Sequence record: OZ413487.1
DNA length: 64,000 bases
Strand: one strand, 5' to 3'
From: a phage
Shown here: positions 1-64,000 of the stretch, piece after piece
How positions within the stretch are numbered: position 1 is the stretch's first letter
Layout of the letters: each line of letters begins with the position of its first letter
Notes under the pieces: model-generated
What the model was told of the DNA's origin: nothing
The model's input: only the letters and a program-made list of their open reading frames with translations
Database searches by the model: none
Position numbers and translations under genes: made by a program

Positions 1-422
1 TCTGGACCCGATCTAAACACTCTTTACTTAATGCATACCAACAAAATGGCGGTGCATCGTTGTGTGACTTAGTTGGAATACTCATGCACCACCAGATGGT
101 GAAGCGTGGGTGGTACGATGAAGGTGTTCGTCGTATTATTTATTACCATAAATAACATTGTGGCTTCATAGAGTAATCTATGTCGAATAACCTCTTTAAC
201 TGCGGGAAGCCTAAACCTTATGGCAAGGTAATCCGCAACGAAGCGCTCAAAAGAGCGAACGCTCAGAGGCCATTCCGAAAGGAAGTAGACCAGCAAGTGC
301 GGTCGAAATGGGAGGATTCCTGTGGTTGCTTATCATAGGAATATGAGATGGTCCGATCCTACGTGAAAACGTATGGCTATGCACGTAATGGTGCGGGGTA
401 GCTTAACGACCTACCTGAACTA

Positions 423-779
423 TTGGATGAGTACCAACTTCAAGTGCCTGACACACCGAAGTATAAGACTGTGTACACCTTCGACACAATTGAAGAACTG
501 GAAGCATTTAAGGCAGAGCAGGAAGCCAAACTTCATGTGTTCGACGGTCATAAGTACAAAAAGGCACGCAAGGATGAGGACGGAAACGAAGTGGTTGACA
601 GAGACGGAAACACGGTGTACGATCCTATCCTGAACGATGACGGAAAGCTTGAACTTATCTGGAGCCCTGTGGGTGAAATGGTGGTACATTGCTTCTGGCA
701 AGCTTCTAAAATGATGGGAGTCCCGTTCCAGATCACAGGTGAATACTTGTGTGGTCGTAATTGGGGTGATTGTCACTAA
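423..779 (+). CDS. hypothetical protein
   Basis: 118-aa track ORF; TTG start, no clear SD; protein-like composition. Confidence 0.3.
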   Translation: MDEYQLQVPDTPKYKTVYTFDTIEELEAFKAEQEAKLHVFDGHKYKKARKDEDGNEVVDRDGNTVYDPILNDDGKLELIWSPVGEMVVHCFWQASKMMGVPFQITGEYLCGRNWGDCH

Positions 780-828
780 TGTAAACTATCAACACATGGA
801 AGTGTTGTTGAGCAAAGAGGAGACTTTT

Positions 829-1113
829 ATGGTAGTAGAACCAACAAAAACATTTACATCCATGACTATCCCTGTTATTATGCAGGTGGAGTGTGTTCAG
901 GTATCTCAAGTGTGGCCTGGCACCAAAATCCCAACAGGGCCTGATTTCTTTCAGGTTGGGAAAGTGTACAATGTCTGGAAGGCACCAGATTGTTACCCTT
1001 TCATTAAAGATGACCGTGGGATGCTGTGGTACCTTGGAAATGACTTGACACTGCACCTTGGGAATACTATTATTGCAGTATTCAGACTTAACAAGAAGGA
1101 GACCGATCAATGA
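829..1113 (+). CDS. hypothetical protein
   Basis: Start trimmed to ATG 829 after GAGGAG SD (track ORF 739..1113, same frame). Confidence 0.5.
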   Translation: MVVEPTKTFTSMTIPVIMQVECVQVSQVWPGTKIPTGPDFFQVGKVYNVWKAPDCYPFIKDDRGMLWYLGNDLTLHLGNTIIAVFRLNKKETDQ

Positions 1114-1337
1114 CGACTTTGGTTAAAGCTACCTTTGTAGAAGAAAAGATGACAGACCTGTCATTCTTTAAAGAAGGAAAGACCTACGAGGTTTATTACG
1201 ATAAAGCTCGTGCAAACAAAATGATTAAAGACGAGGAAGGGGTTGCCTGGTATATCTCTCACCTGGCAAACGGTGAGTATCATATCTACGGAACCACTTT
1301 GCTTGCCAAGTTTGTAGTTGTTGAAGAGGACCTATGA
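1110..1337 (+). CDS. hypothetical protein
   Basis: 75 aa; AAGGAG SD; start overlaps upstream stop (ATGA coupling). Confidence 0.55.
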   Translation: MTTLVKATFVEEKMTDLSFFKEGKTYEVYYDKARANKMIKDEEGVAWYISHLANGEYHIYGTTLLAKFVVVEEDL

Positions 1338-1528
1338 AAGTAAAGTATCTTGCTGAAGGTATGAATAGGTATTTTACCCTTGGTGAAGAATATTGGCCCT
1401 TTACAAACAACGGCGATGTCTACGTGAAAGATAATTTCGGCACGCCGTGGTTTCTGCACTCTAATGGGCTGGGATACTCCATTTACTGCGGTGCAGTGAA
1501 CAACACAACTCTTGCAGAGTTCGTTTAG
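1334..1528 (+). CDS. hypothetical protein
   Basis: 64 aa; GAAGAGGA SD; start overlaps upstream stop. Confidence 0.5.
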   Translation: MKVKYLAEGMNRYFTLGEEYWPFTNNGDVYVKDNFGTPWFLHSNGLGYSIYCGAVNNTTLAEFV

Positions 1529-1538
1529 AGGAGGTAGG

Positions 1539-1910
1539 ATGTTAGTAAAAGGTACCCACACAGTCAAACAACGTATTGAAGTTGAGATTGATGATTGTGA
1601 GCTGAAGCATATTTTACGGTCATGCTCCAACGTTTTGCTCCTTAGTATTCTTCAGGAGCGAGCGGAGAACGAGTTCTTAAATGCATTGGCAGGCCGTCCC
1701 GGTGACTTCTGTGTGCGTAAGCGTGGTGACAACAAGTCGTGGTTGTGGGAGATCGATGCCGACTGGGATTACCACAAAAATGAGGGTATAGATGAGCCTA
1801 TTCGTGAACTGACGGACAAAGAGATTCAGATGTACAATGAAGTTTGTCATTGGGCAACACGCCAACAAATTTACCTAGACCCTGTGTGGCTGATTGAAAA
1901 TAGTCGTTGA
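1539..1910 (+). CDS. hypothetical protein
   Basis: Start trimmed to ATG 1539 after GAGGAGG SD (track 1512). Confidence 0.55.
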   Translation: MLVKGTHTVKQRIEVEIDDCELKHILRSCSNVLLLSILQERAENEFLNALAGRPGDFCVRKRGDNKSWLWEIDADWDYHKNEGIDEPIRELTDKEIQMYNEVCHWATRQQIYLDPVWLIENSR

Positions 1911-1986
1911 CAAGAAGTAAGGCTAGATGTAAGATACTCCCCACAAACAGAGTATTGATTGTTAAATAATTAAGGAGACCTCTAAG

Positions 1987-2241
1987 ATGAAAATCATGTT
2001 GAAACCAGAATGCGTTGCAAACGACCGAGCTTTTAAAGATTGCACACTTGGCGCTACTTATGAAGCAGAGTTTTGTGAGAACCCTTTGGTAAAAGCCCTT
2101 TTGGAAGAAGGGGCCCCTCTATCACAAGAAGAGCTTGATGAGCTGGAAAACTCAGCACAGTGCCTTACCTTTAAAGATGATGAAGGAGACTCTGTCTGGT
2201 GCACTGTTAATGAAGTAGTTTTTGTAAAACCTGAACATTAA
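1987..2241 (+). CDS. hypothetical small protein (paralog family A)
   Basis: 84 aa; AAGGAGA SD; promoter 1907-1935 upstream; shares AF(K/R)DCT and DxxW-C-T motifs with 2305..2565. Confidence 0.6.
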   Translation: MKIMLKPECVANDRAFKDCTLGATYEAEFCENPLVKALLEEGAPLSQEELDELENSAQCLTFKDDEGDSVWCTVNEVVFVKPEH

Positions 2242-2304
2242 TACTTGACAACAGTGATGGGGCCTAATATAATGGCCCTATCAAAACGAAAGGGGACCAC
2301 AGCA

Positions 2305-2565
2305 ATGACCAAACAATATCAACGAATTAAAGCCAAGGTTAAGCCAGACTATCTGGAGAAAGACTCTGCTTTTCGGGACTGCACAGCCGACAAAGTTTAC
2401 ACAGGGGCTGTCCTGTTGAACGATAAACTTGAAGTAGATGTGCTGGGTAAAGAGGCCGTTATCGAGGATGACAACGGTGACTGGGTTTTCTGCACCACAC
2501 GAGAGCTAGAAGTCTTAGAATATTTCGGTGAAATCTTCAACTCCTTAGACGACGAGGAAGCGTGA
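2305..2565 (+). CDS. hypothetical small protein (paralog family A)
   Basis: Track start 2245 is the -35 TTGACA of a consensus promoter; real ATG 2305 after AGGGGA SD; paralog of 1987..2241. Confidence 0.6.
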   Translation: MTKQYQRIKAKVKPDYLEKDSAFRDCTADKVYTGAVLLNDKLEVDVLGKEAVIEDDNGDWVFCTTRELEVLEYFGEIFNSLDDEEA

Positions 2566-2954
2566 TGAAAAATATTTGGGATATCGATATCTTTGAAGCC
2601 TCTAAGCTTGACGGTGCTGATGGAGTGATTATGGTGTCTGATGGCAAGGCAACACTAACTTCCGGAGATATCATCTATGCCTTGGACGAGCTGGCGCTTC
2701 TGAAATCTACCGGTAACACTTTGGAGGAGCGTCTTCAAGGATTCGCTTTCAAAGAAGGTACAAATACAGCCATGATGTGCACCACACGGACAGTTCAGGT
2801 TGGTAACGGTGTCTATATGATTATTGCTGTGTGTCCTAAATTCAGCAACGTCAACAAAGATGATGCTGACGCGGTCAACGATGTGGTTGTTCTCTTCGTG
2901 GGTGACGCTATGGCAGATCTGATGAATGCAGGAGAAGCAGCAAATGAAGACTGA
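2565..2954 (+). CDS. hypothetical protein
   Basis: 130 aa; ATG overlaps upstream TGA; GAGGAAG SD. Confidence 0.55.
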   Translation: MKNIWDIDIFEASKLDGADGVIMVSDGKATLTSGDIIYALDELALLKSTGNTLEERLQGFAFKEGTNTAMMCTTRTVQVGNGVYMIIAVCPKFSNVNKDDADAVNDVVVLFVGDAMADLMNAGEAANED

Positions 2955-3246
2955 AAACATCACCCCAGCAGGGTTCTTAAAAGTATACCGTGAACTGCTA
3001 TATACTACAGAGGACAGTGTTCTAGAGTATCCAGAATATCTTTTGCTGTATAAGTATCTGCAGGAGGCTGGTGAAAATCTGCCAGTTAGTGCAGAAGGTG
3101 GTCCAAACTGGATATACAGCGCATGGAGAAAGGTTGACATTCTCCCAGACCCAGGTAAAGATATGGTAGTTTGGCAGCTTATCAACAACATCGGGATTCC
3201 AATCTTTGATGAAGCTGTTAAAATCTATTTTGAACTTGACGATTAA
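2944..3246 (+). CDS. hypothetical protein
   Basis: ATG 2944 after AGGAGA SD (track 2926, same frame). Confidence 0.5.
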   Translation: MKTENITPAGFLKVYRELLYTTEDSVLEYPEYLLLYKYLQEAGENLPVSAEGGPNWIYSAWRKVDILPDPGKDMVVWQLINNIGIPIFDEAVKIYFELDD

Positions 3247-3263
3247 TATCAGGAGACCTTAAG

Positions 3264-3509
3264 ATGACTGAAGCAGTTGCTCGCGCAGGACAGAAAGTAC
3301 GTTGTGTTGAAGTAGGTTTTGGTGGCAAAGGGTGTCAAAACTTGACTCAAGGTAAGGAATACGCTGTTATCTCTGGGGGTGGAGACGAAAGTATTGTGTT
3401 CGAGGGCCACATCCTGGATGCTGAAAACTTTGAAATCTTTGACGACGATGGGGACCCGATCACCTGCCTGCTGGACGGGAATTGGGGAACTTTCGAAGTG
3501 ATTGGCTAA
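3264..3509 (+). CDS. hypothetical protein
   Basis: 81 aa; CAGGAGA SD; Gly-rich acidic product. Confidence 0.55.
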   Translation: MTEAVARAGQKVRCVEVGFGGKGCQNLTQGKEYAVISGGGDESIVFEGHILDAENFEIFDDDGDPITCLLDGNWGTFEVIG

Positions 3510-3592
3510 CAAATACCTATTGTAATTTACAGAAGGGGATGCTAAAATAGTGTCTCCTTCTATGTTGTTCAAATAAAATCGGAGATTCCATA

Positions 3593-3958
3593 ATGGAACA
3601 AATGAACGATCAAGCGTCGGTTGCGATGAACGAGCAAGAACAACCTCAAGAATTTTTCTTAGGGTTAAGTAAAGATCAAGTGTCTCTTCTGCTAGTGCTT
3701 TCTTCTTTCATGGGAAGACTTCAGGAGCTTACACAACAGCCAGAGGCTGAACAATTATTCCAGGCTCTGCGTGAAGAAGAAAAATATCGTCGTTTGGACT
3801 ATGCCTTAGGTTGGGTAGCTCAACAACGAGATATGCTGATGGCCCTCTCTGGGACCACAAGTTTTGCAATGGGCCTGTTGGCTCAAGTTCAGGACAAATT
3901 AATTCAAGCAGGGTTTGCACACACGGCAAACACTAACGAAGAACAAGGAGATAAATAA
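3593..3958 (+). CDS. hypothetical protein
   Basis: 121 aa; GGAGA SD; Q/E-rich. Confidence 0.55.
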   Translation: MEQMNDQASVAMNEQEQPQEFFLGLSKDQVSLLLVLSSFMGRLQELTQQPEAEQLFQALREEEKYRRLDYALGWVAQQRDMLMALSGTTSFAMGLLAQVQDKLIQAGFAHTANTNEEQGDK

Positions 3959-5184
3959 TGAGCGTTATTCAACAATTCGCTAACCCGATGAATCCGCGTG
4001 AAACTGTTTTACTAGCTCACGGCATGATTAAACGTGTCAGCATCAAGCCTATCAAAGGTGCTGATCCTACAACAGGTATTAAAACCACTGTGTGGCAAGG
4101 TAAGAAAATTGAATCCAGCCACACCATCTCTTTACTGATTTCTGAACTGGATTCCTCTGATAACCTACTTCAAGGTGGTGAAGAAGTTTGGATCAGTATG
4201 GGCGATAAGCTGCTTAAACCAGGTCATCAAGACTCTGTCTCTGTTAAAATTGATGACAAGTGGGAAACCGTAACGCCAGGATGGATCGTAAATATCCCTT
4301 TGAAGGCAAACGAGCATAACGGTAAGACCTACTACAAAGGCTCACTGGCTAAGATGGTTAAGCTGGGTGCAGGAGAGGCTCCAGCAGCGACTCAGCAGCA
4401 AAAACAGCAACAAGGTGCACAATCACAAGGCCAGAAGCAGAAACCTCAGCAGAATGCCAATCAGGACGTTTTACGCATCTATGGTGATGTGACTCAGATT
4501 GTTGGCAACGTGGTTACTGTTAATGACCACAAGATTGGCGAAGGTGCTATGGTTGTCACTGATGAGCAGCTTAAAGACCTGGTGGTAGGTGGTCGTGTTG
4601 CAGCCATTGTTGACAAAGACACCGGAAACATTATCAGTGGCTTCAAGGCCTATCCTCCTAAGGCAGAGAACGGCACTCAAGGCTCTGGTGGCAAGCGTAA
4701 ATCCTCTTACGACCCTATCGGTGTGGAGACGGGACATAGCATCAATGCGTTGCAGATCATCCTGGATCGCGGGTTTAAGGTGGACGACCCACTAGGCGTG
4801 GCTAAAACACTGCACGTAGTCACCATTGAGCTTAAGAAAGAGTATGCTCAAGCCACCAACCGAACTGAAGATGAAGTAGGTGCCAGTGTCGGCAATGCGG
4901 TGTTGAACGCTTGTCGCCGTATTGACAAGAAAACGAAAGTTGATGATTTTGCAGCGGCAATTACTGCAGAAGCAAAAGATGTCTTGACTAATCTGGCTGA
5001 GCCGTTGTACGATTGGATCAAGAACGGTGCTGGGTCCACTGACCATCAAGAACCTCAAGCTGCCAAACAGGAAGCAGCTCCACAGCAAAACACTGTAGAC
5101 GCTCCTCCTGTAAATGACGAGGAAGATGACCCGATGGATCAGAATCCAGCACAGTATGAGTTCGATGACTCGATCCCTTTCTGA
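3958..5184 (+). CDS. single-stranded DNA-binding protein-like (SSB-type acidic C-terminal tail)
   Basis: 408 aa; AAGGAGA SD; C-terminus ...EFDDSIPF matches the canonical SSB tip (D-D-D-I-P-F); Q-rich linker; OB fold not verified. Confidence 0.5.
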   Translation: MSVIQQFANPMNPRETVLLAHGMIKRVSIKPIKGADPTTGIKTTVWQGKKIESSHTISLLISELDSSDNLLQGGEEVWISMGDKLLKPGHQDSVSVKIDDKWETVTPGWIVNIPLKANEHNGKTYYKGSLAKMVKLGAGEAPAATQQQKQQQGAQSQGQKQKPQQNANQDVLRIYGDVTQIVGNVVTVNDHKIGEGAMVVTDEQLKDLVVGGRVAAIVDKDTGNIISGFKAYPPKAENGTQGSGGKRKSSYDPIGVETGHSINALQIILDRGFKVDDPLGVAKTLHVVTIELKKEYAQATNRTEDEVGASVGNAVLNACRRIDKKTKVDDFAAAITAEAKDVLTNLAEPLYDWIKNGAGSTDHQEPQAAKQEAAPQQNTVDAPPVNDEEDDPMDQNPAQYEFDDSIPF

Positions 5185-5192
5185 GGTCAGTT

Positions 5193-5771
5193 ATGAAATG
5201 CAAACGTTGTGGAGAGGACAAGGAGGCCTCCGACTTCTACACCAGTAACAAATCAACGTGCAAAGAGTGTTGCAAGAAGGCCAGCAGGGAGGCTGACCAA
5301 TTTGCTAAAGACTCTTCAGAAAAAGGTGTAATACGTGTGTTGTACAAGGCTCAAAAGTGCAACAGCAAGCAAAGAGGTCACCCTCCTCCGACTTACACCA
5401 AAAAAGAGTTTAAGGAGTGGCTATACCTTAACGGTTACAAAGAGTTGTATGATCAGTGGGTAGCCAGCGGATACGACAAAAGGAAAAAGCCTTCTTGTGA
5501 CAGGATAGATGATTTCAAAGGGTACTCTTTTGATAATATCCGTTTAACGACTTGGGGAGAAAATAAAGACAAGCAGACAGAGGATATTCTGTTACATAGA
5601 AGCACCAGCGGTAGACGGTGCAAAAATGTAAGGAGGTTGGACATGAATGGTAACGTTCTTAAAGAATGGGTATCTCACAACTCTTGTAGCAGAGAAACCG
5701 GAATATATATTGGTTACTACATTCATGAAAAAATTCCAGCTCCAGATGGATACTTATACGAATACTTTTAA
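5193..5771 (+). CDS. zinc-ribbon protein with degenerate HNH-like segment (possible homing-endonuclease relative)
   Basis: 192 aa; N-terminal CxxC..CxxC; central C-D-R-I-D...N...N spacing resembling an HNH motif with the His replaced. Confidence 0.35.
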   Translation: MKCKRCGEDKEASDFYTSNKSTCKECCKKASREADQFAKDSSEKGVIRVLYKAQKCNSKQRGHPPPTYTKKEFKEWLYLNGYKELYDQWVASGYDKRKKPSCDRIDDFKGYSFDNIRLTTWGENKDKQTEDILLHRSTSGRRCKNVRRLDMNGNVLKEWVSHNSCSRETGIYIGYYIHEKIPAPDGYLYEYF

Positions 5772-5786
5772 CACATAACTAACATA

Positions 5787-5816
5787 GCCCTGCCCGAAAG
5801 GGTGGGGCATTTTTGT
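5787..5816 (+). terminator. rho-independent terminator
   Basis: GC-rich hairpin (gccctgccc-gaaa-gggtggggc) followed by ATTTTTG. Confidence 0.55.
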
Positions 5817-5833
5817 ATAAGGAGATCTGAAAA

Positions 5834-6250
5834 ATGACATTAGAAGATATCATTGTTAAACCTGAGAACTATGACCAATACAACCTGTCAACTCAATCTG
5901 TAGACCTTGGATGCGCCACAGTTAGTGCGTGGCTGGTTAATGGAAAAGAGCTGGACAAGTGCTTAGAAGCTCACATGTCTGTTAACAAGTTTCTGGATGA
6001 AAATACTCACTGGCTTGAGGGTGCTGGAGTATATGCTTCATGGTTGGAGAGCATGGGCTTTGACTATCAATCTGATGAAGGGTGGTGGAGCTATCTGGCT
6101 ATCTGTCCAGAAACACTGCAATGCTTCATGAAATACTCTGAAGATCTTGAGTACCGAGCGGTGGTTGATAGTGCTATTGCCCGTTATAGCCGTAAACCTT
6201 TTTCCCATGACATTAAAACTGTGGAAGAATTTGTTGAAGTTTTCTGTTGA
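5834..6250 (+). CDS. hypothetical protein
   Basis: 138 aa; AAGGAGA SD. Confidence 0.55.
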   Translation: MTLEDIIVKPENYDQYNLSTQSVDLGCATVSAWLVNGKELDKCLEAHMSVNKFLDENTHWLEGAGVYASWLESMGFDYQSDEGWWSYLAICPETLQCFMKYSEDLEYRAVVDSAIARYSRKPFSHDIKTVEEFVEVFC

Positions 6251-6346
6251 CACAGGTTGAAAGGTGTGCAATTATAACTTCATAAAACGGGAGGACGCGA
6301 TGAACGAAGAAAACTGGGATGTATAACTAACAGGAGACCACTGCCC

Positions 6347-6544
6347 ATGATTTATCGAATCCGTGTAAGAGAAGATGCACCAGGCTGTTACTTTGACTGG
6401 CGTGGGTGGTGGTTTCTCCACCCGATGGATGGACTCACAGATAGAATGCTGGATGCTGCCCTTTATACAGATACCGACATAGAATATAATCTTTATCTGA
6501 AGGACGGTATAGATAACGGCCTATTTGAAGCAATTCCTGTGTAA
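6347..6544 (+). CDS. hypothetical protein
   Basis: 65 aa; CAGGAGA SD; promoter-like TTGACA at 6247. Confidence 0.5.
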   Translation: MIYRIRVREDAPGCYFDWRGWWFLHPMDGLTDRMLDAALYTDTDIEYNLYLKDGIDNGLFEAIPV

Positions 6545-6612
6545 GAGACTGCGATAGCCATGTTTTATGATCTTCCTGTAGCACCACCACCTATTGAACC
6601 CGGAGAACCAAG

Positions 6613-7032
6613 ATGATCTATGAAATGCCAAAATTGATCCGTGACGATGCCCAAAACCACACCATTATTATGGGTAAACGCATGAATATCCTTTGCCGTA
6701 ACGATTTCTGTGGTGGAGAATACGTTGCAGACTACTTCGGTGAGAATGGTAAACACCCTGTTCAGTTCTTCCTTGACCATGAGGATAACATTATCTGGGA
6801 GTTTGAAACTGAAGATATCCGCAACCTCTTCATCTTCCTCGGTGTCAAGGTTAAGGCCAATTTCGCAGAAGGTGAGTGCGACGATTGTGGATTTTATGAG
6901 GTGACAGACTTTTATCTCCCGAGTGGCAAGAACCTTTACTATGAGAGTCACTTCGGAAACACCAACATGCCTCAAAGCTGGGAAGAATTTTTCAGTATCG
7001 TAGAAGAGGAGCTGGCATACCGTGATTATTGA
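6613..7032 (+). CDS. hypothetical protein
   Basis: 139 aa; CGGAGAA SD; directly upstream of and overlapping the macro-domain gene. Confidence 0.55.
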   Translation: MIYEMPKLIRDDAQNHTIIMGKRMNILCRNDFCGGEYVADYFGENGKHPVQFFLDHEDNIIWEFETEDIRNLFIFLGVKVKANFAEGECDDCGFYEVTDFYLPSGKNLYYESHFGNTNMPQSWEEFFSIVEEELAYRDY

Positions 7033-7480
7033 TACTGTAAAGGGAGATTTAATCTCCCTTTTTAAGAGCGGTGCTGGTCACCTGATCCACGGTTGTAACT
7101 GCTTCCACACAATGGGTAAAGGTATAGCAAAACAGATTGCCCGTGAGTTCCCTCAAGCATTGGCAGCCGACAAAGAGACGAGACACGGTTGCCTAAGTAA
7201 ACTGGGTGCGTTCTCCCGATGGGAGCACTTATCTCCGATAGGTATTGTCTACGGAATCAATCTGTATACTCAGTTCTACCCAGGGCCTAATGCTGAATAT
7301 TTCTCAATCCTGAAAGGCTTTGAGCTAGTCAATGAGGTATTCAAGGGATCGACTTTACCATTCTACATCCCTAAGATCGGGTGCGGCATAGGCGGTTTGA
7401 AGTGGGAGCACGTAGAGGACGTTATTAACCTCGCCACTTTTGATATAGATATTATCGTGGTGGAGTACAAAGAGTGTTGA
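7022..7480 (+). CDS. macro-domain protein (TARG1/OARD1/DarG-type ADP-ribose hydrolase-like)
   Basis: 152 aa; GTG start overlapping upstream stop; N-terminus GDL..(8)..AGHLIHGCNCFHTMGKGIA follows the TARG1-type pattern GDLF...LAHCIS.DC.MGAGIA. Confidence 0.65.
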   Translation: MIIDTVKGDLISLFKSGAGHLIHGCNCFHTMGKGIAKQIAREFPQALAADKETRHGCLSKLGAFSRWEHLSPIGIVYGINLYTQFYPGPNAEYFSILKGFELVNEVFKGSTLPFYIPKIGCGIGGLKWEHVEDVINLATFDIDIIVVEYKEC

Positions 7481-7533
7481 CAGCTGGCTTTTGAGATGGT
7501 ATAGTCACCACAACGATTGAGAGAGGGAGCACT

Positions 7534-7734
7534 ATGGAGACTAAAATCTTAATTCTGGCTGTGATAGATACGACCGAAGGGGCCGTGTTCGAATCTGCAG
7601 GAGGGTATTTCTACCTGCCCTACGGAAAAAGAACTTCCGAACCGAGTAAAGATTCAATCCTTAAAGTGTTCCCTTGTGCTTTCTGGCTGGAGATTCTGGT
7701 AGAAGATTGCAGAGGATTGGGGAGAGAATTATGA
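7534..7734 (+). CDS. hypothetical protein
   Basis: 66 aa; GAGGGAG SD; promoter 7477-7505. Confidence 0.45.
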   Translation: METKILILAVIDTTEGAVFESAGGYFYLPYGKRTSEPSKDSILKVFPCAFWLEILVEDCRGLGREL

Positions 7735-7925
7735 GAAACAAGAAAGAGCTTTACTCTGGCGAGTGGATCAACGATCAACAGGTCGGAGAGGTAACCTGCT
7801 TCCGATGTTTTACCAGGTACAATCTTAAAACTGCACCAAAAAGTGTTCCAAAGACTGATGGTTATTATATAAAAGAACCTCATTGCCCAAAATGTAAATG
7901 CCGATTGTACTGGAGCAATCTGTAA
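7731..7925 (+). CDS. small zinc-ribbon protein
   Basis: 64 aa; ATG 7731 after GGGGAGAG SD; CxxC...CPKCKC. Confidence 0.45.
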   Translation: MRNKKELYSGEWINDQQVGEVTCFRCFTRYNLKTAPKSVPKTDGYYIKEPHCPKCKCRLYWSNL

Positions 7926-7988
7926 GAGGTTGACATCTGAAAACTGCAGTGTATAATATACGCATAAACTAACAGAGAGCGATGTATT

Positions 7989-8180
7989 ATGGTAATTTTT
8001 AACCGGGATGGTATCATAGTTAGACAGCACCCGTTCCTTGAATACTATCAAATTGAGCAATGGTGCTACGGGGATTGCAGTCACTCCTATGGGCAAAGTT
8101 GGGGATACCGTACAGTTTTTGAATCCACAGACCTTGACAAAGTAAGACAGAAAGTTTTAGAACTTATTAACAACAAGTGA
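7989..8180 (+). CDS. hypothetical protein
   Basis: 63 aa; consensus promoter 7930-7958 upstream. Confidence 0.5.
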   Translation: MVIFNRDGIIVRQHPFLEYYQIEQWCYGDCSHSYGQSWGYRTVFESTDLDKVRQKVLELINNK

Positions 8181-8187
8181 GTATGAT

Positions 8188-8520
8188 ATGGTAACATTAG
8201 AAAGACGTAAAGCTATTGCCGCCACACTGGCAGACATCTTTTGGGATTGTAATTTAAAATCTACCCGAAATTGTGGCGCATCTGTAGATGTATTATTCCC
8301 ACGGCCTACTATTGTTGCAATGGGCAACCTTCTTGATGTGGTATATGGAGCATGGGACAAGGAAGGTGGATTCTATATCTGGCAACCTGACTACGGGACT
8401 TGGAAAGAGGTTAGTGGTTCTACGGACTTCACTCCTGCAGTGGCTAAAATGGATGGCTGGAAAATCTATGTCGGTAACGACATGGAACTGAAAGGCGAAA
8501 TTGTTTACTGGTTACCTTAA
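8188..8520 (+). CDS. hypothetical protein
   Basis: 110 aa track ORF, ATG start. Confidence 0.5.
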   Translation: MVTLERRKAIAATLADIFWDCNLKSTRNCGASVDVLFPRPTIVAMGNLLDVVYGAWDKEGGFYIWQPDYGTWKEVSGSTDFTPAVAKMDGWKIYVGNDMELKGEIVYWLP

Positions 8521-8541
8521 GAGAATGCAGGAGATAAAGTT

Positions 8542-8787
8542 ATGAACAAAGGGTGGACATTTGTAGACGGCGTTAAAAACATGCCTCTAGGAAAGTATAT
8601 TGTAGCCATGGCTGATGAGGATGGCAATGTGGATTTCGGAGCTTGCGAGGTTGTTCTTGCAGGATCTGGTAACTATGTGGACAAAACCGGGATAATTAAC
8701 GGTCAGTTCTACTTTGATCACAACCCTGTTGTAGCGTATATGGCTATGCCAGAGTTTAAGTTCCCAAAGGATGGTGCTGATGTTTAA
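8542..8787 (+). CDS. hypothetical protein
   Basis: 81 aa; CAGGAGA SD. Confidence 0.5.
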   Translation: MNKGWTFVDGVKNMPLGKYIVAMADEDGNVDFGACEVVLAGSGNYVDKTGIINGQFYFDHNPVVAYMAMPEFKFPKDGADV

Positions 8788-8977
8788 GCTTAAATCCGCA
8801 TGGAGCATTGCTGTGGGTGATGAGATCCGTATCCCCGGTGGGAAGACCATTATGAAGATATCTCGTATTGAGTACGAAGGTGACCGTGTATTCCACATCT
8901 TCGCAGAAGATGGTCGAGAAATTTATATACAGGCAGGTTCTCACATTTATATCCGTAAGAAAGGGGACGACAAATGA
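8780..8977 (+). CDS. hypothetical protein
   Basis: ATG 8780 after AAGGATGG SD (track 8771). Confidence 0.45.
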   Translation: MFKLKSAWSIAVGDEIRIPGGKTIMKISRIEYEGDRVFHIFAEDGREIYIQAGSHIYIRKKGDDK

Positions 8978-9303
8978 CAGAAATCATCATTTCAACTGCA
9001 GGGTATGTGTTCCTGACAATCATTGCACTGACTATTTTGGTGACAGTGTATGGGTTTGTTATCCTTCCTATCCTTGAGACATTTAGTTTGTGTCGGTGTT
9101 GGAGAAAAGCTTACGGTCCACAACCATGGAAGGACTGGCCCCACCTGGTGCGCTTAGCGTTCTCTTATGCTTACGATCACTCCAGTAGTGCATGCATAAC
9201 CGGATACCACGCCCACAACTGGAGCTGGGAAGGGTTGAGGAAATGGAATGTTACAAAGACCATACCTCTGCGCATGTACAAACCTAAAAACAAAGACAAC
9301 TGA
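8974..9303 (+). CDS. membrane protein (N-terminal TM helix)
   Basis: 109 aa; AAGGGGA SD; hydrophobic N-terminal segment. Confidence 0.5.
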   Translation: MTEIIISTAGYVFLTIIALTILVTVYGFVILPILETFSLCRCWRKAYGPQPWKDWPHLVRLAFSYAYDHSSSACITGYHAHNWSWEGLRKWNVTKTIPLRMYKPKNKDN

Positions 9304-9611
9304 TACTTGAAAATTCTTGGCATATCAAGTATAAGGGGGATTTCTAAAATGGATTTCCTCCTTTTGATATTTCACCGGGCCGGATATTTTAAAATTCTTA
9401 GAAAATCAGAAAATGGATCGAAAACTAAAATGGATTTTTCAGAGTAGGCGCGACAAGCTGAATAACTCATCCTATCGTTTGCACCATATTCCAGGCCACC
9501 ATTATAGATTTCCCACACATGCTAACCTCCCTCTACTAGAACTTCCTCCACTTACCCTTGACCTTCTATGGTAACAATCTAACCGCTATCTTGAAGTTGC
9601 TGTGCAGCTTT

Positions 9612-9760
9612 CCAGGTACTCGATCTACTTTTCATTTCAGGGCTTGGATTTTCTGAAAATTTTTCTCGATAAATTTCTCAGTACTCGATCTGTTTTTCGT
9701 TTTCTGAATCGGATTTTCTGGAAATCGTTCCGGCTCTCGACCTGAAATTTTTGGGGACGA
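9612..9760. repeat. degenerate tandem repeats (about 70-bp unit x2) in non-coding region
   Basis: gtactcgatct, ggattttctg and tttttcgttttc motifs recur in the same order; aaaatggattt recurs 4x across 9340-9790. Confidence 0.5.
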
Positions 9761-9941
9761 AATCGATTTTTCGTTTTCAGAAATGGATTTTTAAAATTTC
9801 TATATGGGAATATTTTATGGGATACTGTTTTATAGGAAATTGTTACGGAGGGTAATTAGCGTGCTAATTAAATTTATTAAATGCGAGGAGTTCTCATTTA
9901 GAATTTTGAATGATAATCATTCTCGTTTGCAGAATAACGGG

Positions 9942-9961
9942 CAGGCCCGGTGATTGTCTCC
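9942..9961. repeat. GC-rich 20-mer, left copy of an exact inverted repeat pair
   Basis: caggcccggtgattgtctcc; exact reverse complement at 17381-17400; degenerate direct copy near 10077-10100. Confidence 0.6.
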
Positions 9962-10319
9962 CGGCCCCTACTGCCCCGGCTTGTTATTATAGTATCACAC
10001 AGGACAAAGAAAGCAAGGATTTTTTGCATAAATTTTTAAATGATAATGATAACCGTTCTCATTTTATGCAGCGCCCATCCCCGGTGGTTGTCTCCCCCGT
10101 CACCGGTGCCTGCCGTCCTTTCGATAGGTATATCGTGCCACCTGGCGGGGCCGCTGTCAACACTTTTCAAAAAATTTTTCTAACCTGATGCGCTAACCGC
10201 TGCAACCTGGCGGGGTCAGCCTGGCAGGACCTAACTGACCGGGTAGGAGAGAATGAAGGCTTGTAAACCTGGTGGGCCTATGCTACAGGATAGGTAACAA
10301 TTGAAGAGGAGGTACAAAA

Positions 10320-10487
10320 ATGAAAGGTAATATGATCCCCCTAGAAAATGTAGCTATTAATGACGCTGAGGCTATCGCCCTGGTTGAAAAGGCTATGGCG
10401 GGAGCGTTGGAACATAAAGAAGAGTACGAAAAATGGTGGTTAACCTGGCGGGGGCGGCAGGTGGATTCTATCATAAAAATAATTTAA
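10320..10487 (+). CDS. hypothetical small protein
   Basis: 55-aa ORF below the track cutoff; ATG after GAGGAGG SD; translated by hand to TAA. Confidence 0.4.
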   Translation: MKGNMIPLENVAINDAEAIALVEKAMAGALEHKEEYEKWWLTWRGRQVDSIIKII

Positions 10488-10495
10488 AATAGTCG

Positions 10496-10523
10496 TTGAC
10501 AACAAGGTTAATCATGGTATTAT
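10496..10523 (+). promoter_or_regulatory. sigma70-like promoter
   Basis: TTGACA-N16-TATTAT with upstream aaaatagtcgttgaca motif also present at 1899-1912. Confidence 0.5.
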
Positions 10524-10573
10524 TACCCTACAAGGTGAACAACACCGCACTAACCAGTAAAGAGGATAAATTT

Positions 10574-10771
10574 ATGAACGCATACGGGATCAAAGTACGT
10601 CGCAACACTCGCCAGGTGGTCACCAATCAAGTGATTTGCCGGGTGGATGTAACCATCAACAACGGGCAAGGCCTTTATAAATTTCGTCGCGGTCATAGCT
10701 ATACCCTGCAACAGCTTAATCGTTGCGCCCTGACAAAAGGTCAGATCAACCATTGGTTTAATAAAAAATAA
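10574..10771 (+). CDS. hypothetical protein
   Basis: 65 aa; ATG 10574 after AAGAGGA SD; track start 10496 lies in the -35 box. Confidence 0.5.
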   Translation: MNAYGIKVRRNTRQVVTNQVICRVDVTINNGQGLYKFRRGHSYTLQQLNRCALTKGQINHWFNKK

Positions 10772-10835
10772 GTATTGACATACAGTCCGACACCAAATAC
10801 ACTAAAAGCACAAAAGACACTAAGAGGATAAAATC

Positions 10836-11234
10836 ATGAAAACCACTACCTTTAATTTTGATAATGCAGACTTTTCTTTTTCTGATGTCAAGAACTGCCG
10901 CCGTGATCGTGGATTTTACAAGGCTTATAATCTGGTGGGCCTGGACGATGACAATAATTTGCACGAAGTAGCTGAGATCCGGTATTATGCCGCCGCCAGC
11001 GGTAACACTAACTACTGCGTTTTTTGGATACACGACAACAAGAACAATAAGTACGGTTATACTGGTGGCAAGGCTAGCGGTCACGGTTATGATAAAGCCA
11101 ACGCTGCACTTGAAAGCGCATTAAATGCCATGGGAATCACTGCCGACGGCTGGATCTATGAAGAAGAGTTTTTGGCGGCACTTGCTGCCCACCTGGGCTA
11201 TAAAAAGCACATTGTAACATGCGCCCACGAATAA
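10836..11234 (+). CDS. hypothetical protein
   Basis: 132 aa; AAGAGGA SD; TTGACA at 10775. Confidence 0.55.
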   Translation: MKTTTFNFDNADFSFSDVKNCRRDRGFYKAYNLVGLDDDNNLHEVAEIRYYAAASGNTNYCVFWIHDNKNNKYGYTGGKASGHGYDKANAALESALNAMGITADGWIYEEEFLAALAAHLGYKKHIVTCAHE

Positions 11235-11321
11235 AAAAAAAATTATTGACACGCTGCAAAATTCAAGTAAACTAGGCACAAAAGGCGGGAATGTTTCCCG
11301 CCAACACGAAGGAAAAAGATC

Positions 11322-11717
11322 ATGAATAAAAACGTACGCCGCATCATGAACGAACTGGCAAACGATGAAAAAATTATTGATATGCATTTGGTCAACATTT
11401 GCCGCCGTTGTGTAACATATAACAACCGCGCCGCAAAAGCGCGTGAGATGAACGCAAAAGGCACCTTAAAGCCCTTTCAGGTGGTTGTAAAATCTATGAC
11501 CAGTGCAGCAGGCCAGGCGCATGACCACAACAACGGGAGCACTAATATTGATCCATCTTACGTAATGAAACGGATCCGGACTTGCAAGAATAAAGAGCAG
11601 GTGTATAACGTCATAGATTGGCTGGACTCCCTGGGTGACGTGGTTTACAATAGGTTTTCTGCAGCTATTGAAATTCAGTTAGACAGGTTGGACGGGAAAG
11701 TACTGAAAACTTACTGA
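11322..11717 (+). CDS. hypothetical protein
   Basis: 131 aa; GAAGGAAA SD; TTGACA at 11246. Confidence 0.55.
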   Translation: MNKNVRRIMNELANDEKIIDMHLVNICRRCVTYNNRAAKAREMNAKGTLKPFQVVVKSMTSAAGQAHDHNNGSTNIDPSYVMKRIRTCKNKEQVYNVIDWLDSLGDVVYNRFSAAIEIQLDRLDGKVLKTY

Positions 11718-11764
11718 GTTTATTTTTAGATGGCCTTGACTCCAGGGCCATCAATAAAGTAAAC
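11717..11764 (+). repeat. intergenic stem-loop element, copy 1
   Basis: tttttagatggccttgactccagggccatcaataaagtaaac; 7-bp stem gatggcc/ggccatc with 10-nt loop; contains TTGACT..TAAACT. Confidence 0.6.
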
Positions 11765-11994
11765 TAATCCCAGTTAAGCGAAAAAGGAGGCTTGAAGATG
11801 AGCACTACACGCCAGCACACAAAGGTAACTATTATCGTTTGCATCATTGGTTATATCCTGGCGCAAATGTTGATGGGTAGCGCTAACGGTGTCGCAAAAT
11901 TTTTCTTAAACTTTTAATTGACAAGCTAACTTAGATCAGTATACTAAACACATAAACGGGAAAACTTCCCAGAACACCAAAAGGAGAAAACATT

Positions 11995-12345
11995 ATGAAT
12001 ACTTCCATCACTATGACCGCCGAAGAAAAAGCCCTGCAGATCGCCGCTCTGAAAAAACAGATTGCAGAACTTGAAGACAAGATCGACAATTTTGAAATCG
12101 ACGAAGACAAATACGACGATAAATATGATGAATGGTTGGACGAGATCTACGGCGAAATTATGATCGGAAACATTTCTTTTCTTCCGTCGCGTATCCTCAA
12201 GGAGCTAGATCCTATCGCTTACCGCTGCGGATTTAGCGACTACATCGACAGCCTGGATATTGAGGACGATGAAGAATACCAGGAATTGCAGACAGAGCTT
12301 GAAGAAGTGAAAGAAGAGCTTGCAGAACTGGAAGAAAACGAGTAA
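11995..12345 (+). CDS. highly acidic small protein
   Basis: 116 aa; AAAGGAGA SD; promoter 11917-11944; D/E-rich with heptad-like segments. Confidence 0.6.
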   Translation: MNTSITMTAEEKALQIAALKKQIAELEDKIDNFEIDEDKYDDKYDEWLDEIYGEIMIGNISFLPSRILKELDPIAYRCGFSDYIDSLDIEDDEEYQELQTELEEVKEELAELEENE

Positions 12346-12392
12346 GATTATTTTTAGATGGCCTTGACTCCAGGGCCATCAATAAAGTAAAC
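12346..12392 (+). repeat. intergenic stem-loop element, copy 2
   Basis: Identical to copy 1 over the hairpin and flanks. Confidence 0.6.
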
Positions 12393-12434
12393 TTTATACT
12401 GTTAACACTGAACTAATGCATAGGAGTTAAAACC

Positions 12435-12680
12435 ATGGCAGCACTAATCACCAAATATTATGCCCCTACCAACACCAAAAGCGCCCGTATCATGGTAAAA
12501 GGCTTCGGACGTAAAAAGGTTTACACTTGGGATTATTCCCTAGACATGGAAGACAACTACACCAACGCGATGACCGATTTTATTAATGAACTAAATAAGC
12601 AGATCTTAACCAATTATAAGGTGACCGACATCGCCTATGTTGGGGAAGGTGGGATCTGTTTTGTCGGTATTGTCAAATAA
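12435..12680 (+). CDS. hypothetical protein
   Basis: 81 aa; TAGGAG SD. Confidence 0.55.
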   Translation: MAALITKYYAPTNTKSARIMVKGFGRKKVYTWDYSLDMEDNYTNAMTDFINELNKQILTNYKVTDIAYVGEGGICFVGIVK

Positions 12681-12755
12681 GCTGTTTTTTCGGTGGTCCT
12701 GGTGGCAGGGCCATCTATAAAGATAGTTTATTAACACCATGAAAGGAGAAAGTAC

Positions 12756-13109
12756 ATGATCAGCGGGGCTAGTTTTATTATTGGCGCTATTGCTACAGCT
12801 TTAATTGTAAACAAGATCCAGGATAAAAAGGAAAGAGGAAGTACCGCCCTTGCAGAATATCCATTTTGGACATTCAACGATAACGAAGATTATATTATAA
12901 AGTATAAAAATAAAGAAGGTGACCAAGTAACACCGCGACCGATCCCGGCTTACAAGATGCAGGAAACACTATACCGCTTGGAGGCAGGGGGCGCAAAAAT
13001 TGTGGACTTTTGGGGATACGATCACACAGATCAGGAAGTTATAAAGCGCCGTATCCGGGCTATTCAGGCCAATATTGAAGTTAGCAAGGGGGGAATATAT
13101 GAAGATTAA
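12756..13109 (+). CDS. hypothetical protein (N-terminal hydrophobic helix)
   Basis: 117 aa; AAAGGAGA SD. Confidence 0.55.
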   Translation: MISGASFIIGAIATALIVNKIQDKKERGSTALAEYPFWTFNDNEDYIIKYKNKEGDQVTPRPIPAYKMQETLYRLEAGGAKIVDFWGYDHTDQEVIKRRIRAIQANIEVSKGGIYED

Positions 13110-13296
13110 TTTTGAGAAAATTGTAAAGCGATCTCATGATTCCGAAGAGCTGCCGGAACGCCGCCAGCGTAACAATAAACTGAATAAGCCAAAAAGATTT
13201 GGGAAGATCTGGCGGAATCATTATGATCGTAAATTGCCGGGCCTCCTTTTGGAACGTGAACGGCAGGCGGAACGATACCGCCACAAAGGCAACTAA
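13099..13296 (+). CDS. small basic protein
   Basis: 65 aa, R/K-rich; ATG 13099 after GGGGGG SD. Confidence 0.4.
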   Translation: MKINFEKIVKRSHDSEELPERRQRNNKLNKPKRFGKIWRNHYDRKLPGLLLERERQAERYRHKGN

Positions 13297-13303
13297 CAAC
13301 CAA

Positions 13304-13331
13304 CGCCCCGCCATCGTGCGGGGCTTTTTAT
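13304..13331 (+). terminator. rho-independent terminator
   Basis: cgccccgc-catcgt-gcggggc hairpin followed by TTTTTATTT. Confidence 0.6.
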
Positions 13332-13454
13332 TTCTACCCTACGAATAGCGCCCCTGGTTGGCCCCACAACGCCCTAAAAGCCCCCTACCCATGCAATCCC
13401 ATTTCTTAACCTGAAAACATCGTCAAAGGCTGTTTTAAAGCGTTAAAAATATTG

Positions 13455-13482
13455 TTGACATCTAAAATATTCTAGATATACT
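13455..13482 (+). promoter_or_regulatory. sigma70-like promoter
   Basis: TTGACA-N16-TATACT. Confidence 0.5.
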
Positions 13483-13517
13483 AATCACATCAAAGCGAGA
13501 AGTAAGGAGTAAACGCC

Positions 13518-13778
13518 ATGCGTAAATTAAAAAATTTTGATAAAGTTGATATTGTCCTGAATAATTTTTACTACTGCAATAACAAGGCCGTTTGGTGGCG
13601 TGATAGTTCCACCGATAAAGTCAAGGCGCGCTTTCTCCAGGGGCACTGGCAAGGCCGCCCAGTGATTAAAATCATGGGGCAATTGGTAGCGTTTAAAAAT
13701 TGCCGCCGTGTTGATGACGTTGAAGAGATTTTAAACATTTTGCGCCACAATAATTTAAAAAATAGTGTTGACAAGTAA
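13518..13778 (+). CDS. hypothetical protein
   Basis: 86 aa; AAGGAG SD. Confidence 0.55.
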   Translation: MRKLKNFDKVDIVLNNFYYCNNKAVWWRDSSTDKVKARFLQGHWQGRPVIKIMGQLVAFKNCRRVDDVEEILNILRHNNLKNSVDK

Positions 13779-13795
13779 ATCTCAATAAGTATAAT
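13768..13795 (+). promoter_or_regulatory. sigma70-like promoter
   Basis: TTGACA-N16-TATAAT preceded by aaaatagtgttgaca. Confidence 0.55.
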
Positions 13796-13852
13796 TAAAA
13801 ACACAGGCGGGAAAACTTCCCGCCACTAACAAAGAAAACAGGAGAAAATATC

Positions 13853-14476
13853 ATGACCACCGTTAACATTACCACAGGTTACAATTTATCTTTCGACGTG
13901 CTGACCGACGAACAAAAAGAAAAAGCCGTGGAAATGGTCCGCGAAAGAGAAGAACACAGCGGGGATAACTTTTTTGCAGAAAGTGTAATTGAGTACTATA
14001 AAGAATATGTTTTTCCAGAGTACGGCCTTGAAGATACCGATGTACATTGGTCAGGCTTTTGGTGCCAGGGTGACGGCGCGTCAATCAGTGCGGAAAACGT
14101 GGATTTAGAAAAATTCTTGCGTAAAGTCAAGTCTCTGACTAAATTCCGCTCAATTCGTCACTTGTTCGGCACAATGCACGATGGCGAGTTATCCGCAAGT
14201 GTTGAGCGTGATCCATATAGCCGCTATAGTCACGAAAACACTGTAAACGGATACATCGATACTACATGGCTAGACCTGACCACCAAACAAGAAAACAAAG
14301 TGGAAGATCTGGAAGAGCTGATCACCGAGACGGTACGGGAGTTATCCCGCAAGGTTTACGTAGACCTGGAGGAGGCCTATCTTGAACAATTCACCGCCGA
14401 AAACTTGATCGGCCTTATCGAGGCCAATGATTGGCGGTTTGATGTCGATGAACACGGTAAGATGACTTTTTCATAA
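13853..14476 (+). CDS. hypothetical protein
   Basis: 207 aa, largest ORF of the module; CAGGAGA SD. Confidence 0.6.
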   Translation: MTTVNITTGYNLSFDVLTDEQKEKAVEMVREREEHSGDNFFAESVIEYYKEYVFPEYGLEDTDVHWSGFWCQGDGASISAENVDLEKFLRKVKSLTKFRSIRHLFGTMHDGELSASVERDPYSRYSHENTVNGYIDTTWLDLTTKQENKVEDLEELITETVRELSRKVYVDLEEAYLEQFTAENLIGLIEANDWRFDVDEHGKMTFS

Positions 14477-14564
14477 ATAAAGTGTTGCAATAACCTAAAA
14501 ACCTGCTATATTAAAACTCAAGGGGCAAGACGTTTGCCCCACACAAAACAAAGAGGTAAACATT

Positions 14565-14945
14565 ATGAAAAACACTACTAAAGCTATTGACACCGTTATG
14601 TTTAACCTGGTTACATTCCGTGAAGATATGAAAGATCTTCCACGTGAAACAGTGTGCGATCACATTGAAAACTATCGCAAACTAATCAAAGAGTTGCCTT
14701 TAAAACGTGACCAGTATGCGGCTAACGCTATGCTTAACGCCATGATCAAAAAGATGATTCAGTGTGATTTAACTCTGGCCTATGATTATGCAGGTGGTCG
14801 TTTTGCAGTATACAATCAGCCCGTGCCTGGTATGAGCACCACCGAAGAATTGCACGCGTTAAATCTGAAACAAGATGTATGGGATAACATGCCCCGCGTG
14901 GTGGTGTGGGCAGAAAGCGGAAAGATTTACGGCGATAATTTTTAA
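14565..14945 (+). CDS. hypothetical protein
   Basis: 126 aa; AAGAGG SD; TTGCAA..TATATT promoter-like at 14485. Confidence 0.55.
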   Translation: MKNTTKAIDTVMFNLVTFREDMKDLPRETVCDHIENYRKLIKELPLKRDQYAANAMLNAMIKKMIQCDLTLAYDYAGGRFAVYNQPVPGMSTTEELHALNLKQDVWDNMPRVVVWAESGKIYGDNF

Positions 14946-15009
14946 TCAGGTAACAGGCGGCATATTTGCCGCCTTATTGTTAAACAGAACTGCAAAAGAG
15001 GTACATAGA

Positions 15010-15381
15010 ATGGAATTTATTATTTTGGCTGTAGTAGTTGCCTTGTTCAACGCCTGGATCGCTGGCAAGATAGGTAGATCCGCTTTTCTATGGTTTGTTA
15101 TATCTATTTTCCTGGGAGTGGTTGCAACTATTGTATTGGTTATCCTTGCAATTGTTGACAAGGGCGATAATAGAAAGGGTAAAGTGTTTTCCGACCTGTA
15201 TGACGCACAAACGTTTGTCAACGCCTATTATAGTGATCTTCCAGTCTCCCTACGCTGCAGCCTGGCACAACAGGTTTTTGATGAGGCTAAAACCAGAGAC
15301 CAAGCCCATGAGATATGTTTAACTGAAGCGGATCGCCTATTTGAGAGGAATAGAAAATATGTGGACCAGCCGTTTAAATAA
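15010..15381 (+). CDS. membrane protein (two TM helices)
   Basis: ATG 15010 after AAGAGG SD (track 14875); hydrophobic stretches. Confidence 0.5.
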   Translation: MEFIILAVVVALFNAWIAGKIGRSAFLWFVISIFLGVVATIVLVILAIVDKGDNRKGKVFSDLYDAQTFVNAYYSDLPVSLRCSLAQQVFDEAKTRDQAHEICLTEADRLFERNRKYVDQPFK

Positions 15382-15580
15382 CGCCACGTTAATTAATCCC
15401 TTTAGTGAAGATTTGAAGCCAGCCGCCTGGCGTGACGGATTCAATAACGAACGCTTTATTTTCAGGCCTGATCTTGAGGAATTTTATAACAATGGATCGA
15501 ACAACAGCGGAGATAATTTTTCTTGTGGTGTGCGTGGTGATAGGACTCCTGGGGGCCATTGTAAACCACGTCACTACTAA
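15359..15580 (+). CDS. hypothetical protein (doubtful)
   Basis: GAGAGGAA SD but N/G-rich low-complexity product; competing TM micro-ORF in another frame (15492..15617). Confidence 0.25.
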   Translation: MWTSRLNNATLINPFSEDLKPAAWRDGFNNERFIFRPDLEEFYNNGSNNSGDNFSCGVRGDRTPGGHCKPRHY

Positions 15581-15600
15581 CAGGAGGGAAGGGGGAGACG

Positions 15601-15720
15601 ATGACAACCAAAGATAAGCCATGCGCTGATAAGGTGCGCCGTGTTATGGTATGGCTTGAGATTATCGCCCTTGAAATATTGTTAGGCGTAGGGATGTACT
15701 TTATCGCTGTAAGTAACTAA
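15601..15720 (+). CDS. 39-aa hydrophobic peptide
   Basis: Below track cutoff; ATG after GGGGGAG SD; single TM-like segment; followed by terminator. Confidence 0.35.
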   Translation: MTTKDKPCADKVRRVMVWLEIIALEILLGVGMYFIAVSN

Positions 15721-15723
15721 GAG

Positions 15724-15752
15724 CGGCCCCCGATCATGGGGGCCTATCTTTT
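15724..15752 (+). terminator. rho-independent terminator
   Basis: ggccccc-gatcat-gggggcc hairpin then TATCTTTT. Confidence 0.6.
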
Positions 15753-15858
15753 AAAAAATTTTTCTTCCGGGGTGTTGCAATCCGGTCCGGAATGTGGATA
15801 ATAACAATCAACGGGGAGCTAATCCCCACCACCACAAAAACCAGAAAGGAGAAACAAA

Positions 15859-16059
15859 ATGAGCAACAATATCCGCGTTATTAACTTCAAAAAAGAAGAA
15901 AAAATTGCCGTGCTGATTGACGGTCAAGAAATCTTCAAGGGCGACTATGAAGATCATCAAACGGCGATTAGTATCACTCGCGTGATTGGTTATCATAATT
16001 TCTACCCCCAAGGCGCTGAGGCAGCAGTTAAACGAATCAAAGAGATTGTAGGCCTGTAA
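15859..16059 (+). CDS. hypothetical protein
   Basis: 66 aa; AAAGGAGA SD. Confidence 0.55.
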   Translation: MSNNIRVINFKKEEKIAVLIDGQEIFKGDYEDHQTAISITRVIGYHNFYPQGAEAAVKRIKEIVGL

Positions 16060-16060
16060 A

Positions 16061-16108
16061 ATTTATTTTTAGATGGCCTTGACTTCAGGGCCATCGATAA
16101 AGTAAATT
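16061..16108 (+). repeat. intergenic stem-loop element, copy 3
   Basis: Same 7-bp stem gatggcc/ggccatc; one loop and one flank substitution (compensation-free stem conservation). Confidence 0.55.
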
Positions 16109-16152
16109 TAAACCCTGTTAAAATACCACGCAGTTAACAAGGAGTGATAGAC

Positions 16153-16452
16153 ATGTTTATCCAGGCTAATAATCTTTATTTCTTTGATGGTCAGATCGTA
16201 GATGGTGTGGAAGTGGAGATCACCGGGTGCCCTGGCGGTCAGGCTATGACTTTTCGGAATAATGCCTTTGATGATTCTCATATCGTTATAAGAATGGAAG
16301 TTACGAAGCTGGACGACAAGAAAACACTTATTGACTATTCTGTGAAAGATCATCCAGACTACCGCATGATCCATGGTGATTTGTGCATTGTTGACCGTGA
16401 CAAGGTGGGCGGCATTGTGATCGCTATTGTGAACGATGTTTTCTCAAACTAA
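16153..16452 (+). CDS. hypothetical protein
   Basis: ATG 16153 after AAGGAG SD (track 16144 GTG). Confidence 0.5.
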   Translation: MFIQANNLYFFDGQIVDGVEVEITGCPGGQAMTFRNNAFDDSHIVIRMEVTKLDDKKTLIDYSVKDHPDYRMIHGDLCIVDRDKVGGIVIAIVNDVFSN

Positions 16453-16469
16453 TTTCAGCAGGCGATTTT

Positions 16470-16820
16470 ATGAAAGTCAAACTATATTACCTTAATGAGC
16501 TTAACCCCCTTGCCCAGGTCCGCGCCCTAGCTAATACCTTGATTTGTGAGAAATCTGTATATTGTGTTGAGCTTAACGCCATGCGTGAACGTCTCAAAGG
16601 TGGTTACTTTGACATCCATGCTGCAATCAACGGCCTGAATATGGAATTTATACGCTTACGTAACAGCCGCCGGAATCTGGCAAGAATGGAACAAGATCCG
16701 GCCCACCTTCGTAAACTGGTTATTGAAAATCATCTGATGTTTAATGCCGAGGGGGATTATTACCATTTTCACCGCAAACGCTGGTACCGTGGCGGCAATA
16801 CAGGCAAGAATGCAAAATAA
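16470..16820 (+). CDS. hypothetical protein
   Basis: 116 aa; weak SD. Confidence 0.5.
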   Translation: MKVKLYYLNELNPLAQVRALANTLICEKSVYCVELNAMRERLKGGYFDIHAAINGLNMEFIRLRNSRRNLARMEQDPAHLRKLVIENHLMFNAEGDYYHFHRKRWYRGGNTGKNAK

Positions 16821-16856
16821 GGCCCCTAGCAGGGCCTGCAGCAATATAATCACATA

Positions 16857-16889
16857 AAGGCCATGCGGTTGCATGGCCTTTATTATTTT
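16857..16889 (+). terminator. rho-independent terminator
   Basis: aaggccatgc-ggtt-gcatggcctt hairpin then TATTATTTT. Confidence 0.65.
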
Positions 16890-17380
16890 GGCGTTACAAC
16901 GGCATACGGGGCGCTTAAAAAATTTTTAAAGAAGTACTTGCATCATTCCCGACAATATGGATAATAAGAGTTGTCGAGGGGGAGGCCCCCAATCGTTGAC
17001 CAGATAGATAGGAGTTAAAATCATGGCTATTGTTACCGCTGGCTATCTTCAAAGATGCGGAAGCAAAACAACGCCGGATCTCAATACATGAGATCATCAA
17101 CCTTAACGCTGGAGGCACACCATACCGCCCAGGACCTGGCCGTGAGATGGACAATACGCTAGCGATCCTGAAGATACGCCGTAAACGGTCCTCCCTTACT
17201 CTGGACTCATTACACACAATGCAGCCTCCGTTCCAGGTGACCGGGAAACGGATCGCCAGGTCCTGGACAAAGGCCAATGATCGGACCGTATAAATAAAAG
17301 TGTTTTGGTACTGATTTTGGGGTTGACTTGTTCGGCCCCTTTTGCTATTCTTATTAAACGGGCGGCACTTGGGAACAGGG

Positions 17381-17400
17381 GGAGACAATCACCGGGCCTG
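17381..17400. repeat. GC-rich 20-mer, right copy of the exact inverted repeat pair
   Basis: ggagacaatcaccgggcctg is the exact reverse complement of 9942-9961. Confidence 0.6.
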
Positions 17401-17510
17401 CCTGTCATATAAGAACTATAAAAACCGTTGACATCTGCCATGGGGTGGGGTAACATTTATCTTGAAGGGGCAAAAGTGCCCACACAACAACCAAGAGAGA
17501 GGAAAACACT

Positions 17511-17783
17511 ATGTCAAACTGGATTAATCAAGAAGTCGAATCACGTTTTAATGCTATTTGGGATCTCATCGAAAAAGAAGACGGCACATCAAGCCCCTAC
17601 CTCAACAATTTGGAATTCCATTTTGTGGAAGCGATGAACGCAGAACATGATCACGAAGGTGGCGCGGATGAGTTCGCTAAAGGTTATGGCTTTAACAATG
17701 CCAACGAAATGATCGAGGCGGTAGTACTCCAGGCTGAGGAAGATTATCAACTAAAAACGCTTGAATTCTGCCGCCGCAAGTAA
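17511..17783 (+). CDS. hypothetical protein
   Basis: 90 aa; AGAGAGGAA SD; TTGACA at 17428. Confidence 0.55.
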   Translation: MSNWINQEVESRFNAIWDLIEKEDGTSSPYLNNLEFHFVEAMNAEHDHEGGADEFAKGYGFNNANEMIEAVVLQAEEDYQLKTLEFCRRK

Positions 17784-17843
17784 TAAGATAATGACACGGG
17801 CCAAAAGGCCCACTAATCAGAACCGCACAAAGAGGTAAACATC

Positions 17844-18107
17844 ATGAAACGTCTTGATCAGCTCAAATTAGTTCAATATATGGCTTATCGTGTTCTTGAA
17901 GTCCAGAAAGGTAGCAAAAAAGAGGTTTGCGAGAAAGCTTATAAGATCTTCACTCGCAAAAAAGATGACTGGATGCTACGCCAGACTAAAAAGGCTGACA
18001 TCTTGGGGTACCTGGAAGAAGAGATCCGCCTTGAAGAGCAAGAAGAGATCCGCCGTAGTGAGGCAGATTATCAGGCAGCTTGGGAAAACTGGATGAGCAA
18101 CAAATAA
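17844..18107 (+). CDS. hypothetical protein
   Basis: 87 aa; AAGAGG SD; K/E-rich. Confidence 0.55.
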   Translation: MKRLDQLKLVQYMAYRVLEVQKGSKKEVCEKAYKIFTRKKDDWMLRQTKKADILGYLEEEIRLEEQEEIRRSEADYQAAWENWMSNK

Positions 18108-18126
18108 TACAACAAGGTGCACGGTC

Positions 18127-18151
18127 AGGGGCTTAAAGCCCCTTTCTTTTT
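18127..18151 (+). terminator. rho-independent terminator
   Basis: aggggc-ttaa-agcccct hairpin then TTCTTTTT. Confidence 0.65.
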
Positions 18152-19019
18152 GTCTCCTCTTTTCCTACCACAAATGGCCCCGCCTGGCAAATGGAATAAT
18201 CAACAAGCCAGCAATTAACCCCACTGTACAAACATACATATAAAATAACTATTGCATAATTTTTCATTGTGTGGTAGCAGTGCCATTTTTACACGTTTTT
18301 CCTTCCAAAATTGCACGTAATGCAGCATTTGCACAAAATTTAACCTGATGCATATCTTCAATAGCTTGTCAACAACTAAAAATCTTTATAAGTCATACAC
18401 TTACATAACTACAAAAACGTTTTCTACGTGAAAAATCGAGTATAACTATAGCCGCCAGATCTCAGAATTTACGTACGCTCGCCATTCTATAGCCTGCTAA
18501 GCATTTATTCCAACCATAGAATAACGGAATAGTCAATACCTGCATAAAATAATTATTCGTGTAAACTGCATAACATAAATCGGCCCAGGTGTCAACATTT
18601 TTCGTAAACAGTCTGGAATTGTCACGTTAGGTTACCATAAGCAGAGAAATCTTTAGTCGTCTAATGTTTACTGTACATTACTATACTGACTGGAATCATT
18701 AGATGACTAAGAGAAAGATAAGAAATAATTAATAATGTAATTATTTTACCTGTAACAATAAGGCAACTATGCAAACGAATGGCATGGCGCGACGGAGTCG
18801 CGACATAATATAAAAGCAGTAACCATCACCCCCGTGATAGTTTGTCTGCAAACTATTAATCAGATCATAGTTGCCTTGTATTTAGTTAATCATGACATGA
18901 CAAGCAAGGCAACTATAGATCTGCTAATAGTTGCCCTGCTTTTATATTATGTCATGCTAATTATAATCAGTGCGATTATTGTCATGTATAATTATTGTCA
19001 TGCAAACGAATGGCATGGC

Positions 19020-19160
19020 TGATTATCGGTGTGTAAACAGTCAATCATGTAAATGGTTAGCATGTGAACAATCAGGAATGTAAACAATCCAGTGTGTAAA
19101 CTAATAGGTGTGTAAAAGTGTCATGTTGTGTCAGTTAGGTCACATTATGTCAGACAAGTT
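19020..19160. repeat. iteron-like array of (g)tgtaaac(a) motifs
   Basis: At least six tgtaaaca/tgtgaaca/gtgtaaaa variants within about 140 bp, flanked by 18-bp direct repeats gcaaacgaatggcatggc at 18771 and 19002. Confidence 0.5.
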
Positions 19161-19395
19161 TTTCTCCTCTTTGTCAAGTGCTGCATGAAAAATTTACAAG
19201 CTTGTATGGTAGCATTTTTGCGGCCCTGTTTACATTCAGTAATGTATGTATAATCCTTGTTGTGTGGGCGTTTAGACGTCTAGACGGTTGGAAGTCCACA
19301 GGTCAATATCTAATCTATCGGCTGCTAACTATATCCCACACAAATAGTAAGAAATATGATTGTTATATGCGTAAACTGTAACTCATGTTATCAAT

Positions 19396-19765
19396 CCCTG
19401 TATGGATCGCCAGTGGTGCGCATAATAGGTATTATGTTAAATTGCCCGTAATGATAACAGTTCTCACAATGATAGGTATTCTCATTCATCCACACAAAAT
19501 AGGTTGCAAATGTTGTGCCACTGTGTGAACGGCCTGGCCTATTAATTTCTCTCACTGCCTCGATATTTGAGAATTGTTATCCCTGTATGGATCGCCAGTG
19601 GTGCGCATAATAGGTATTATGTTAAATTGCCCGTAATGATAACAGTTCTCACAATGATAGGTATTCTCATTCATCCACACAAAATAGGTTGCAAATGTTG
19701 TGCCACTGTGTGAACGGCCTGGCCTATTAATTTCTCTCACTGCCTCGATATTTGAGAATTGTTAT
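19396..19765. repeat. perfect tandem duplication, 2 x 185 bp
   Basis: Unit ccctgtatgg...gagaattgttat at 19396-19580 repeats identically at 19581-19765. Confidence 0.85.
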
Positions 19766-20823
19766 AAGAATGAGAAGTATTCCCATTCCGTCCGCCTGGC
19801 AGCACTCCTGTAGGTCCTGCAAGGACTCTAGCTGAAAGCTAGACCCTTCGGGCCTCCCTGTAGGTCAGGTCAAAATCGTGGTAGAATTGGGCCTGTTCAG
19901 ATATTTCTGGCTGACTCTTCAGGTCTGTGTGGGAAAAGCCAACCTCTCCGGCGGGGCAGGGGGTCATGACGGGAAAATTGCAGGTCAATTAAAAAATTTA
20001 CGTGGTGTATGAAGCGCTCTTCAGGTAAGGCATGTATTATGGGATGAAACCCTCTTCAGGCAATGATATTTGTGGGTGTGATATTTGCTGGAAAGCCAGA
20101 TATGACGGGACTCCCGGCGGGGATGGGGTAGTACAGACAGGGAAAATATGAGAATGTAGTTGGGGAAATTGATCAGACAGGTAGAGTATGGAATATGTTA
20201 CAAGTATGTTAAATATGGAGGTTGAATATCTGTAGGATTTGTGTGTAAAATCAAAGACTTAAGGGGTGTTGTGGTATTTTCTATAAATAATTCAAGTTTA
20301 ATAGGCAATATTTGTCTCTATCCGCTTTGTGTGGTAAACAGATTCAGATTAGATTGGTTTACAAGTGTATACATAATATACAAATTAAAGATACAAGAAA
20401 CCCCCCTCCCCCTTCGGCTACCATTCACCTTTTCCTCTGACTGGTACTTAAACACTTATTCAGACTCTTCAGGTTATCACCCATATATCATATGGCAGTG
20501 ACTGGTGTCCTCCGGCCCCTCTTTCGTCACCCGTCCGCTTCGCCATGCTAATGCCATAGCCAATGGTTCGGTTGTTCACTCTGTTCACTCAGGTGTATCT
20601 CCATACCCCTTCAAACCGAAGAGAACAGAAAACCCGAATTACTCGGTAAAAGAAAAGAGAAGAACTTAATTTTATCAGGATAGGCAAGAATGTCAAGGCA
20701 TGACTGCTCACTAAACAAGCAAACAGTCATGTGTGGAAGGTAAGTGATTGTGGTGGTGGGAAATTTAGTTGAAAGATGTGTTATAGGTGCTCCCAGCACT
20801 TTAGCCGGGTAGCTAATTGTGTG

Positions 20824-21039
20824 TCAGTCCAGTGGTTCATCACCTACTTCACTGAAATCAATGTTCATGGTCTCCTCCCAACCATCAATCTCAGCACCAG
20901 AGTAGAGATCTTTAGGACTTACTCCCAAAGCATCAGCAACAGAGTCCATATTTAACACCTCTGGCAGGTATGATTCATCGAATTCAAGGTAAATCAGGCC
21001 ACGAGTGTTGTCAGCTCCACCAAATATTTCTATCTTCAT
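20824..21039 (-). CDS. hypothetical acidic protein
   Basis: Start trimmed to ATG 21039 after GAGGAG SD (track 21105). Confidence 0.5.
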   Translation of the reverse strand: MKIEIFGGADNTRGLIYLEFDESYLPEVLNMDSVADALGVSPKDLYSGAEIDGWEETMNIDFSEVGDEPLD

Positions 21040-21159
21040 GAAATCTCCTCTGGGAATGAGAGTGTGAACAGGGTTTATACGTTCCAATGCGCTGGAATTA
21101 TGCACGTTTGCCTCTTCAGGCCATGCTTCAGCATGAGGAACCTGTGTGGGCTCGGTGCT

Positions 21160-21372
21160 TCATAGTCTACCACCCCTGAACTCTTCGTGCTCAGGCATAA
21201 TAGAGAACCAGATATCTACGATGTCTTCCCACGTCAGGTCATCAGCCTCAGGATCTACCTGGAGCGAAGATGAAGAATCTTCAGAATCGAAGTTTTCCTC
21301 TTGCACTGGCTCAGTCAAGGGACATATAGTCACTCCTTTGGATGTCTCTTCAGATGCATGTGTGTTTATCAT
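21160..21372 (-). CDS. hypothetical acidic protein
   Basis: 70 aa; start overlaps the stop of an upstream micro-ORF (ATGA). Confidence 0.4.
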   Translation of the reverse strand: MINTHASEETSKGVTICPLTEPVQEENFDSEDSSSSLQVDPEADDLTWEDIVDIWFSIMPEHEEFRGGRL

Positions 21373-21458
21373 GTTCCACCCGTGAGTATTCCGGCAACAG
21401 CTGCTATGGACGTAATGATCATCAGGATCACCACTAAAACTTCGGACAATGTTCTCAT
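21369..21458 (-). CDS. 29-aa hydrophobic peptide
   Basis: Below track cutoff; GGAG SD 9 nt upstream; coupled to 21160..21372. Confidence 0.3.
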   Translation of the reverse strand: MRTLSEVLVVILMIITSIAAVAGILTGGT

Positions 21459-21732
21459 TGTGTACTCCATATTCTACAAACTATGTGTGGATACTATCAC
21501 TGGATCGGTAATGTGTCAACAGAAACGCCGCGAGGGTTTGGTTAAAATCCGAGCGTATGGTGATTTGGGTCAAAACGGACGTGCGTTCTCGCTACGCTCG
21601 AAATATGGAGTTGTTTGTAGGGAGCTCTTAAACGCTCTGTAATGAAATTAACTACCCAAGGTATGCAATCGTGCACCAGACAAAGAAAAGGACGCCACAG
21701 AGCGTCCTAGGTGTCTTAAATTTGATATTTTG

Positions 21733-22032
21733 CTATACCCACGAGGGCTTATCAAGGTTGGAGTAGCTGAAAGGTGTCAAAAGGTGACTGTCAAAATCTC
21801 TCAAACTATCCAAATCTTTTTCCTCGTCCTGACACCATCTGTGCCTACATTTGTTGTTGTAGTGCATGGAATGCATAGCGTTCTGCAACTTAACAGGCAC
21901 AAGTGATTCAGGAGTAGATAGTATTGTTGGGTATGCCAGAACCACCTCAAACAGTGGAAACACATCGAAACTAAAGTCTACCTCTGCAGAGGTTGATGGC
22001 ATATAGGAGTATTTAGCCGCCTTTGTAGACAT
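21733..22032 (-). CDS. hypothetical protein
   Basis: ATG 22032 after GAGGTGG SD (track 22044). Confidence 0.45.
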   Translation of the reverse strand: MSTKAAKYSYMPSTSAEVDFSFDVFPLFEVVLAYPTILSTPESLVPVKLQNAMHSMHYNNKCRHRWCQDEEKDLDSLRDFDSHLLTPFSYSNLDKPSWV

Positions 22033-22040
22033 AATCCACC

Positions 22041-22373
22041 TCACACAGGTTTGATAATACCTTCACCGAATAGCTCTTCGTATCTAATCTTGTCCGGATC
22101 CCACTCCTGTATAATTTCGAAGACAATATCCAACCCAGGAACAATCACTTCTCCAGTGTCAAGCTTAGCAAGAACAAAACCGGAAGGTTGAATGGTTTCC
22201 CAGTTACGGCGATCAGAATAAAATACTTCGAAAATATCACCAACCTCAATCCGTTTCTGTTGCTCAAGATGCTGAAGGTTCTCTTTCATACGGATGCAGC
22301 GTATTTTTCGTGCAGGCCATAGACCACCTGCATCACGTTCATTCAATTCTTTTACAGTGATCGGTATACCCAT
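22041..22373 (-). CDS. hypothetical protein
   Basis: 110 aa; GAAGGAGA SD. Confidence 0.55.
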   Translation of the reverse strand: MGIPITVKELNERDAGGLWPARKIRCIRMKENLQHLEQQKRIEVGDIFEVFYSDRRNWETIQPSGFVLAKLDTGEVIVPGLDIVFEIIQEWDPDKIRYEELFGEGIIKPV

Positions 22374-22394
22374 CTCAAGTCTCCTTCATGGATA

Positions 22395-22424
22395 GTAAAA
22401 AGAGGGGCCTAAGCCCCCCTCTTT
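22395..22424 (-). terminator. rho-independent terminator
   Basis: agagggggg-ctta-ggcccctct hairpin followed by TTTTT on the minus strand. Confidence 0.6.
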
Positions 22425-22428
22425 GTCA

Positions 22429-22734
22429 TTATTCTACAGAGCGTTTGAACAGAATGTCTGCCTCAGACATGTGCTCAACCTCTTCTTCGATTTTAGCTCG
22501 ACGTTTTTCAGCCTCATATCGAATATCGAACTCGGTAGCCACCAGAGATTTGATGAATTTAGGAGAATACAGATGATCCTGCTTCTCAACAAGAATGATA
22601 TCCTTGATGGCATCTTTCAAATCTTTAATCTGAAGCTGGAGTTCCACCAGTTCTTCAATTGTTTTGCGAAGGCGATCACGTTCTGCAGTGTCAGAAGGAA
22701 GAGAGGTGAACAGTTCAACTTTAGATTTAGCCAT
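22429..22734 (-). CDS. hypothetical protein (coiled-coil-like)
   Basis: 101 aa; AAGGAGA SD. Confidence 0.55.
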   Translation of the reverse strand: MAKSKVELFTSLPSDTAERDRLRKTIEELVELQLQIKDLKDAIKDIILVEKQDHLYSPKFIKSLVATEFDIRYEAEKRRAKIEEEVEHMSEADILFKRSVE

Positions 22735-22762
22735 AGTAAGAGTCTCCTTATGTTGTTTTAAA

Positions 22763-23014
22763 TTAACGTTCTACAAAAATACCGTTCAGTTCAATAACCA
22801 GGAATTTCTGGTCTTCACTATCGTCTCGTGCCAGCACCTCACAGACGTATCGGTCATCCCCATCATCATCGCAGTCAAATACAAGACTGAGGACTTTATC
22901 ATGGTAAACCTTCGCCACTACCGCCTCGTAAGTATTGCCGATTGTGAATCCAAGATAATCTCCGATGCATTTGACAACAACATGGTCTCCAGCATTTAAG
23001 TCAATCTTCGTCAT
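22763..23014 (-). CDS. hypothetical protein
   Basis: ATG 23014 after AAGGAGCG SD (track 23080). Confidence 0.5.
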   Translation of the reverse strand: MTKIDLNAGDHVVVKCIGDYLGFTIGNTYEAVVAKVYHDKVLSLVFDCDDDGDDRYVCEVLARDDSEDQKFLVIELNGIFVER

Positions 23015-23169
23015 TACTGCGCTCCTTGGGTAATAATACTGTATGTAAAACTTTAACCAGAGATGTGAATAACGCCCCAAAACACACCGATAGCGCTAAA
23101 ACAGACAAGGCCATCATTAAAGCTTCAGTAAAATCCGTCATTCCTCACCTCTTGTTAGTCACTATACTA

Positions 23170-23433
23170 TCATTTATCCTTGTCGTCAAGAACTTTTTTA
23201 AATCTTTCAGGGATATCTCCCGTTCTTAGATAGTTCATGACCTCGCAAGGTTCCCACTTGAATTTCTTACAGAGCAGGGCGGCTGAGATTGTTTCATTGC
23301 GAAAAGAAAGGATATTAATATCCCACTCTGAGAACCCCAACTTCCGAAGGGTAGCTACAGAAATCCTCACCGCAACCCAGCAGCAAAAACATGCAACAAA
23401 CGCCACTGCTACAACCCACATCAGGATGTTCAT
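23170..23433 (-). CDS. membrane protein (N-terminal TM helix)
   Basis: 87 aa; TAAGGTG SD. Confidence 0.5.
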   Translation of the reverse strand: MNILMWVVAVAFVACFCCWVAVRISVATLRKLGFSEWDINILSFRNETISAALLCKKFKWEPCEVMNYLRTGDIPERFKKVLDDKDK

Positions 23434-23522
23434 ATAAGCACCTTACTGAAATACAAGACACAGTGTTAAGGTTACTGACCAGCAAATAATTAACAGTGCC
23501 GTTGCAACCTTGGCAAGATTTA

Positions 23523-23810
23523 TCATAGTGCCTCTAAGATTTCATATCCTTCGGGTCGGAATACAAGCCACTCCGTGGCTCCGTTTGGTCGATACGCTTT
23601 ATACAGAACAACCTGATCTCGGCACATGCACATGGCTACATAGTTTTCATCCACACCTGCAGCCTGCATTGCATCTTCTTCTCCGGCAACCGCTTTGCTT
23701 ACAACTTCCTTGGTAGGCAGGTGTGCGATCAGCTCGTCACCATCATTAATTCCAAAATGGCTGAGTTCTCCATTGGTATCTTTGATCTTAATCTTAACCA
23801 GATCTTTCAT
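23523..23810 (-). CDS. hypothetical small acidic protein
   Basis: 95 aa; GGAGAAAG SD. Confidence 0.55.
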   Translation of the reverse strand: MKDLVKIKIKDTNGELSHFGINDGDELIAHLPTKEVVSKAVAGEEDAMQAAGVDENYVAMCMCRDQVVLYKAYRPNGATEWLVFRPEGYEILEAL

Positions 23811-24139
23811 TAGTCTTTCTCCAGGTTCAAAGGTCCTAAGATTTCATATGCCAGATTAGAAGTTACAAGAGGGTCTTCTGCGTCTTTAGTATTATACCAC
23901 CCGTGAATAACCAGAGTCCCACTTTGTTTCATGTCCAACTGTAACTCTTCTGCCGTTTCCTCATCCAGCTCCAAGATTTCCATAAGGTATTTGATGTTAG
24001 GGAGGTATGCAGCTGTTACAGTCCCCTCTACCAGACCTTCAGGCCAACCTACATCTGGATGACAAGTAGGAACCAGGTTGGTCAGCTTAATGGTGTACGC
24101 TTTTTCTGCACGAGCCTTCAGTAACGGGTCAATCTTCAT
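23810..24139 (-). CDS. hypothetical small acidic protein
   Basis: 109 aa; GAGGAGG SD; overlapping stop/start. Confidence 0.55.
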   Translation of the reverse strand: MKIDPLLKARAEKAYTIKLTNLVPTCHPDVGWPEGLVEGTVTAAYLPNIKYLMEILELDEETAEELQLDMKQSGTLVIHGWYNTKDAEDPLVTSNLAYEILGPLNLEKD

Positions 24140-24489
24140 TATTCGTCCTCCTCTTCGGTACCTGCTTCCAGTAATAAGTTAAGAATATCTTCTGCACAAG
24201 GCTCATAGAACTCTTGGCCTTCATTATCGATGATTTTATAGTCATCTCCACGAATAATCAGGGGATCACTCTCAAAATTATCGAGACCTTTAACAACGAC
24301 AACACGATCGATTGCCATCATTGTAAGAACTTTATCGACATCTTCCTCTGCTACACCATACTGCAGCAGAATGTCTTTGGTAGGAGGAACAGCATCCACC
24401 ACAACGCCGTTACCAAAACCTTCTGGAAGTTTAGCTAAAATATCTTCCGGAACCACATTCACATCAAAACCGGTAATTTCTACTTTCAT
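24139..24489 (-). CDS. hypothetical small acidic protein (family B)
   Basis: 116 aa; GAGGTG SD; MK(V/I)(E/K)... N-terminus and acidic C-terminus shared with 24490..24750 and 25914..26183. Confidence 0.55.
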   Translation of the reverse strand: MKVEITGFDVNVVPEDILAKLPEGFGNGVVVDAVPPTKDILLQYGVAEEDVDKVLTMMAIDRVVVVKGLDNFESDPLIIRGDDYKIIDNEGQEFYEPCAEDILNLLLEAGTEEEDE

Positions 24490-24750
24490 TTACAGCACCT
24501 CTTCGTCAACTACTTCATAAAAATGGCCTGGGATTGCAATAGCGTTCTCACCTTCACCTACAAACACAGTTCCGTCAAGAATCAACATCATAAGAATTTC
24601 TGTAATATCCTCTTCCGGAACGTTGCCAAAACCTTTAATCAGCTCGTAGGTTGGAATATTTACCTCTAAGATGTCACCATCTTTAGAACGGAAATCAACA
24701 CCGTCCTGAATCTCTGCCGTTTCAAGGTTTTTCAATTTAATCTTCATCAA
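24490..24750 (-). CDS. hypothetical small acidic protein (family B)
   Basis: 86 aa; CAGGAGA SD. Confidence 0.55.
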   Translation of the reverse strand: MMKIKLKNLETAEIQDGVDFRSKDGDILEVNIPTYELIKGFGNVPEEDITEILMMLILDGTVFVGEGENAIAIPGHFYEVVDEEVL

Positions 24751-24779
24751 TCGGTCTCCTGTCTTGTTAAGATGAAGGT

Positions 24780-24817
24780 ATTATTTCACACAGGGTTGGC
24801 GTTGTCAACACCTGTGT
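24780..24817 (-). promoter_or_regulatory. sigma70-like promoter flanked by inverted repeat
   Basis: Minus strand TTGACA-N17-AATAAT; inverted repeat cacacagg/cctgtgtg brackets the -35 box. Confidence 0.5.
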
Positions 24818-24826
24818 GCAAGAAAA

Positions 24827-25222
24827 TTACTGAAACAGTGCGGATAAATTACCTTCTGGTGGGAACTTATCTGCCAAAAACGGTGTTAGCACAGTAGCCC
24901 TCTGAAGATCTGGGGTCCACTCGTTGTTCAGAACATCCCAGTAGTACGCAATGTTGCTGTGTGGGTGCCGCATTACGAACTTTTTCCCTTCGTAGTCATC
25001 TGAAACCTCTACAGAAGAAATAACAACAGAATCTTCAAGGGTTTCTTCATAGAAAGATCCACCTTCAAATTTCCAACGAGATGCAAGAGCCCCTGCCTTG
25101 AACGCTGCAGATAACGGACTGTCGGCAAGAACATACATTTCTTGCACTCTGTCGCTGCGATCTTTGCTTCTTACGTTGTATACAGTATCTGAGCTATACT
25201 CAACACGGTATAGGCTTACCAT
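24827..25222 (-). CDS. hypothetical protein (family C)
   Basis: 131 aa; C-terminal region FVMRHPHSNIAYYWD..WTP aligns with FVIVHPDSRVKHYWN..WTP of 27029..27427. Confidence 0.55.
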   Translation of the reverse strand: MVSLYRVEYSSDTVYNVRSKDRSDRVQEMYVLADSPLSAAFKAGALASRWKFEGGSFYEETLEDSVVISSVEVSDDYEGKKFVMRHPHSNIAYYWDVLNNEWTPDLQRATVLTPFLADKFPPEGNLSALFQ

Positions 25223-25554
25223 TACCGAACCTCCTCAATAACTTCCACATCTGAACCTACCACAAATGCAAAAGGACAGGTTTCATGAAAGATATCCGGA
25301 TCGCCGCCAAGCTTGCTAACAATTTCTCCACCACTAATAAACACAAGCTCACCGATATTCATCAGATTGCTGAAATAGTACCCATAATGATTAAAGAATG
25401 CAGCAGGGTCAGGTAGACTAGTAGCCTCAAGCACTACATCGGTTGAGGTTACTTTCTTATCATAACCTCTCGCCTTTTGAGATGCAAGATCTGCAGAATC
25501 CTCAGGCGACCGGAGATGCACAGGAATTGTTTCACCAATAAAGCGTACTTTCAT
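25222..25554 (-). CDS. hypothetical small protein (family D)
   Basis: ATG 25554 overlapping upstream stop; MKV(R/K)(F/I/V)... family. Confidence 0.5.
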   Translation of the reverse strand: MKVRFIGETIPVHLRSPEDSADLASQKARGYDKKVTSTDVVLEATSLPDPAAFFNHYGYYFSNLMNIGELVFISGGEIVSKLGGDPDIFHETCPFAFVVGSDVEVIEEVR

Positions 25555-25558
25555 ATTA

Positions 25559-25822
25559 TCACCCAACAACCATAGCTTCAAAAGGAGTCATGAACGAATA
25601 AACGGCATCATCATCTGCTTCAGGGAATGCTCCCAAAGACTTCATATCTGAGCCCTTGACAAATACAAGGTTTTGATCAAAGGCTTCTTGGGGGTCAATC
25701 CGATACATATTTCGTAAAATATCGCTTACCTCCTCATCAAGAGGTGAGTATGCTGTGCACGTTTTTCCGATCAAGCTTTGAGAATCAGGGTATCCACCTG
25801 AAGTTTTAAAATAAACAATCAT
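25559..25822 (-). CDS. hypothetical small protein (family D-like)
   Basis: 87 aa; GAGGTGA SD. Confidence 0.5.
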   Translation of the reverse strand: MIVYFKTSGGYPDSQSLIGKTCTAYSPLDEEVSDILRNMYRIDPQEAFDQNLVFVKGSDMKSLGAFPEADDDAVYSFMTPFEAMVVG

Positions 25823-25913
25823 ATAGTATCACCTCTGGTAAGAGATTGGGACTCCTTTCCCACAAATAATTACAAATCTTCCTTAGCGAGGAAGTATGCT
25901 AATCCAAGCAGGA

Positions 25914-26183
25914 TTATTCCTCTACAATCTCATACACATCAGGAGTTACAATCAACTCTTCTCCGTTACCCGGTGCAACAAACACCACCAAACCTTCAGG
26001 TGTGTGCTTTTTAGCCATCTCGATAACATCTTCTCGCAGAGCTGGCTCCATCAGATCAAAACCTTCACCTAGGGCATCACGAACCACCTTCATATAGTCC
26101 ACTGGTTGTGCTTCAACAATCATGCCTTCAACCAGTCCACAATTTTTGTCTGCCAGCTCAGTTTGGAATAATTTAATTTTCAT
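25914..26183 (-). CDS. hypothetical small acidic protein (family B)
   Basis: 89 aa; GAGGAGA SD; hairpin downstream. Confidence 0.55.
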   Translation of the reverse strand: MKIKLFQTELADKNCGLVEGMIVEAQPVDYMKVVRDALGEGFDLMEPALREDVIEMAKKHTPEGLVVFVAPGNGEELIVTPDVYEIVEE

Positions 26184-26209
26184 TTAGAGGTCTCCTCAAT
26201 TATTTGATA

Positions 26210-26311
26210 TTAATAGCCGTAACCTAACACATTAACTACAACTGCGATTGCAAACATAATTTCAAAGCATGCAATCTCTACATTTGGGACTAATTTCTTA
26301 ATCACACCCAT
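26210..26311 (-). CDS. 33-aa hydrophobic peptide
   Basis: Below track cutoff; GGAGAATGAGGTG SD; immediately downstream of the HPF-like gene. Confidence 0.3.
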   Translation of the reverse strand: MGVIKKLVPNVEIACFEIMFAIAVVVNVLGYGY

Positions 26312-26320
26312 TGTAGCACC

Positions 26321-26638
26321 TCATTCTCCAAAGTCAATCTTTACTTTGCCTTTCCCCTTACCTTTCTTTCCACCGCATTTAGCCAGCTGACGTGCTGCAA
26401 CATCTACCATACGGTCAGTTGCCTCGTAAGCATCACTGCCTTTAGCCTTGGCAATAACTTCTTTTCCAGAATTGTCAAAAATGAACGCCATAACTTCCTG
26501 GTGATCATTTTCAACTTTTACACTCACACGTGCATAGTTGGCAGAGGGATGCAAACGCTCCAACTTAGACATTTTGTGGGAAATGAAAGACACCATACCT
26601 TCAGTGATTTCTACGTTGCCAGTGATTTCAATTTGCAT
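26321..26638 (-). CDS. ribosome hibernation promoting factor / RaiA-family homolog
   Basis: 105 aa; MQIEITGNVEITEGM...KLE...VSVKVE...ARQLAK follows E. coli HPF MQLNITGNNVEITEAL...KLE...VVLKVE...ARQLTK; K/G-rich C-terminal tail; AAGGAAC SD. Confidence 0.7.
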   Translation of the reverse strand: MQIEITGNVEITEGMVSFISHKMSKLERLHPSANYARVSVKVENDHQEVMAFIFDNSGKEVIAKAKGSDAYEATDRMVDVAARQLAKCGGKKGKGKGKVKIDFGE

Positions 26639-26685
26639 AACGTGTTCCTTTTAAAGAAGAGGGAACCGAACCCTCTTTGAAAACA

Positions 26686-26714
26686 ATGATACTAAATCTG
26701 AAGCGTTGTGTCAA
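26686..26714 (-). promoter_or_regulatory. sigma70-like promoter upstream of HPF-like gene
   Basis: Minus strand TTGACA-N17-TATCAT; 5' UTR contains hairpin aagaggg-ttcggtt-ccctctt. Confidence 0.5.
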
Positions 26715-26720
26715 CAGTTT

Positions 26721-27011
26721 TTACAGATTGTTGTCGATAGTTTTTAAAATATCCACAGCAAGATCTGCCATTTTTCGAACATACTCTGCAAACTCAACAG
26801 GATCCTTGATCAAAGAATTCACAGGGTCGTACCCTAGAGCGTTCAAAATGGCTGCAGCATCTACAACCTTCTCATCATTTGCGAAGATCTCTCCATCAAA
26901 CTTGTAGGTCCATTTTGAGTCAATCTTGGCAGGGAATGATTGGTCAACGCTTGTTACACCATCCTTTTTAAACGCTCCGGTGTTATCAGTGTCTAGAACT
27001 AAATCCATCAT
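26721..27011 (-). CDS. hypothetical protein
   Basis: 96 aa; GGTGAGGT SD. Confidence 0.5.
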   Translation of the reverse strand: MMDLVLDTDNTGAFKKDGVTSVDQSFPAKIDSKWTYKFDGEIFANDEKVVDAAAILNALGYDPVNSLIKDPVEFAEYVRKMADLAVDILKTIDNNL

Positions 27012-27028
27012 GTTAGTACCTCACCGTT

Positions 27029-27427
27029 TCAGTTTAGCTTTTCTTCAACAACCCCATAGCTCGGGACAGAGTCAAGAGCTTTCTGGTTTAAAAGTGGTGT
27101 AGCAGAATCTGCAAACGGTGTCCAAGTTTTTGTTCTGGCGTTCCAGTAATGCTTCACTCTGGAATCTGGATGCACTATAACAAAAACTTTTTCACTTGTC
27201 AACACATTAATTTCTTCCACACCCCTGCTGATAATTTCTCCGTCATATCCCCCGGTCTGGTATCCTTCGTACCAGGTTCTTGCATAGGCATAGCCAGCCT
27301 GCCAGCATGCAGCCTCCTCCGAGGTGGAGACTACGTAGAAGTCTTTCTCAAATTCTGGGATACGCCCTTGCTTTACGCTCCAAGCTCCGCGAATTTTCAT
27401 TGTAACTTTGAATAGTTTATTTTTCAC
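27029..27427 (-). CDS. hypothetical protein (family C)
   Basis: 132 aa; GTG start; paralog of 24827..25222. Confidence 0.55.
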   Translation of the reverse strand: MKNKLFKVTMKIRGAWSVKQGRIPEFEKDFYVVSTSEEAACWQAGYAYARTWYEGYQTGGYDGEIISRGVEEINVLTSEKVFVIVHPDSRVKHYWNARTKTWTPFADSATPLLNQKALDSVPSYGVVEEKLN

Positions 27428-27439
27428 AACGGTTACCCA

Positions 27440-27694
27440 TCACAGTTCTACAATATCTGCATCTGACCCTGCCCCAAAGGCATAATAGGACTCTTCCCCG
27501 AAATAATATTCCGGTGCACCAGCAGCGATCAGGTCTGATCCCAAAATGAATACCACGTTGTGGCCTACATAGCTGTGATTTTGCCGCACAGGATCATCCC
27601 ACGGCAACCCTTCGAAGTATACCGCAGGGACGACCTTTCCTTTCAGGAAGGATTGCCCCAAGTAGACGTTAGAATCAAGAATTTTAACCTTCAT
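27440..27694 (-). CDS. hypothetical small protein (family D)
   Basis: 84 aa; MKVKILDS...LIAAGA motif; GGAGGACG SD. Confidence 0.55.
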   Translation of the reverse strand: MKVKILDSNVYLGQSFLKGKVVPAVYFEGLPWDDPVRQNHSYVGHNVVFILGSDLIAAGAPEYYFGEESYYAFGAGSDADIVEL

Positions 27695-27908
27695 GATCGT
27701 CCTCCACTATCTCTACATCCTCACCTAGGGCAAAGTTGTAGGTCCACTGACTGTCAAAGCATTCCTGAGATGCACCAGCGGCAATAAGATCTGCCCCTTT
27801 TATTTTTAAAAGGTCAGGGTAATCTTCGTTAGGGACAGCAGTAAACACTTTCCCTACTAAAGGCTCCTGACCAATATAGAAGCTTGAATCTAAAACTTTA
27901 ACTTTCAT
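27684..27908 (-). CDS. hypothetical small protein (family D)
   Basis: ATG 27908 (ATGA coupling); MKVKVLDS...DLIAAGA. Confidence 0.55.
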   Translation of the reverse strand: MKVKVLDSSFYIGQEPLVGKVFTAVPNEDYPDLLKIKGADLIAAGASQECFDSQWTYNFALGEDVEIVEDDHEG

Positions 27909-28195
27909 CAACGGTCTCCATCAGGTGGTTGTGGGACGTAAACACTGTTACGAATATCGTCCGCAGTATAGTAATAAGTGTCTCCAACCCTATCTCTGGC
28001 TGCAATGTACTCTGCTATACCAATAAGTGCCATTGATTTGGTGGCGTATCTTCCCCACTCGTTAGCTCCCCAGTAGAATTTAGACCAGTAGGGAATAATA
28101 CCGAACAAATATACCTTTTGACGAACTTCCCAGTAAGTGCCTTTTCCGACAAGTTTAAACTCTACTTCACTACTGTTAATCTTTTTCATTATCAA
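27908..28195 (-). CDS. hypothetical protein
   Basis: 95 aa; GAGGGAG SD. Confidence 0.5.
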   Translation of the reverse strand: MIMKKINSSEVEFKLVGKGTYWEVRQKVYLFGIIPYWSKFYWGANEWGRYATKSMALIGIAEYIAARDRVGDTYYYTADDIRNSVYVPQPPDGDR

Positions 28196-28488
28196 TCTCC
28201 CTCTACCGTGGTCGGATTGTCAGTAAGAAATTGAGCATTGGCTGGAGGCACGCCTGACATTTTCCACACAACCATAAGTTTGTAACCAGGAACTCTATTA
28301 AGTGCAGATCGAGTAGAGTTTGTGCACGTATACTTTCGCTTTCCAAACCCGTTCTCCATCATAATCCAGTACCCAGTATCTTTGTCACCAGGTATCGGTA
28401 GACCACCTTCATCAACCCACTGAATGGACCACGGCACGATGGCTACAGCTTTATATTTAAACTTTTTAAACCACTCAAAAAGTTTCAT
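28192..28488 (-). CDS. hypothetical protein
   Basis: 98 aa; GCGAGGCTG SD. Confidence 0.5.
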   Translation of the reverse strand: MKLFEWFKKFKYKAVAIVPWSIQWVDEGGLPIPGDKDTGYWIMMENGFGKRKYTCTNSTRSALNRVPGYKLMVVWKMSGVPPANAQFLTDNPTTVEGD

Positions 28489-28491
28489 AAT

Positions 28492-28581
28492 TCAGCCTCG
28501 CATAGACATAATCACTATAAACAGGCAAACAATGAATCCGAATGCCACGCCACCCATAAACGTTAATATTGATGCAATCAT
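28492..28581 (-). CDS. 29-aa hydrophobic peptide
   Basis: Below track cutoff; GCGAGGCTG SD; stop overlaps next start. Confidence 0.3.
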   Translation of the reverse strand: MIASILTFMGGVAFGFIVCLFIVIMSMRG

Positions 28582-28583
28582 AG

Positions 28584-28769
28584 TCAATCAGCCTCGCTTG
28601 GCAACTCTTCTACCTTAACATGCCGAAAAGTGTTACCGTAATGGTTGATCCATGACATCAGCTCGCTTTCTTGCTCTTCCTCTGGGATGAACTCTCGAAT
28701 GCTGACAAGTTTTAAGAAAACCCAATCACAATCTGCACCCATTCTACCAGACAGGCAATAGTGCTTCAT
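28584..28769 (-). CDS. hypothetical protein
   Basis: 61-aa track ORF. Confidence 0.4.
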   Translation of the reverse strand: MKHYCLSGRMGADCDWVFLKLVSIREFIPEEEQESELMSWINHYGNTFRHVKVEELPSEAD

Positions 28770-28787
28770 AAAAACCCCCCGCCTGGT

Positions 28788-28982
28788 TTAGAATATTGCT
28801 TCTTCCATTGCACCTGAGAGCAACAAAGAGGTGATCTGGCTAACATTCATCTCAGACTCTACTTCCTCCCCTTTGAAAGGTTCGCGGCAGAATAGGACTG
28901 TTTCAGGACTTTTACTTCGAACAATATAATACAAATCATTCAATGTGTTGTAGTAATAAGTGTTAAAACGTAAGTTTTTCAT
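28788..28982 (-). CDS. hypothetical protein
   Basis: 64 aa; AAGGGGA SD. Confidence 0.45.
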   Translation of the reverse strand: MKNLRFNTYYYNTLNDLYYIVRSKSPETVLFCREPFKGEEVESEMNVSQITSLLLSGAMEEAIF

Positions 28983-29266
28983 TTTCTAGTCCCCTTCTTA
29001 GATTTTTGTGTAGAAACGCTTTCTGCAATACGAGACAAACGTTCTTCTGAAGCCTTGCCTATTCCAGGTTTTTTGAGTGGGTTATCTTTATGACCACAAT
29101 CCAATTGGATATTGGATACCTCTCCAACCTTGTAAGTCAATTCTAGCAAAAGGTTGTCGTCCTTGTCAAATGTTCTTACGATAAATTTTTTATCGTTCTC
29201 CTGAACTTCGTATCGGGTACCCGCAGTATACAGCATGGTGCCATCCGCATAGGATATCCAGATCAT
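28979..29266 (-). CDS. hypothetical protein
   Basis: 95 aa; GAAGGAGG SD. Confidence 0.5.
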   Translation of the reverse strand: MIWISYADGTMLYTAGTRYEVQENDKKFIVRTFDKDDNLLLELTYKVGEVSNIQLDCGHKDNPLKKPGIGKASEERLSRIAESVSTQKSKKGTRK

Positions 29267-29610
29267 TGAACCTCCTTCTGCTGCAACAGCATTAACTCTT
29301 TGTTGGAGATTTTTACTGCTGTTTTTATTGTTCCATCTTCACGAAACCACGACCAGAACTCTACAGTGTCCCCACTGTCAAGCAAAGCATACCCGTGGTA
29401 GAAGTCTTTGTCCTTAGACAGTTTCTCATCTATGTCTGCATCGACACATTCGTGATCCATAGCATTTTGCCTGAATGCATCGGTTATACCAATGCACGCC
29501 TTGCTCTCAAGACTGGTATATCCGATATCTTTTAATTCAGTTTCCCAAGTCCAGTACCCTATAAAAGCTAAAACAGCTACCCACATTAATAACGTTTTAA
29601 TCTTTGGCAT
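29263..29610 (-). CDS. putative secreted/membrane-anchored protein
   Basis: 115 aa; N-terminal hydrophobic segment; AGAGGTAGAGAG SD. Confidence 0.5.
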   Translation of the reverse strand: MPKIKTLLMWVAVLAFIGYWTWETELKDIGYTSLESKACIGITDAFRQNAMDHECVDADIDEKLSKDKDFYHGYALLDSGDTVEFWSWFREDGTIKTAVKISNKELMLLQQKEVQ

Positions 29611-29672
29611 TCTCTCTACCTCTTTCTTAGTTTATTTCACTATGGCACATCCTTTGTGCCATATCTCAACCA

Positions 29673-30134
29673 CTACTTAAATAGTAGTCCAAAATAGTGC
29701 AAAATTAACAGAAGTTGAACTACACCTAGTGCAACGGCGAGTATGTTAATCTTAGAATCGAAAAACTTCTTAACTTTTACTCTAAAAGGTTCCTTAATGT
29801 CCTTTACGATCCTATTTATAGATGATTTCATATCCCTGATTACCATCCTAAACATTAGAGACGGATCTTCCTTCTCTGTAATAGAATCGAAAACATACTC
29901 TCTTCGGTCATAAGGACCTCCAGATCTGCGTATTAACCTCTCCACAGAGACCTCGTACGACACACCTGTAACGTAATCATCTATGATAAGTAGTGACGGG
30001 TCTTTATCGTCCAAGGGTATTAAAGTTATCTTTCCAGATTTTGTTAAAATTTCTCCTTTTTCAAGCAAGGTGTACCAATGCTCTCTACCAAGATTGTTGA
30101 GGCACGTTTTTACATATTTAACAAACATCGTCAC
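29673..30134 (-). CDS. hypothetical protein with C-terminal TM helix
   Basis: 153 aa; GAGGGGTG SD. Confidence 0.5.
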   Translation of the reverse strand: MTMFVKYVKTCLNNLGREHWYTLLEKGEILTKSGKITLIPLDDKDPSLLIIDDYVTGVSYEVSVERLIRRSGGPYDRREYVFDSITEKEDPSLMFRMVIRDMKSSINRIVKDIKEPFRVKVKKFFDSKINILAVALGVVQLLLILHYFGLLFK

Positions 30135-30334
30135 CCCTCATCGCACGTCTGATATAACCACTCTATGAAATCTTGATACCATTCGCCCTCTGAGCGCTCC
30201 GTAGGCCAATAATCTTCACCCTCTCGTGCATTAAAATCTGAGTATTCAACTTTCCACTCCTTTACCAGCTCGTGGAGAAGGTTTTCAGCCTGCTCTAAAG
30301 ATTTATTTTTTGCCATTGCTGTCTCCTTTTTCAA
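30131..30334 (-). CDS. hypothetical protein
   Basis: 67 aa; AAAGGAGA SD. Confidence 0.5.
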   Translation of the reverse strand: MKKETAMAKNKSLEQAENLLHELVKEWKVEYSDFNAREGEDYWPTERSEGEWYQDFIEWLYQTCDEG

Positions 30335-30399
30335 GATAGTTATACATCAGAACTGCACCACCTAAGATGGCTACCAGTAACAATATCCCAGATAGCATC

Positions 30400-30552
30400 T
30401 CAATAAACATGGCTTGAAACACTGGAAGGTCTCCCTAAATTAACGCACCATTTTAAATACATGCTCTTTTCCCATAAAGGTGCCTGGCTAAGATCTGCGT
30501 AGAACGCAATCTCTTTAAGAACAGTATAGATAGTTTTAGGTGCGGTCTCCAT
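30400..30552 (-). CDS. hypothetical protein (doubtful)
   Basis: ATG 30552 after AGGAAGGAGAG SD (track 30588); overlaps a competing micro-ORF. Confidence 0.3.
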   Translation of the reverse strand: METAPKTIYTVLKEIAFYADLSQAPLWEKSMYLKWCVNLGRPSSVSSHVY

Positions 30553-30763
30553 CCCTACTCTCCTTCCTGATATTCTTGTAGTAATCAACTAGGCACATTG
30601 TTACGATGAAGATAACAACAGGCCAAAAAGGTGCAGCAGTGATGATGGTGATAAAATCATCAAACTTCACCCTTCGTCTGGACACGATGCATACACCTGT
30701 CAAGAATGCCGCTGTTATAACGGACATTACCAGGTAACCTATTAGCACAACATTTATACTCAT
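30536..30763 (-). CDS. small two-TM membrane protein (holin-like topology)
   Basis: 75 aa; two hydrophobic helices plus charged C-terminus; AGGGAGG SD. Confidence 0.5.
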   Translation of the reverse strand: MSINVVLIGYLVMSVITAAFLTGVCIVSRRRVKFDDFITIITAAPFWPVVIFIVTMCLVDYYKNIRKESRDGDRT

Positions 30764-30793
30764 TGGTCCTCCCTTTGTAGGTTAAATTGTATA

Positions 30794-31318
30794 CTACAAA
30801 TGGTCGCTGAGGGTGTCAAGAAAATTATCCCGTTCTTTCTCAGAGTTTTCATGTGTGTAGCTGAAAAACATATCGAGAATAACCTTATTGATATATTCCA
30901 GCTCCTCTGTGTTCAGATGCTTAGCAGGATCTACAATGACATCCCAAATATCATACAGACCACACTCATGATACCCATAACGCCACTCAATTGTCAAGCT
31001 GAGCGGCAAATCTTTACCTTCACAAACAACCTTCCATCTACATATGTTGGTATCTGGTCGTACCTGTGCACGGTACACCTGCACAAAATCCAATTTGAAT
31101 TTGAGGTACTCGTCATACAATTTAAGCACAAAGCTCTCGATTTGTGGAGACACTTTTGCAGCAAACTGTGCGTATTTGTACTTGCACTGGATGATCTTTC
31201 TACGTTTTGCAGTTAAATTTTTTGCCGCCAGTTGTTCTTCAGTGTATCTCCACCTACGATCAACAAACGCAACAGGGTCTTTGTCCCCATAGAGGTCTTC
31301 CCAGTTAATCAGAAGCAT
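30794..31318 (-). CDS. hypothetical protein
   Basis: ATG 31318 after GGAGGAG SD (track 31327). Confidence 0.55.
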   Translation of the reverse strand: MLLINWEDLYGDKDPVAFVDRRWRYTEEQLAAKNLTAKRRKIIQCKYKYAQFAAKVSPQIESFVLKLYDEYLKFKLDFVQVYRAQVRPDTNICRWKVVCEGKDLPLSLTIEWRYGYHECGLYDIWDVIVDPAKHLNTEELEYINKVILDMFFSYTHENSEKERDNFLDTLSDHL

Positions 31319-31323
31319 ACCTG

Positions 31324-31557
31324 TCACTCCTCCACAACTTCAAGGCCTTTACCGCCTCGCTCTGGCAGATTACTTAAAGATAGGTAATACATATAATCAG
31401 GAGAGATCCTGCCAGACTCTGCACCTGCAGCTAGTAAATCCTTCCCTTTAACCAGGACAACATTCTCGTTTGCAGATAGCCGTTTTGCTTCCACAATTTT
31501 ACCAACACAGTCAACCAAGGAAGGGTACCCTAAATCTGTAAGAAATTTAACTTTCAT
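31324..31557 (-). CDS. hypothetical small protein (family D)
   Basis: 77 aa; MKVKFL...DLLAAGA; GGTAGGAGG SD. Confidence 0.55.
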   Translation of the reverse strand: MKVKFLTDLGYPSLVDCVGKIVEAKRLSANENVVLVKGKDLLAAGAESGRISPDYMYYLSLSNLPERGGKGLEVVEE

Positions 31558-31594
31558 GCTACCTCCTACCTACCGTCCCTGGTAAGATAAATTA

Positions 31595-31993
31595 TTACTG
31601 AACAGAGCGCGGTGCTGGGAAGGATAACTCCTCTAAAGAGAAGATTTCATTTCCTACCACCCAAGTTGCTGGGTCATCTGGATCAACAGGTTGGATAATC
31701 ATTACCTCATCCGCCTCGCACACACGTTTCCCACCCATAGTAGCGTCAGCCACTAACATACGCGGCTCTTCAGAAATGCACAGGTAGCCACCTCGGCCCA
31801 CTGTTCCTTCCACGGGATCCTGCCCTTTGACCACAATGAATACCTTCTCTCCTGTGGAGATATTACTTTTCACACTAACAGTTTGACCAACTTTAGATGT
31901 ACCGATCTTGGTGGCTTCAAACATTAAATCCCGAATTACTGTTGCATAGTTGCCGGACACTTTCTTACCTTCTTTAGTAATCTCAATCTTCAT
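31595..31993 (-). CDS. hypothetical protein
   Basis: 132 aa; AAGGAGC SD. Confidence 0.55.
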   Translation of the reverse strand: MKIEITKEGKKVSGNYATVIRDLMFEATKIGTSKVGQTVSVKSNISTGEKVFIVVKGQDPVEGTVGRGGYLCISEEPRMLVADATMGGKRVCEADEVMIIQPVDPDDPATWVVGNEIFSLEELSFPAPRSVQ

Positions 31994-32229
31994 AATCTAG
32001 GCTCCTTAAATGAATCTATGTAATCAATTAAATCCCAAGCATCGCGATGGGCTGTCAGAGGGTATACTTCTCCGAGAGGGATCATAGCAATAAGTCTATC
32101 AAAAACCCAGTCTGGACGCAACATTTTATGGTGATATTCCCACTCACCTTCCACAGATTTTTTCTGAGTTATCAGGATCTCTGTGTAGTGTTTCTCCTGT
32201 CTTGAGTAGATTGAAAATGACTTGTACAT
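31990..32229 (-). CDS. hypothetical protein
   Basis: ATG 32229 after AGAGGGGG SD (track 32265 TTG). Confidence 0.5.
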   Translation of the reverse strand: MYKSFSIYSRQEKHYTEILITQKKSVEGEWEYHHKMLRPDWVFDRLIAMIPLGEVYPLTAHRDAWDLIDYIDSFKEPRL

Positions 32230-32265
32230 AAATGACCCCCTCTTGTTGAAAACAACAATACACAA

Positions 32266-32550
32266 CTACCAGGTTACTGTCAAGTAGGCAACCGTATTAT
32301 TTTTCTCTGGGGAGATGCCAACAACATCTACCTGCAGACCTCCTGCCCTTAAATCTCCAACAATGTGAGGGAAGTAATCTGAGAGATGCGAGGGTAGATT
32401 TATCGAAAATCCGCACCCCAGAAAGCCTGCTAACGCTTTATTTTGTATCTCCCCCACAATCGCATCATAAATGGAGTTAAGCTCGTCAGGGAGCGTTACA
32501 GGACGTTTTAGCGCTAACTGGTGTAATTTGTCCTTAGCACTCATTTTCAT
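32266..32550 (-). CDS. hypothetical protein
   Basis: ATG 32550 overlapping upstream TGA (track 32580). Confidence 0.5.
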   Translation of the reverse strand: MKMSAKDKLHQLALKRPVTLPDELNSIYDAIVGEIQNKALAGFLGCGFSINLPSHLSDYFPHIVGDLRAGGLQVDVVGISPEKNNTVAYLTVTW

Positions 32551-33080
32551 TTCAGGTCTACCTCTGGAGGTGCCAACCACATAAACGGCGGCAAGTCTAA
32601 ACGGTTTTTCTTATCCCACACAAAATATGCATATGCTTGCCCGTCAGTTCTGCCGTTTGATTGAAATGATGGACGCTTAGATATTGTGATCACAGTAGTA
32701 GGTGCATTATCAAGCCACCATTCAAATCTGGCTTTGCTTTCCAGAAAATTAAGACGCAAAAGCATAATAACTACGTCAGCATCTTTCAACGCCTTGTCTA
32801 CAAACTCACGAGCCAGGCTGTATGGTGGGTTGGTGATAATACAGTCAACATGGTTGTATTCTGTATTCAGATAGTCAACACCTTCTTGTATTTCTCCCCA
32901 TGCAGATCCTAACGGCATACGGGAGTAGAACACACCTGAGGCACTATTCCTGCAAGGCTCTAAGTAGGTCCAGTCTTCTGGGAACGGAATAAGGTCATAC
33001 AGCCCTTCTGCACACCACTCCGGTGTCACATACTCATCGTAGGCGTTACGTTGTTCATCAGGTTTTCGAGCACAAGTCAT
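32547..33080 (-). CDS. DNA methyltransferase (amino-methyltransferase, NPPY motif)
   Basis: 177 aa; DCIITNPPYS catalytic motif IV typical of N6-adenine/N4-cytosine MTases; no adjacent restriction gene. Confidence 0.6.
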   Translation of the reverse strand: MTCARKPDEQRNAYDEYVTPEWCAEGLYDLIPFPEDWTYLEPCRNSASGVFYSRMPLGSAWGEIQEGVDYLNTEYNHVDCIITNPPYSLAREFVDKALKDADVVIMLLRLNFLESKARFEWWLDNAPTTVITISKRPSFQSNGRTDGQAYAYFVWDKKNRLDLPPFMWLAPPEVDLK

Positions 33081-33096
33081 GCAAATCTCCAGATCA

Positions 33097-33121
33097 TAAA
33101 AGCCCTCCGAAGAGGGCTTTA
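33097..33121 (-). terminator. rho-independent terminator
   Basis: aaagccctc-ttcg-gagggcttt hairpin followed by TTATGAT on minus strand. Confidence 0.6.
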
Positions 33122-33131
33122 GAATTAATGT

Positions 33132-34181
33132 TTAAGCTTCTTCGACAATTCCTGCACCCAGGATTTTTTCATTGAGCTCTTTTGCTGTTTTAATAATATT
33201 GTCCACCAGACGCTTGCGAGTCTTATCTTTTACCTTAACCTCTTCACCGCCGTTTAGGGTTGTCTTCAATTGGGACAAAATGTCTTGAAGTTCAACGACA
33301 GAGAATCGCTGCAGATCTTCTGAGGTAATCTCACCTAAGGCAATCTTAACGGTCTCACCACTTTCCATCTGCAGGTTCAGGAACACAGTGTGAACATCCC
33401 CTTTCGAACCACCCGCTTTTGCAGATTCAACAGCATGAACTAACTCATCTAAAGATGTGCACTGGTGAATCTCCGGAAGACCTGCTTCACCTAACACGCC
33501 TTCTTCATCACCTTTTGCCAGAAGCTTTTTCGGTTTTTGTCCGTTCTGGATGCGTTGTATGTTGCCTTCATCCAGAATAATAGCTCCAGTGCGTGCTGCC
33601 AGCTCTTCTCCGTCCAACCACACTTCGCCACCAGCTGTGATGGATGCGATCTCATCTTCTGTCAGCACCCCACCGTAGTATTTTTCGATCAGGCGTTCAA
33701 AACGTTTTTTCCAGTAGCTGACCTGAGTATTCATGTTCACACCGTTACCATAAGTGCCACCTTGATAGTAGTGGAACATAAACTCTGTGTCCGGAGCCAC
33801 AGTACGTTCTTTGCAACCCAGCCATAAGATTGTTCCCGCAGAGCAGCACATCCCTTCCGCATGTGCAACAACGCTTGCCTGAGACTCGCGGAATGCCTGC
33901 AGATAAGCCATCGCAATGTGCACGCAACCACCAGGGCTGTTAATGATCACTCGAATGCTTTCTTCAGGCTGAGCCATACGGATCGTCTGCAGGCGAGACA
34001 TATGATCCTGCAGGTCTTCCAAATCGTCGATATAAAGAACGTGGTCAACAACAGGTGTTGGGTAGCTGTATGTTTCCATGATACCGCCCGGCATACCAAA
34101 CATTTTATTACTCATAGGTTCGAAACCGTTCTGTTTCTCTTTCATGCCGTGTACCATGGTGCTGCGAGGTGTTAAATTCAT
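33132..34181 (-). CDS. ClpP-like serine peptidase (S14 family)
   Basis: 349 aa; INSPGG and GMCCSAG motifs resembling ClpP LNSPGG / GQAASMG; long C-terminal extension. Confidence 0.6.
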   Translation of the reverse strand: MNLTPRSTMVHGMKEKQNGFEPMSNKMFGMPGGIMETYSYPTPVVDHVLYIDDLEDLQDHMSRLQTIRMAQPEESIRVIINSPGGCVHIAMAYLQAFRESQASVVAHAEGMCCSAGTILWLGCKERTVAPDTEFMFHYYQGGTYGNGVNMNTQVSYWKKRFERLIEKYYGGVLTEDEIASITAGGEVWLDGEELAARTGAIILDEGNIQRIQNGQKPKKLLAKGDEEGVLGEAGLPEIHQCTSLDELVHAVESAKAGGSKGDVHTVFLNLQMESGETVKIALGEITSEDLQRFSVVELQDILSQLKTTLNGGEEVKVKDKTRKRLVDNIIKTAKELNEKILGAGIVEEA

Positions 34182-34241
34182 GAGAAATCCTTAATATTGG
34201 AAGTTGAAAGCTATTTATTTAAACCTGATTCACATTTACCT

Positions 34242-34553
34242 TTATTTAGCAATCACTATGGAATACTTACGATTGTCAGAAGCATCACAGCTCAATGATT
34301 GCCAGTCTACCACATACCACGTATCATTGTCAACAATTACTTTATCGCCTGTTCTGTAGCAAGTGCTGCTTTCAATAATTCGAGACTCGATAAAGAATCT
34401 GTGTCGGCGCTCACGTAGCAACGCTAAGTTAATTATATTACCACCGCTGTCCTTGGTCCACACATTCTTGGATCCCTTATTTGCCAAAATTGTCTCGCCG
34501 TTATAGACAAACAGGCAGTATATTTTATTCAGTTTCTCTTGTATTGTAGCCAT
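34242..34553 (-). CDS. hypothetical protein
   Basis: 103 aa; AGAGAGAAGGA SD. Confidence 0.5.
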   Translation of the reverse strand: MATIQEKLNKIYCLFVYNGETILANKGSKNVWTKDSGGNIINLALLRERRHRFFIESRIIESSTCYRTGDKVIVDNDTWYVVDWQSLSCDASDNRKYSIVIAK

Positions 34554-34571
34554 ACTGTCCTTCTCTCTGTT

Positions 34572-34600
34572 TTGTCCGATAATAATATCTAAAGCTTACC
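34572..34600 (-). promoter_or_regulatory. sigma70-like promoter
   Basis: Minus strand TTGACA-N17-TATTAT; preceded by bidirectional hairpin 34620-34650 after PhoH stop. Confidence 0.5.
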
Positions 34601-34654
34601 TATTTGTCAACAACTGTTTTAGATATTTAAGGGTGGAATAACCACCCTTCTGTA

Positions 34655-35443
34655 TTACTCGGAAACAGGGGTCCAAATATGATTTGCACGATCCTCAATA
34701 AGATTGAGTGCGATCTGACGACCCAACCCAGAACGAACGACATCGTCTGGACTATCAAAGCTGATCATTCCAACCTCAGGATCTGGATGACGAGTAAAGA
34801 AATCCGTCACCCATGCAAGGCCAGATTTACCAGGGATGTCACGTTGGCTATTATCACCCATAATTACAAGGGTGGCTTGATCAGAGATCCTTGTGATAAT
34901 TGACAACATTTCTTCAGGGTTAGTTTGCTGTGCCTCGTCAATCAGGACAAAGCATCGCTCATCGAAACTACGACCACGAATGCTTTCAACTTCACAAATC
35001 TCGATACGACTGTTCTGACCGTCTCCCAGCATTGCGGCAAAAGCACCTTTGCCAACACGACGACAAATCGTGTCCATCATGCTTCGAAGATAGGGCCACA
35101 GTTTCTGCATTGCATTTCCGGGTTTAAATCCTGAAGTCTTTCCTGTCTGGACGTAAGGACGTGCAACAATGATCTTATCAATCTCATTCTTACGCAGAAG
35201 ATCACCTGCATATGCAGATGCCATGAATGTCTTACCGGATCCAAACACACCGTTTACAATAATAATCTTACGTGACCCTAGATAATCAAGATACTTTTGC
35301 TGCTTTTTATTCATTGGTCGGAGAGCTGGAGCGGTGTGCTCTCGTTCGTCAGCAAATTTCTCAGCAGCCTTACGCAGGCGATCAGATTTGCGAGCCTCTC
35401 TAGCTTCATCACGCATGCGTTTTGTTTCTTTAGCTCGACCCAT
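34655..35443 (-). CDS. phoH: PhoH-like ATPase
   Basis: 262 aa; Walker A GVFGSGKT and overall PhoH-like layout; AAAGGAG SD. Confidence 0.7.
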   Translation of the reverse strand: MGRAKETKRMRDEAREARKSDRLRKAAEKFADEREHTAPALRPMNKKQQKYLDYLGSRKIIIVNGVFGSGKTFMASAYAGDLLRKNEIDKIIVARPYVQTGKTSGFKPGNAMQKLWPYLRSMMDTICRRVGKGAFAAMLGDGQNSRIEICEVESIRGRSFDERCFVLIDEAQQTNPEEMLSIITRISDQATLVIMGDNSQRDIPGKSGLAWVTDFFTRHPDPEVGMISFDSPDDVVRSGLGRQIALNLIEDRANHIWTPVSE

Positions 35444-35481
35444 GTTGGGACTCCTTTCAGATTGAGATGTGCCAAGTACTT

Positions 35482-35832
35482 TTACTGCAACAGTTTTTCA
35501 ATAGCCGCTTCCATGCTGCTTGCAACAGCCTGAACTCGGATATTCATCTCTTCTTGGTGGATCAGCTCCTTAAGCTCTTTAATGGTAAATTCTTTAGAGA
35601 AACCTTCCACCATAATCTTGTGCAAGGCTTCTTGCGTGTCTACTTGCAAGAACTTTTCCAGTTTGTTGGCAGAGGCTTCTAAATCAGCCCGAATACGAGG
35701 GTCATCTGTGCGATTCAGCATTAGGCGTAAGCCATCAAGATTAGTAGAAATAGCGTCTGCATGTTGAGTAACTAACCGTGGCAAAATGAGATCTACAAAC
35801 TTATTAGCCAAATCGATACGTTCTTGTGTCAC
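35482..35832 (-). CDS. hypothetical protein
   Basis: 116 aa; GTG start after AGAGGGGG SD. Confidence 0.5.
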   Translation of the reverse strand: MTQERIDLANKFVDLILPRLVTQHADAISTNLDGLRLMLNRTDDPRIRADLEASANKLEKFLQVDTQEALHKIMVEGFSKEFTIKELKELIHQEEMNIRVQAVASSMEAAIEKLLQ

Positions 35833-35942
35833 TGTTGCACCCCCTCTTCATCCTCATGATATTTCTTTTCACGCTTGTGTTTTTTCTTAAGCTCAAGCGC
35901 AATCTCTTTTTTGTACGCCTTCTTCAAGGCTTTTTTAGCCAT
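35829..35942 (-). CDS. 37-aa basic peptide
   Basis: Below track cutoff; strong GAGGAGGTG SD; K-rich; stop overlaps next GTG start. Confidence 0.4.
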   Translation of the reverse strand: MAKKALKKAYKKEIALELKKKHKREKKYHEDEEGVQQ

Positions 35943-36004
35943 TTGGCACCTCCTCTGCTCTCATTACGCTAATTATAACCAACTTAACAAAGCTTTGTCA
36001 ACGA

Positions 36005-36478
36005 TTAGTCAACCTGAACCCAACCATCTGCTACCTTTTTAAACATTCTTTGGTTATCACTACCTCTGAATGGTTTTTTGGTGGGGTTATCTTTTTCGTA
36101 CTTACCATCCATAATGTAATCGACACTATCTTTAATATAATCTGGGACTTCTTCAAACAAATACCCTGTGTACACCCAGATAGTTTTTGTGTTGCCGAAG
36201 CGTTCACGGATAGCGAGAATGATCGAGTACATACCATCGATATTGTAAGGCGCTAAAGGTTCGCCACCACACAATGTAACTCCGGTAATATGTTTCGGCT
36301 CTATAGAGTGAAGTATACTCTCAATTGTGTCATTTGTTAACGGTTCCCCTTTAGCGGGTGACCAAACACTTTTGTTTTGGCAACCAACACAGTGATGTGG
36401 ACAACCAGAACAGAACACCGTTGTCCTAATGCCTGGGCCGTCAACCATGCTACACTCTATAATATTAACAACATTCAT
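36005..36478 (-). CDS. nrdG: anaerobic ribonucleotide reductase activating protein (radical SAM)
   Basis: 157 aa; CSGCPHHCVGC radical-SAM cluster motif; same operon as nrdD. Confidence 0.75.
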   Translation of the reverse strand: MNVVNIIECSMVDGPGIRTTVFCSGCPHHCVGCQNKSVWSPAKGEPLTNDTIESILHSIEPKHITGVTLCGGEPLAPYNIDGMYSIILAIRERFGNTKTIWVYTGYLFEEVPDYIKDSVDYIMDGKYEKDNPTKKPFRGSDNQRMFKKVADGWVQVD

Positions 36479-36711
36479 TCCTTACCCTCTTTGAGGTAGG
36501 GATATTCAGGCCCACAATAAGCTCTATCTAAGAAAACAGCTTCTTCCCCTCTGGAATCAGTAGATCTATAATACCCATCACCCTGGTAACTAACGAACCA
36601 GTAGCACCCATCATCGCTTTCTACTGTTGTGGCTCTGTCCGAATGAAAGATAATTTCGTAATCCTTGCCGAATGTAAACCATCTGTTAGCTTTTACACAG
36701 ACACCTACCAT
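36475..36711 (-). CDS. hypothetical protein
   Basis: 78 aa; AGAGAGG SD; overlaps nrdG start. Confidence 0.5.
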   Translation of the reverse strand: MVGVCVKANRWFTFGKDYEIIFHSDRATTVESDDGCYWFVSYQGDGYYRSTDSRGEEAVFLDRAYCGPEYPYLKEGKE

Positions 36712-36861
36712 AAGGAACCTCTCTTCTGTGGTGTGCTTCTATTCAAGATAAACTTATAAAAGTCCATTTGATGAAGCCGTATAACTTTTTATACTTACGC
36801 TTCAGTGCTAACAATTTTATCTTGAGTTTCTTGATAGATTTCCGCATTTCGACCCCTTATG

Positions 36862-36978
36862 CTTATAAGTACTCTGCATCGCATTCAGGACAATGCCAAA
36901 TAAAATCGTCCAGTGCCTTGCACCAACGAAGATTGCAACGACAACCACACTTGCAAATTTTATAAATACCTTTAGACA
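36862..36978 (-). CDS. 38-aa cysteine-rich peptide
   Basis: Below track cutoff; AGGAGGT SD; 8 Cys in CKCGCRC...CPEC pattern (zinc-binding-like). Confidence 0.35.
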
Positions 36979-37042
36979 TACTGTACCTCCTAGCTCACTG
37001 TGTGTCAATAATATGCCACATCCTTGTGGCTTTTGTCAAGTA

Positions 37043-39166
37043 TCAGCAAATACAACTTCCATAGTGCTTAACTCGCTCGATAACTTCCGCTTGCTTACCT
37101 TTATTGTAAGGACGGGAGTTAGGACTGGAAAGGTATCCAGACACACGTCGAATTACACTGATCGTTCCCTCTTCATGGTTTCCACACTCTGGGCATACAA
37201 AGCCTTTAGCTGTTGCACTGAACTCACCAGAGAAACCACACTTGAGACATTTATCCACAGGTTGGTTAATACCAAAATACATAATATGTTTATATCCGAA
37301 ATCAACAAGAGTTTCCAAAGCATCTAAGTTGTTTTTCAGATTTGGTGTCTCTACGTATCCGATGTTGCCACCAGAGGAGATCATAGCAAAACCTTCCTCA
37401 TACTCCCACTTATCAAAAGGAGAGCTACTGATCCATACTGGCTGATGGAAACTGTTGGTGAGATATTCATGCTCGTGCTTCAACACTTCCGGATATTCAC
37501 GATCCAGACAGGTTGCAGCTTTATAGCATAGACTTTCAGAAGGGGTGCCGTACAAGCTAAATGCTAGTCTACTTTCCTTCTTGTATCTCTCACAAGCATC
37601 TCTCATGTGCTGAAGGATTCCAAGAGCTAAAGCCTTGTCACCCTCTCTGCCCAAAATCTTACAGGTTTCATACACACCAATATACCCAATACTGATGGAA
37701 GCGTACCCGTCATAGAAGAGTTTATCAATACTCTCTTCAGGATCCAGGCGAGCAAGAGCGCCTTCACACCACATGATAGGGTTCTGCCCTGCCTTGGTGC
37801 CTTTCAGACGGTTAACCCTTACAAGGTGAGCTTCATATGCCAAATCCAGATACTCGTCAAGAACGGCAAAGAAATCAACACCTTCCGTCTTAGCTTTTGC
37901 CGCAATCATTGGTAGGTTAAGGCTAACAACACCCAAGTTGAATCTGCCGAGGTATTTCTCCTCACCTGTTTCCAAGTCATTGTATTTGCTAAGAAAACTC
38001 CGGCAACCCATACTCGTTACTTTGCCATCTGTCGAGCCTGTCACTTTACGATTTAGTGGAACAGAAACAAAGTCAGGATAAATCCGCTCTGCAGAGCATT
38101 CCAGAGCTAATCGTTTCAAATCATAGTTGGGATCTCCAGGGTTCATGTTGACACCCTCTTCTAGGAAGAACAGCACTTTAGGGAACACAGGTGTGATACG
38201 TTCTTCACCAAGACCCATTTTGTGGACTTTCAAGTAGTTTTTGGTAATCATTCTACCAAAGACTGAGGTGTCCAAACCTAAACTCAATGTGATGAATGGA
38301 GTTTGCCCGTTGACAGAAGTTAACGTATTGATTTGATAGAGCAAAGTCTGCATGCTGTCAAATACGTCTTTATCTGTCATTTGCATTGCAACAGTCTCAG
38401 CATCTGGCAACCAATGTTCCTGGCAAAATTTAAGGTTCTTCTCATAAGTCGCCTCAACATACTGTGCCAAATAATGGTCAATATGGCTCATAGTCTGACC
38501 CCCATATTGAGCACTAGCTACTGCACTAGAGATTTGGCTAAGGATTGTTGTTGCAACCCCTATTGACTTCGGCTTACTGACATGGGCGTTACCAATGTTG
38601 AATCCGTTTTCCAACATATCTGGATAATTTACCAAACAACAGTTTGTTAACGGACTGATCAAGTAGTCAAGATCATGCACATGGATGAAGCCTTTATTGT
38701 GCTCTTCTGAGACACGGTCTGGCAGGATCTGTGTTGATGCAAGGTGTTTGCTAAGGATGCCTGCAAGCAGGTCACGATGAGTGTGTACATGATTGGTAGG
38801 CTTATTTGCGTTTTCTTTTGTAAATTCATCACAAGTTCGATCCAAGAAGCCACTAATATCTGCAAGCAGTTTTCCACCTGCCTCTCTGTTATTATCTCTT
38901 GTCTGTCTATACTGGATGTATTCTCTGGCTGCACATTTTAAACCCATATCCATAAGAGCATCTTCAACAAGGATATGGATATTTTTTACAGAGATCGTGC
39001 ACTGGTCGGTTGGTAGATTGTTAGCAACAACTTCATTAACCGCACAAGCGATCCGGTAAGCTTCTTCTTCAGTATGTCCAGACTCAAGTAAGGCGGACTC
39101 TGCCGCCTTGATCACCTTAATTCCGTTATAGACCTCTTCTCTACCGTCCCGTTTTACAACTTTCAC
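37043..39166 (-). CDS. nrdD: anaerobic ribonucleoside-triphosphate reductase (class III)
   Basis: 707 aa; C-terminal glycyl-radical motif RRVSGYL; GTG start overlapping nrdH stop. Confidence 0.85.
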   Translation of the reverse strand: MKVVKRDGREEVYNGIKVIKAAESALLESGHTEEEAYRIACAVNEVVANNLPTDQCTISVKNIHILVEDALMDMGLKCAAREYIQYRQTRDNNREAGGKLLADISGFLDRTCDEFTKENANKPTNHVHTHRDLLAGILSKHLASTQILPDRVSEEHNKGFIHVHDLDYLISPLTNCCLVNYPDMLENGFNIGNAHVSKPKSIGVATTILSQISSAVASAQYGGQTMSHIDHYLAQYVEATYEKNLKFCQEHWLPDAETVAMQMTDKDVFDSMQTLLYQINTLTSVNGQTPFITLSLGLDTSVFGRMITKNYLKVHKMGLGEERITPVFPKVLFFLEEGVNMNPGDPNYDLKRLALECSAERIYPDFVSVPLNRKVTGSTDGKVTSMGCRSFLSKYNDLETGEEKYLGRFNLGVVSLNLPMIAAKAKTEGVDFFAVLDEYLDLAYEAHLVRVNRLKGTKAGQNPIMWCEGALARLDPEESIDKLFYDGYASISIGYIGVYETCKILGREGDKALALGILQHMRDACERYKKESRLAFSLYGTPSESLCYKAATCLDREYPEVLKHEHEYLTNSFHQPVWISSSPFDKWEYEEGFAMISSGGNIGYVETPNLKNNLDALETLVDFGYKHIMYFGINQPVDKCLKCGFSGEFSATAKGFVCPECGNHEEGTISVIRRVSGYLSSPNSRPYNKGKQAEVIERVKHYGSCIC

Positions 39167-39441
39167 TTTTTCTCTCCAAAACCATTCTTAACAAAAGAGA
39201 TGAAATCGTCGGCACCGCCTATATGGACACTTTCAAGATTGCTTTCTAAGAAGATCTGCGGCAACGTTCTGGGTACGATTGGACTGCACTTCTCAATAAG
39301 CTCTTCTTTTGTGTAACCCTCGCCAAGTGTCTTATATACAAAAGGCAGACCTTTACTGACTGCAAATTCTTTTGCTCTTACACAATGTGGGCAGTTATCT
39401 TTACCGTAAATAATAAAGAAAAAAGATTTTTCACAGCTCAT
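39163..39441 (-). CDS. nrdH: glutaredoxin-like protein (NrdH-type)
   Basis: 92 aa; CPHC redox motif; sits between nrdB and nrdD. Confidence 0.6.
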   Translation of the reverse strand: MSCEKSFFFIIYGKDNCPHCVRAKEFAVSKGLPFVYKTLGEGYTKEELIEKCSPIVPRTLPQIFLESNLESVHIGGADDFISFVKNGFGEKK

Positions 39442-39444
39442 GTA

Positions 39445-40533
39445 TTAAAACTCCCAAATTTCTTCTTCAGCGTCATTAACAGTTGTGTTGACGCGGTAGT
39501 CAGTGTTCGACATTTCTTGGTTCGCCGTCTGTTGCAATGAAGGTTTCATCCACACCTGCATAAACGGTAGAGGGTCCTTTGTTGGCGGCACAAAGTCTTT
39601 GTCGATGCCGTAGTAATCATAAATCGGTGAGCAGTTATAGTCAACCCATTCTTTAAGCAACGGTGAGTTAAGACCTATAATCGCTCTTCCTTCGCTGAAA
39701 ATATAGTCACTCCAACCGTACTCTTTGGTTCGTACTTCATCAAGAATCTCTTTTAACTCCCCTTTTATCTCAAGGAAGCTTTTCTCCCATGCCGGATCAT
39801 TAAGCAGGATATCAATGATGGCAAAATCACCTTTCGAGTGTAGCATTTCGTCAAGCATGATTTTTTGAACAAGCTGCGCCACCTGAACAAAAATACCCTG
39901 TTCAGCTACTGCGAAAGTGCATGCAAAACTTGCAATAAACTCAATACTTTCCAGGGCTAAAAGTGCAAAAAGCGCTCTAAGAATGCATTTCCGCACAATA
40001 TCTTCTTCAACACTAGAAGGATCCAGTCGGTATTTTGCACCAATAACCTCAAGCTCTTGCATGTATTTGACAATAACGCCAGATCTGCTCAGAACGTTTT
40101 GGTTTTCCTGAATCTCTTCTATAATCTCACGGGCATTGGGGAGGCATTGTCTAACAATCTCTGAGTAAGTTAGTGCGTGAAGAACTTCAATCTCTGACTG
40201 TTTCATCAATAGAGTGAAAAGCTCACTATTAGTGATGAATGGTGAAAAGAGGCAGATGATCGATCTTGCCGCAACGCTATCAGCCTCCCATTGCCACATC
40301 AAGGTCTGCACCATCACGTCATAAGTTGACTTGGAGCATGTTACAAAATCTGAAATAGATTGCGACAAATCCACTTCATCCTCTGCCCAATCTTGCTCTT
40401 TTTGTTTTTTGTATAGTTCAAACAGTTGTGGATATTTTTTGTTGATAGAGTCATACATACCCATTTGCTGTCCTAGAAACAGCGGATAGTCACCAGTTTT
40501 ATGAGCGGTGTTCTCAGCATTAAATACAGCCAT
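39445..40533 (-). CDS. nrdB: ribonucleotide reductase small subunit (class Ia)
   Basis: 362 aa; SFACTFAVAE...DEMLHS segment matches NrdB SFACSFAFAE...DEALH iron-ligand region. Confidence 0.85.
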   Translation of the reverse strand: MAVFNAENTAHKTGDYPLFLGQQMGMYDSINKKYPQLFELYKKQKEQDWAEDEVDLSQSISDFVTCSKSTYDVMVQTLMWQWEADSVAARSIICLFSPFITNSELFTLLMKQSEIEVLHALTYSEIVRQCLPNAREIIEEIQENQNVLSRSGVIVKYMQELEVIGAKYRLDPSSVEEDIVRKCILRALFALLALESIEFIASFACTFAVAEQGIFVQVAQLVQKIMLDEMLHSKGDFAIIDILLNDPAWEKSFLEIKGELKEILDEVRTKEYGWSDYIFSEGRAIIGLNSPLLKEWVDYNCSPIYDYYGIDKDFVPPTKDPLPFMQVWMKPSLQQTANQEMSNTDYRVNTTVNDAEEEIWEF

Positions 40534-40547
40534 TATTCTAACCTCTA

Positions 40548-40570
40548 AAATGGGGCCGAAGCCCCTTTAA
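40548..40570 (-). terminator. hairpin between nrdA and nrdB (terminator/attenuator)
   Basis: ggggcttcggcccc hairpin followed by ATTTTAG on minus strand. Confidence 0.45.
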
Positions 40571-40572
40571 AA

Positions 40573-42888
40573 TTATAGTGCACAACTTTCGCAATACGGA
40601 TCTTCAACCGAACTATCTGCAATCAAAGGGTAGTTCTTTCTGGTTTCATCTTCAGCCTGTTTCTTGGCATGAAGTTCCTCTGCCAATGAGTCACCAGCAC
40701 CAACCCTGGAGTTTAAATAATACCATGTCTTCATCCCGAATTTAGTGGCACGGATAAGGTACCCTAGCTGCTCCTTCATTGAAATTTTACCATCTTTCAA
40801 CTTGGTGTAGTCTATGTATAAATCCGCGCTGATTGCCTGACCTGTAAATTTTTGAATCACAGCATACATATCGATCATGTCGTTAGTATCAACGTCCCAA
40901 GCCGAGGTGTAATACTCTTTCAACTCATCATAGTCAGGAACGATAAACAGCACCTGCCCTTGTGGCGACTTTTTAAAGATAATGTGCTCACGGACAGGAT
41001 AAACCCCGTTAGTGGTGTTTGTTGCCAGCGAAGAGCTTTCATTAGGCATATATGCTTCAAGAACGCTATTACGTAGCCCACCATTTTCAATGATTTCTTT
41101 ACGTAACCCTTCCCAATCCTGTTTAAGAGAAGGATCTTTCACCACGCTATCGACCTCTTTGTTATAGGTGTCGATTGGTAACCAACCTTCTGGATATTTT
41201 GTTTTATGCATCCACTCGCAGACACCACGCTCTTTTGCCAACCGTAAACTTGCCTTATGCAAGCTGTAGCTGTGAAGTTCTGCAAGATCGTGAACAAGCT
41301 GTTTACTTTCAGGAGATCCGTAAGTAACCTTGTGGCTGGCAATAAAATGTGCAACATTGGTAAGGCCAACCCCGATGGATCTGCGTTTTTTAACTGTGCT
41401 TTCCATATTTTCATACGGATATGTCATGATTTCCATAACATTGTCAATCATAAGCACCGTGTAGTATGCAACATCCTCATACTCCTCTGGAGTAACCCTT
41501 CCAGCTACAAGAGATGACAGGAAGCACAATGCAACCTCTCCATCATCAGCATCGTACTTGAAGATATTACGCATATCTGAATAGCCTTTTGTAGGGAGGG
41601 CTATTTCTGCACACAGGTTACTTGAATAGATCACATCTTTAAAAGGTGTATGTCTATTCATCTCATCTGTCCAGTATACATACAGCCTTCCCACCTCAGT
41701 ACGCTGCGTGATCAGTTCAACAGCAAGATCTCTGGCTCGGATCCATGTTTTAGGAATACTGTCATCTTTAGCAATACGATCAACCTCTGCATCAAACTCC
41801 TCCATAGACATGGTGAAGATACCCTCATGCAGTTGAGGAGCGTGCTTATAAGAAACAAGCATCCAATCTAAATTCTTAGCCACACGGTTGATAAACGACC
41901 TATTAATACCGATGGAGTAGTCCATGGTGTTGATTCTTTTTGAAGCAACAGTCATAGGGTTTCTCAAGCGGATTAGCTCATCAATCTGCGGGTCTAGTGC
42001 AAGGAATGATACTGTTGCAGAACCGCCACGTGATTGTTGTCTGTTCTCCTTAACACCAGCATCAATACCTCGATAATATGGAATCTTACCCATGTGTTTA
42101 ATAGTGTTACCGCGAACACCATCACCTGCAGATCTTGATGATAAATAGTAGCCGATACCTGCTTGGTTAACCGTCATTGTGTACGCAACTTCACGTGCCA
42201 CACCAATAGATTTTGCTGTATCGTCAGCTTTTATTACACAACAAGATGCATACCCTGTCTTACCTGTGCGCAGCCCGTTTAAGTACGGTGTCGGGGCATT
42301 GATCTTTAAGTCGGACAGATAAGTGTATAATTTTACAACATCGTTGATACGACGTTCTTTTGGCATATTCTTCATGACAGCCATTGCTATCCCCATAAAC
42401 ATCATCTGGGGAGATTCAAACAAGGTGTCTTTAAGAGTATCCTTGATCCCGTATTTGTCGCGAAACTGTTTAAGGACTGCATAGCCATAACCGAGATCTT
42501 TACTGTGGTCAATAACAGCGTCTAAAGTGTTTAGCTCGGTAAAGCTATATCCCATATCCTCCCAATACCCTTTCTCAACCATGTCGTTGTAAAATGATGG
42601 TAAGGAAGGGATCTTTGTAAACCCTCCAAAAGCCTCTTTATAAATCTGACCAATAAGAACACGACCAGCCATACGGGAATGTGCTTCGTCTTTACGGCTA
42701 ACACAGGAGTCTATGATAGCTTGGTTAACTTCTTTGGTTGTACATCCATCATACAGTCGTTTGTATGCATCCAGTGCAATATGTGACCAATTGCCGTTAC
42801 CGTCGTCACCGAAAATAGCTGCCTTATTTAAACGTTCTGGATCGAATGCCACTTCACATCCGTTGCTTTTAATTACCTTGGTGATCAA
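40573..42888 (-). CDS. nrdA: ribonucleotide reductase large subunit (class Ia)
   Basis: 771 aa; N-terminal ATP-cone-like region, NLCAEI active-site motif; TTG start after GGAGGAAG SD. Confidence 0.85.
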   Translation of the reverse strand: MITKVIKSNGCEVAFDPERLNKAAIFGDDGNGNWSHIALDAYKRLYDGCTTKEVNQAIIDSCVSRKDEAHSRMAGRVLIGQIYKEAFGGFTKIPSLPSFYNDMVEKGYWEDMGYSFTELNTLDAVIDHSKDLGYGYAVLKQFRDKYGIKDTLKDTLFESPQMMFMGIAMAVMKNMPKERRINDVVKLYTYLSDLKINAPTPYLNGLRTGKTGYASCCVIKADDTAKSIGVAREVAYTMTVNQAGIGYYLSSRSAGDGVRGNTIKHMGKIPYYRGIDAGVKENRQQSRGGSATVSFLALDPQIDELIRLRNPMTVASKRINTMDYSIGINRSFINRVAKNLDWMLVSYKHAPQLHEGIFTMSMEEFDAEVDRIAKDDSIPKTWIRARDLAVELITQRTEVGRLYVYWTDEMNRHTPFKDVIYSSNLCAEIALPTKGYSDMRNIFKYDADDGEVALCFLSSLVAGRVTPEEYEDVAYYTVLMIDNVMEIMTYPYENMESTVKKRRSIGVGLTNVAHFIASHKVTYGSPESKQLVHDLAELHSYSLHKASLRLAKERGVCEWMHKTKYPEGWLPIDTYNKEVDSVVKDPSLKQDWEGLRKEIIENGGLRNSVLEAYMPNESSSLATNTTNGVYPVREHIIFKKSPQGQVLFIVPDYDELKEYYTSAWDVDTNDMIDMYAVIQKFTGQAISADLYIDYTKLKDGKISMKEQLGYLIRATKFGMKTWYYLNSRVGAGDSLAEELHAKKQAEDETRKNYPLIADSSVEDPYCESCAL

Positions 42889-43115
42889 TTTGCTTCCTCC
42901 ACTTCATCAACGTATTTATCAAGGCAGGTATCAGTATCTTGCTGGATAAAGGTATCCTCTTCTACAGAGATATTTATAATTTTGCCTGTATACTCGTCAT
43001 AATAAACATCATCATACATTTTAATATCGTTTGTCAGGCCGTTGAACCAAAGCCAACCAACATACTCTGACCGACTTGCAAAACCAAGATCCTTCCACTT
43101 GGAGTTATGACTCAT
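42885..43115 (-). CDS. hypothetical protein
   Basis: ATG 43115 after AAGGTGG SD (track 43193). Confidence 0.4.
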   Translation of the reverse strand: MSHNSKWKDLGFASRSEYVGWLWFNGLTNDIKMYDDVYYDEYTGKIINISVEEDTFIQQDTDTCLDKYVDEVEEAN

Positions 43116-43125
43116 CTTCACCACC

Positions 43126-43626
43126 TTAGCTTTCAATACCGAATAATTTTTCCAGGCGATGCAGATCTTCAAAATTGAAAGGTTCATCAACAATATGAAT
43201 ATCTTCAGCCTTTTCAGATTGTTTTGTATACTTTCTTACATTAACACGATCCTCTACAGGAATATCATACGGAAGATCTTGAACAAGCATTGCCTCACCA
43301 GGTGCTTTATCCACATCTAAAATATCTACACCGTTATACATTTGCGGGTATCTAAAGTCTGCACGCATGACACCAGCAAATACATCTGCCTTTCGATAAT
43401 GTGTTGGCTTATTTTTGCATCGAACGTTTTTTCCACGAAGAACATCAATACTTTTTAAATCAAACCCTACGGCAAAGAGTGCAGCTCGGAGACCGTTTCG
43501 TGTGCGAACGTTAAACCCGGGAACGGTAGATAGGAAATCCAAAGTAACTGAAATAAATGTCTTTTTAGGAATCATAACATTACTCATATCTGTCTCCATT
43601 TCTGGCTCACCAACAAAGTGAGCCAT
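43126..43626 (-). CDS. hypothetical protein
   Basis: 166 aa; no SD before first ATG, GGTGAG SD before an in-frame ATG 27 nt downstream. Confidence 0.45.
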   Translation of the reverse strand: MAHFVGEPEMETDMSNVMIPKKTFISVTLDFLSTVPGFNVRTRNGLRAALFAVGFDLKSIDVLRGKNVRCKNKPTHYRKADVFAGVMRADFRYPQMYNGVDILDVDKAPGEAMLVQDLPYDIPVEDRVNVRKYTKQSEKAEDIHIVDEPFNFEDLHRLEKLFGIES

Positions 43627-43685
43627 TATTATAGATTATCTAATACTATTAGTCAACACAAAAGTTACCTATCGCTGTGATAGGA

Positions 43686-44669
43686 TTAACCTTTCACGAA
43701 GTGGTTATTAAGCAGTTGTCTGTGCTGAACCCACCCACAAAAGTTGGCAGACCAGAATTTACCATCACGGTCTTGATGGGTTACACCTTCCTGCCAAGTA
43801 CTGATGTCTTGTGTGATTTCACATGAAGACAGGTAGTAGTTTAAACGTTCCATTGCGTTATCGTGATCCATAGGTGTTGCCTGGTGCTCGTAAGGGCTTG
43901 CATGAATACGATCCCCACCAATCAATTTTTTAGCAACACTATCTGCCTTTTCAAACGTGCTGTCAATATTTCGATAAGATACTTGTGCACAGCAACTAGC
44001 ACTGATAGACAGAGCTTCTTTAGTATCGAGAATGCAAAGCTTTCCTTCTGTGTCACGTACAGCGTAGTTAAACTCTCCGTCCAAATAAACGTGCTCTACA
44101 TATGGGGTGTGCCATTGACCCGGTTTAAGGATTTCAGGAGTGCTATTCTCAAGAGCCTCCCACATACAATTAGCTAACATCTGAATCGTAGGATCCGCAT
44201 CGTGCCAGCAACGGAGGTGGAAAAAATTATTCCACTCGGTGCTTGTTACAACTGTTTTCATGCGCTGGAACGGCTCCACTAAGCGGTTACATACTTGCTT
44301 ATGGTAACCAGCAAGGGCGAACTTCTCTGCATGCCAAGCGGCGTTTTTTGCAGCTTCTTTCCAAAACTCTTCAGGAGTTAGCTCCATGTCAGTGTACTCT
44401 ACACGGATCTTTTGATCGTGTTCCCCACCATCTTCCATTCCTCGCTTATTTACACCGAAGCGAACTGGCATTGCCGGATTCTCCACAATCTGTTGCAGCA
44501 TCTTTCCGACAGGCACTGCACGGGAAGACATGGCGTTTCGGCTGAACACTCGGTGCGTCATAAGCTCTGAGTGAATAATTCGAGGATACTCTAGCTCAAA
44601 AGTGGTGATGCGCTTACCTTTCTCGGAAATGCTGTCAGCAATGATCTTTGCAGTGCACAGTTTTAGCAT
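43686..44669 (-). CDS. thyX: flavin-dependent thymidylate synthase (ThyX-like)
   Basis: 327 aa; HRVFSRNAMSSR fits the ThyX RHRxxxxxxS signature; AAGGAGAG SD. Confidence 0.7.
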   Translation of the reverse strand: MLKLCTAKIIADSISEKGKRITTFELEYPRIIHSELMTHRVFSRNAMSSRAVPVGKMLQQIVENPAMPVRFGVNKRGMEDGGEHDQKIRVEYTDMELTPEEFWKEAAKNAAWHAEKFALAGYHKQVCNRLVEPFQRMKTVVTSTEWNNFFHLRCWHDADPTIQMLANCMWEALENSTPEILKPGQWHTPYVEHVYLDGEFNYAVRDTEGKLCILDTKEALSISASCCAQVSYRNIDSTFEKADSVAKKLIGGDRIHASPYEHQATPMDHDNAMERLNYYLSSCEITQDISTWQEGVTHQDRDGKFWSANFCGWVQHRQLLNNHFVKG

Positions 44670-44869
44670 TATTTAGCTCTCCTTGTTTTAATTTTGGAAA
44701 TTTCGTCTGGGTTTATGTTGGCCTTAAATGCAAGGTATCTGTTGAACATATCGGAGCACATGTCTTGGGTGATCCTAGAGGCATACACTAGCTTACCTCC
44801 TAGATCATACACCTCTAGCCAGTCACCGTATCTGACTACAGGATCGCCACCTTTAGAACATCTGCCCAT
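44669..44869 (-). CDS. hypothetical protein
   Basis: 66 aa; AGAAGGT SD. Confidence 0.45.
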   Translation of the reverse strand: MGRCSKGGDPVVRYGDWLEVYDLGGKLVYASRITQDMCSDMFNRYLAFKANINPDEISKIKTRRAK

Positions 44870-44870
44870 T

Positions 44871-45464
44871 TCAAATACCTTCTAAAAATTTTCCTATTTT
44901 ATACCAGCTATTAGCGGTATAGTCAACACTGACCTTTAACTCCTCGAATTGCTCATAAGGCGTATCTTTTAGGATTTTAATAACTTCAGGTCGTGAAGCG
45001 AATTGGTTCAGGTATTCATGCCTGTCATCAATTATAACATCTACAGCCACATTTCCTTTGAAATGTGTGGCGTAGAATCCGTGGCCCTGGGTGTGATCGT
45101 CCAGATCCATAAAATCACTGGTCCAACGCTTTAAGAACCTTGATTTAGATGCAAGGTGACCTTTCTTGCATACCGAGATAAATGCAAGCTTGTGACCACG
45201 AGCCACCAAATCTTTCATAACCTCAATAGCCCCCTCTTCAGGCTTAAGGAAGTCGTAGAGGGACGGATCACTCCAGAAATCAAAAGGTCCTATGATGTTT
45301 TCTTTGGGACGATCAGGCCAATACTTTGACAGATCGTAATACATTAGCCCATTAGAAGGTTTAGCTACTGTCTTACTGGCTGGACCATACAAACGCTCCA
45401 ACCACTCCCACCATGCTGTTCCTGAATCTACCAGTGTCAGATCTACATCAATTCCGATTAACAT
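44871..45464 (-). CDS. HAD-superfamily hydrolase (possible 5'-deoxyribonucleotidase)
   Basis: 197 aa; N-terminal DVDLT matches HAD motif I DxDxT. Confidence 0.5.
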   Translation of the reverse strand: MLIGIDVDLTLVDSGTAWWEWLERLYGPASKTVAKPSNGLMYYDLSKYWPDRPKENIIGPFDFWSDPSLYDFLKPEEGAIEVMKDLVARGHKLAFISVCKKGHLASKSRFLKRWTSDFMDLDDHTQGHGFYATHFKGNVAVDVIIDDRHEYLNQFASRPEVIKILKDTPYEQFEELKVSVDYTANSWYKIGKFLEGI

Positions 45465-46072
45465 TCTTCTTGGGCCTCTTTAGCATCAATATACTTGCAC
45501 ACAATCTCCGATGCACACTCCCAAGGTGCACCTTCAGGGTTTACAACATCAAACTCAACCCCTTTTATTCCGTTCTTTTCCAGACTTAGATAGGTTCTGG
45601 AATCATTTCCCCAGTCATATCCTACACGGTGAATACGGAACAACAACAGATCTCCACCTGTGCTGTATGCGTACTCGCTAAGGCATGCCAGCTCCTCTTT
45701 GAATCCCCCATCGGAGTAAACAATAACCCCTTTACCTTCAGGGAAATCTTTCTTCAAAGATGCGACTGCGGCTTTACCGAAAGCATCTTCACCAAAGATA
45801 GGTTTAATCAGATTTTCACTACAATGGATCATCCATTCTCGCGGAGAAACATGCTTGCCGTCTATCATTAAGAAAGGGCAAGGCTCTTCTTTGTAGTGAC
45901 GGTCATAAAGTGCATTCCAGAGTTGAGGAGTTACACCAGCTGCCTTAATTGCCACACTGAAGAGCATTTCCTTAACCTCGCGGTGGTGTGAGTTAGGAAT
46001 AGCTTCCAACAAGAGATCTGCAATGTGATCCTTACCACTGCTGGGTGGGGCGTTAAGAACAATAATATCCAT
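45458..46072 (-). CDS. P-loop kinase (dNMP-kinase-like)
   Basis: 204 aa; MDIIVLNAPPSSGKDHIADLL resembles T4 dNMP kinase N-terminus ...SGVKRSGKDTTADFI. Confidence 0.55.
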   Translation of the reverse strand: MDIIVLNAPPSSGKDHIADLLLEAIPNSHHREVKEMLFSVAIKAAGVTPQLWNALYDRHYKEEPCPFLMIDGKHVSPREWMIHCSENLIKPIFGEDAFGKAAVASLKKDFPEGKGVIVYSDGGFKEELACLSEYAYSTGGDLLLFRIHRVGYDWGNDSRTYLSLEKNGIKGVEFDVVNPEGAPWECASEIVCKYIDAKEAQEEC

Positions 46073-46275
46073 TAAAAACCTCCGTGGTATTCTTCAACTG
46101 CATCAATAATACTTTTACACTTATCTACCAGCTCGTTAGCCACTACAGAATCGTCTTCCCAAACAGCCTCCTCAATCTGATCAAGCAATGATCGCATCTT
46201 ACTCATCATTTCTGGGATAAAGTTTTCTGAAAAGTTGTCTGGAATTGTTAACTCTAGTGTCATTTCGGTCTCCAA
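46072..46275 (-). CDS. hypothetical acidic protein
   Basis: 67 aa; GGAGACC SD. Confidence 0.45.
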   Translation of the reverse strand: METEMTLELTIPDNFSENFIPEMMSKMRSLLDQIEEAVWEDDSVVANELVDKCKSIIDAVEEYHGGF

Positions 46276-46290
46276 TCATACTATGCGTTA

Positions 46291-46749
46291 TTAGAAGTTT
46301 GTTTTTACACGTCCCTTCTCATCAACCTCGTTGTTAGCTAAAAGCGTTACAAAGTCTGTGAAACGAACATGAAGAACCCTTTTCTTATCAAGGTATCCTA
46401 AAGCCACCCCTGAGAAATTTAGCATCAAAGGGGCTAAAGAAGCTCTGGCACTGAAATGCTGTTGTTCTACCCTTCCAACACCCTTAGTGTAGGATGGGTT
46501 AAGATTGTAAGTTCTGAATCCCAGTTTTGTTGGAGCTTTAGAATTAAAAACGACTTTATAGCGTTTCTTACTCAACTTATGCTCCAGGATAAGCATTCCC
46601 TTATCACCTTTGATAAGTTGAAAATCTGTAAAGTGCTCTTTTAAGACGAAAGGTAGTGCCAGTCCCATCGCCTGTCCTCTTTGTACCGCTGTCTCACCAA
46701 AAGCTTTTGCATCAGTAAGTTCTTTGGTCAAGTCTATGCTTTTGATCAT
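46291..46749 (-). CDS. hypothetical protein
   Basis: 152 aa; GGAGACC SD. Confidence 0.5.
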   Translation of the reverse strand: MIKSIDLTKELTDAKAFGETAVQRGQAMGLALPFVLKEHFTDFQLIKGDKGMLILEHKLSKKRYKVVFNSKAPTKLGFRTYNLNPSYTKGVGRVEQQHFSARASLAPLMLNFSGVALGYLDKKRVLHVRFTDFVTLLANNEVDEKGRVKTNF

Positions 46750-47530
46750 ACCTGGTCTCCAAAATGTATTGTAGTTCTTTCTTACCTATACTCTTCATTC
46801 CAGCAGTCTTACCTGCTTCTTCTTGAAAAGAAGAATAGCATTCAGCAAACACTCTGTCAACACCGTTAACTAAAGATTTTATGAAATATGTTGATTCTTC
46901 AGATTTTGGGTCATCATCCCCCAATACTTTTCCAGCATTATACCCAACACGTCTTACACAGAAGTCGTAGTCATCTGGTGTGCTAAAAGAAAATAACTTA
47001 TTCTCTCCAATCTCTACAGGATCCCTATTGCACGCCTTTTTCTCCCAAATTTGGAAAACACATGGCACGTCATAAGGTTTGCCATTAAGTAAAAACGAAT
47101 TCTTAGGGCACCTTTCGCTGTAGACAAGGTGCATCGACATGTCCAGTTTGTTTGCAAAAAATATTTTTTCAAATGTCCGTGGCAAGATGAAGGCTATAGC
47201 CCCTCCAAGCTCTAGCAATGATGCACAATGGTTAAAGAATTTGCAAGCTAAGGATGAATTCTTGCCAAATGGTGGGTTACCTATGAAGACATCTGCCTTG
47301 GGATGCACCTCCAAGAAGTTTGCCTGAATGCACGGTGTTGGTCCTTCAAATTCAGGATCTGGTACTAAATCGTACGACAGTATCTCTGAAAATAGTTTTG
47401 AAAAAGAACCCCTTCCAGCAGAAGGCTCAACGTATGCACAATTCCCATACTTATCTTTTACTTTACCAACAAGATATTCTGCATACTCAGGGTTTGTGTA
47501 GTATTTGTCGTTGGACTCTTTCTTGCTCAA
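46712..47530 (-). CDS. DNA N6-adenine methyltransferase-like
   Basis: EPSAGRGSF (motif I-like) and IGNPPFG (motif IV); TTG start after a terminator hairpin at 47552-47569. Confidence 0.6.
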   Translation of the reverse strand: MSKKESNDKYYTNPEYAEYLVGKVKDKYGNCAYVEPSAGRGSFSKLFSEILSYDLVPDPEFEGPTPCIQANFLEVHPKADVFIGNPPFGKNSSLACKFFNHCASLLELGGAIAFILPRTFEKIFFANKLDMSMHLVYSERCPKNSFLLNGKPYDVPCVFQIWEKKACNRDPVEIGENKLFSFSTPDDYDFCVRRVGYNAGKVLGDDDPKSEESTYFIKSLVNGVDRVFAECYSSFQEEAGKTAGMKSIGKKELQYILETRYDQKHRLDQRTY

Positions 47531-47575
47531 AGTGCCTCCAAAAGGAAAAGGGAGGCGCAAGCCTCCCTATAATTG

Positions 47576-48559
47576 TTAGATTATCTGAATCAGGGTATTT
47601 TTCATTTCTTCTCTGGTTCGGATGTTGTTACGGTCACGAACAACAGATCCACAACCTTCGCAGCGGTATGTTTTAAATGCACTCAGTTGAGTATACGCCA
47701 AAGCTTCTTCCTCGTGAAGGTGTTCTCCACCACAGCGTGGGCAACGAACTTTTGGCTCCTCATCCTGGTAGTACAATGACATGTTGGGGTGCTGCTTAGC
47801 AAACGGGCGAGCCAGCAAATACAGGCCTTCCAGAGATAGGATATCGCCAACATTGTACTCCCGCATCTGTTTAAACGCCTCAAGATCACCGTGAACACAC
47901 TTGATCCACATTTCAAATGTGTGGTCAATCAGTTTCTGTCGGGCAAGTTGGAAGTATTTGCATGCATACTCCAAAGTGTTTGCATTCAAACGGAATGCCT
48001 TCTTGATCATTTTAAGGGTGTCAACCTCTTTGTAGGGGCTTGTTGGAGGCAATCCGTGAAATGCAAATCGTTGGTTGGCCCACCCACAGTCAAAACCTGA
48101 ATTGTGGGCTACTGCGACATCACATTTATCCAGATAATACCACAAATCCTGAATCAATTCGAGATCATTGTGAATATCCTCATCCCACATTTTGTAATCA
48201 GGAAGAGCGCAGTCAACCACACTAGGACTGTCTAACCACTTACCTGCGAAAGTTAGCATGTAGGGCATAATTTCAATACCACAGGTTTGAATGTTGGTCT
48301 TATAGTGCCCAAAGAACCAGCCGTTTGTTGGGGATGTCTCTGTATCATACACCCAAACTTTAGCACCTTTGTGCTCCTCAAGGAAGCGCTCCGTTGCCTC
48401 TCCTACAATCTCTGACATATTCTCTTGTGCACGTTTAAGCTGTAGTCGGATCCAGCTCTCACGTGACTCACGGCCTAAAAATTCACGAGCAATTTGTCTA
48501 TTAGTGTATCCCTGTTGCTTTAGTGTTAAAATTTGCTCAAGAGTTAACTTTGTCATCAT
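47576..48559 (-). CDS. DEDD-family 3'-5' exonuclease
   Basis: 327 aa; Exo I VYDTET, Exo II VAHNSGFD, Exo III YNVGD; C-terminal CxxC..CxxC. Confidence 0.65.
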   Translation of the reverse strand: MMTKLTLEQILTLKQQGYTNRQIAREFLGRESRESWIRLQLKRAQENMSEIVGEATERFLEEHKGAKVWVYDTETSPTNGWFFGHYKTNIQTCGIEIMPYMLTFAGKWLDSPSVVDCALPDYKMWDEDIHNDLELIQDLWYYLDKCDVAVAHNSGFDCGWANQRFAFHGLPPTSPYKEVDTLKMIKKAFRLNANTLEYACKYFQLARQKLIDHTFEMWIKCVHGDLEAFKQMREYNVGDILSLEGLYLLARPFAKQHPNMSLYYQDEEPKVRCPRCGGEHLHEEEALAYTQLSAFKTYRCEGCGSVVRDRNNIRTREEMKNTLIQII

Positions 48560-48571
48560 CGTTAAGATTCC

Positions 48572-48793
48572 TTAGTAAAACTGAAGAATGTCTTTTAAAG
48601 CGAAGTCACGATATTCGCCCTTGTCTACATCGAAGGCACGCATCAACCACTGCTCTTCTTTATGATACTCTGTAGAGCCAAACCATAAATTAGGCTCAGT
48701 AACGCAGCGATCTGCAACAACACCTTTCCAGTTACGGTATTTCATCCTGATCAGGACTGAGTCGCAAGGATTGAATACCTTTTTCATCCCCAT
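48572..48793 (-). CDS. hypothetical protein
   Basis: 73 aa; GAGGAGAGAG SD. Confidence 0.4.
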   Translation of the reverse strand: MGMKKVFNPCDSVLIRMKYRNWKGVVADRCVTEPNLWFGSTEYHKEEQWLMRAFDVDKGEYRDFALKDILQFY

Positions 48794-49337
48794 AGAAATC
48801 TCTCTCCTCAGTTTTCTTTATAAACTCTTGCATGTAGGACTCAATAGCCTCATGCTTGGTGCACTCCGGATCAATGACAAGATTGAGATCTGATTCTGCT
48901 CGTGCAATAATCGTAGCTTTAGAGCATCTCCTCAAGAACTTTGTCATATCATCTCTGTAGTTTTTGTGGAGCGGGAAGTCGCTGTAGTCTTTCTCCAAAT
49001 AGTCAGCCATCCGGCGCAACGCCTCTGATAAACTGCAATCTGTATACTCGTTACAGTATTTCATCCAGTATTTAAGCACATACCCCTCAAAGGTATTAGT
49101 GCATTGAGACAAAACACCCCTGCAACGACCAGTCAGATGATCATGATCTAAACAAGGCTTACGAAGTGGCTCGCACAAGATCGGATCAAGACCATCCTGC
49201 TCCTCTGACAATTCTTTTCGAAAGTTGGCTATGTCCTTAGAATCTTTTAACCACCCGTTATGAACTGGGGCTTTGACAGCTTTCTTTCTTATTTTACGCT
49301 TTGCGATAATCCCTCCAGATGAGCCCTGCCTATCCAA
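48732..49337 (-). CDS. recombination endonuclease VII-like
   Basis: 201 aa; C..C...LDHDHLTGRCRGVL..C.N matches the endo VII family signature. Confidence 0.55.
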   Translation of the reverse strand: MDRQGSSGGIIAKRKIRKKAVKAPVHNGWLKDSKDIANFRKELSEEQDGLDPILCEPLRKPCLDHDHLTGRCRGVLSQCTNTFEGYVLKYWMKYCNEYTDCSLSEALRRMADYLEKDYSDFPLHKNYRDDMTKFLRRCSKATIIARAESDLNLVIDPECTKHEAIESYMQEFIKKTEERDFYGDEKGIQSLRLSPDQDEIP

Positions 49338-49918
49338 TAAGCATCTGCGAGATCGGCCTTACCTTGTACCAAATTGATCCCGTCTAGGAACCCAGGTTCA
49401 GATACTTCGCAGGCCTTAACCATCAACTTTTTATCCATTGTAACAGGTTTCTTCACAGTATGCTCTTTACCTGTCTTTTTGTCAAGCTTTTTCTTCTCCT
49501 CAAAAGCAAGTTCTTCAGGAAGATGACTACGAGCAAACTTTTTGGCAGTTGTTGGTGTCACTGTGTGGACCTTAAACAGGCCGTCATTTTCACAATCAGC
49601 TAAGGCATCCCAAAGCATAATTTCAAGACCGTAAAACAACCCAGCCAGTTCACGTGTGGCATCCCCGCGTGATCCAAAGGAAAGCCCTTCCATAACCACG
49701 GTGTCAACGTGATGCGTGTGGATATAATATCTGACCTGTTTGCAGATCCAGTCAATACGCTCAGCAGCTGTTGCAAAAGAAACCGTCCCTGGTTTCTTCT
49801 CTTTTGCAGATGAGCTTTGAGTTCGTAACACAACCTTATGAACAGGCTTTCCATCGTCCCATACAACGCAAGCTGTGTGTGTCAACGACTGGTCTATGGA
49901 TAATAGACGCTCTCTCAT
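49289..49918 (-). CDS. RuvC-like Holliday junction resolvase
   Basis: 209 aa; LSIDQSLTHTA (RuvC GIDPGS-like), VVMEGLSF, and ADLADAYWIG (RuvC ADAADALAIA-like). Confidence 0.55.
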   Translation of the reverse strand: MRERLLSIDQSLTHTACVVWDDGKPVHKVVLRTQSSSAKEKKPGTVSFATAAERIDWICKQVRYYIHTHHVDTVVMEGLSFGSRGDATRELAGLFYGLEIMLWDALADCENDGLFKVHTVTPTTAKKFARSHLPEELAFEEKKKLDKKTGKEHTVKKPVTMDKKLMVKACEVSEPGFLDGINLVQGKADLADAYWIGRAHLEGLSQSVK

Positions 49919-50250
49919 ACTTCCTCATCCTCCTCTCCTTCATCAGGAGCATAAGCCTTATCTTTGAACAAGACGAGAGAGCAAAGCTTAACATCTGTTT
50001 CCACACTGGTGAACATGCATAACCGCTCGCCCTCAATCAGTTCACAATCCTCTTTTAAAACAGCAGACCATACACGGTCATCTGCGTAATCATCAGTGTA
50101 CAGGATGTATGAAATGGTGTCATCTTCATACAACCGCCACATACCTGTGGCAACAACGAATGTATTTTTTGTTTTAAGTGTCCCTGTTGTATGATCATCC
50201 TCAAAAACAGCTTCCATAATTGCACTATCTACAGAATTTTTAGTCATCAA
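49915..50250 (-). CDS. hypothetical acidic protein
   Basis: 111 aa; TGGAGC SD. Confidence 0.45.
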   Translation of the reverse strand: MMTKNSVDSAIMEAVFEDDHTTGTLKTKNTFVVATGMWRLYEDDTISYILYTDDYADDRVWSAVLKEDCELIEGERLCMFTSVETDVKLCSLVLFKDKAYAPDEGEEDEEV

Positions 50251-51386
50251 ATTGCTCCAACATTTCTAAGAACGTTAACAAGTTTTGTTTGATCATTGAA
50301 TGTTCGCTTCATATACAAACAGTCAAAAATTATACTCATCCATTGACCTACGGAAATTCTACGATCAACACCATTGAAGTCAGTATACTTAACAACACCT
50401 TTCGGGAACCACTTCTTGTACTGATCAATAATAGCCACCCACATCTCCTTTGGAGTGCTGCACTGAGACAGTAGGTAGAATGCTGAGGCATCTCCGAACT
50501 TACCCTTACCGATAAGTCCCTGATACGGCTTGATGTTGTCAGCAGAGTCACCACACAGCATTTGGTATCCGAAGAACAGCATTCCGTAACCACCAACCTC
50601 TCCATTAGGCTTCATGAAGATGTTCCCCATACCGTTATCGATCAGCATAGGGGTTTCTCTTACAAAATCTCCCTTATCGTTTCGCATGGGATCGAACACA
50701 AGCCCCGGTAGTGTTCTTTGGTCCTTATCAATAGAGATAATAAACTTGTTGAACTTACCTGTTTTTTGGTAGTGGTTCCAACCTTCAAATTGCTGGATAG
50801 CTAACCAGTCGTCAGCCTCGATACCGTTGATCACTTGAGCATTATACTGCTTTTGGAGATACTGTCTTGCATCTCCAAGCAGCAGTGGTCGAAGAGTATT
50901 GTTACGGTTGGCTTTATATCTTTCCGGCATGGGAAGATCTAGTCTGAAATTACCTGTGCCTCCAAGTACCCCCACGCACCGATCTTCCGGAATACCGAGA
51001 TAATTAAGGACTGCATTAGCTTTACACTTAATTGTGTGCAAGCAGTTCTCTACAGGATCAGGGGTTTGGATATCCAAGACATCGAAATCTTCTCGTGTCC
51101 ACGGAATAAACTCCTTGCCAGCCTTTTTACATGCAGCTTCACGGTTGGTATTCTCAGCTTTTAACCAACCACCAACGGTGTTCTTCTGCCGCCCCCAGAA
51201 CTCTGTTCGTGTTTTAAACATCTTCTTACGTCCGGAGGCTTTGTGTGTTACCTCAATTGTCCTTTTTTCACAACTTGCTGCAGCTTGATATGCAACCTGA
51301 TCGAAGTCATAATAAACTATAGCGTCAGGTTCAAGAAGATCAGCCAGACAATCTATGGACTCAATAAGTGGATATTCTCTACTCAA
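50247..51386 (-). CDS. 5'-3' exonuclease / flap endonuclease (RNase H-like, FEN family)
   Basis: 379 aa; GIEADDWLA and GDSADNIKPYQGLIGKGK match FEN motifs GVEADDMAA / GDLGDNIRGVEGIGAKRG; TTG start after AGGAGGG SD. Confidence 0.7.
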   Translation of the reverse strand: MSREYPLIESIDCLADLLEPDAIVYYDFDQVAYQAAASCEKRTIEVTHKASGRKKMFKTRTEFWGRQKNTVGGWLKAENTNREAACKKAGKEFIPWTREDFDVLDIQTPDPVENCLHTIKCKANAVLNYLGIPEDRCVGVLGGTGNFRLDLPMPERYKANRNNTLRPLLLGDARQYLQKQYNAQVINGIEADDWLAIQQFEGWNHYQKTGKFNKFIISIDKDQRTLPGLVFDPMRNDKGDFVRETPMLIDNGMGNIFMKPNGEVGGYGMLFFGYQMLCGDSADNIKPYQGLIGKGKFGDASAFYLLSQCSTPKEMWVAIIDQYKKWFPKGVVKYTDFNGVDRRISVGQWMSIIFDCLYMKRTFNDQTKLVNVLRNVGAI

Positions 51387-51687
51387 AGACCCTCCTGTTA
51401 GTTATTCTGCAAGATGGTTGGATGCTGTAATGGAAGGCATCATCACTCTCTGCAATAAGTGACTCAACATCCCAATACTTTTCAAAAAGGAACGGATTAG
51501 ACCCCCAGTGGTGGGTTATTTTCATCAAGGAGTCTGGTATCATATAACCACAGATCTTAATTACATCGCCAGGTTGAATTGTGTTTTCATGAAGGTTGCT
51601 TGCCTTCTTCAGAATCATACCTTTATGATTCTCGTTTGCATACAACTGGACAATATCTTTATCTTCAACAATAAAAATTTTAAGCAT
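51379..51687 (-). CDS. hypothetical protein
   Basis: 102 aa; TAGGAGAA SD; promoter 51721-51750 upstream. Confidence 0.5.
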   Translation of the reverse strand: MLKIFIVEDKDIVQLYANENHKGMILKKASNLHENTIQPGDVIKICGYMIPDSLMKITHHWGSNPFLFEKYWDVESLIAESDDAFHYSIQPSCRITNRRVFE

Positions 51688-51720
51688 ATCTAGTTCTCCT
51701 AGTTTATAGATATCTTACCG

Positions 51721-51750
51721 ATAATATCAGATTAATAACACTTTTGTCAA
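51721..51750 (-). promoter_or_regulatory. sigma70-like promoter
   Basis: Minus strand TTGACA-N18-TATTAT. Confidence 0.5.
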
Positions 51751-52040
51751 GACTTTTTAGTCTTTCTTGGAGAGCTTTTTGTTGATCTTTTCCTTTTGTG
51801 GTAGATTCCAAGTGCAGCGTTTTCTTGGGCGCACGTTTTAACAGTTCTCAGACAAGAACTTTCAGCTTTAGGCAGGTTTAACTCCCACCAACCAAGCCAG
51901 TAAAGTTCTGATTCAGACAACTGCTCAGATTCAGCCTTCCGATACAAGGCTTGCATACCTCTGATGATATCGTCCAGAGGTGTATCGAATACAAAAGCTG
52001 TCTTATCGAATTTCTCTTTTACAGGTTTCTTAGCCATCAA
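51747..52040 (-). CDS. hypothetical basic protein
   Basis: 97 aa; GAGGGTT SD. Confidence 0.45.
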   Translation of the reverse strand: MMAKKPVKEKFDKTAFVFDTPLDDIIRGMQALYRKAESEQLSESELYWLGWWELNLPKAESSCLRTVKTCAQENAALGIYHKRKRSTKSSPRKTKKS

Positions 52041-52494
52041 GGTAACCCTCTATCCACGAAAAGTCAGTCTTCCACTCTGGAACTTTACTAAGCTCACGCC
52101 ACTCTGCAAAGCAGTCTCGGTAATACTCCTCTGCCATACCTTTGGTGATCTTATTCACCTTAGCCAACTGATTAACTGCCTGAGCATACTTTCCACGGAT
52201 ATTTGCTAACCCAGGGTGCACCGATGTGTGACAATCCGGGCACAACGCTATCAGTCCGACAAGCCGGATCACTCCCTCTTCGAAAGTGTAAAGTTCATGA
52301 CACTCCACTGGGTGTTTGCTGCCTTTACCGCCGCACACCTCACAGGTGTAGTTGGCTTCTCTATAGCACTTCTTGCGGATCTTATCCCACTCACTCTTCT
52401 TTACAGCGTTTCGGAGGTTATTATACCAAGCTGTTTCTGGGATCAGTTGCACAATAAGCCTGCGTTCAGACTTCATTAAACGTCCGTCTTCCAC
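52030..52494 (-). CDS. zinc-binding protein (possible HNH-like nuclease)
   Basis: 154 aa; CEVCGGKGSKHPVECHELY and CPDCH metal-binding pattern; GTG start after GAGGAGG SD. Confidence 0.4.
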   Translation of the reverse strand: MEDGRLMKSERRLIVQLIPETAWYNNLRNAVKKSEWDKIRKKCYREANYTCEVCGGKGSKHPVECHELYTFEEGVIRLVGLIALCPDCHTSVHPGLANIRGKYAQAVNQLAKVNKITKGMAEEYYRDCFAEWRELSKVPEWKTDFSWIEGYLDG

Positions 52495-52503
52495 GTATCC
52501 TCC

Positions 52504-52710
52504 TCATTCAAAGAAATGGGTACGAGGGCAGGAACCTGCCTCTCCTTGTTTCACAAGTTCGTAGAGCTCACCTTGGCTTGTCTCATAAAGGCAAATACGT
52601 TTACCATTGTCCCGATATACATCGACAAGATACGCTGTTTCACCTGCAAACACTACACCACAGGCCAGACATGCCGCCATGAACAAAATTGCCAACAGAA
52701 AATCTTTCAT
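52504..52710 (-). CDS. small secreted/lipoprotein-like protein
   Basis: 68 aa; N-terminal signal-like segment MKDFLLAILFMAACLACG with Cys after hydrophobic core (non-canonical lipobox). Confidence 0.45.
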   Translation of the reverse strand: MKDFLLAILFMAACLACGVVFAGETAYLVDVYRDNGKRICLYETSQGELYELVKQGEAGSCPRTHFFE

Positions 52711-52778
52711 GGTTAAACCCTCTCAAACATTTTATGAGGTGACAATACCACGTCCGTGTGGTTATGTCAATGATACTG

Positions 52779-53462
52779 TTACAAGCTTTCAGTAAGAGCC
52801 TTTGCGTAACACGCTTCAGCAGACTCTTTGGTGTCAAACCTGCCTAACGTTTTTCCTCTGAAAGTTACTTTCCATTTGCCCCTGTCTGCTTCAAATCTGA
52901 CACCTCTAGATTTATCCCTCCCTAAAGGCTGTCCACGATATTCCCTGACAAACGTGCCACTTTCAAAAGACTTTTGAGCAGCAATGGCCTCTTCTAAGGT
53001 ATCGTATTCTCCTAAATCTTTCTTATAGTAATGACCTACCTTACCAAAAGCAGCATACCTTCCAGATCTAGCATGAAAATATACACCCAAATGTCCAGTA
53101 TTGGATTTAGGTATCTTGCGTGCCAGGCATCCGTCATCTGCCGCCTTTTTTGCATTTTCTTCTGGTGTTAACAGTTGTAGGTTTTCTACCCTATCATCCG
53201 CAACACCATCGGAATAGAAAAGTGGCTTTATGTGATCAACTTCGTACCCTTCTGGGATTGGTCCATAGTGCATCTCCCACACCAATCTATGCCTGTAGTA
53301 ATGCACGCCACAATAGACTATATCCCTGTACCCGTCCATGTTAGTACATCCAGCCTCCTTTCCCAGTAGTTGAGGTTTGTTTTTTGGCGGGGACTTCCAA
53401 AACAACCTTCCAGTTCCTGTATCGTATCTAAAGACACTCCACCAGTTAATCCCGTTACTCAT
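52779..53462 (-). CDS. HNH homing endonuclease with AP2-type DNA-binding domain
   Basis: EVDHIKP...NLQLLTPEEN HNH motif; C-terminal GVYFHARSGRYAAF AP2-like repeat; ATG 53462 after AGGTGGAG SD. Confidence 0.7.
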   Translation of the reverse strand: MSNGINWWSVFRYDTGTGRLFWKSPPKNKPQLLGKEAGCTNMDGYRDIVYCGVHYYRHRLVWEMHYGPIPEGYEVDHIKPLFYSDGVADDRVENLQLLTPEENAKKAADDGCLARKIPKSNTGHLGVYFHARSGRYAAFGKVGHYYKKDLGEYDTLEEAIAAQKSFESGTFVREYRGQPLGRDKSRGVRFEADRGKWKVTFRGKTLGRFDTKESAEACYAKALTESL

Positions 53463-53943
53463 CTGTAACAACTCCACCTGCCTTCTTAAAGATATCCAGC
53501 ATCTTGTCTATACTTTCTGCTCGCTGATTGTACAGCTTTCCAGCTCCTGGCGGTGGTGGGAAGCTTGCCCAGCGGCTGCGGCATTTATAAATGGCCTGAT
53601 GAATACGCCCTTCGTCAATGTCAGCGAGAGCCTTGCACTCACGGATCAGTTGCAACGCAATCTTGTCCTGACTGGCAGGGCCAAAATCTGGTAATCCTAA
53701 CTGTTTCATGTAGTGTTTAGCAAACTTCTCCAAAACCTGGTAACGACCAGCAGCGGAGGAGGTAAGTTTAGCATTTAGCTTAACGTAAACACCTGGATGC
53801 TTGCTGTAATCGCTGAACAGCTTGCCGCCGACTATGACATCGTACCCCCGATCCTTGGTAGGTTGTCTACCATTATCTGTTCCTTCCGAATATGCGATCA
53901 TATCCAAGAAAGCTTTTCGTTGAACATTTTTATCAAGTTTCAT
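53455..53943 (-). CDS. endolysin (lambda R-type lytic transglycosylase)
   Basis: 162 aa; QRKAFLDMIAYSEGTDNGRQPTKDRGYDVIVGG nearly identical in pattern to lambda R N-terminus. Confidence 0.85.
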   Translation of the reverse strand: MKLDKNVQRKAFLDMIAYSEGTDNGRQPTKDRGYDVIVGGKLFSDYSKHPGVYVKLNAKLTSSAAGRYQVLEKFAKHYMKQLGLPDFGPASQDKIALQLIRECKALADIDEGRIHQAIYKCRSRWASFPPPPGAGKLYNQRAESIDKMLDIFKKAGGVVTDE

Positions 53944-54067
53944 TTTTCATACTCTCCAGTTTGCTCATAACTAACCCGATCAACAACACTGCATAGTGTG
54001 GTTATGTAGGTGCCAATTGAAAAACCATCATTCAATTGGCTACCGTTACCTACTAAACCATCCTACA

Positions 54068-55351
54068 TCATTCCAGAACCTCCCAAGTGTCTGGGTCAAC
54101 ATTTCGGACGCAGATACCGACAGGGAATTGGTAGTTGTTGTCTTCTGTCCTTGATTGATATTTGAAGGTGACAAACTTGCCGATCATTTCCTGCATCCTG
54201 TCATAGCTACGCTCCTCGTGCGTGCCTTTCATCTTCATTTTAACAATAACACCTTCCTTGTCAACACAGATAAGAACACCTTCATCATTCTTATCTTTCT
54301 CAACGTCAATAACTTTCACCTCTGCGTCGTTGAACTTTTTCCATTTCAATGCTTCAGATGTTCGCTGACCGTACTCGTATTTACCGCAGAAATTACGCAT
54401 GATAGTACCTTCATATCCTTCGGACATGAATATACCAACAGATTCTTCGCAATGATCAACTGTGTACGCAAGCTCTGCGTCAACAACCTTGATATGGTCA
54501 AGCATCAGAGTGGTAACGGTATCCTCTGCATCCATAAGATCCTTGCAGCGTCCAGACTCTGTTTCTGGATCCCACCACACCTTGTCGCTAGGAATATCAA
54601 AAATGTGATACTCCAGATCGTAGCTACAGTACCCACCGTAACGCAAATCATCACGAACAGGCTCAACATCGACAGGAATATCTACCTTGTTGAAGTTTTT
54701 GTATGTTGATAAGCCTGCCTTAATTGCTGCATGACGGCGTTTTTTATCTGCCTCATAGTCTTTATCGATCTCGGCCTGAATTTCTTCCTGTGTGCGCCAC
54801 CGTTTAGCAAGAGACACTATTTTCTGCAGAGGAAGACCATGAATATAGAGCTCTCCGTCGAGCTGTTTAATCCCGGTGGTTAGGTGGAAAGAGCGAAGTT
54901 GCTCCAGAAGCTTTCCTTGAATAGGGTAGGACTTATTACCACGGGAAATAAATTTAGGCTCACCATTTTGGAAAACAACAAGCAGACGAAGGCCATCTAA
55001 CTTACGCAAGATCCAGCAAGGTAATTTAAGTGCCTTGCCACGCTTCAGGTAGTCATGCACCAGCATGGGTAAAAGATCAACACCCTGCTCGCAATCTTCC
55101 ATGTTTTCAACATACCCCAGACGGACTTGTTTTTCCCACTTGCTGATAGCCTCAAGCTCGGCCTGTTGCTCAGCTGTAGTCTCGTTGGCACGACCTACGT
55201 TCTTAGGTGTGCATACCGTCTCTTTGTACTGCAGTTTACCATCAAGCTTGCCAAACTCTACGATAACCTTATCACCATCCGTGAATACTTTCCACTGTTG
55301 GTAGCTGCCATCTTTATTCAGTGCGTACAGTGTTGTTTTGATCTGATGCAT
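54068..55351 (-). CDS. DNA ligase (nucleotidyltransferase, KxDG motif)
   Basis: 427 aa; PML...KLDGLR motif I, EGYEGTIMRN and KWKKF downstream motifs; hairpin terminator after stop. Confidence 0.7.
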   Translation of the reverse strand: MHQIKTTLYALNKDGSYQQWKVFTDGDKVIVEFGKLDGKLQYKETVCTPKNVGRANETTAEQQAELEAISKWEKQVRLGYVENMEDCEQGVDLLPMLVHDYLKRGKALKLPCWILRKLDGLRLLVVFQNGEPKFISRGNKSYPIQGKLLEQLRSFHLTTGIKQLDGELYIHGLPLQKIVSLAKRWRTQEEIQAEIDKDYEADKKRRHAAIKAGLSTYKNFNKVDIPVDVEPVRDDLRYGGYCSYDLEYHIFDIPSDKVWWDPETESGRCKDLMDAEDTVTTLMLDHIKVVDAELAYTVDHCEESVGIFMSEGYEGTIMRNFCGKYEYGQRTSEALKWKKFNDAEVKVIDVEKDKNDEGVLICVDKEGVIVKMKMKGTHEERSYDRMQEMIGKFVTFKYQSRTEDNNYQFPVGICVRNVDPDTWEVLE

Positions 55352-55620
55352 TACTCGGCCTCTTCCTTAAAAATTTTAAACATCTCTTCTTTACTCATTA
55401 CCAACCAGTCTCCCATAAAGTCAACTAGCCAATCTCCCTGGTACAAGACAAGGTTACCAAAAGGCTCGACAAGCTCACACATGCGACGAAGATCTCTGGT
55501 CCGAACAGGTGACGATGTAAACACACCTGTATCAATCCACCGTTGCAGATCAGATACTGATGAAGAGCTTCCGTCAAACTGATGTGCTTCTACAGGTTTA
55601 GCAAGATTAAATAACGGCAT
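55351..55620 (-). CDS. hypothetical protein
   Basis: 89 aa; GAAGGAGG SD. Confidence 0.5.
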   Translation of the reverse strand: MPLFNLAKPVEAHQFDGSSSSVSDLQRWIDTGVFTSSPVRTRDLRRMCELVEPFGNLVLYQGDWLVDFMGDWLVMSKEEMFKIFKEEAE

Positions 55621-55936
55621 TGCAGTCCTCCTTCTGTAGTAGGTCTTTTATAGGATAAACAAGTAAGTGTGGGTCGTAATAACGTATAGTCCTATTCTGC
55701 CACACTATGAACTTTATTACAACCAAATTTACAATATCTTTATCACCATGTAGCCCAACACACACATTTGTCCATATTTTGTGGTTGAAGACCTTGCTAT
55801 CGATGTAGATTTTAGTGTCAAACTTATCCTCCATTCTACCAATAAGTTTAACCAACTCTTTCATCTGATCCCCAAACACAGCATCGTTTTCAAGATCTCT
55901 AGAGTGCTTGTACATAACTATCTGCCTCACTTGCAT
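55607..55936 (-). CDS. hypothetical protein
   Basis: ATG 55936 (track 55945 GTG); terminator hairpin agccgggattacccggct upstream. Confidence 0.45.
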   Translation of the reverse strand: MQVRQIVMYKHSRDLENDAVFGDQMKELVKLIGRMEDKFDTKIYIDSKVFNHKIWTNVCVGLHGDKDIVNLVVIKFIVWQNRTIRYYDPHLLVYPIKDLLQKEDCNAVI

Positions 55937-55978
55937 ACTTTCCACAACAAGTAAAGCCGGGTAATCCCGGCTATGTTG

Positions 55979-56692
55979 TTAAATATACTCTGTTACATCC
56001 TTGAAGCTCGAAGGCTTCATGATCTTACCTTTACTGTCAAGGAATATGATAACTTTATTACCGTTGTAGAATTCTTCCTTAGCAACAAAACCTTCATATC
56101 GACCATCAAAGCGTCGTTCAAGATCTTTAATCTCCAACTCGATGAGTTGTTCAGCAGGCATATCTGCACTGGCACCGTGTGAATACCGTAGATGGTTGAC
56201 CCGTGCAAACTTGCTGTCATTCGATTTGAGAACCTTACGCATCATCCCGCACACATCGCCGCGAAGCTGGAACAGCAAAGCTGTTGACAACTCTGCTAAG
56301 CGGTAAGCGGATGCTCTTTGCTTAGAGGTGTTTTTCGCAGCGATCAGTGTATCATAGAACTCACCGATCTTGAACTTAAGACCTCGTGGATTATCAAACA
56401 GGTTTGACCACTTTTCGTGATTGTCATTAACAAGATAAGCGGCATAACTTGTGACAACGTGAAGATCGCAGGCCTCTTTTAGCAGGTGATCTCCACCATC
56501 CCCTTTCTCCAGCTCTTCCAAAACTTCATTGAACTCTTCCTCAATGAAGCTAAGCTGTAATTCGAACGGTATGTATGATTTTTTCACTTTAGCTGCCACA
56601 CGGTTCCAGTTTTCCACCCAGTTGGCAGACCAAAGGTAGTTTTCAGGTTGGGACAGTTTTTCCAGGTTGTCAATTAATTTGGTATTCAGCAT
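55979..56692 (-). CDS. hypothetical protein (possible MazG-like NTP pyrophosphohydrolase)
   Basis: 237 aa; EEEFNEVLEELEKGD...ACDLHVV resembles MazG EExxE...D motifs (weak); AAAGGAGA SD. Confidence 0.35.
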   Translation of the reverse strand: MLNTKLIDNLEKLSQPENYLWSANWVENWNRVAAKVKKSYIPFELQLSFIEEEFNEVLEELEKGDGGDHLLKEACDLHVVTSYAAYLVNDNHEKWSNLFDNPRGLKFKIGEFYDTLIAAKNTSKQRASAYRLAELSTALLFQLRGDVCGMMRKVLKSNDSKFARVNHLRYSHGASADMPAEQLIELEIKDLERRFDGRYEGFVAKEEFYNGNKVIIFLDSKGKIMKPSSFKDVTEYI

Positions 56693-56705
56693 TAAAGGTC
56701 TCCTT

Positions 56706-57467
56706 TTAAAGTTCCATAAAGTTTTCTACGGTCTCAATGAATGTTTTATCAGAGAAGGCATCAACCGCACCGTTAAACCAAACTGGGATGCCGCGATCCT
56801 CATACTGGTAAATATCACTACGTGAAATGCCATTCTCCTCTAGATGCTGTGAGTCGTATTTATTAACGATCAGTAGTTTGGTTCCCTTATTGCAGGCAGG
56901 GAATAGCTCCCAGTTAAAATTGATAACTGTGTTGGAACACCCTACAAGGATAACCATATCATTGCTTGTAAGAGAAGTCAACAGGTCATACATGTCTGTA
57001 TACTTCGGAGCTACTTCTCCGAAGAACACCACATTAGGTTTAACCCAGGTATACTTTCCTGCATCTACCTCAGAGTATCCAATGTCCTTAATGACGTCAC
57101 TTCCTTCATCGTCCTCATAGACTATTTCTGGCAAATACCCGTGAACATGTAAAATATCTTCATGTTTTACACCAGCACGCTCCAGCAAATCATCTACATT
57201 GGTGGTAAGGTTGATCACACGACCAGACCAGCGGGAATACCACTCAGCGATCCGAAGATGTGCAAGGTTAGGCTCAACACCGCCTAGAGCTACACGACGT
57301 GCATTGTAAAAGTCATGCACCTTGTAGTAGTTCTTGGCAAAGGTGTGGATGTTGCACACCTCATCGATGCTGAAATTCTCCCACATTGCAGTGCTACCAG
57401 ATCGGAAAGTGGGAATACCAGATTCAGCGCTCAAACCAGCACCGGAGATAATAATCAGTCGTCGCAT
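56706..57467 (-). CDS. Sir2-family NAD-dependent protein
   Basis: 253 aa; ISGAGLSAESGIPTFRS matches the Sir2/CobB GAGIS..SGIPxFR signature; HG catalytic pair present; no CxxC zinc ribbon seen. Confidence 0.75.
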   Translation of the reverse strand: MRRLIIISGAGLSAESGIPTFRSGSTAMWENFSIDEVCNIHTFAKNYYKVHDFYNARRVALGGVEPNLAHLRIAEWYSRWSGRVINLTTNVDDLLERAGVKHEDILHVHGYLPEIVYEDDEGSDVIKDIGYSEVDAGKYTWVKPNVVFFGEVAPKYTDMYDLLTSLTSNDMVILVGCSNTVINFNWELFPACNKGTKLLIVNKYDSQHLEENGISRSDIYQYEDRGIPVWFNGAVDAFSDKTFIETVENFMEL

Positions 57468-57475
57468 AAGTGTCC

Positions 57476-57826
57476 TCAGTAGATGTTTTGTTTAATCTCT
57501 ATTCCAAACTTTTTAAACGAGTCAGCTGCAAGCATGAATTTACGAGCCGCTGATGGGTTAGAAGTATGCACGAAAATCTTCACGTTGTCAACTACAGGGG
57601 GCTTACCAAATACAAATTTTTCCTCCAACATAGATAGGCAATCGTACCCTTCGAACACCTCTCCAAGGTCGTTGTCCATGTGCCACTCAGAAACGCGTCT
57701 GTAGAGCTTTCCCCTATCGTTAATAAAATCTATAAACTCGGAGGAATTCTTTAGCCAAATAGCGTCTGGGAGCCCATAATTTGACGGATCTCTCAAGTCA
57801 TCCAGCCACACAATCAACTTCTTCAT
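57476..57826 (-). CDS. hypothetical protein
   Basis: 116 aa; weak SD. Confidence 0.45.
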   Translation of the reverse strand: MKKLIVWLDDLRDPSNYGLPDAIWLKNSSEFIDFINDRGKLYRRVSEWHMDNDLGEVFEGYDCLSMLEEKFVFGKPPVVDNVKIFVHTSNPSAARKFMLAADSFKKFGIEIKQNIY

Positions 57827-58740
57827 TGCATATAGTTCTCGTTGTGGAAATAGTAATCAAGTATCTCACGGCGTTCCTGCTCCAGGAGGCAGTTCCACAC
57901 ATCTTCTGTGTAATTGTTACGAATGAAGTTTACCATGCCGTAAAACTCTTCGTCAACACGTTTAAAGATATCATCATCCCAAATCCTCCAAGCTTTACCC
58001 CTCATTACGGCCTTCCGTGCCAGGTAGTATGGAGACTTGATCTTCAGCTGCAGGTCATAAGGGTAGTAAGGCTTACGGATCATATACCCTTCGCCCCTTG
58101 TTTCTGCGGCTAATTCTTTTGCATAGCTGAACGGGATTTCACGCACAGTGTGAGGACGTTTTGCACCAAGGTATTTGGCAATCCCATCTAAAGCTGCTTC
58201 TGGTAGCATTATTCCAGAATCATTATATCTGCAACCTATCAAATATGCGCCATGGTCTTCTTGAACAATATGCGGATCTGAAGGGTGACAAATTTCAAAC
58301 ATGAATGTCATGTTTTCATTGCCCATAACCTTCTTGATAAGATCTAAATTACCACATTGCTCTTGGATGGTTTCCTTTGCAAGGTTACAATATGGAGAAT
58401 CAAGAGACCCGGTTGTTGAGAACAATAGGTCACCTTTATGAGATGATACCACACCAAGGAATCCGTTCTTTTTCTCTACCGCAGTCACAAGCTTATTGTC
58501 AGGCAGGTTGGTGGAGTTTTCTCCCAAGTTAAACACTTTTGTGAAGGGCCATGCCACAACATTTCCTTCATTACCTACAACAATGCCTCGACACTCCAGT
58601 AAACGAGGGGACAAATGCCATAAATTGTTGTAAAATACTTTTCTAGCATATTTATAGATCTTTAACCCAAGATCCGGGTAATATCTACTGGTTACAAGAC
58701 CTTTGTCAACTAGGTCGTCTGCATTAAAATACTTCATCAT
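57823..58740 (-). CDS. rnlA: RNA ligase (T4 RnlA/Rnl1-like)
   Basis: ECRGIVV, KVFNLGEN, AVEKKNGFLGVVS, LFSTTGSLDS align with T4 RnlA ECRGIMF, KFFNLNEN, ILTKEDGSLVSTY, LFKSKGSIKS; ATG 58740 after GAGGAA SD. Confidence 0.75.
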   Translation of the reverse strand: MMKYFNADDLVDKGLVTSRYYPDLGLKIYKYARKVFYNNLWHLSPRLLECRGIVVGNEGNVVAWPFTKVFNLGENSTNLPDNKLVTAVEKKNGFLGVVSSHKGDLLFSTTGSLDSPYCNLAKETIQEQCGNLDLIKKVMGNENMTFMFEICHPSDPHIVQEDHGAYLIGCRYNDSGIMLPEAALDGIAKYLGAKRPHTVREIPFSYAKELAAETRGEGYMIRKPYYPYDLQLKIKSPYYLARKAVMRGKAWRIWDDDIFKRVDEEFYGMVNFIRNNYTEDVWNCLLEQERREILDYYFHNENYMQ

Positions 58741-58801
58741 ACGTTCCTCATTTGTCATTTTGTCAGTCTATCCTGCCACACAAATAACCTAGTGTCAACA
58801 C

Positions 58802-58830
58802 TTGAAATTAACAAAACAGTTAGGTATACT
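58802..58830 (+). promoter_or_regulatory. sigma70-like promoter (divergent from rnlA)
   Basis: TTGAAA-N17-TATACT; track ORF start 58802 is this -35 box. Confidence 0.5.
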
Positions 58831-58858
58831 ATCGTTGAAATTAAAACGGAGTATTACT

Positions 58859-59269
58859 ATGTCTAAAATGCTATATATCGTGCGTGGTCTACCAGGGTCT
58901 GGCAAATCAACACTGGCAAATGCGCTATCTTTAGAAGGTCTGTATCCACATTTTGAGAACGACATGTTCTGGTACGACGATGATGGAAATTACAACTGGG
59001 ATGCAAGTAAAGTAACACTTGCAGCAAAATGGTGCAAAGATAACGTAGAAGATATGATGCGTATGGGATACGACCGTATCGTGGTAAGTAATACGTTTAC
59101 AAAAGAAAAATATGTGCAAGAATATATTGACATGGCGATCAGTCATGGGTATAGTTATACCGTGATCGTGGTTGAAAACCGCCATGGTAATAAAAGCATT
59201 CATGATGTTCCAGACAGGGTTGTGGATCGTATGGAACGCCAGCTTAAAAACTGCATTAAACTTAAATGA
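58859..59269 (+). CDS. polynucleotide 5'-kinase-like P-loop kinase
   Basis: 136 aa; GLPGSGKST Walker A, VVSNTFT, HDVPDRVVDRM parallel the T4 Pnk kinase domain (GCPGSGKST, ISDTNL, VPIDVLRSM). Confidence 0.6.
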   Translation: MSKMLYIVRGLPGSGKSTLANALSLEGLYPHFENDMFWYDDDGNYNWDASKVTLAAKWCKDNVEDMMRMGYDRIVVSNTFTKEKYVQEYIDMAISHGYSYTVIVVENRHGNKSIHDVPDRVVDRMERQLKNCIKLK

Positions 59270-59276
59270 GGAATGT

Positions 59277-59831
59277 ATGAAATACTTTGTAACAAGCGAC
59301 ACACACTTTCTCCACCAGCGGGTCATGGAGTTCGATTCATGTCAAAAACACAGATCTCAGTATGATCACAATCTTGACAGTATGAATGCGGGAATCATCG
59401 CCGAGTGGAACTCTGTTGTGTCACCTGCAGACACTGTGTTCCACTTGGGAGATATTGCGTGCACTAATGATAAGAATATCAACAACTTACTTCCAGATAT
59501 TCTAAATATGTTGAACGGACATATTATTCTTGTTCGTGGCAACCATGACACAAGGACGACTGTCAGAATTATGAAAGAGTTCGGTCATGAGGTTGTAGAT
59601 TATTACGAGCTTCGCCACAACAAGAATTTGATCTGTATGAGCCATTACCAATTTGCAAAGTGGAACAGAAAGCCTCACGGATCAGTCCAACTGTTCGGTC
59701 ATGCTCACGGAACCACACAACAGTTGTTTGGCAGGCAGCTTGATGTCGGTTGGGATGTGTGGGGGAGACTCTTACCATTAGAAGAGGCATACCGTATTGC
59801 AATGAGTTTTGCTATTGACAGCGGGGAGTAA
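59277..59831 (+). CDS. calcineurin-like metallophosphoesterase
   Basis: ATG 59277 after GAGGAA SD; FHLGDI, RGNHD, GHAHG metal-ligand motifs. Confidence 0.7.
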   Translation: MKYFVTSDTHFLHQRVMEFDSCQKHRSQYDHNLDSMNAGIIAEWNSVVSPADTVFHLGDIACTNDKNINNLLPDILNMLNGHIILVRGNHDTRTTVRIMKEFGHEVVDYYELRHNKNLICMSHYQFAKWNRKPHGSVQLFGHAHGTTQQLFGRQLDVGWDVWGRLLPLEEAYRIAMSFAIDSGE

Positions 59832-59878
59832 TCCCTGCTATTTTAAAGAAAATTGCCACACAAGGAGAATCAGGAGAT

Positions 59879-60229
59879 ATGAAAGATGGGGATAAGCTGC
59901 TATATCTTAAAGTCCCCCTTGAAATACTGTCTATGTCAAAAGTTTTGAATGACACAACTGGAGAGGTTGTTGTTCTTGACTTGTATGACAAGATCGTATA
60001 CTGCTACCTGCACAACTGGTATAAGCTTGGAGGAAATTCACGCTTCACACCCAGCACAAGGAAAATTGCAGCAGATGTTGGGATAAAGAAAACAAAAGCA
60101 GCAGCGTGCGTTAAAACTTTAGAGTGTGCAGGGGTGGTTGAAACATCCACACAAGGGAGAGGTAAAAGATGCACATTTTCCAAAGTTTTGCCACCAGAAG
60201 AAGTTATTCGGATGTCAACAACTGGTTAG
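59879..60229 (+). CDS. hypothetical protein (possible DNA-binding)
   Basis: 116 aa; AAGGAGA..GGAGA SD; immediately upstream of palindromic site array. Confidence 0.5.
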   Translation: MKDGDKLLYLKVPLEILSMSKVLNDTTGEVVVLDLYDKIVYCYLHNWYKLGGNSRFTPSTRKIAADVGIKKTKAAACVKTLECAGVVETSTQGRGKRCTFSKVLPPEEVIRMSTTG

Positions 60230-60299
60230 ACCAGTAAAAACTTAAATATCTGTACTATAAGGATTCGTATGTTTTATGTTCGCCATGGAACGGATACTA

Positions 60300-60386
60300 T
60301 TAACTGTCCGTGATACGGACACTACTGTCCGTCACGCGGACACATCTGCCCGTAATACGGACACTAACTGTCCGTGATACGGACAC
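60300..60386. promoter_or_regulatory. array of four phased palindromic sites GTCCG-N5-CGGAC
   Basis: Sites at 60306, 60327, 60348, 60370 (gtccgtgatacggac x2, gtccgtcacgcggac, gcccgtaatacggac), spacing 21-22 bp. Confidence 0.6.
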
Positions 60387-60889
60387 ATAAAGAATATAAC
60401 TAAAATAACTAAATAATAAAAAATAAAAGATCTAGTACTTATGGTACTAAGTACATATACTTAACTTATGTAGAATATACTAGATCCTAAGTACCATGTT
60501 TTAAATTTATTACTTACTATGGGCAGTGTCGGCCCTTCATTGGCACTCGCCTACGAGGGGCGAGATGCCGTGCCTCCTTGGTGTACACAATAACAGAAGT
60601 GCATACATGCAGGTCTGTTAACATGTGTGGGAGCGAAGCGATAGCGCAGGCCAAAGGCCGAGCACTGCTGTGGACCACCGACGAAAGCTTGCCAGCGCCG
60701 TAAGGAGTCGGTTGAGAGTCTCCCGCGCGAGCTTGGATGAAGTTTATGTGTGGAAACTGACAAGAAGGTCCCTAAATCGCTCCACAGCCATGTAAACTAT
60801 ACCAAGTAAGGCAATCGCACCAGTTTGATAGAAAAGCTCGTTACAAAGCGATACAGTGAGTTTTTCTATAACTTGAAGAGGAGGCAGCT

Positions 60890-61468
60890 ATGAGTCCACG
60901 CAAAGATGACCGTGAAAAGATTGCAAAACGTTATCAGAATGAAGAACAGATGGAGAAAACTTTCAAGTGGAAGCCAGGTTTCCAGCGTAATCATTCTAAC
61001 GCTCGTGATCGTAAGCATCCGGATAAGTGGTTAACACCGCCAAATGATGGCATGCAGGTTGGGGATGAGAAGGAGCTGTCACCTGGAAAAGATGGCAACT
61101 ACATTCGCACTAAGGAAGCAGGTCCAAAGGATGACAGCTATCTTGTAGATAAGGTTCTTGATGGTATTGATGTAGATGTTGACACTGCACGAAACCTTTT
61201 TCTTGGTTGGTATCGTACAGGGTTTTTCGACATCAAGGCTATTCGTCGTGTTTGTGATATTAAAAAGTCTGCATATGATGATGACTCTCTACATCGCACT
61301 CTGAGACAATGCTCAGAGAGATACGGTCATCCAGTTATCACTCTTGACGATATTAACGAAGTGATGTATCATGCAGAGGTTGTTGCAGGTAGATTCGGTG
61401 ATGCATATCTCGGTATTCTTTCTGCAAAAGATGAGGTAATGTTAAATAAAATTTACTATGAACGCTGA
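60890..61468 (+). CDS. hypothetical protein
   Basis: 192 aa; GAAGAGGAGG SD; preceded by about 350 nt GC-rich leader. Confidence 0.55.
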   Translation: MSPRKDDREKIAKRYQNEEQMEKTFKWKPGFQRNHSNARDRKHPDKWLTPPNDGMQVGDEKELSPGKDGNYIRTKEAGPKDDSYLVDKVLDGIDVDVDTARNLFLGWYRTGFFDIKAIRRVCDIKKSAYDDDSLHRTLRQCSERYGHPVITLDDINEVMYHAEVVAGRFGDAYLGILSAKDEVMLNKIYYER

Positions 61469-61478
61469 GGAGCGCTTA

Positions 61479-61667
61479 ATGAACAACCCGGTAGCAAAGA
61501 ACTGTAATAAGTTCAACAAGTCTGCAATTCACACTGACAGGAAAAAGAGCTGGTCTCCTGACATTGACGAGGAGCTTGAGAGTTACTTTGAAGACCTGGT
61601 CACTAATGCAGATGAGGTTGCGATTAAAGAATACGCAGACAGGAAGGATAAGGCCGGAATCTGTTGA
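61479..61667 (+). CDS. hypothetical protein
   Basis: ATG 61479 after GAGGAGCG SD (track 61458). Confidence 0.4.
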   Translation: MNNPVAKNCNKFNKSAIHTDRKKSWSPDIDEELESYFEDLVTNADEVAIKEYADRKDKAGIC

Positions 61668-61743
61668 CAAAAATAGTGTTACCTGATAAGATCTGCAATA
61701 TGATGTGATGCAATTTTAACTTACGAGGTCTACAGGTAATGCT

Positions 61744-61986
61744 ATGTTTAAGGTTAAGCTCGTTTTTCGTTCCATGAATGAGGATTATTTAGAAGATGAA
61801 GGTGAATTTCGTGCACTGGATGATGCAATAGATTTTGCCAACGACTTAGCTTGTATGAATACAGGTTATGGGCTATGTTGTTGGGATGGTGGTGTTCAGA
61901 TCGGTGATAGCAAGATCTTCTACTTCTACCCTGAGCCTGATAACAAACAAATTAAGTATGTTTTATTTATTTGTGCTTTACAATGA
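61744..61986 (+). CDS. hypothetical protein
   Basis: 80 aa; promoter-like TTGACA-N17-TAAGAT at 61655. Confidence 0.45.
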   Translation: MFKVKLVFRSMNEDYLEDEGEFRALDDAIDFANDLACMNTGYGLCCWDGGVQIGDSKIFYFYPEPDNKQIKYVLFICALQ

Positions 61987-62275
61987 GGTTGTTTTCGTGT
62001 ATCATGATGAATATCCAATTTAAAGATGAATTTGATGGCTTTATCTCTGGATGCTTTGAAACAGGGTTCGGAGAAGACTGAGTTCCCCTTAGAGGGCTTG
62101 ATAGTGCACCACACTTAAAATGGTAGGGGCAGCCAGCACATGACGATGTGACCCCAGCCAACCTGTAACAAGGTCGAGCCGAAGCGCGGGTAATAGGCCT
62201 CTGGTAACCCACTTGTTGGGTCTTGCTGGCCCAGGACGCTGGACAAGTCGCAGGGAATACCACCCTGCGGCGAAC

Positions 62276-62304
62276 TTGACAATCAGTATTTGCTATGATA
62301 AAAT
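62276..62304 (+). promoter_or_regulatory. sigma70-like promoter
   Basis: TTGACA-N17-TAAAAT. Confidence 0.55.
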
Positions 62305-62332
62305 CCACCTATCACGTGATAATGGAGGAAAC

Positions 62333-62671
62333 ATGGCGGATACAACTAAAAAGCGTCGCCGTAGAGGCAGACCTCTGAAAGAGGAGTCCAACGCCATTCA
62401 GCTAGAGAAGAACATCCTTGATATGAAGGAATCTTTTATAGCGATGGTTCCAGAAGCTCACAAAGTTTTAAGAGAGCTGATGTTGGACCCGAAAACCAAA
62501 CAAAATATTCGTCAAAGCATTGCAGAGTATGTTCTTGATAAGGCAGACCGAATGCAGGAAGAATATGATGAGATGTTTGGTGAAGAGGAAGAGGTGGTAG
62601 TGGAAGAGGCTGAAAAACCAGCACCTTTTATGCCATTTACTACAGAAATACAGCCTGTTAGCAATAGCTAA
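62333..62671 (+). CDS. small DNA-binding-like protein with AT-hook motif
   Basis: ATG 62333 after GGAGGAA SD (track 62213); N-terminal KKRRRRGRP (RGRP AT-hook core), acidic C-terminus. Confidence 0.55.
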   Translation: MADTTKKRRRRGRPLKEESNAIQLEKNILDMKESFIAMVPEAHKVLRELMLDPKTKQNIRQSIAEYVLDKADRMQEEYDEMFGEEEEVVVEEAEKPAPFMPFTTEIQPVSNS

Positions 62672-62680
62672 AATATTTTC

Positions 62681-62709
62681 TTGACAAACTTTGCTTAACA
62701 GTGTAATAT
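62681..62709 (+). promoter_or_regulatory. sigma70-like promoter upstream of tRNA cluster
   Basis: TTGACA-N17-TAATAT about 60 nt before first tRNA. Confidence 0.55.
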
Positions 62710-62767
62710 TGTAAACATGGTCTCCCACCTTTTCTGGCGGCTAAGGTGTAAAAGAAAGCCACCCAGT

Positions 62768-62842
62768 GCCCTGTTAGCTTAGTGGATAAAGCAGCGGCCT
62801 TCTAAGCCGTTGACACTGGTTCGAGTCCAGTACGGGGTGCCA
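62768..62842 (+). tRNA. tRNA-Arg (anticodon TCT)
   Basis: Cloverleaf folded by hand: 7-bp acceptor (two G-U), loop CTTCTAA, T-loop TTCGAGT, encoded CCA. Confidence 0.7.
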
Positions 62843-62846
62843 AATT

Positions 62847-62933
62847 GGGGAGTTATCCCGTAGAGGTAGCGGTGTAGACTGTAAATCTATTGTCATTGCG
62901 ACTCGGGTGGTTCGACTCCACCACTCCCCACCA
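62847..62933 (+). tRNA. tRNA-Tyr (anticodon GTA), type II
   Basis: Acceptor ggggagt/actcccc, anticodon loop CTGTAAA, long variable arm, T-loop TTCGACT, CCA. Confidence 0.7.
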
Positions 62934-63047
62934 AATTTATATTTTTAGATGCATAAATAATACAGATAATGGCATTGATATTTATCGTCGTTTATACTAG
63001 TCACTAACTGCTCGAAAATCAGTGTCATTATCAGTATAATTTATAAA

Positions 63048-63138
63048 GGAGGGTAGGGAGCAATGGTGCTCAAGCGGTCTTGAAAACCGTCCCGTTGAGG
63101 ATGACTCGATGATGGTTCGATTCCATTACTCTCCGCCA
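63048..63138 (+). tRNA. tRNA-Ser (anticodon TGA), type II
   Basis: Acceptor ggagggt/actctcc, anticodon loop CTTGAAA, long variable arm, T-loop TTCGATT, CCA. Confidence 0.7.
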
Positions 63139-63236
63139 CATTGTTGACCTTGTAATTAAGCGAAAGCCGGAAGCAGAACCGGATTATCAAATGTTACAGT
63201 CGTCATCGCCGACTAGCAACATGGTCAACATGCTGA

Positions 63237-63335
63237 GCTAGGTAAGCCCTTTGGCAAGGGCGAGGATTTTTAATCCTGAAAATAGACGAGGTAGTCGTTG
63301 AATACATAGGTGGTTCGATTCCATCACCTAGCACC
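63237..63335 (+). tRNA. atypical tRNA-like element (possible tRNA-Lys TTT with long insertion, or pseudo-tRNA)
   Basis: Perfect 7-bp acceptor gctaggt/acctagc, good D-arm and T-arm (TTCGATT), but weak anticodon stem and about 30-nt insert before T-arm; no complete CCA. Confidence 0.3.
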
Positions 63336-63340
63336 TTTTT

Positions 63341-63416
63341 GCTGATGTAGCACAATCGGTAGTGCAATTGATTTGTAATCAATAGGTTGTAGGTTCAAAT
63401 CCTGCCATCAGCACCA
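63341..63416 (+). tRNA. tRNA-Thr (anticodon TGT)
   Basis: Acceptor gctgatg/catcagc, anticodon stem attga/tcaat, loop TTTGTAA, T-loop TTCAAAT, CCA. Confidence 0.8.
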
Positions 63417-63417
63417 A

Positions 63418-63492
63418 GGCCCTGTAGCTGGAAGGTTCAAGCAAGCGACTCATAATCGCCAGACGGTGGTTCAATTCCACCCAGGGCCACCA
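63418..63492 (+). tRNA. tRNA-Met (anticodon CAT; Met vs Ile2 not distinguishable)
   Basis: Acceptor ggccctg/cagggcc, loop CTCATAA, T-loop TTCAATT, CCA. Confidence 0.75.
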
Positions 63493-63503
63493 AATAGTAA
63501 ATA

Positions 63504-63581
63504 CTCCGCGTAGCTCAGCTTGGTAGAGCGCCTGATTTGGGATCAGGAGGTCGAGTGTTCGAATCACTTCGTGGAGACCAC
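63504..63581 (+). tRNA. tRNA-Pro (anticodon TGG)
   Basis: Acceptor ctccgcg/cgtggag, D-stem gctc/gagc, anticodon stem cctga/tcagg, loop TTTGGGA, T-loop TTCGAAT, CCA. Confidence 0.75.
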
Positions 63582-63626
63582 TTTCAGTTATACTTTAAAC
63601 ATATATAAACAAAAGGAACCTTTAAA

Positions 63627-63896
63627 ATGTATACACTTAAAATTGTAGAGCGTGTAAATCCAACCCATACTGTAGATTTTCGTGACGATTTCAATCCTCT
63701 GGCTGTAAATCTTCGAGAGTCATATCATGAACTCAGCTGCGATGCAGTGGTGGTCTTTTTTGAAGACAACTCTGAAGGGGCGGTAGCTTGTGTTGTTGAT
63801 AGTGAGCAGAAGTTTTATATTTACAGAGATGTAGATGCATACTTGATGAATGAAAACGCAGTTACTGTTAGAATCATCCACCGAGTGCCTCGATAA
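63627..63896 (+). CDS. hypothetical protein
   Basis: 89 aa; AAAAGGAA SD; followed by hairpin plus T-run. Confidence 0.5.
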   Translation: MYTLKIVERVNPTHTVDFRDDFNPLAVNLRESYHELSCDAVVVFFEDNSEGAVACVVDSEQKFYIYRDVDAYLMNENAVTVRIIHRVPR

Positions 63897-63949
63897 GTAT
63901 TAGTCTCCTTTTAGTTAGTTTCGATCTATTTAGGTTACTCAATTTTAAC

Positions 63950-63986
63950 CCGCCCCGTTAGCTGTATAGCTGCGGGGTTTTTTCGT
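63950..63986 (+). terminator. rho-independent terminator
   Basis: ccccg...cgggg hairpin followed by TTTTTTCG. Confidence 0.5.
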
Positions 63987-64000
63987 TTCTGGAGCCTTAA

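What the first reader, a model, noticed from the sequence alone, without database searches (positions are those of the whole stretch)
7022..7480. TARG1/DarG-type macro domain protein, partnered in the same genome window with a Sir2 NAD-dependent enzyme
The macro domain has the GDL...HC.S/C.C.MG.GIA pattern of the TARG1/OARD1 clade, the same clade as the DarG antitoxin that removes DarT ADP-ribose from DNA. A Sir2-family protein is encoded at 56706-57467. Together they suggest the phage manipulates NAD+/ADP-ribose signalling, for example by reversing DNA ADP-ribosylation by DarT-like defence toxins or by processing Sir2 products. The macro gene overlaps an upstream 139-aa unknown (6613-7032) that may be a functional partner.
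Basis: partly seen in the sequence, partly recalled or inferred. Interest (0 to 1): 0.6.

Follow-up and report, generated by a model that had tools for sequence, protein, structure and literature searches.

The report
Phage macrodomain, likely anti-DarT eraser
This rV5-like E. coli phage carries a small stand-alone macrodomain enzyme, related to phage T4's Tk.4/AdfM, that most likely strips ADP-ribose off phage DNA to defeat the bacterial DarTG2 defence; it is an ordinary member of a very common, recently characterised phage gene family and is not specifically partnered with the distant Sir2 gene.

Summary
ORF 7022-7480 (+, 152 aa) is a real macrodomain: it passes Pfam's cut-off, matches PHROG 335 at 4e-60, and gives an AF2 model with pLDDT 94. 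Its nearest solved structures are all in the TARG1/DarG/SCO6735/Poa1p (ALC1-like) class.

The window is a Vequintavirus (rV5-like). The protein is a full-length homologue of RB49 Tk.4 (69% identity) and T4 Tk.4 (39%, E 5e-41). A 2025 preprint named T4 Tk.4 AdfM and showed that T4 needs it to resist DarTG2. The anti-DarT idea is therefore well supported, but already published for the family.

The predicted TARG1 Lys/Asp dyad is absent:
- The lysine position is Gln84, found in 116 of 117 family members and never Lys.
- The aspartate position is Gly or Ala.
- Gln84 aligns with SCO6735 Gln85, an essential residue of an enzyme that removes thymidine-linked ADP-ribose from DNA.

So this substitution does not refute hydrolase activity.

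The Sir2 "partnership" is not supported. Sir2 lies 49 kb away on the other strand, inside a predicted RNA-repair module already described for phage V5. T5 has this Sir2 but no macrodomain, and at least 1,773 macro-bearing phage records lack Sir2. The upstream ORF is a neighbour only in Vequintavirus.

Verdict: new member of a known kind, low interest.

The parts
7022..7480 (+). Macrodomain gene (152 aa, GTG start). It is a homologue of T4/RB49 Tk.4 (AdfM), belongs to PHROG 335, and has no DarG C-terminal domain.
   Evidence: ORF. Pfam Macro 28.3 bits and PHROG 335 at 3.9e-60. BLASTP to T4 Tk.4: 39% identity, E 5e-41, full length. tblastn to RB49 tk.4: 69%. AF2 pLDDT 94.2. Foldseek top hits are TARG1, DarG and Poa1p. 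PADLOC DarG matches positions 3-141 of 329 only.
7088..7099 (+). Codons for H23-G24-C25-N26. N26 is the equivalent of DarG Asn22 and SCO6735 Asn27. H23 corresponds to SCO6735 His24 and Poa1p His23.
   Evidence: N26 and G24 are invariant and H23 is present in 116 of 117 family members. Alignment to the references is in A2. Residue roles come from PMC9411070 and PMC13309987.
7115..7123 (+). G32-K33-G34, the GxG loop that follows the second strand (ADP-ribose/substrate-binding loop). K33 corresponds to SCO6735 Lys34.
   Evidence: G34 is invariant and G32 is present in 109 of 117. K33 is present here but variable in the family (Ala 76, Ser 18, Lys 12).
7259..7273 (+). N80-L-Y-T-Q84 motif. Q84 occupies the position of the catalytic Lys of TARG1 (K84) and DarG (K80), and equals SCO6735 Gln85.
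   Evidence: The profile-to-PDB alignment puts NlYtQ over NMIGQ of BT1257/SCO6735 and over LITK of TARG1. MSA A2 agrees. Q is present in 116 of 117, with no Lys; N80 is present in 117 of 117. SCO6735 Q85A and Q85E are inactive.
7379..7396 (+). G120-C-G122-I-G124-G125, the phosphate-binding loop. G124 sits where TARG1 has Asp125.
   Evidence: G120 is present in 116 of 117 and G122 in 113 of 117. Position 124 is Gly in 84 and Ala in 31, never Asp. It aligns to SCO6735 G126/G128 and to TARG1 GCGLDRL.
7006..7011 (+). GAGGAG Shine-Dalgarno, 10 nt upstream of the GTG start, lying inside the end of the upstream ORF.
   Evidence: Read directly from the sequence.
6613..7032 (+). Upstream 139-aa ORF (PHROG 8157, function unknown) that overlaps the macro gene by 11 nt. 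It is probably co-transcribed, but a functional link is not supported.
   Evidence: ORF. PHROG 8157 at 6e-62, no Pfam match. Found only in Vequintavirus and Krischvirus, 177 records. In Krischvirus Phi1 it is next to dam, 27 genes from tk.4. Only the C-terminal half is conserved. The AF2 single-sequence model is unusable, pLDDT 42.6.

Best explanation
The gene encodes a stand-alone ('orphan antitoxin-like') macrodomain ADP-ribosylhydrolase of the ALC1-like/TARG1-DarG class. It is the Vequintavirus counterpart of T4 Tk.4 (AdfM).

Proposed mechanism: when a host DarTG2 system is triggered, DarT2 uses NAD+ to ADP-ribosylate thymidines in single-stranded phage DNA and so blocks replication. The phage enzyme binds the ADP-ribose between its GxG loop (G32-K33-G34) and its G120-C-G122 loop. 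It then cleaves the thymine-N3/ribose-C1'' bond, restoring normal DNA and releasing ADP-ribose.

Catalysis is of the SCO6735 type rather than the TARG1/DarG type. Invariant Gln84, held in place by invariant Asn26, positions the distal ribose for attack by water. There is no Lys nucleophile and no Asp partner.

What is shown and what is inferred:
- Shown here: the fold, the class, homology to Tk.4, and the active-site residue pattern.
- Shown in the literature for homologues: the anti-DarTG2 phenotype of T4 Tk.4, and the Gln-dependent T-ADPr hydrolysis by SCO6735.
- Inferred: that this Vequintavirus protein has the same substrate and the same role.
For: - Fold and class: Pfam and PHROG matches. 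The AF2 model has pLDDT 94.2. Foldseek gives TARG1 6.4e-10 (TM 0.74-0.80) and Mtb DarG TM 0.78, followed by Taq DarG, Poa1p, BT1257 and SCO6735, all ranked above any MacroD or viral macrodomain. The profile against PDB gives BT1257 1.9e-19, SCO6735 1.2e-17, TARG1 1e-16 and Mtb DarG 2.5e-16. The PADLOC DarG model matches at 9.5e-14.
- Homology to AdfM: tblastn hits T4 at the position between vs and tk, which is tk.4 and is annotated PHROG 335 in that record, and hits RB49 'tk.4' at 69%. BLASTP to T4 Tk.4 gives 39% identity, E 5e-41, over residues 1-150.
- Function of AdfM: T4 tk.4 was the single significant hit in a DarTG2 screen, and a clean knockout became DarTG2-sensitive. The PhiKZ macrodomain AdfM removes T-ADPr from oligonucleotides and protects against DarTG2.
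- Active site: SCO6735 residues H24, N27, Q85, G126 and G128 map to H23, N26, Q84, G120 and G122. All are invariant or nearly so in 117 family members. SCO6735 Q85A/E and N27S lose activity, and SCO6735 rescues cells from DarT toxicity.
- Host relevance: DarTG2 defends E. coli against phages such as T5, and T5 lacks this gene.
Against: - No experiment exists for any Vequintavirus macrodomain. Bas54 (a Vequintavirus) was screened by HIDEN-SEQ, but not against DarTG2.
- The T4 evidence is genetic and comes from a preprint. Enzymatic removal of ADP-ribose by Tk.4 is itself an inference there.
- Identity to T4 Tk.4 is only 39%.
- The family lacks the 5-residue 'mobile loop' and the Lys89 of SCO6735. 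The Lys34 equivalent is variable across the family, although it is present here as K33.
- Enzymes of this class are promiscuous. They act on protein Glu/Asp-ADPr, O-acyl-ADPr, U-ADPr RNA and ADPr-1''-P, so sequence alone does not fix the substrate.
Confidence: 0.6

Rival explanations
1. A small-molecule ADP-ribose clean-up enzyme: a Poa1p-like ADP-ribose-1''-phosphate phosphatase and/or an O-acyl-ADP-ribose deacylase. In this reading it processes the products of the phage's own Sir2/cREC/RNA-ligase module, where Sir2 would act like KptA, produce ADPr>P, cREC would open it, and the macrodomain would dephosphorylate it.
For: - Poa1p is a significant homologue: profile E 3.6e-15 and Foldseek 2.7e-9.
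- Window H23 and T30 align with Poa1p H23 and S30, the residues mutated in PDB entries 6lfs and 6lft.
- Public records call the gene 'phosphatase' or 'O-acetyl-ADP-ribose deacetylase'.
- The genome does encode Sir2 plus cREC plus a T4-type RNA ligase, a set predicted to generate ADPr>P.
- Macro and this Sir2 co-occur in Vequintavirinae and in some phi92-like phages. For example, LR597647 and PQ356295 appear in both hit lists.
Against: - The two genes are 49 kb apart, on opposite strands and in different gene blocks.
- The published description of the phage-V5 sirtuin neighbourhood states that it is not coupled to a macrodomain.
- At least 1,773 of the 2,794 macro-bearing phage records have no Sir2 homologue.
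- T5 has the Sir2 (58% identity) but no macrodomain.
- In T4, the Tk.4 knockout phenotype is DarTG2-specific.
- The 'phosphatase' label is inherited from a PHROG name, not from an assay.
Confidence: 0.15
2. An eraser of ADP-ribosylation on targets other than DarT2-modified DNA. Candidates are uracil-linked ADP-ribose on RNA, or Glu/Asp-linked ADP-ribose on proteins installed by other host ART-based defences or toxins.
For: - SCO6735, TARG1 and DarG all reverse uracil-ADPr on ssRNA, and SCO6735 does so efficiently (PMC13036486).
- SCO6735 also removes PARP1-type protein ADP-ribosylation in a Gln85-dependent way.
- The family is extremely widespread. It is found in 2,794 phage records, and 41% of myoviruses encode a macrodomain. 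That breadth may exceed the distribution of DarTG2.
Against: - No bacterial defence that installs reversible U-ADPr or Glu-ADPr on phage targets is documented in the papers read.
- The only phenotype known for a family member is against DarTG2.
- This rival is not exclusive of the main explanation.
Confidence: 0.15
3. A non-catalytic or mainly stoichiometric inhibitor. The macrodomain would bind DarT2, or ADP-ribose-derived signals, and block them without hydrolysis.
For: Catalytically dead SCO6735 Q85A, DarG K80A and TARG1 K84A still inhibit DarT through direct interaction, and SCO6735 does so most strongly. AdfA and AdfB are non-enzymatic anti-DarT factors.
Against: - Every residue shown to be needed for SCO6735 catalysis is invariant or nearly invariant across 117 homologues, which argues for retained enzymatic activity.
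- The protein lacks the DarT-binding C-terminal domain of DarG.
Confidence: 0.05

Closest known systems
T4 Tk.4 = AdfM (anti-DarT factor Macrodomain), with RB49 Tk.4; PHROG 335
   Same: - Same length (152 aa against 155 aa) and collinear over the full length. Identity is 39% to T4 and 69% to RB49.
- Same H-G-C-N-C-F-H-T-M-G and N-L-Y-T-Q motifs, and same PHROG.
- Both are solo macrodomains in blocks of small non-structural phage genes.
   Different: - The genomic neighbours differ. In T4-like phages the gene lies between vs and tk. Here it follows a PHROG 8157 ORF, downstream of the DNA polymerase region.
- The host phage family differs (Vequintavirus against Straboviridae).
- The anti-DarTG2 phenotype has been shown only for T4.
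SCO6735 (S. coelicolor) and BT1257 (B. thetaiotaomicron), the Gln-type subclass of ALC1-like macrodomains
   Same: - These are the best profile hits in PDB (1.9e-19 and 1.2e-17).
- They share the essential Gln at the TARG1-Lys84 position, plus the Asn, His and two loop Gly residues.
- Both are orphan genes with no adjacent DarT. A solo bacterial member of the phage-like family in Pelagimonas also has no DarT next to it.
   Different: - The phage family lacks the 5-residue longer 'mobile loop' that defines the SCO6735 subclass, and with it Lys89. HMMER shows exactly a 5-residue insertion in BT1257 and SCO6735 relative to the phage profile.
- The motif is NxYTQ rather than NMIGQ, and HGCNC rather than HVCND.
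- Pairwise identity is about 26-28%.
DarG2 antitoxin macrodomain (T. aquaticus, M. tuberculosis) and PhiKZ gp104 AdfM
   Same: Same fold (Foldseek TM 0.75-0.78). The PADLOC DarG model matches. The conserved Asn is shared, and the 58-residue spacing between N26 and Q84 matches that between Taq DarG N22 and K80. The proposed substrate is also the same.
   Different: - The catalytic Lys (DarG K80, PhiKZ K78) is replaced by Gln.
- There is no C-terminal DarT-binding domain: only profile positions 3-141 of 329 match.
- It is not in an operon with a DarT toxin.
Human TARG1/OARD1
   Same: It is the top Foldseek hit (6.4e-10, TM up to 0.80).
   Different: Both residues of the Lys84/Asp125 catalytic dyad are absent, replaced by Gln84 and Gly124.
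Macrodomain-linked sirtuin (SirTM) operons, and the phage-V5-type sirtuin RNA-repair neighbourhood
   Same: The genome contains both a sirtuin and a macrodomain. The sirtuin neighbourhood matches the published phage-V5 type: T4-type RNA ligase, cREC, kinase, calcineurin-like phosphoesterase and MazG.
   Different: - The macrodomain is not in or near that neighbourhood. It is 49 kb away on the opposite strand.
- The sirtuin is closest to CobB/SIRT5.
- The literature explicitly contrasts this neighbourhood with macro-coupled sirtuin systems.

Membership tests
Macro domain superfamily (PF01661) | Passes the curated Pfam score cut-off | tested here: met
   28.3 bits against a cut-off of 22. Only the N-terminal 32 profile positions align. 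The PHROG and PDB profile searches cover the full length.
Macro domain superfamily (PF01661) | Alpha/beta macro fold with a GxG loop and a second glycine-rich phosphate-binding loop | tested here: met
   AF2 pLDDT 94.2 and pTM 0.90. 179 Foldseek hits at E<=1e-3, and the top-ranked hits listed are nearly all macrodomain structures or designed proteins. G32-K-G34 and G120-C-G122 are conserved.
ALC1-like / TARG1-like macrodomain class | Nearest relatives by sequence and structure are TARG1, DarG, SCO6735 and Poa1p, not MacroD, viral or PARG types | tested here: met
   The 15 best PDB profile hits are all of this class. The next hit (TTHA0132) drops to 3.6e-4. The Foldseek top 18 are all of this class.
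TARG1 (OARD1) proper | Catalytic dyad Lys84 / Asp125 | tested here: not met
   Gln84 and Gly124 occupy the aligned positions. Across 117 family members there is no Lys and no Asp at these positions.
DarG2 antitoxin | Catalytic Lys (Taq K80) in the macrodomain | tested here: not met
   Gln aligns with the Lys of the Mtb DarG 'PTKK' motif.
DarG2 antitoxin | Conserved Asn (Taq N22) in the first loop | tested here: met
   N26 is invariant and aligns with the Asn of Mtb DarG 'VNC'. Its role is described.
DarG2 antitoxin | C-terminal DarT-interacting domain, and an operon with DarT2 | tested here: not met
   The protein is 152 aa and matches only positions 3-141 of the 329-position PADLOC DarG model. 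The flanking genes are small phage ORFs with no DarT.
SCO6735/BT1257 subclass | Essential Gln at the TARG1-Lys84 position, positioned by Asn27, plus His24 and Gly126/Gly128 | tested here: met
   Q84, N26, H23, G120 and G122 align with these residues and are invariant or nearly so.
SCO6735/BT1257 subclass | Five-residue longer 'mobile loop' after the Gln, containing Lys89 | tested here: not met
   HMMER places a 5-residue insertion ('iykds' / 'mktgs') in BT1257 and SCO6735 relative to the phage-family profile.
Phage AdfM of the T4 Tk.4 type (PHROG 335) | Full-length sequence homology to T4 Tk.4 | tested here: met
   BLASTP E 5e-41, 39% identity over residues 1-150. RB49 Tk.4 is 69% identical. 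PHROG 335 matches at 3.9e-60, and the T4 record labels its tk.4 gene as PHROG 335.
Phage AdfM of the T4 Tk.4 type (PHROG 335) | Required for phage growth on DarTG2 hosts; removes thymidine-linked ADP-ribose | not testable with these tools
   The phenotype is known only for T4. Biochemistry is known only for PhiKZ AdfM and SCO6735.
Poa1p ADP-ribose-1''-phosphate phosphatase | Poa1p active-site residues His23 and Ser30, and phosphatase activity | tested here: inconclusive
   H23 and T30 align with Poa1p H23 and S30 (alignment; mutant names). Activity cannot be tested here, and the central part of the alignment to Poa1p was not displayed.
Macrodomain-linked sirtuin system (SirTM-like operon) | Sirtuin and macrodomain genes adjacent or co-transcribed, and co-inherited | tested here: not met
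   They are 49 kb apart on opposite strands. T5 is Sir2-positive and macro-negative. At least 1,773 macro-positive records are Sir2-negative. The literature notes that this sirtuin clade is not macro-coupled.

The most novel reading that the evidence does not exclude
The T4/rV5-type phage macrodomains would be a third mechanistic variant within the TARG1/DarG class. They combine the SCO6735-type catalytic Gln with the short loop of DarG/TARG1.

In Vequintaviruses this enzyme could be dual-purpose. It would erase DarT2 marks from DNA, and it would also finish the phage's sirtuin/cREC RNA-repair pathway by hydrolysing ADP-ribose-1''-phosphate or uracil-linked ADP-ribose on RNA. One small protein would then link DNA and RNA counter-defence.
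Probability: 0.1. Interest if true: 0.5.

Novelty: new member of a known kind. Interest (0 to 1): 0.25.

Why it matters
If confirmed, rV5-like phages, which are candidates for therapy against pathogenic E. coli, would carry a ready-made counter to the DarTG2 defence. That helps predict host range.

The one point that adds to the literature is mechanistic. The whole T4/rV5 AdfM family has Gln where DarG and TARG1 have the catalytic Lys. The published comparison of T4 AdfM with Mtb DarG therefore hides a change of mechanism that SCO6735 biochemistry can explain.

Beyond that the gene is ordinary. Macrodomains are reported in about 41% of myoviruses (PMC9503650), and relatives of this gene are already annotated as macrodomain proteins.

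Tried and rejected
- Upstream ORF as a partner. BLASTP against T4 and RB49 Vs, the gene upstream of tk.4 in those phages, found no similarity. tblastn shows the ORF only in Vequintavirus and Krischvirus. In Krischvirus it is next to dam, 27 genes from tk.4. The idea is rejected as unsupported.\n- Structure of the upstream ORF. The single-sequence AF2 model had pLDDT 42.6 and is unusable, so no fold search was run. Only a CxxC and the C-terminal half are conserved. Its function remains unknown.\n- Sir2 as a partner. This was tested by distribution, by scanning the whole T5 genome with tblastn and the family HMM, using the window as a positive control, by neighbourhood and by literature. Rejected as a specific partnership.\n- A conserved Sir2-cREC pair in T5. 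T5 ORF094, upstream of cobB, shows no similarity to the window's cREC protein. The Vequintavirus Sir2 neighbourhood is therefore not shared with T5.\n- Sir2 as a defence-type NADase. It matches no PADLOC model, and its closest solved relatives are CobB and SIRT5. This was not pursued further.\n- A Q-type macrodomain acting as a true DarG next to a DarT. Two non-Vequintavirus homologues were examined in context (P0065 in a Pelagimonas chromosome, P0104 in a phage-like contig) and neither has an adjacent DarT.\n- LeRoux et al. 2022 (PMC9250638) could not be read because it is not held in the library.
Full report
**Where the window comes from.** Bases 5800-8200 are 98% identical to Escherichia phages MaxTheCat and A6-1, and 92-95% identical to about 120 other Vequintavirus (rV5-like) genomes. 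The first 25 kb behave the same way. In a close relative the region lies downstream of the replicative helicase and DNA polymerase, within a long run of small genes on one strand. Relatives already annotate the gene variously as 'macro domain protein', 'phosphatase', 'O-acetyl-ADP-ribose deacetylase' or 'phage T4-like protein ... with Macro domain'.

**The observation.** ORF 7022-7480 (+) encodes 152 aa from a GTG. ORF 6613-7032 (+, 139 aa) overlaps it by 11 nt. ORF 56706-57467 (-) encodes a 253-aa Sir2 protein. The macro assignment is secure:
- Pfam PF01661 scores 28.3 bits against a cut-off of 22.
- PHROG 335 matches at 3.9e-60.
- The AlphaFold2 model has pLDDT 94.2 and pTM 0.90.
- Foldseek hits with probability 1.00 are led by TARG1, DarG, Poa1p, BT1257 and SCO6735.

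The start codon is supported by a GAGGAG at 7006-7011 and by residue-1 alignment with T4 and RB49 Tk.4.

**Clade.** I collected 120 homologues and aligned 42 of them (A1). A profile built from that alignment hits the following solved structures:

| PDB protein | E-value |
|---|---|
| BT1257 | 1.9e-19 |
| SCO6735 | 1.2e-17 |
| TARG1 | 1e-16 |
| Mtb DarG | 2.5e-16 |
| Poa1p | 3.6e-15 |
| Taq DarG | 1.2e-13 |
| T. africanus DarTG | 2.6e-10 |
| Next macrodomain | 3.6e-4 |

The PADLOC DarG model matches at 9.5e-14, but only over its macro portion, positions 3-141 of 329.

**Catalytic residues.**
- In the profile alignment the family motif N-x-Y-T-Q lies over L-I-T-K of TARG1 and over N-M-I-G-Q of BT1257 and SCO6735. 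An explicit alignment with Mtb DarG (P-T-K) agrees (A2).
- Among 117 full-length family members, position 84 is Gln in 116 and Arg in 1, never Lys. Position 124, the TARG1 Asp125 position, is Gly in 84 and Ala in 31, never Asp.
- N26, N80, G24, G34 and A36 are invariant.

Counting from the alignment confirms that the aligned SCO6735 residue is Gln85. Hloušek-Kasun et al. (PMC9411070) showed four things about SCO6735:
- Gln85 is the structural equivalent of TARG1 Lys84 and DarG Lys80.
- Q85A, Q85E and N27S abolish or nearly abolish activity.
- SCO6735 removes thymidine-linked ADP-ribose from ssDNA faster than DarG or TARG1.
- SCO6735 rescues cells from DarT toxicity.

The residues they tested map as follows: H24 to H23, N27 to N26, K34 to K33, Q85 to Q84, G126 to G120 and G128 to G122. 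The phage family differs in one respect. It lacks the five-residue longer 'mobile loop', which includes Lys89 and defines the SCO6735 subclass. HMMER shows exactly a five-residue insertion in BT1257 and SCO6735 relative to the phage profile. In short, the family combines a SCO6735-type active site with a DarG/TARG1-length loop.

**Link to a characterised phage gene.** tblastn of the protein against 50,697 phage records finds homologues in 2,794 of them.
- RB49 'tk.4' matches at 69% identity.
- T4 matches at the gene between vs and tk, which is tk.4 and is tagged PHROG 335 in that record.
- BLASTP to T4 Tk.4 gives 39% identity and E 5e-41 over the whole length, including HGCNCFHTMG and NLYTQF.

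The HIDEN-SEQ preprint (bioRxiv 10.1101/2025.11.20.689424) found tk.4 as the single significant conditionally essential T4 gene on a DarTG2 host. It showed that a clean knockout becomes DarTG2-sensitive, and named the gene adfM. Independently, the PhiKZ gp104 macrodomain, also named AdfM, was shown to remove T-ADPr from oligonucleotides and to protect against DarTG2. That protein is Lys-type, with N23 and K78 (PMC13309987).

No paper found treats the Vequintavirus gene. Bas54, a Vequintavirus, was screened by HIDEN-SEQ but not on DarTG2.

**Most likely mechanism.** This is a solo, antitoxin-like hydrolase that removes DarT2-installed ADP-ribose from thymidines in phage ssDNA, using Gln84 and Asn26 to position the distal ribose for water attack.
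- Shown here: the fold, the class, the homology and the residue pattern.
- Shown elsewhere for homologues: the phenotype and the chemistry.
- Inferred: transfer of both to this protein.

I put this at about 0.6.

**The Sir2 'partner'.** The Sir2 gene is 49 kb away on the other strand. Its neighbours are:
- a T4-type RNA ligase at 57823-58758 (PF09511);
- a cREC_REC protein at 57476-57826;
- a MazG-like pyrophosphohydrolase at 55979-56692;
- a divergent P-loop kinase and a calcineurin-like phosphoesterase at 58802-59831.

Iyer et al. 2022 (PMC9503650) describe exactly this neighbourhood, naming Escherichia phage V5. They predict a KptA-like RNA-repair role for the sirtuin, and note that, unlike toxin-antitoxin sirtuins, it is not coupled to a macrodomain gene.

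Distribution argues the same way. The Sir2 has homologues in 1,021 phage records against 2,794 for the macrodomain, so at least 1,773 macro-bearing records lack it. T5 carries the Sir2 at 58% identity, yet its whole genome gives no macrodomain hit by tblastn (best E 3.6) or by the family HMM, while the window control scores 1.4e-61. T5 is also DarTG2-sensitive.

A residual link remains conceivable: a Poa1p-like macrodomain could dephosphorylate ADPr-1''-P made by a Sir2/cREC pathway. H23 and T30 align with Poa1p H23 and S30. I keep this as a rival at about 0.15.

**The upstream ORF.**
- It matches PHROG 8157 and has no Pfam match.
- It occurs only in Vequintavirus and Krischvirus, in 177 records.
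- In Krischvirus Phi1 it sits next to dam, about 9 kb and 27 genes from tk.4.
- It is unrelated to vs, the gene upstream of tk.4 in T4-like phages.
- Only its C-terminal half, which contains a CxxC, is conserved.
- A single-sequence AF2 model was unusable.

The 11-nt overlap suggests co-transcription, and nothing more.

**Verdict.** The gene is a new, untested member of a known and very common phage family whose function was published recently for T4. The Sir2 and upstream-ORF partnerships are not supported. Interest is low, about 0.25. The only modest addition is that the T4/rV5 AdfM family is uniformly Gln-type with a short loop.

Noticed in passing
window 55979-59831 (both strands): Sir2 (56706-57467, -) sits in a tight module with a cREC_REC protein (57476-57826, -), a T4 Rnl1-type RNA ligase (57823-58758, -), a MazG-like pyrophosphohydrolase (55979-56692, -), and a divergently transcribed P-loop kinase (58802-59269, +) and calcineurin-like phosphoesterase (59172-59831, +). 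This matches the 'phage V5' sirtuin RNA-repair neighbourhood predicted by Iyer et al. 2022 (PMC9503650). As far as the papers read show, it is still experimentally untested, and it is arguably more interesting than the macro gene.
   Followed up: partly
window 56706-57467 (-): The Sir2 is closest to E. coli CobB and human SIRT5. It keeps GAGxS...GIPTFR and the catalytic HG. However, the segment aligned to CobB's zinc-binding cysteines contains no Cys, so it looks like a zinc-less sirtuin. It matches no PADLOC defence-type Sir2 model.
   Followed up: partly
window 5193-5771 (+): A 192-aa HNH/endonuclease VII-like ORF (PHROG 1035) lies between the 408-aa ORF and the small-gene block, and is followed by a strong terminator-like hairpin at 5787-5808. 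Several relatives align only from about 5258 onward, so its presence may be variable, as with a homing endonuclease. This was not checked.
   Followed up: no
window 7674-7925 (+): An 83-aa ORF just downstream of the macro gene carries a Phage_zn_bind_2 domain (PF23903, 1.6e-22). Near-consensus sigma-70-like promoters lie at 7477-7505 and 7930-7957.
   Followed up: no
public records MG065644, MG065690, MG065662 and others: About 16-25 GenBank records named 'Campylobacter phage' with host C. jejuni are 92-94% identical to E. coli Vequintaviruses across this region. This probably reflects mislabelled hosts or contamination in that dataset.
   Followed up: no
L001:9147-9686 (phage Pr121LW) compared with window 7022-7480: Some relatives annotate the macro gene as 179 aa, with a 92-nt overlap into the upstream gene. 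In this window the longest possible ORF in that frame already starts at 7022 (a stop codon lies upstream), and alignment with T4 and RB49 Tk.4 supports the 152-aa form. The longer annotations are probably wrong starts.
   Followed up: partly
L006:11001-11432 (Krischvirus Phi1 ORF064): Both the macro gene (69% identity) and the upstream PHROG 8157 ORF (about 39% identity) have their closest non-Vequintavirus relatives in RB49-like Krischvirus phages, but at separate loci. This hints at gene exchange between these two E. coli myovirus groups.
   Followed up: partly
L010:5001-5459 (Pelagimonas phthalicica chromosome): A Gln-type, short-loop macrodomain of the phage-like family occurs as a solo gene among ordinary chromosomal genes, with no DarT nearby. 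So orphan cellular members of this family exist, as with SCO6735.
   Followed up: partly

Follow-up and report, generated by a model that had tools for sequence, protein, structure and literature searches.

The window, which is the whole 64,000-nucleotide stretch of phage DNA that we analysed (sequence record OZ413487.1), comes from a Vequintavirus, an rV5-like myovirus of E. coli, and is 98% identical to phage EdH4. It contains an ORF-free gap of 1016 bp (9304-10319), flanked by ORFs 8974..9303 and 10320..10487 on the + strand and placed between two blocks, both made up of small early-type genes. GC content along the gap is 0.33-0.37 over 9600-9899, with 0.33 at 9700-9899, and 0.54 at 10100-10299. 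In most related records the gap is single-copy, being found at one place per record. The original prediction, made from the window alone, suggested that this interval might be a boundary between two early transcription units. It does lie between early-type blocks, but strong sigma-70-type promoters are present on both sides, and for this reason we rejected the idea that it separates temporal gene classes. We also rejected a reading of its function from the neighbouring genes, since none is of known function and none is conserved between genera; the eight scanned genes adjoining the region have no recognisable domains, and no Rep-like domain.

The interval is non-coding, as had been predicted. 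Each ORF of at least 32 amino acids that we tested in the gap is interrupted, frameshifted or without a start in at least two of eight close relatives, and no ORF in 9304-10319 is intact throughout all eight; thus, the conserved translated ORF that would speak against a non-coding interval was looked for in these relatives and is absent. ORF 9910-10188, which had been called spurious, is intact in three of the eight and frameshifted or interrupted in the other five, and its substitutions fall evenly on the three codon positions (8/6/10 among the eight relatives), with no third-position bias. An alternative is that the interval consists of small-protein genes, as in several GenBank annotations, with ORF 9910-10188 as the example. 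Indeed, hypothetical proteins are annotated over it in the records of EdH4, FV3, FFH2 and others, and ORF 9910-10185 matches phrog_14993 at 5e-65. Such a match, however, is what repeated annotation of near-identical DNA would give, and the broken ORFs, the even distribution of substitutions over codon positions, and indels between genera whose lengths are not multiples of three all argue against this alternative, which we consider extremely improbable.

Part of the interval is better conserved than the genes around it. In eight Vequintavirus genomes, variability is lower at 9650-10150 than in the flanking genes, and at 9900-10150 we found only 2-4 variable sites per 50 nt, compared to 8-11 in those genes. 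The core of the interval is under purifying selection stronger than that on the adjoining genes; with its regulatory elements, described below, this supports the regulatory role that the original prediction had suggested for it. A core of ~90 nt (9906-9990) is kept across genera of Vequintavirinae and in Phapecoctavirus, always within a large ORF-free gap. Its identity is 70-88% in Certrevirus, Mydovirus, Seunavirus, Henunavirus and Phapecoctavirus; for the remainder of the interval these genera gave no match, and the genes bordering the gap vary by genus (NADAR, HNH-like, unknown). In most lineages compared, which represent two subfamilies, the parts of the element recur in one order while the flanking genes change; the upstream repeat of Phapecoctavirus is a different one. 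Scanning IMG/VR, metagenomes and GTDB genomes for the core pattern, we obtained 15 loci from IMG/VR, 13 from metagenomes and one MAG contig; all of the loci that we extracted and aligned carry the core, and those contigs that were of sufficient length for a judgement have the size of phage genomes (about 137-151 kb). A sensitive blastn search of E. coli genomes with 9870-10190 gave no match, so we rejected capture of the element from the host.

At its distal end, the interval opens with a hairpin just past the stop of ORF 8974..9303 (9303..9332, + strand), in which an 8-bp stem pairs 9303-9310 with 9325-9332 around a 14-nt loop. The predicted stem is present, but a terminator role is not credible: the stem, rich in A/U, is disrupted in FV3 and YN3, it lacks a U-tract and is followed by AAGGGGGAUUUCU, a terminator scan gives no call for it, and its folding energy is -8.9 kcal/mol (z = -1.5). 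We conclude that the hairpin is probably not a terminator. Next comes a repeat cluster on the + strand (9341..9445), with AAAATGGATTT at 9346 and 9427, GAAAATGGATCG at 9408, GATATTT boxes and a direct repeat with 81-bp spacing (9302-9327 with 9383-9408). Of the four copies of aaaatggattt that had been predicted, two are exact (9346, 9427), and the other two, at 9780 (+) and 9760 (-), each have one mismatch, one of them lying on the minus strand; a further GAAAATGGATCG accompanies them at 9408. At one mismatch this motif has 8 matches in the 64 kb (about 3.2 expected), 4 of them inside the gap. The segment 9345-9445 is nearly invariant in eight Vequintavirus genomes, and GATATTTG repeats are seen again upstream in other genera. 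The spacer that follows (9446..9610) is C-rich on the + strand (GC skew -0.3) and poorly conserved, with 20-32 variable sites per 50 nt versus 8-11 in the flanking genes.

The predicted pair of degenerate 70-bp units proved to be real repeats, but three in number, with starts at 9606, 9671 and 9745 (array 9606..9810, + strand). The units are spaced by 65 and 74 bp and are 70-74% identical, and Tandem Repeats Finder did not detect them. Each has a CTCGA(T/C)C box (9619, 9684, 9736), a T5C tract, GGATTTTCTG and an A/T junction, GAAAATTTTT; the array also holds TCGATAAATT (9666-9675) and a palindrome at 9747-9784 (folding z = -2.35). The unit core CTCGAYCTNNTTTTCRTTT occurs in two exact copies in the array and elsewhere in the window never with fewer than 3 mismatches; at up to 3 mismatches there are 6 matches versus 0.6 expected. 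In most Vequintavirinae genera three CTCGATC boxes lie about 288, 212 and 145 nt upstream of the operator described below, and in the window 290, 225 and 173 nt, while Hena1-like phages keep the unit layout with the box variant CTCGAAA / CTTGAG. Thus, in most genera the number of units is the same, and their spacing and their distance to the core are similar. Arrays of three phased units are met with more often at replication origins than at promoters, which counts against the control hub proposed below.

Downstream of the array are two tandem cassettes, each holding a Fur-box-type palindrome and a box GGTG(A/G)TTGTCTCC. They are preceded by operator box I (9882..9896), a degenerate palindrome, TGCGAGGAGTTCTCA, that aligns with the TGAGAAnnATTCTnA palindromes of other genera. 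In cassette A, operator box II (9906..9935, + strand) contains the Fur-box-type sequence TTGAATGATAATCATTCTC, which matches the consensus GATAATGATAATCATTATC at 15 of 19 positions, and an invariant GAAT; this block is near-invariant across genera. Conserved box A follows at 9940..9962 (+), GGCAGGCCCGGTGATTGTCTCCC, for which the family pattern is GCA-N5-GGTG-W-TT. The operator of cassette B (10036..10066, +), conserved in Vequintavirus, comprises overlapping Fur-box-type sites, the best being GATAATGATAACCGTTCTC at 10042 (16/19), and conserved box B (10078..10097, +), CCCCGGTGGTTGTCTCCCCC, is a direct copy of box A, 134 bp downstream. The two direct copies of ccggtg(a/g)ttgtctccc in the original prediction are thus found in these boxes, at 9946-9962 and 10080-10096, and are 94% identical. 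Box A has GC-rich flanks that could pair, with a folding z of -0.6; an RNA hairpin around it, suggested by covariation seen by eye, was not upheld in 24 sequences, which gave no consistent register and energies like those of shuffled sequences. A CCGGTG/CACCGG hairpin in cassette B was likewise rejected, because changes in navn and phita32 break its pairs.

We scanned the window with the 19-bp Fur consensus GATAATGATAATCATTATC, the lowest score listed being 13/19. The two best matches of the 64 kb are those of the cassettes (15/19 at 9906 and 16/19 at 10042), both in the gap, and sites with at least 15/19 number 4, compared to 0.25 expected. The family consensus of these palindromes is TGAGAATnATTCTCA, in which positions 4 and 12 are G/C (TGAGAAT..ATTCTCA) where Fur prefers T/A; thus, a phage-encoded repressor would fit at least equally. 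The likeness to Fur-repressed promoters of Enterobacterales (box GATAATGATAATCATTATC, 7-1-7 motif TGATAATnATTATCA) consists in the 15/19 and 16/19 matches, in the presence of two to four adjacent boxes beside promoter elements, and in the fact that all phages with the element infect hosts that possess Fur. Comparable arrays of adjacent Fur boxes are found at the aerobactin promoter. Unlike Fur-repressed promoters, however, the candidate sites belong to a virulent phage rather than to the host, and homologous E. coli sequence is absent.

Predicted promoters on the two strands face each other. P1 (TTGAAT-N18-CAGAAT, + strand, 8/12), which overlaps box II at 9906..9935, has a poor -10, and its promoter status is doubtful because the -11 A is not conserved (CTGAAT in Mydovirus Seu621, CGGAAT in phiTE). 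P2 is an extended -10 element of cassette A, TGtTATTAT (9982..9990, +), 57 bp downstream of the cassette A palindrome, with a predicted start near 9997 and transcription toward the genome end; a TGT with an A/T-rich -10-like hexamer occupies one alignment position in every lineage, with no -35 hexamer. On the minus strand lies P_rev (10132..10160), a predicted sigma-70-type promoter with TTGACA (10160-10155), a 17-nt GC-rich spacer and CACGAT (10137-10132), the last of which is CACAAT in relatives. Its predicted start is near 10125, and it would fire back through both cassettes toward the array, the start of which is about 220 nt downstream. Except for one outlier, every sequence has a minus-strand promoter of the sigma-70 type at 252-278 nt from the operator; 66% of sequences reach a P_rev score of at least 10/12, compared to 1.6% of shuffles, and the hexamers are kept while the spacers differ.

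Beyond P_rev, an A/T junction, TTTTCAAAAAATTTTTCT (10164..10181), varies in length among relatives, and the variable proximal segment (10186..10319, + strand), in which relatives have deletions of 21-48 nt, contains ACCTGG(C/T)GGG motifs, a weak promoter (TTGTAA-N17-TACAGG at 10261-10289) and a ribosome binding site, GAGGAGG, for the gene at 10320. The ACCTGG(C/T)GGG motif is found here at 10205 and 10267, as well as at 10140 within P_rev and at 10443 in the next gene; the window has 12 matches versus 4.1 expected, and all four of the exact ones lie within 10140-10452. TGGC(G/A) motifs, checked by eye as possible sigma-54 promoters, have the wrong spacing.

Downstream of P2, the other genera have a hairpin with 97.6% of cells paired. 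Its C-G/U-G and G-U/A-U exchanges function solely on the + strand, which supports + strand transcription. This covarying hairpin is absent from Vequintavirus, where cassette B takes its position, and in the window itself hairpin stability does not exceed that of shuffled sequence (z = -0.6 to -1.75). In searches of Rfam 15, for which E-value thresholds were used for the interval and five related loci and gathering thresholds for the whole window, the best match of the interval reached 22 bits against a gathering score of 126, and the related loci and the window gave nothing relevant. We also considered whether the homologous phiTE gap might contain pseudo-ToxI, the phiTE escape locus with 36-nt ToxI-like repeats, and rejected this, as the gap shares no 8-mer with the ToxI sequence used for comparison.

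The position of the element in the genome adds to this picture. Mapping through EdH4 places the region at a distance of 9.3-10.5 kb from the left physical end as inferred, which is about 7-8% of 136 kb; in EdH4 it lies 11.2-12.3 kb from the end, and in Hena1, which has annotated terminal repeats, the element lies 11.0 kb from the end in the same orientation. The ends of Vequintavirus virions are fixed and bear terminal repeats, published as 458-459 bp long. A single copy of this direct repeat, whose length in EdH4 is 459 bp, occupies 19153..19796 of the window; it contains a 186-bp tandem duplication and a second cluster of Fur-type palindromes (19447-19785), one box of which falls within the spacer of TTGCCC-N17-CACAAT. 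Sites of the 7-1-7 type with one mismatch occupy the corresponding place in other genera; others lie within the first 1.5 kb of the ESCO13 record, in the terminal repeats of EdH4 and Hena1, and between genes in a Mydovirus-like terminal block. Moreover, an exact 23-nt inverted copy of box A (none expected by chance) is located on the minus strand at 17380..17402, 7.4 kb away and about 2.2-2.4 kb from the inferred genome end, and after it on the minus strand comes an A/T-rich -10-like patch. This copy is present in EdH4, whereas the terminal blocks that we examined in other genera gave none.

Based on these features, we propose that the interval is an operator-gated control hub with convergent promoters, acting through both nucleoprotein and transcription, a reading to which we give about an even chance. 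It would sit at the inner edge of a ~10-kb early-gene block at what appears to be the left genome end. A dimeric repressor would bind the 7-1-7 palindromes (TGAGAATnATTCTCA) directly upstream of GGTG(A/G)TTGTCTCC in both cassettes and would gate transcription toward the genome end; this repressor would most simply be host Fur, the alternative being a phage protein of equal specificity. P_rev would fire back through the cassettes, resulting in collision of the promoters and in overlapping sense and antisense RNAs of roughly 130 nt. The three-unit array, with its dyad boxes and A/T junctions, might bind a protein, either architectural or encoded by the phage, through which the activity of the hub is set. 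The same palindromes are also present in the terminal repeat, at a distance of 9.5 kb, so that a single regulator would control both edges of the terminal block. The arrangement resembles that of ColE1 RNA I / RNA II and other antisense modules in having convergent promoters about 130 nt apart and complementary RNAs, here predicted ones, but it has no sequence or Rfam similarity to them and no stem-loop triplet.

We considered that the region might instead be a replication origin, in which the array would provide iterons for a phage initiator together with an easily melted A/T-rich stretch, and in which the adjoining promoters, P_rev especially, would activate or prime initiation, with sense and antisense RNAs controlling firing as in ColE1. 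This is a serious possibility, although we lean against it. Three regular dyad-bearing repeats with GATC sites and A/T junctions, beside DNA with a GC content of 0.33-0.37 (9600-9899), are what such an origin would require, and this layout is similar in most genera; moreover, that the repeats are lineage-specific while the promoter and operator core is universal is the pattern expected of iterons that co-evolve with their initiator. The starts of units 1 and 2, GATCTnTTTTTC, resemble the oriC 13-mer, GATCTnTTnTTTT, at 9 of 11 fixed positions, which would favour an origin. The T7 origin lies at 15% of its genome, and our region, placed just within the early block at the end inferred to lead, is similarly located. 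In ICP1, which has related replication proteins, an ORF-free 1.3-kb region holds a pac site and a putative rolling-circle origin, a further parallel; the ICP1 theta origin, however, is mid-genome. Also against an origin, we found no adjoining initiator-like gene and no DnaA boxes (TTWTNCACA; none in 9304-10319, with the 11 in the window, compared to 8.9 expected, all outside the gap), the neighbouring genes vary by genus, and the skew does not change at the site. In favour of an origin, the replication proteins of rV5 include a T7-type primase-helicase and a family A polymerase, and a search of that genome for an origin by skew analysis located none; its skew shifts, which count against an origin here, follow only the direction of transcription. 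Compared to known origins, the region shares promoters beside an A/T-rich stretch with the T7 primary origin (tandem promoters and an AT-rich region) and with T4 origins (a promoter and an unwinding element), and shares with T7 its place just inside the early region at one end and, according to the rV5 paper, a T7-type replisome; those origins, in contrast, have neither an iteron array nor operator palindromes, and the promoters here are predicted and of the host RNA polymerase type. With lambda ori, P1 oriR and plasmid origins it shares spaced repeats with dyads, curved A/T tracts, GATC sites and adjoining promoters, but there are only three repeats here, 65-75 bp apart rather than about 20 bp, with neither DnaA boxes nor an initiator gene. 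A rather improbable alternative is that the main product is a trans-acting small non-coding RNA, or a sense/antisense pair, and that the rest of the interval is its promoter region. The convergent predicted promoters about 130 nt apart are consistent with this, as is the conserved + strand hairpin of other genera with its wobble-preserving changes, and the box GGTGWTTGTCTCC includes UGUCUCC, which could pair with a Shine-Dalgarno-like GGAGACA. In contrast, the interval has no Rfam match, no canonical U-run terminator and folding no better than that of shuffled sequence, the sequence past P2 in Vequintavirus is unlike that of other genera, and the conserved three-unit array 150-300 nt upstream would be left unexplained.

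The original prediction also compared the interval to injection-arrest regions, and here a specific model exists in T5: its injection-stop region, located at 7.9% of the genome, consists of 1.2 kb of untranslated DNA with repeats and is conserved better than its ORFs. By analogy, the left end would enter first and DNA entry would halt at about 7-8%, through a host protein on the repeats and palindromes; the terminal early genes would be expressed during the halt and the remaining genome would follow. We regard such a pause as very unlikely, and give an equally small, if not slightly smaller, chance to its specific form in rV5-like phages, in which Fur on both palindrome clusters would hold the DNA while ~25-30 small takeover genes of the left-terminal 7-8% are expressed. 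If Fur did hold the DNA at the terminal repeat and at this region, the region would be a second, independently evolved injection-stop, based on Fur. The positional part of the analogy stands: as in the T5 iss / Repeat Region 3, we find an untranslated repeat region of ~1-1.2 kb, 7-8% from a fixed physical end and at the inner edge of small early genes, and the Hena1 element is comparably placed. Like the T5 region, this one is conserved above the surrounding ORFs, has direct and inverted repeats, palindromes and a partner repeat nearer the end (the 23-nt inverted copy 7.4 kb away), and has clustered sites for a host DNA-binding protein, predicted ones in our case, with palindrome clusters at both edges of the block. 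Several defining T5 features are absent. T5 has paired DnaA boxes, which are lacking here, where the boxes are of the Fur type, and the two regions share no sequence similarity; that of T5 is located within a ~10-kb terminal repeat, which duplicates the pre-early genes, whereas the repeat is 459 bp in EdH4 and our region is single-copy. Furthermore, the constant distance to the end could be explained by conserved gene order alone, two-step transfer has never been reported for these myoviruses, and Fur is not membrane-bound. The element is also kept in CB7 and phiTE (Certrevirus), which were reported to be circularly permuted according to BAL-31 digestion and read depth. Finally, T5 is a siphovirus, with proven two-step transfer that depends on the pre-early proteins A1 and A2.

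Within the part of the genome that we examined, no other non-coding DNA is as well conserved as this region. The rV5-like and phAPEC8-like phages have been isolated widely and serve in typing and therapy. Titles and abstracts that we found report no Vequintavirinae transcriptome, and a full-text literature search on Fur boxes in lytic phages found no report of an iron-sensing switch in virulent phages. The three repeat units, the two operator cassettes and the two facing promoters offer experimental handles. If the region is an origin, it would be the first defined for this phage group and would be useful for engineering; as an entry checkpoint, if that is its role, it would give two-step transfer an example other than T5. 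If the palindromes do bind Fur, these virulent phages would possess an iron-sensing switch.

The gap between ORF 8974..9303 and ORF 10320..10487 is 1016 bp long and contains a hairpin and repeats, as the original prediction had it. We looked for a conserved translated ORF in this gap in an alignment of eight Vequintavirus genomes (identity range about 83-98%), and found that each ORF tested, of at least 32 amino acids, has lost its start, is frameshifted or is interrupted in two or more of the eight. The 92-aa ORF 9910-10188, intact in three genomes, had rightly been called spurious: it is broken in the other five and has no codon-position bias, substitutions being evenly spread over codon positions. 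Thus, with the ORFs broken and the substitutions even, the reading of the gap as non-coding stands. Hypothetical proteins are annotated over the gap in GenBank records, and ORF 9910-10188 matches phrog_14993; we read both as near-identical DNA that was annotated repeatedly, and consider it very unlikely that the gap encodes protein.

A megablast search with 9250-10350 matched 122 phage records, 114 of them with at least 80% query coverage. Nearly all of these 114 belong to Escherichia Vequintavirus (myoviruses of the rV5 type, about 137 kb in size), and the closest match is EdH4 (98.4%). Sixteen matching records are labelled "Campylobacter phage"; the GenBank MG0656xx records of that name (n = 16-18) are unannotated and, over the regions compared, 92-99% identical to E. 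coli Vequintavirus, and the attribution to Campylobacter as host looks doubtful.

Conservation along the gap is uneven. Measured as variable sites per 50 nt, it is 8-11 in the flanking genes, 19-32 at 9450-9650, 2 at both 9650-9699 and 9750-9799, and 2-4 at 9900-10150; at 10200-10300, relatives have deletions of 21-48 nt. With sensitive blastn, only 9864-10025 was recognisable (70-88% identity) in Certrevirus, Mydovirus, Seunavirus, Henunavirus and even Phapecoctavirus, which belongs to another subfamily. In these five genera the element lies within a 0.5-1.4-kb gap without convincing genes, and the genes beside it vary among genera (NADAR protein, HNH-like protein, unknowns). Pattern scans for the core, a conserved block of about 90 nt (9906-9990), yielded 15 loci in IMG/VR, 13 in metagenomes and one MAG contig in GTDB genomes; the same core was present in every locus that was extracted and aligned, and those contigs whose length allows a judgement are of phage size. 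Nothing similar was found in E. coli genomes. We conclude that the element is non-coding, multipartite and maintained by selection, and that its parts have the sequence properties expected of protein-binding sites and promoters.

Upstream of the core, the 8-bp hairpin that opens the gap is present, but it has no U-tract and is no more stable than shuffled sequence (z = -1.5); it is disrupted in FV3 and YN3. Two of the four reported copies of AAAATGGATTT are exact and two carry one mismatch, and the copies in the gap make up half of all such matches in 64 kb. The supposed pair of "70-bp units" is in fact a set of three (at 9606, 9671 and 9745), whose core is found at this place only. Most Vequintavirinae genera have three units of 65-76 bp ahead of the core; within each unit are a CTCGATC(G) box and a T5C tract, along with a short dyad (AAAATCGAG or ACGAAATCGATTTTTCGT) and a junction of the A6T6 type. 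Upstream of the operator, the CTCGATC boxes lie at distances of about 288, 212 and 145 nt in most genera, and of 290, 225 and 173 nt in the window. Hena1-like phages have the same unit layout but a variant of the box; in Phapecoctavirus, other repeats occupy this position. The window's array includes TCGATAAATT at 9666-9675, equal in sequence to the high-affinity H-NS site, a match that we treat as a lead only.

The operator consists of two to four copies of a 7-1-7 palindrome family (consensus TGAGAATnATTCTCA) directly before the core. Compared with the Fur consensus of E. coli, operator box II (9906-9924) agrees at 15 of 19 positions and the site at 10042-10060 at 16 of 19; the latter lies in cassette B (10036-10097), a Vequintavirus-specific second copy of operator and conserved box. 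These are the top two Fur-consensus scores in the 64 kb, where four sites of at least 15/19 were observed vs 0.25 expected. The conserved box, GCA-N5-GGTG-W-TTGTCTCC, occupies 9940-9962; after it comes an element of the extended -10 type, TGtTATTAT (9982-9990), the position of which is kept in all lineages. The direct repeat ccggtgRttgtctccc was confirmed, with copies 134 bp apart; an additional copy at 17380-17402, inverted and exact over 23 nt, is not explicable by chance.

Operator-type palindromes are also found in the terminal repeat, where seven of Fur type cluster at 19447-19785, one of them inside the spacer of a promoter-like TTGCCC-N17-CACAAT; similar palindromes are present in two other phages, within the terminal repeat of Hena1 and in the initial 1.5 kb of the ESCO13 record. 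Two related loci that cluster with Mydovirus Seu621 in the core alignment (L011, 1090-7442; L016, 2179-8106) carry the palindrome TGAGAGTnATTCTCA at several intergenic terminal-block sites, one copy preceding a TTGCAT-CCTGGCGGCG...TATCCT promoter by about 25 nt, a recurrence that suggests a small regulon.

On the minus strand, a predicted promoter (P_rev) has TTGACA (or TTGACG, TTGCAA) separated by 17-18 GC-rich nucleotides from a good -10, and lies 252-278 nt from the operator in all sequences but the outlier L032. Its score reaches 10/12 or more in 66% of the sequences vs 1.6% of shuffles, and its hexamers are maintained while the spacers diverge. In the window (10160-10132) its -10 is weakened (CACGAT vs CACAAT in relatives). 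The ACCTGGCGGGG motif noticed originally is in part the P_rev spacer, with more copies ahead of the next gene. In genera other than Vequintavirus, the place of cassette B is taken by a conserved, near-invariant stretch containing a hairpin (97.6% of cells paired), whose C-G/U-G and G-U/A-U exchanges are neutral on the plus strand only, which argues for plus-strand transcription there. This stretch downstream of the core, CTACCGGCGATCCACCTTCC ... ACGTTAGCCCCGCC-TTTTCGCC-GTGGGGTGGCGT (related loci L003 1660-1740, L005, L008 and others; columns 139-213 of their alignment A4), with its plus-strand hairpin kept by wobble-preserving changes, is a candidate non-coding RNA; it has no Rfam match. That the element yields a trans-acting small RNA is possible, if rather unlikely.

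Vequintavirus virions have fixed ends with terminal repeats of 458-459 bp, and we confirmed a 459-bp repeat in the EdH4 record. Position 1 of EdH4 corresponds to window ~19796 and its right end to 19153; the junction of the physical ends thus lies within the window, with one repeat copy. This repeat (19153-19796) contains a 186-bp tandem duplication (19394-19579/19580-19765) absent in most relatives. It lies within an ORF-poor stretch of about 3.5 kb (18100-21700), where plus-strand genes (1-18.1 kb) meet minus-strand genes (21.7-60 kb); this stretch is rich in short repeats (TGTAAAC x6 at 19030-19115; GCAAACGAATGGCATGGC at 18770 and 19003) and may contain packaging signals. Measured from the left end, the element lies 9.3-10.5 kb inward, a distance of about 7-8% of the genome length. 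The corresponding distance in EdH4 is 11.2-12.3 kb, with 2.2 kb extra in that phage: about 2.2 kb of EdH4 (2275-4481) is replaced by about 300 bp at window 17043-17340, and thus the terminal early block varies in length (9.5 vs 11.2 kb). Hena1, annotated with 519-bp repeats, carries the element 11.0 kb from its end and oriented toward that end, and ESCO13 is arranged alike; KPP-1 (Vequintavirinae) has a 514-bp repeat, and the Certrevirus phages CB7 and phiTE are reported to be circularly permuted. In the block just inside the element, the gene at 7022-7480 (+) has an EdH4 counterpart annotated as resembling a macro domain protein. Elsewhere in the window is a Group I catalytic intron at 140-375 (+) (Rfam RF00028, 64.7 bits with the gathering score at 50); in the rV5 paper, the large terminase gene is reported to contain introns. 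A tRNA-like gene at 63237-63335 (+), in the cluster 62768-63580, is called with a four-base anticodon (atcc) and no assigned identity, and its Rfam score is only 35.5 bits.

We propose that a repressor bound to the palindromes would gate the forward promoter, that the reverse promoter would collide with it and give overlapping RNAs, and that the array would recruit an architectural or phage protein. The repressor could be host Fur or a phage protein of the same specificity; at positions 4 and 12 the palindrome family favours G/C and Fur T/A. A replication origin is a tentative alternative, less probable than not, judged from the phased iteron-like array with its A/T tracts and GATC sites, the lineage-specific repeats beside a universal core, the T7-type replisome of a group with no known origin, and a position resembling that of the T7 origin; however, DnaA boxes and an adjacent initiator are absent. 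The injection stop originally suggested by analogy is improbable. In its favour are the genome position and, in form, a striking likeness to the T5 injection-stop region (iss), with shared daunorubicin sensitivity as a circumstantial link, but T5's defining features are absent, the constant distance to the end needs no explanation beyond conserved gene order, and the element persists in phages that are reported as permuted.

The genome map in the rV5 paper has a grey box labelled "non-coding", and the paper describes a search for an origin in which none was found. In the literature we found no description of the element or of Fur-type sites in virulent phages, and the titles and abstracts contained no transcript maps for this group. 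The element is a phage intergenic control or origin region in which the parts are combined in an unusual way.

Follow-up and report, generated by a model that had tools for sequence, protein, structure and literature searches.

A predicted small-gene region of an rV5-like phage, with a hairpin-promoter element as a probable site of occasional gene loss and exchange

In the papers on rV5 and on Certrevirus, sigma70-type promoters are concentrated in the region of short ORFs (PMC3606486, PMC7344957), and for the PeSL cassettes of T4-like phages, which the 49-nt element reported here resembles, deletion, addition and swapping of the kind considered below have been described. We analysed a stretch of 64,000 nucleotides of phage DNA (record OZ413487.1; the whole stretch is called the window). 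A similarity search matched it to 134 Vequintavirus-type records at 90-97% identity, and judged by these matches the window is from a Vequintavirus, an rV5-like myophage of E. coli. The interval 9942-17400 would be the far end of a long small-gene region of this genus that is read by host RNA polymerase. We regard it as probable that this is an early small-gene region in which phages occasionally lose or exchange genes at the 49-nt element, and that a 20-mer repeated at both ends belongs to a separate leader module. A preliminary description had seen a recombination-prone island here. Its sequence observations (the 20-mer inverted repeat, the 49-nt element, the ACCTGGYGGGS repeats and the many sigma70-type promoters) were all recovered, and the stem-loop/promoter repeat does lie at junctions of gene content, but the 20-bp repeat does not delimit a cassette and the region is mostly syntenic. 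Nor are the surroundings AT-rich, because G+C is uniform at 0.42-0.44.

The array would comprise about 21 ORFan genes in about 13 units, each starting from a sigma70 promoter; in roughly half of the units a GC hairpin would stand at the mRNA 5' end. As had been proposed, the genes lack a recognisable function in family searches, with the single exception of gene 9, a homologue of T7 gp1.1; the part in anti-defence or host takeover that had been suggested for them is speculative. Gene 6 is the gene borne by a transferred cassette (phage KKE7M, below), and gene 11 has distant relatives in other viral contigs; no relatives of either were found in the PDB.

10320-10487, plus strand: gene 1, 55 aa (phrog_21957, unknown function)
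10574-10771, plus strand: gene 2, 65 aa (phrog_7119)
10836-11234, plus strand: gene 3, 132 aa (phrog_7028)
11322-11717, plus strand: gene 4, 131 aa (phrog_13245)
11798-11917, plus strand: gene 5, 39 aa, hydrophobic
11995-12345, plus strand: gene 6, 116 aa, very acidic, coiled-coil-like (phrog_9294)
12435-12680, plus strand: gene 7, 81 aa
12756-13109, plus strand: gene 8, 117 aa (phrog_12734)
13099-13296, plus strand: gene 9, 65 aa, T7 gp1.1 homologue (PF08200, 42.4 bits, cut-off 21, E 9.5e-11)
13518-13778, plus strand: gene 10, 86 aa
13853-14476, plus strand: gene 11, 207 aa (phrog_5162)
14565-14945, plus strand: gene 12, 126 aa
15010-15720, plus strand: genes 13-16 (123, 73, about 41 and 39 aa), overlapping or coupled, several membrane-like
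15859-16059, plus strand: gene 17, 66 aa
16153-16820, plus strand: genes 18 (99 aa) and 19 (116 aa)
17511-18107, plus strand: genes 21 (90 aa) and 22 (87 aa)

Sigma70-like sites numbered 36, compared with 22.2 +/- 4.0 in shuffles, and the nine sites with scores of 10/12 or more are without exception on the plus strand, seven of them directly upstream of ORFs. The suggestion that nearly every gene has its own consensus promoter thus held as an enrichment, but about 13 promoters stand against about 21 ORFs. Promoter activity, read-through and hairpin function across 9942-17400 are predictions throughout. The main promoters and the hairpins called by a terminator scan are as follows.

10496-10523, plus strand: promoter TTGACA-16-TATTAT, TG extension, 11/12
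10775-10803, plus strand: promoter TTGACA-17-TACACT
11246-11273, plus strand: promoter TTGACA-16-TAAACT, then 5' hairpin GGCGGGAATGTTTCCCGCC, -14.6 kcal/mol
11918-11945, plus strand: promoter TTGACA-16-TATACT, left junction of the KKE7M cassette
13455-13482, plus strand: promoter TTGACA-16-TATACT, site of an extra cassette in L006
13768-13795, plus strand: promoter TTGACA-16-TATAAT, 12/12, then 5' hairpin
14485-14512, plus strand: promoter TTGCAA-16-TATATT, TG extension, then 5' hairpin
15775-15802, plus strand: promoter TTGCAA-16-GATAAT, then 5' hairpin
17428-17456, plus strand: promoter TTGACA-17-TAACAT (rV5 P168), then 5' hairpin
13305-13324, plus strand: intrinsic-terminator-like hairpin, then TTTTTATTT
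15725-15744, plus strand: terminator-like hairpin
16854-16883, plus strand: terminator-like hairpin, 13 pairs, then T-run
18127-18143, plus strand: terminator-like hairpin after genes 21 and 22

The three near-identical intergenic elements and degenerate fourth that had been noticed were found again as a 49-nt element, with three copies 92-100% identical and a fourth at 67%; its stem-loop core occurs only three times in the 64 kb.

11717-11765, plus strand: copy 1, embedded promoter 11736-11765 (TTGACT-18-TAAACT), dG -24 kcal/mol, z -7.0
12345-12393, plus strand: copy 2, promoter 12364-12393, right junction of the KKE7M cassette
16060-16108, plus strand: copy 3, promoter 16079-16108
12680-12728, plus strand: copy 4, degenerate, 67%, fold retained, -35 lost, dG -24.3, z -6.0

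The element begins 0-1 nt past the upstream stop codon and folds into two stacked 10-bp helices with a 2x3 internal loop, at -20 to -24 kcal/mol in all four copies (z -6 to -7). Among 27 distinct element sequences the pairing is intact in 97.6% of cells, compared with 36-57% after a shift of the partner columns; four pairs of the outer stem are altered on both sides, and all inner-stem changes keep G-U pairing on the plus strand only. This covariation identifies the element as a conserved two-tier hairpin in predicted plus-strand RNA. The proposed union of stem-loop and promoter also stands, in that the conserved fold embeds a predicted TTGACT-18-TAAACT promoter. At the four gene junctions where the composite element sits, read-through plus-strand RNA would fold into the 10 + 10 bp hairpin and might act as an attenuator, 3'-end protector or processing site, and in every copy but the degenerate fourth the loop together with the 3' arm would double as a sigma70 promoter (TTGACW-N18-TAAAYT), restarting transcription for the next gene. 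Copy 4 is without a -35, which suggests that the promoter and hairpin functions are separable.

Three natural deletions have their junctions within element copies. Genes 5 and 6 are deleted together in ime, magaca and L005, and in ime and L005 a single hybrid element replaces copies 1 and 2 of the window with an exact loss of 628 bp (this first deletion type occurs in 2 of 60 listed records, of about 120 matching records). In 241Ecol014PP gene 7 is deleted and a copy 2/copy 4 hybrid element is left (the second type, seen only in this phage among 14 listed records, again of about 120). L006 has an extra 564-bp cassette of three ORFs between two TTGACA promoters at window 13455-13482, and KKE7M, a Justusliebigvirus, carries window 11917-12391 at 90% identity as a promoter-gene-element unit of about 470 bp in place of a different gene, with both junctions inside promoter sequence. 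The comparison indicates transfer of this 470-bp cassette to a phage from a different subfamily, and the junctions document, at the level of sequence, recombination at elements and promoters. Element copies and ordinary promoters have 25-49 nt of near-identical sequence in common in direct orientation, so that homologous recombination between them would occasionally delete, add or swap promoter-gene units. The expected gene shuffling at the repeats was therefore encountered in part: junctions were found in ime/magaca, an IMG/VR contig, 241Ecol014PP and KKE7M, but each event is rare (about 1-2 records in 120), synteny is otherwise conserved, and all 13 relatives examined are colinear with the window. 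Rare events, together with an element copy number that is stable at three detectable copies in about 120 genomes, suggest that the elements may be kept for expression and that their recombination may be a by-product.

It is possible, if somewhat unlikely, that the elements are primarily RNA elements (RNase III-type processing sites, as between the cistrons of the T7 early region, 3'-end stabilisers or attenuators), with the promoter-like hexamers and the recombination incidental. The compensatory and plus-strand-specific G-U changes, the fold retained in copy 4 and the stable number and position of copies are consistent with this, but copies 1-3 keep the -35 TTGAC and the -10 TAAAYT, and the junctions of the deletions and the transfer do fall inside elements. 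Moreover, when KKE7M is compared with PATM, AATAAAGTAAAYT of the element falls opposite the -10 of an ordinary PATM promoter (TTGCAA-16-TAAACT); both stand equally far from one shared 5' hairpin and gene downstream, and the -10 part of the element is homologous to the -10 of that promoter. The RNA role and the promoter-recombination reading are not exclusive and can both hold.

Upstream of the array lies a control region in which no ORF conserved as coding was found; in ESCO13/ZCKP1 a stop at codon 7 interrupts rV5 'ORF198' (window 9910-10188). The list also gives leader copy C and its promoter, which lie near 17400.

9304-10319, unstranded: non-coding control region of about 1 kb, between the gene at 8974-9303 and the first array gene
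9606-9791, plus strand: three iteron-like direct repeats, spacing 65 and 74 nt, core CTCGATC..TTTTTC..GGATTTT
9906-9924, unstranded: Fur-box-like palindrome A, TTGAATGATAATCATTCTC, 15/19 to the Fur consensus
10042-10060, unstranded: Fur-box-like palindrome B, GATAATGATAACCGTTCTC, 16/19, best match in the window
10140-10453, plus strand: four ACCTGGYGGGS repeats, at 10140, 10205, 10267 and 10443
9934-9962, minus strand: leader copy A, includes the 20-mer at 9942-9961
10079-10116, minus strand: leader copy B, degenerate, promoter doubtful
17361-17408, plus strand: leader copy C, whose reverse complement is the 20-mer at 17381-17400
9989-10016, minus strand: predicted sigma70 promoter P_rev(A), TTGCTT (complement of 10011-10016), 16-nt spacer, TACTAT (complement of 9989-9994)
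17323-17351, plus strand: predicted P_rev-type promoter of copy C, TTGACT-17-TGcTATTCT

The region is 92-98% identical within Vequintavirus and is conserved as non-coding DNA in several genera of large enterobacterial myoviruses: its core 9868-10025 recurs in 263 records of several genera, and within 9600-18400 distant phages match at the DNA level only at 9906-9964. Equivalent iteron triplets with 63-78-nt spacing occur in Kashira, FENT2, phiTE, Mydo and CR3. Of 12 phage sequences set side by side, 11 carry AATGATAATCATT unchanged at the centre of palindrome A, and CR3 carries AATGAGAATCATT there. Of the GC-rich repeats (four found, 0.03 expected), ACCTGGCGGGG stands at 10140, 10205 and 10443 as described, and the variant ACCTGGTGGGC adds 10267; they bracket nothing because all lie at the left end. 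JLBYU08 is without the 65 nt between the first two of them (10140 and 10205). The exact inverted 20-mer, CAGGCCCGGTGATTGTCTCC at 9942-9961 (plus) and 17381-17400 (minus), is likewise confirmed, with 0 expected by chance and a match that stretches to 29 nt at 93%; it is no unique pair and belongs to the three-copy family A, B and C. We read the 20-mer as the transcribed leader in a second conserved module unrelated to element shuffling, present three times in the window and ordered as sigma70 promoter, about 25 variable nt, and GGAGACAAWCACC..TGCCYGYYAT. Copy C would be read with the genes, A and B in the opposite direction, into the palindromes, an AT-rich stretch and the three iteron-like repeats. 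The P_rev hexamers and spacer length are conserved across genera and the spacer sequence is variable; TGA stands just ahead of the -10 of P_rev(A). No consensus RNA structure was found for the leader, and pairing of own arms compared with arms across genomes was not significant (2168 of 20000 permutations equally good).

Candidate purposes of the control region are a replication origin and/or iron/Fur-linked control. That copies A and C are origin parts, with the palindromes coupling firing to host iron status or titrating Fur, is unlikely in our judgement. At A, promoter-driven transcripts would enter the AT-rich unwinding region and the iterons, an arrangement likened to promoter-dependent phage origins, and Vequintavirus, Seunavirus, Certrevirus, Mydovirus and Kashira all keep the order iterons, two to four palindromes, GC-rich leader and facing promoter. 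The palindromes score 14-16/19 against the Fur consensus, frequently in overlapping 6-nt registers, and ATAATCATTCTCGTTT in palindrome A agrees at 16/16 nt with the fhuA promoter of E. coli K-12. However, the window-wide excess of matches of at least 14/19 is modest (11, compared with 3.8 in shuffles), iterons and Fur-like boxes are both absent from copy C, GC skew drops at about 9 kb without a change of sign, no initiator protein was identified (an upstream protein of 270-310 aa in the distant phages is without family assignment), and literature searches on an origin or Fur role gave no support.

That the 49-nt elements are ordinary rho-independent terminators is very improbable: they are GC-rich hairpins directly past stop codons, and PeSL stem-loops stop transcription in reporter assays (PMC2839356), but on neither strand is the hairpin followed by a U-tract (plus continues AAUAAAG, minus UAAAAAU), and the terminator scan passed over the elements yet called the canonical sites at 13305, 15725, 16854 and 18127. 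That a mobile or invertible cassette of 7.4 kb has the 20-bp repeats as its ends, as their exactness might suggest, is hardly credible and largely refuted, since each of the 13 close relatives is colinear, retains both copies and shows no indel boundary at 9942 or 17400, the pieces of each match in the 134-record search share one strand, neither inversion nor absence polymorphism was seen, the ORFs yielded no recombinase or transposase, a third copy lies inside the left end, copy A sits in a non-coding module conserved far beyond the genus, in phages without the rest of the interval, and the flanks ATAACGGG / CCTGTCAT form no target duplication.

Indels with junctions outside promoters also exist. 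Gene 19 is missing from rV5, Gotham and L005, and a 2.3-kb deletion specific to the window phage is joined at an 8-nt microhomology, CCGCTGGC, at 17036-17043, its remnant being a stub ORF.

17023-17091, plus strand: 22-codon stub ORF, remnant of the 2.3-kb deletion

For the interval 9600-18400, 134 phage records match with identities of 90-97%; almost all are Vequintavirus (rV5-like myophages of E. coli), the closest being vB_EcoM_10C2_SA_NWU (97%). Its counterpart in rV5 comprises ORFs 198-164, with which the long transcription unit '10-1-238-164' proposed by Kropinski et al. (PMC3606486) ends; Gotham's annotated direct terminal repeat maps near 19150-19800 of the window, ~1 kb past the last gene. 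The AT-rich surroundings ascribed to this block in the preliminary description are not real, G+C being flat at 0.42-0.44.

A promoter scan called 36 sites compared with 22.2 +/- 4.0 in shuffles, and the nine best-scoring promoters all lie on the + strand, seven of them directly upstream of ORFs. Promoters are abundant, as had been claimed, but not one per gene: we count ~13 for ~21 ORFs (including three element promoters and three weaker sites), several ORFs being coupled. Seven of the 13 predicted 5'UTRs open with a GC hairpin (-9 to -15 kcal/mol), and the annotated rV5 promoters P195, P192, P186 and P168 recur among those of the window. Earlier work on rV5 (Kropinski et al. 2013, PMC3606486) and on Certrevirus CB7/CR3 (Buttimer et al. 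2020, PMC7344957) had already described sigma70-like promoters as plentiful among the short hypothetical ORFs, with AAAA..TGTTGAC-N17-19-TATAAT as the early-promoter consensus of Vequintavirinae; as in these phages, such promoters cluster in the window where hypothetical ORFs are short. The passages searched in these two papers describe neither the hairpin-promoter repeat, nor its role at indel junctions, nor the conserved non-coding region considered here. In Pfam and PHROGs searches every ORF of the array fell in a PHROG of unknown function, so that the earlier view of small genes without recognisable function held except for one Pfam hit, the ORF at 13099-13296, which belongs to T7 gp1.1 (PF08200), the sole curated family; Pfam, PHROGs and PDB sequence searches of the array proteins gave no function beyond it, and the anti-defence role suggested for these genes is speculative.

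The repeated stem-loop elements noted previously are real and extend over 49 nt; copies 1-3 are 92-100% identical and the fourth is degenerate (67%):

11717, + strand: element copy 1 (hairpin with embedded promoter core)
12345, + strand: element copy 2
12680, + strand: degenerate copy 4
16060, + strand: element copy 3

Only three occurrences of the stem-loop core are present in the 64 kb, and all copies of the element begin 0-1 nt past the stop codon of the upstream gene. The element is predicted to fold into an outer AU-rich helix of 10 bp, a 2x3 internal loop, an inner GC-rich helix of 10 bp and a tetraloop (-20 to -24 kcal/mol, z -6 to -7), a fold which the degenerate copy keeps. Among 27 distinct sequences from 13 relatives, pairing is found in 97.6% of cells, compared with 36-57% when the partner columns are slid, two-sided changes occur at four outer-helix pairs, and all inner-helix changes are A-U to G-U, C-G to U-G, or U-G to C-G. 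Because these inner-helix changes keep pairing only in + strand RNA, the hairpin in that RNA is probably the selected object, from which we infer that transcripts from the upstream gene would have to cross the element. The loop and 3' arm of copies 1-3 read TTGAC(T/A)-N18-TAAA(C/T)T, and in every copy an AT-rich tract, TTTATTTTTA, immediately precedes the inner stem; the -35 is lost in the fourth copy. The element is confined to Vequintavirus (121 records, about three detectable places each), with one exception, the Justusliebigvirus KKE7M.

KKE7M, which belongs to a different subfamily from the Vequintavirus source of the sequence, carries a stretch of 470 bp (2078-2548) that is 90% identical to window 11917-12391 and comprises the promoter at 11918, its 5' hairpin, a gene for an acidic protein of 116 aa, and element copy 2. 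The site is occupied by a different gene in other Justusliebigviruses, the cassette replacing a PATM_163-type gene. Its left junction lies inside the promoter, in the shared sequence TTGACAAGATAACTAAAATC, and its right junction inside the element's AATAAAGTAAAYT, which in the compared phage PATM serves an ordinary promoter (TTGCAA-16-TAAACT) as its -10 region, with the same 5' hairpin and gene following at an equal distance. The comparison shows a cassette exchange by recombination at promoter homology, and the PATM -10 homology supports a promoter identity for the element, in agreement with the earlier reading of a promoter-like core (TTGACT-18-TAAACT/TAAATT in copies 1-3). Shuffling of promoter-gene cassettes can carry a gene between phage subfamilies.

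Within Vequintavirus, phage ime and an IMG/VR contig (L005) have one hybrid copy in place of copies 1 and 2, with an exact loss of 628 bp and of genes 5 and 6; among the 60 records listed, only ime and magaca match this deleted junction in one piece. 241Ecol014PP has a hybrid of copies 2 and 4 and lacks gene 7, a deletion type found in it alone among the 14 records listed. Since viable isolates lack them, genes 5, 6 and 7 are dispensable. Another compared phage (L006) has an additional 564-bp cassette of three ORFs between two TTGACA promoters, at window 13455. The comparison across relatives therefore bears out the suggestion that genes are shuffled at promoter-stem-loop repeats: gene content varies and some indel junctions (ime/magaca/L005, 241Ecol014PP and the right junction in KKE7M) lie inside copies of the element. 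Element-mediated events are rare, and indels away from promoters also occur. Both rV5 and Gotham lack gene 19, and the window has lost 2.3 kb (~8 small genes; 9444-11756 of the compared phage sequence L004) relative to its closest relatives, the joint at 17036-17043 being an 8-nt microhomology, CCGCTGGC, that is not at a promoter. This deletion left the following feature:

17023-17091: out-of-frame stub ORF of 22 codons

In T4-like phages, promoter-early stem-loops (PeSLs) are repeated intergenic motifs in which an AT-rich tract is joined to a strong sigma70-type promoter and to a stem-loop that often sits between the promoter hexamers or overlaps them; on either side are ORFans of hyperplastic regions, where recombination deletes, inserts or replaces cassettes (Arbiol et al. 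2010, PMC2839356; Comeau et al. 2014, PMC4122927). The 49-nt element likewise recurs between genes and combines an AT-rich tract with a sigma70-type promoter that a stable stem-loop overlaps, its neighbours are ORFans of an early region that is plastic, and junctions of indels and replacements between relatives fall inside the motif, so that every sequence-level feature of PeSLs is present. However, it differs in belonging to the Vequintavirinae lineage, with no sequence homology to T4-like phages, in its number (3-4 copies per genome at fixed syntenic positions, rather than dozens) and in the rarity of the events, as well as in the two-tier 20-bp hairpin, which encloses the -35 and shows + strand RNA pairing with covariation. 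Since lineage and sequence are unrelated to T4-like phages, the element is an analogue and not a member by descent. Judged from sequence, these are PeSL-like cassettes in a new phage lineage, Vequintavirus; PeSLs were not found mentioned together with rV5, Vequintavirus, Vequintavirinae or phi92 in the literature searched. The shuffling of ORFan cassettes at promoter sequences, described for T4-like phages, also operates in rV5-like phages, which are widely used candidates for biocontrol and therapy, and the elements may offer natural, expression-ready points for engineered insertion or deletion.

The early region of T7 offers a second comparison. Its intercistronic RNase III sites, which lie between early cistrons read by the host RNA polymerase, are hairpins of about two helical turns with a small internal loop and contain no promoters. 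By analogy, the element resembles them as a hairpin of about two turns with a small internal loop between early cistrons, and the array also holds the T7 gp1.1 homologue as a point of comparison with that region; it differs from them in having no sequence similarity and in containing a promoter. An intrinsic (rho-independent) terminator was rejected, because a U-tract is absent on both strands and a terminator scan does not call the element.

The inverted 20-mer is exact at 9942 (+) and 17381 (-), where none is expected by chance, and belongs to a family of three copies:

9934-9962: copy A
10079-10116: copy B
17361-17408: copy C, inverted

The proposal that it brackets a cassette was rejected, because all 13 relatives are colinear and keep A and C with no boundary at the repeats, and no recombinase is encoded: neither presence/absence nor orientation polymorphism bounded by the 20-mer copies was found in these 13 relatives, and no recombinase or transposase family was found (Pfam, PHROGs) among the ORFs within or beside the repeat-bounded interval. 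Within the 8.8 kb, DNA-level matches to distant phages are confined to the core 9906-9964 (263 records); the phages include Serratia Kashira, Enterobacter FENT2, phiTE, CR3, SSE121, Mydo and Klebsiella mydoviruses, as well as phAPEC8/ESCO13-like phages, Av-05 and Aeromonas 2L372X. A predicted sigma70 promoter is common to these sequences when the opposite strand is read, with a -35 of CTTGCAA, CTTGATC or CTTGCTT, a spacer of 16-17 nt that is unconserved in sequence and often ends in TGn, and a -10 of TATATT, TATTCT or TACTAT; it is followed by ~25 variable nt and then by GGAGACAAWCACC...TGCCYGYYAT, the reverse complement of the 20-mer. Copy C is the same promoter-leader module in the direction of the genes, the scan calling its promoter at 17323-17351.

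For RNA structure, the leader copies gave single-sequence z values of ~0, an RNAalifold consensus was not found, and a test of own- against cross-arm pairing was not significant; local covariation (ATGAC/GTCAT, ATAGC/GCTAT, ATAAC/GTTAT) is suggestive and is contradicted by FENT2 and Mydo. The sequence GGTGATTGTCTCC resembles the ToxI repeat. The relative phiTE carries the homologous site at 39.6 kb, and a pseudo-ToxI was rejected, the phiTE escape locus being at 106.7 kb and not at this site. A search of the E. coli genome with the core was uninformative at the E-value applied.

Copy A lies in a non-coding arrangement (window 9304-10319) in which three iteron-like repeats of ~65 nt come first, 2-4 Fur-box-like palindromes second and a GC-rich leader third, with a sigma70 promoter facing them at the end. 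Equivalents occur in distant phages, given here by their handles, as follows:

L013, 2720-3120: equivalent of the arrangement
L014, 2720-3110: equivalent of the arrangement
L015, 2190-2620: equivalent of the arrangement
L017, 1240-1640: equivalent of the arrangement
L018, 1200-1620: equivalent of the arrangement

Next to the arrangement, the distant phages then have a small convergent gene (phrog_19316); Vequintavirus has no phrog_19316 gene. Immediately downstream of the copy A leader, in the minus-strand direction, lies the palindrome TTGAATGATAATCATTCTCGTTT (9906), which matches the Fur consensus GATAATGATAATCATTATC at 15 of 19 positions, shares a 16-nt stretch with the fhuA promoter of E. 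coli K-12 and is identical in its central 13 nt in 11 of 12 phage sequences (CR3 is one base off); a second palindrome at 10042 matches at 16/19. The distant phages have 2-4 such palindromes at ~29-38-nt spacing, often in overlapping 6-nt registers, and clustered Fur-consensus sites (14-16/19) occur in nine of them. The palindromes of the window thus resemble the enterobacterial Fur box (fhuA) in their close match to the 19-bp consensus and 7-1-7 inverted repeat, whereas they differ from fhuA-type boxes in that they belong to a virulent phage, stand in arrays beside iteron-like repeats and have no iron-related gene downstream. The three iteron-like repeats (9606-9791) are spaced 65 and 74 nt, a triplet layout that recurs in Kashira, FENT2, phiTE, Mydo and CR3 (five other genera or lineages), and an AT-rich stretch (9790-9900) separates them from the palindromes; an array of direct repeats adjoining an AT-rich region is also seen in iteron-type replication origins. 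Rfam at E <= 5 gave no meaningful match in 9300-10400, and the small ORF 9910-10188 (rV5 ORF198) was rejected as a candidate, its frame being broken in ESCO13/ZCKP1 and short in others.

By its sequence features, the non-coding DNA that surrounds copy A resembles an origin or regulatory hub, with a possible link to host Fur. Since an initiator-like family was not found in the neighbouring proteins, GC skew gives no pointer to an origin and literature on the region was not found in the literature searched, we keep the origin and Fur readings as possibilities only. That the left copy of the 20-mer marks an undescribed ~1-kb control region (iteron-like repeats, Fur-box array, facing promoter and leader) serving as a replication origin, or as a Fur-responsive or Fur-titrating switch, seems to us rather unlikely; the region itself is conserved among genera of the Vequintavirinae and partly so in Stephanstirmvirinae and Plateaulakevirus. 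If true, host-type operator sites would allow large virulent phages of enterobacteria to sense or manipulate the iron regulation of the host. The region is a candidate for the unmapped origin or early control region of rV5-like phages.

The GC-rich repeats are present (ACCTGGYGGGS, four copies on the + strand at 10140-10453, against 0.03 expected) but do not bracket the block as had been described, all four lying at its left end. Three of the four are spaced 62-65 nt, and JLBYU08 lacks exactly one 65-nt unit between two copies; they were rejected as Chi sites, as the sequence is not Chi and true Chi is not enriched. Window 18108-20800, which spans the end of the genome and is the equivalent of the 'non-coding' box on the rV5 map, is long and without convincing ORFs and holds many short direct and inverted repeats (e.g. 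18769/19000, 18802/18936). Inside the equivalent of Gotham's direct terminal repeat, an exact 185-nt tandem duplication (19394-19763), absent from rV5, isim, Gotham and 10C2, could be real or a genome-end assembly artefact; each of its copies has two further Fur-box-like palindromes, TAATGATAACAGTTCTCA and AATGATAGGTATTCTCATT. At the gathering score, Rfam found only tRNAs and one group I intron in the whole window; these matches, with an ARAGORN call, are:

140-375: group I intron (RF00028, 64.7 bits, gathering score 50)
62768-63580: cluster of seven tRNAs
63237-63335: 99-nt tRNA call with a four-base anticodon (atcc) by ARAGORN, a weak tRNA in Rfam (35.5 bits)
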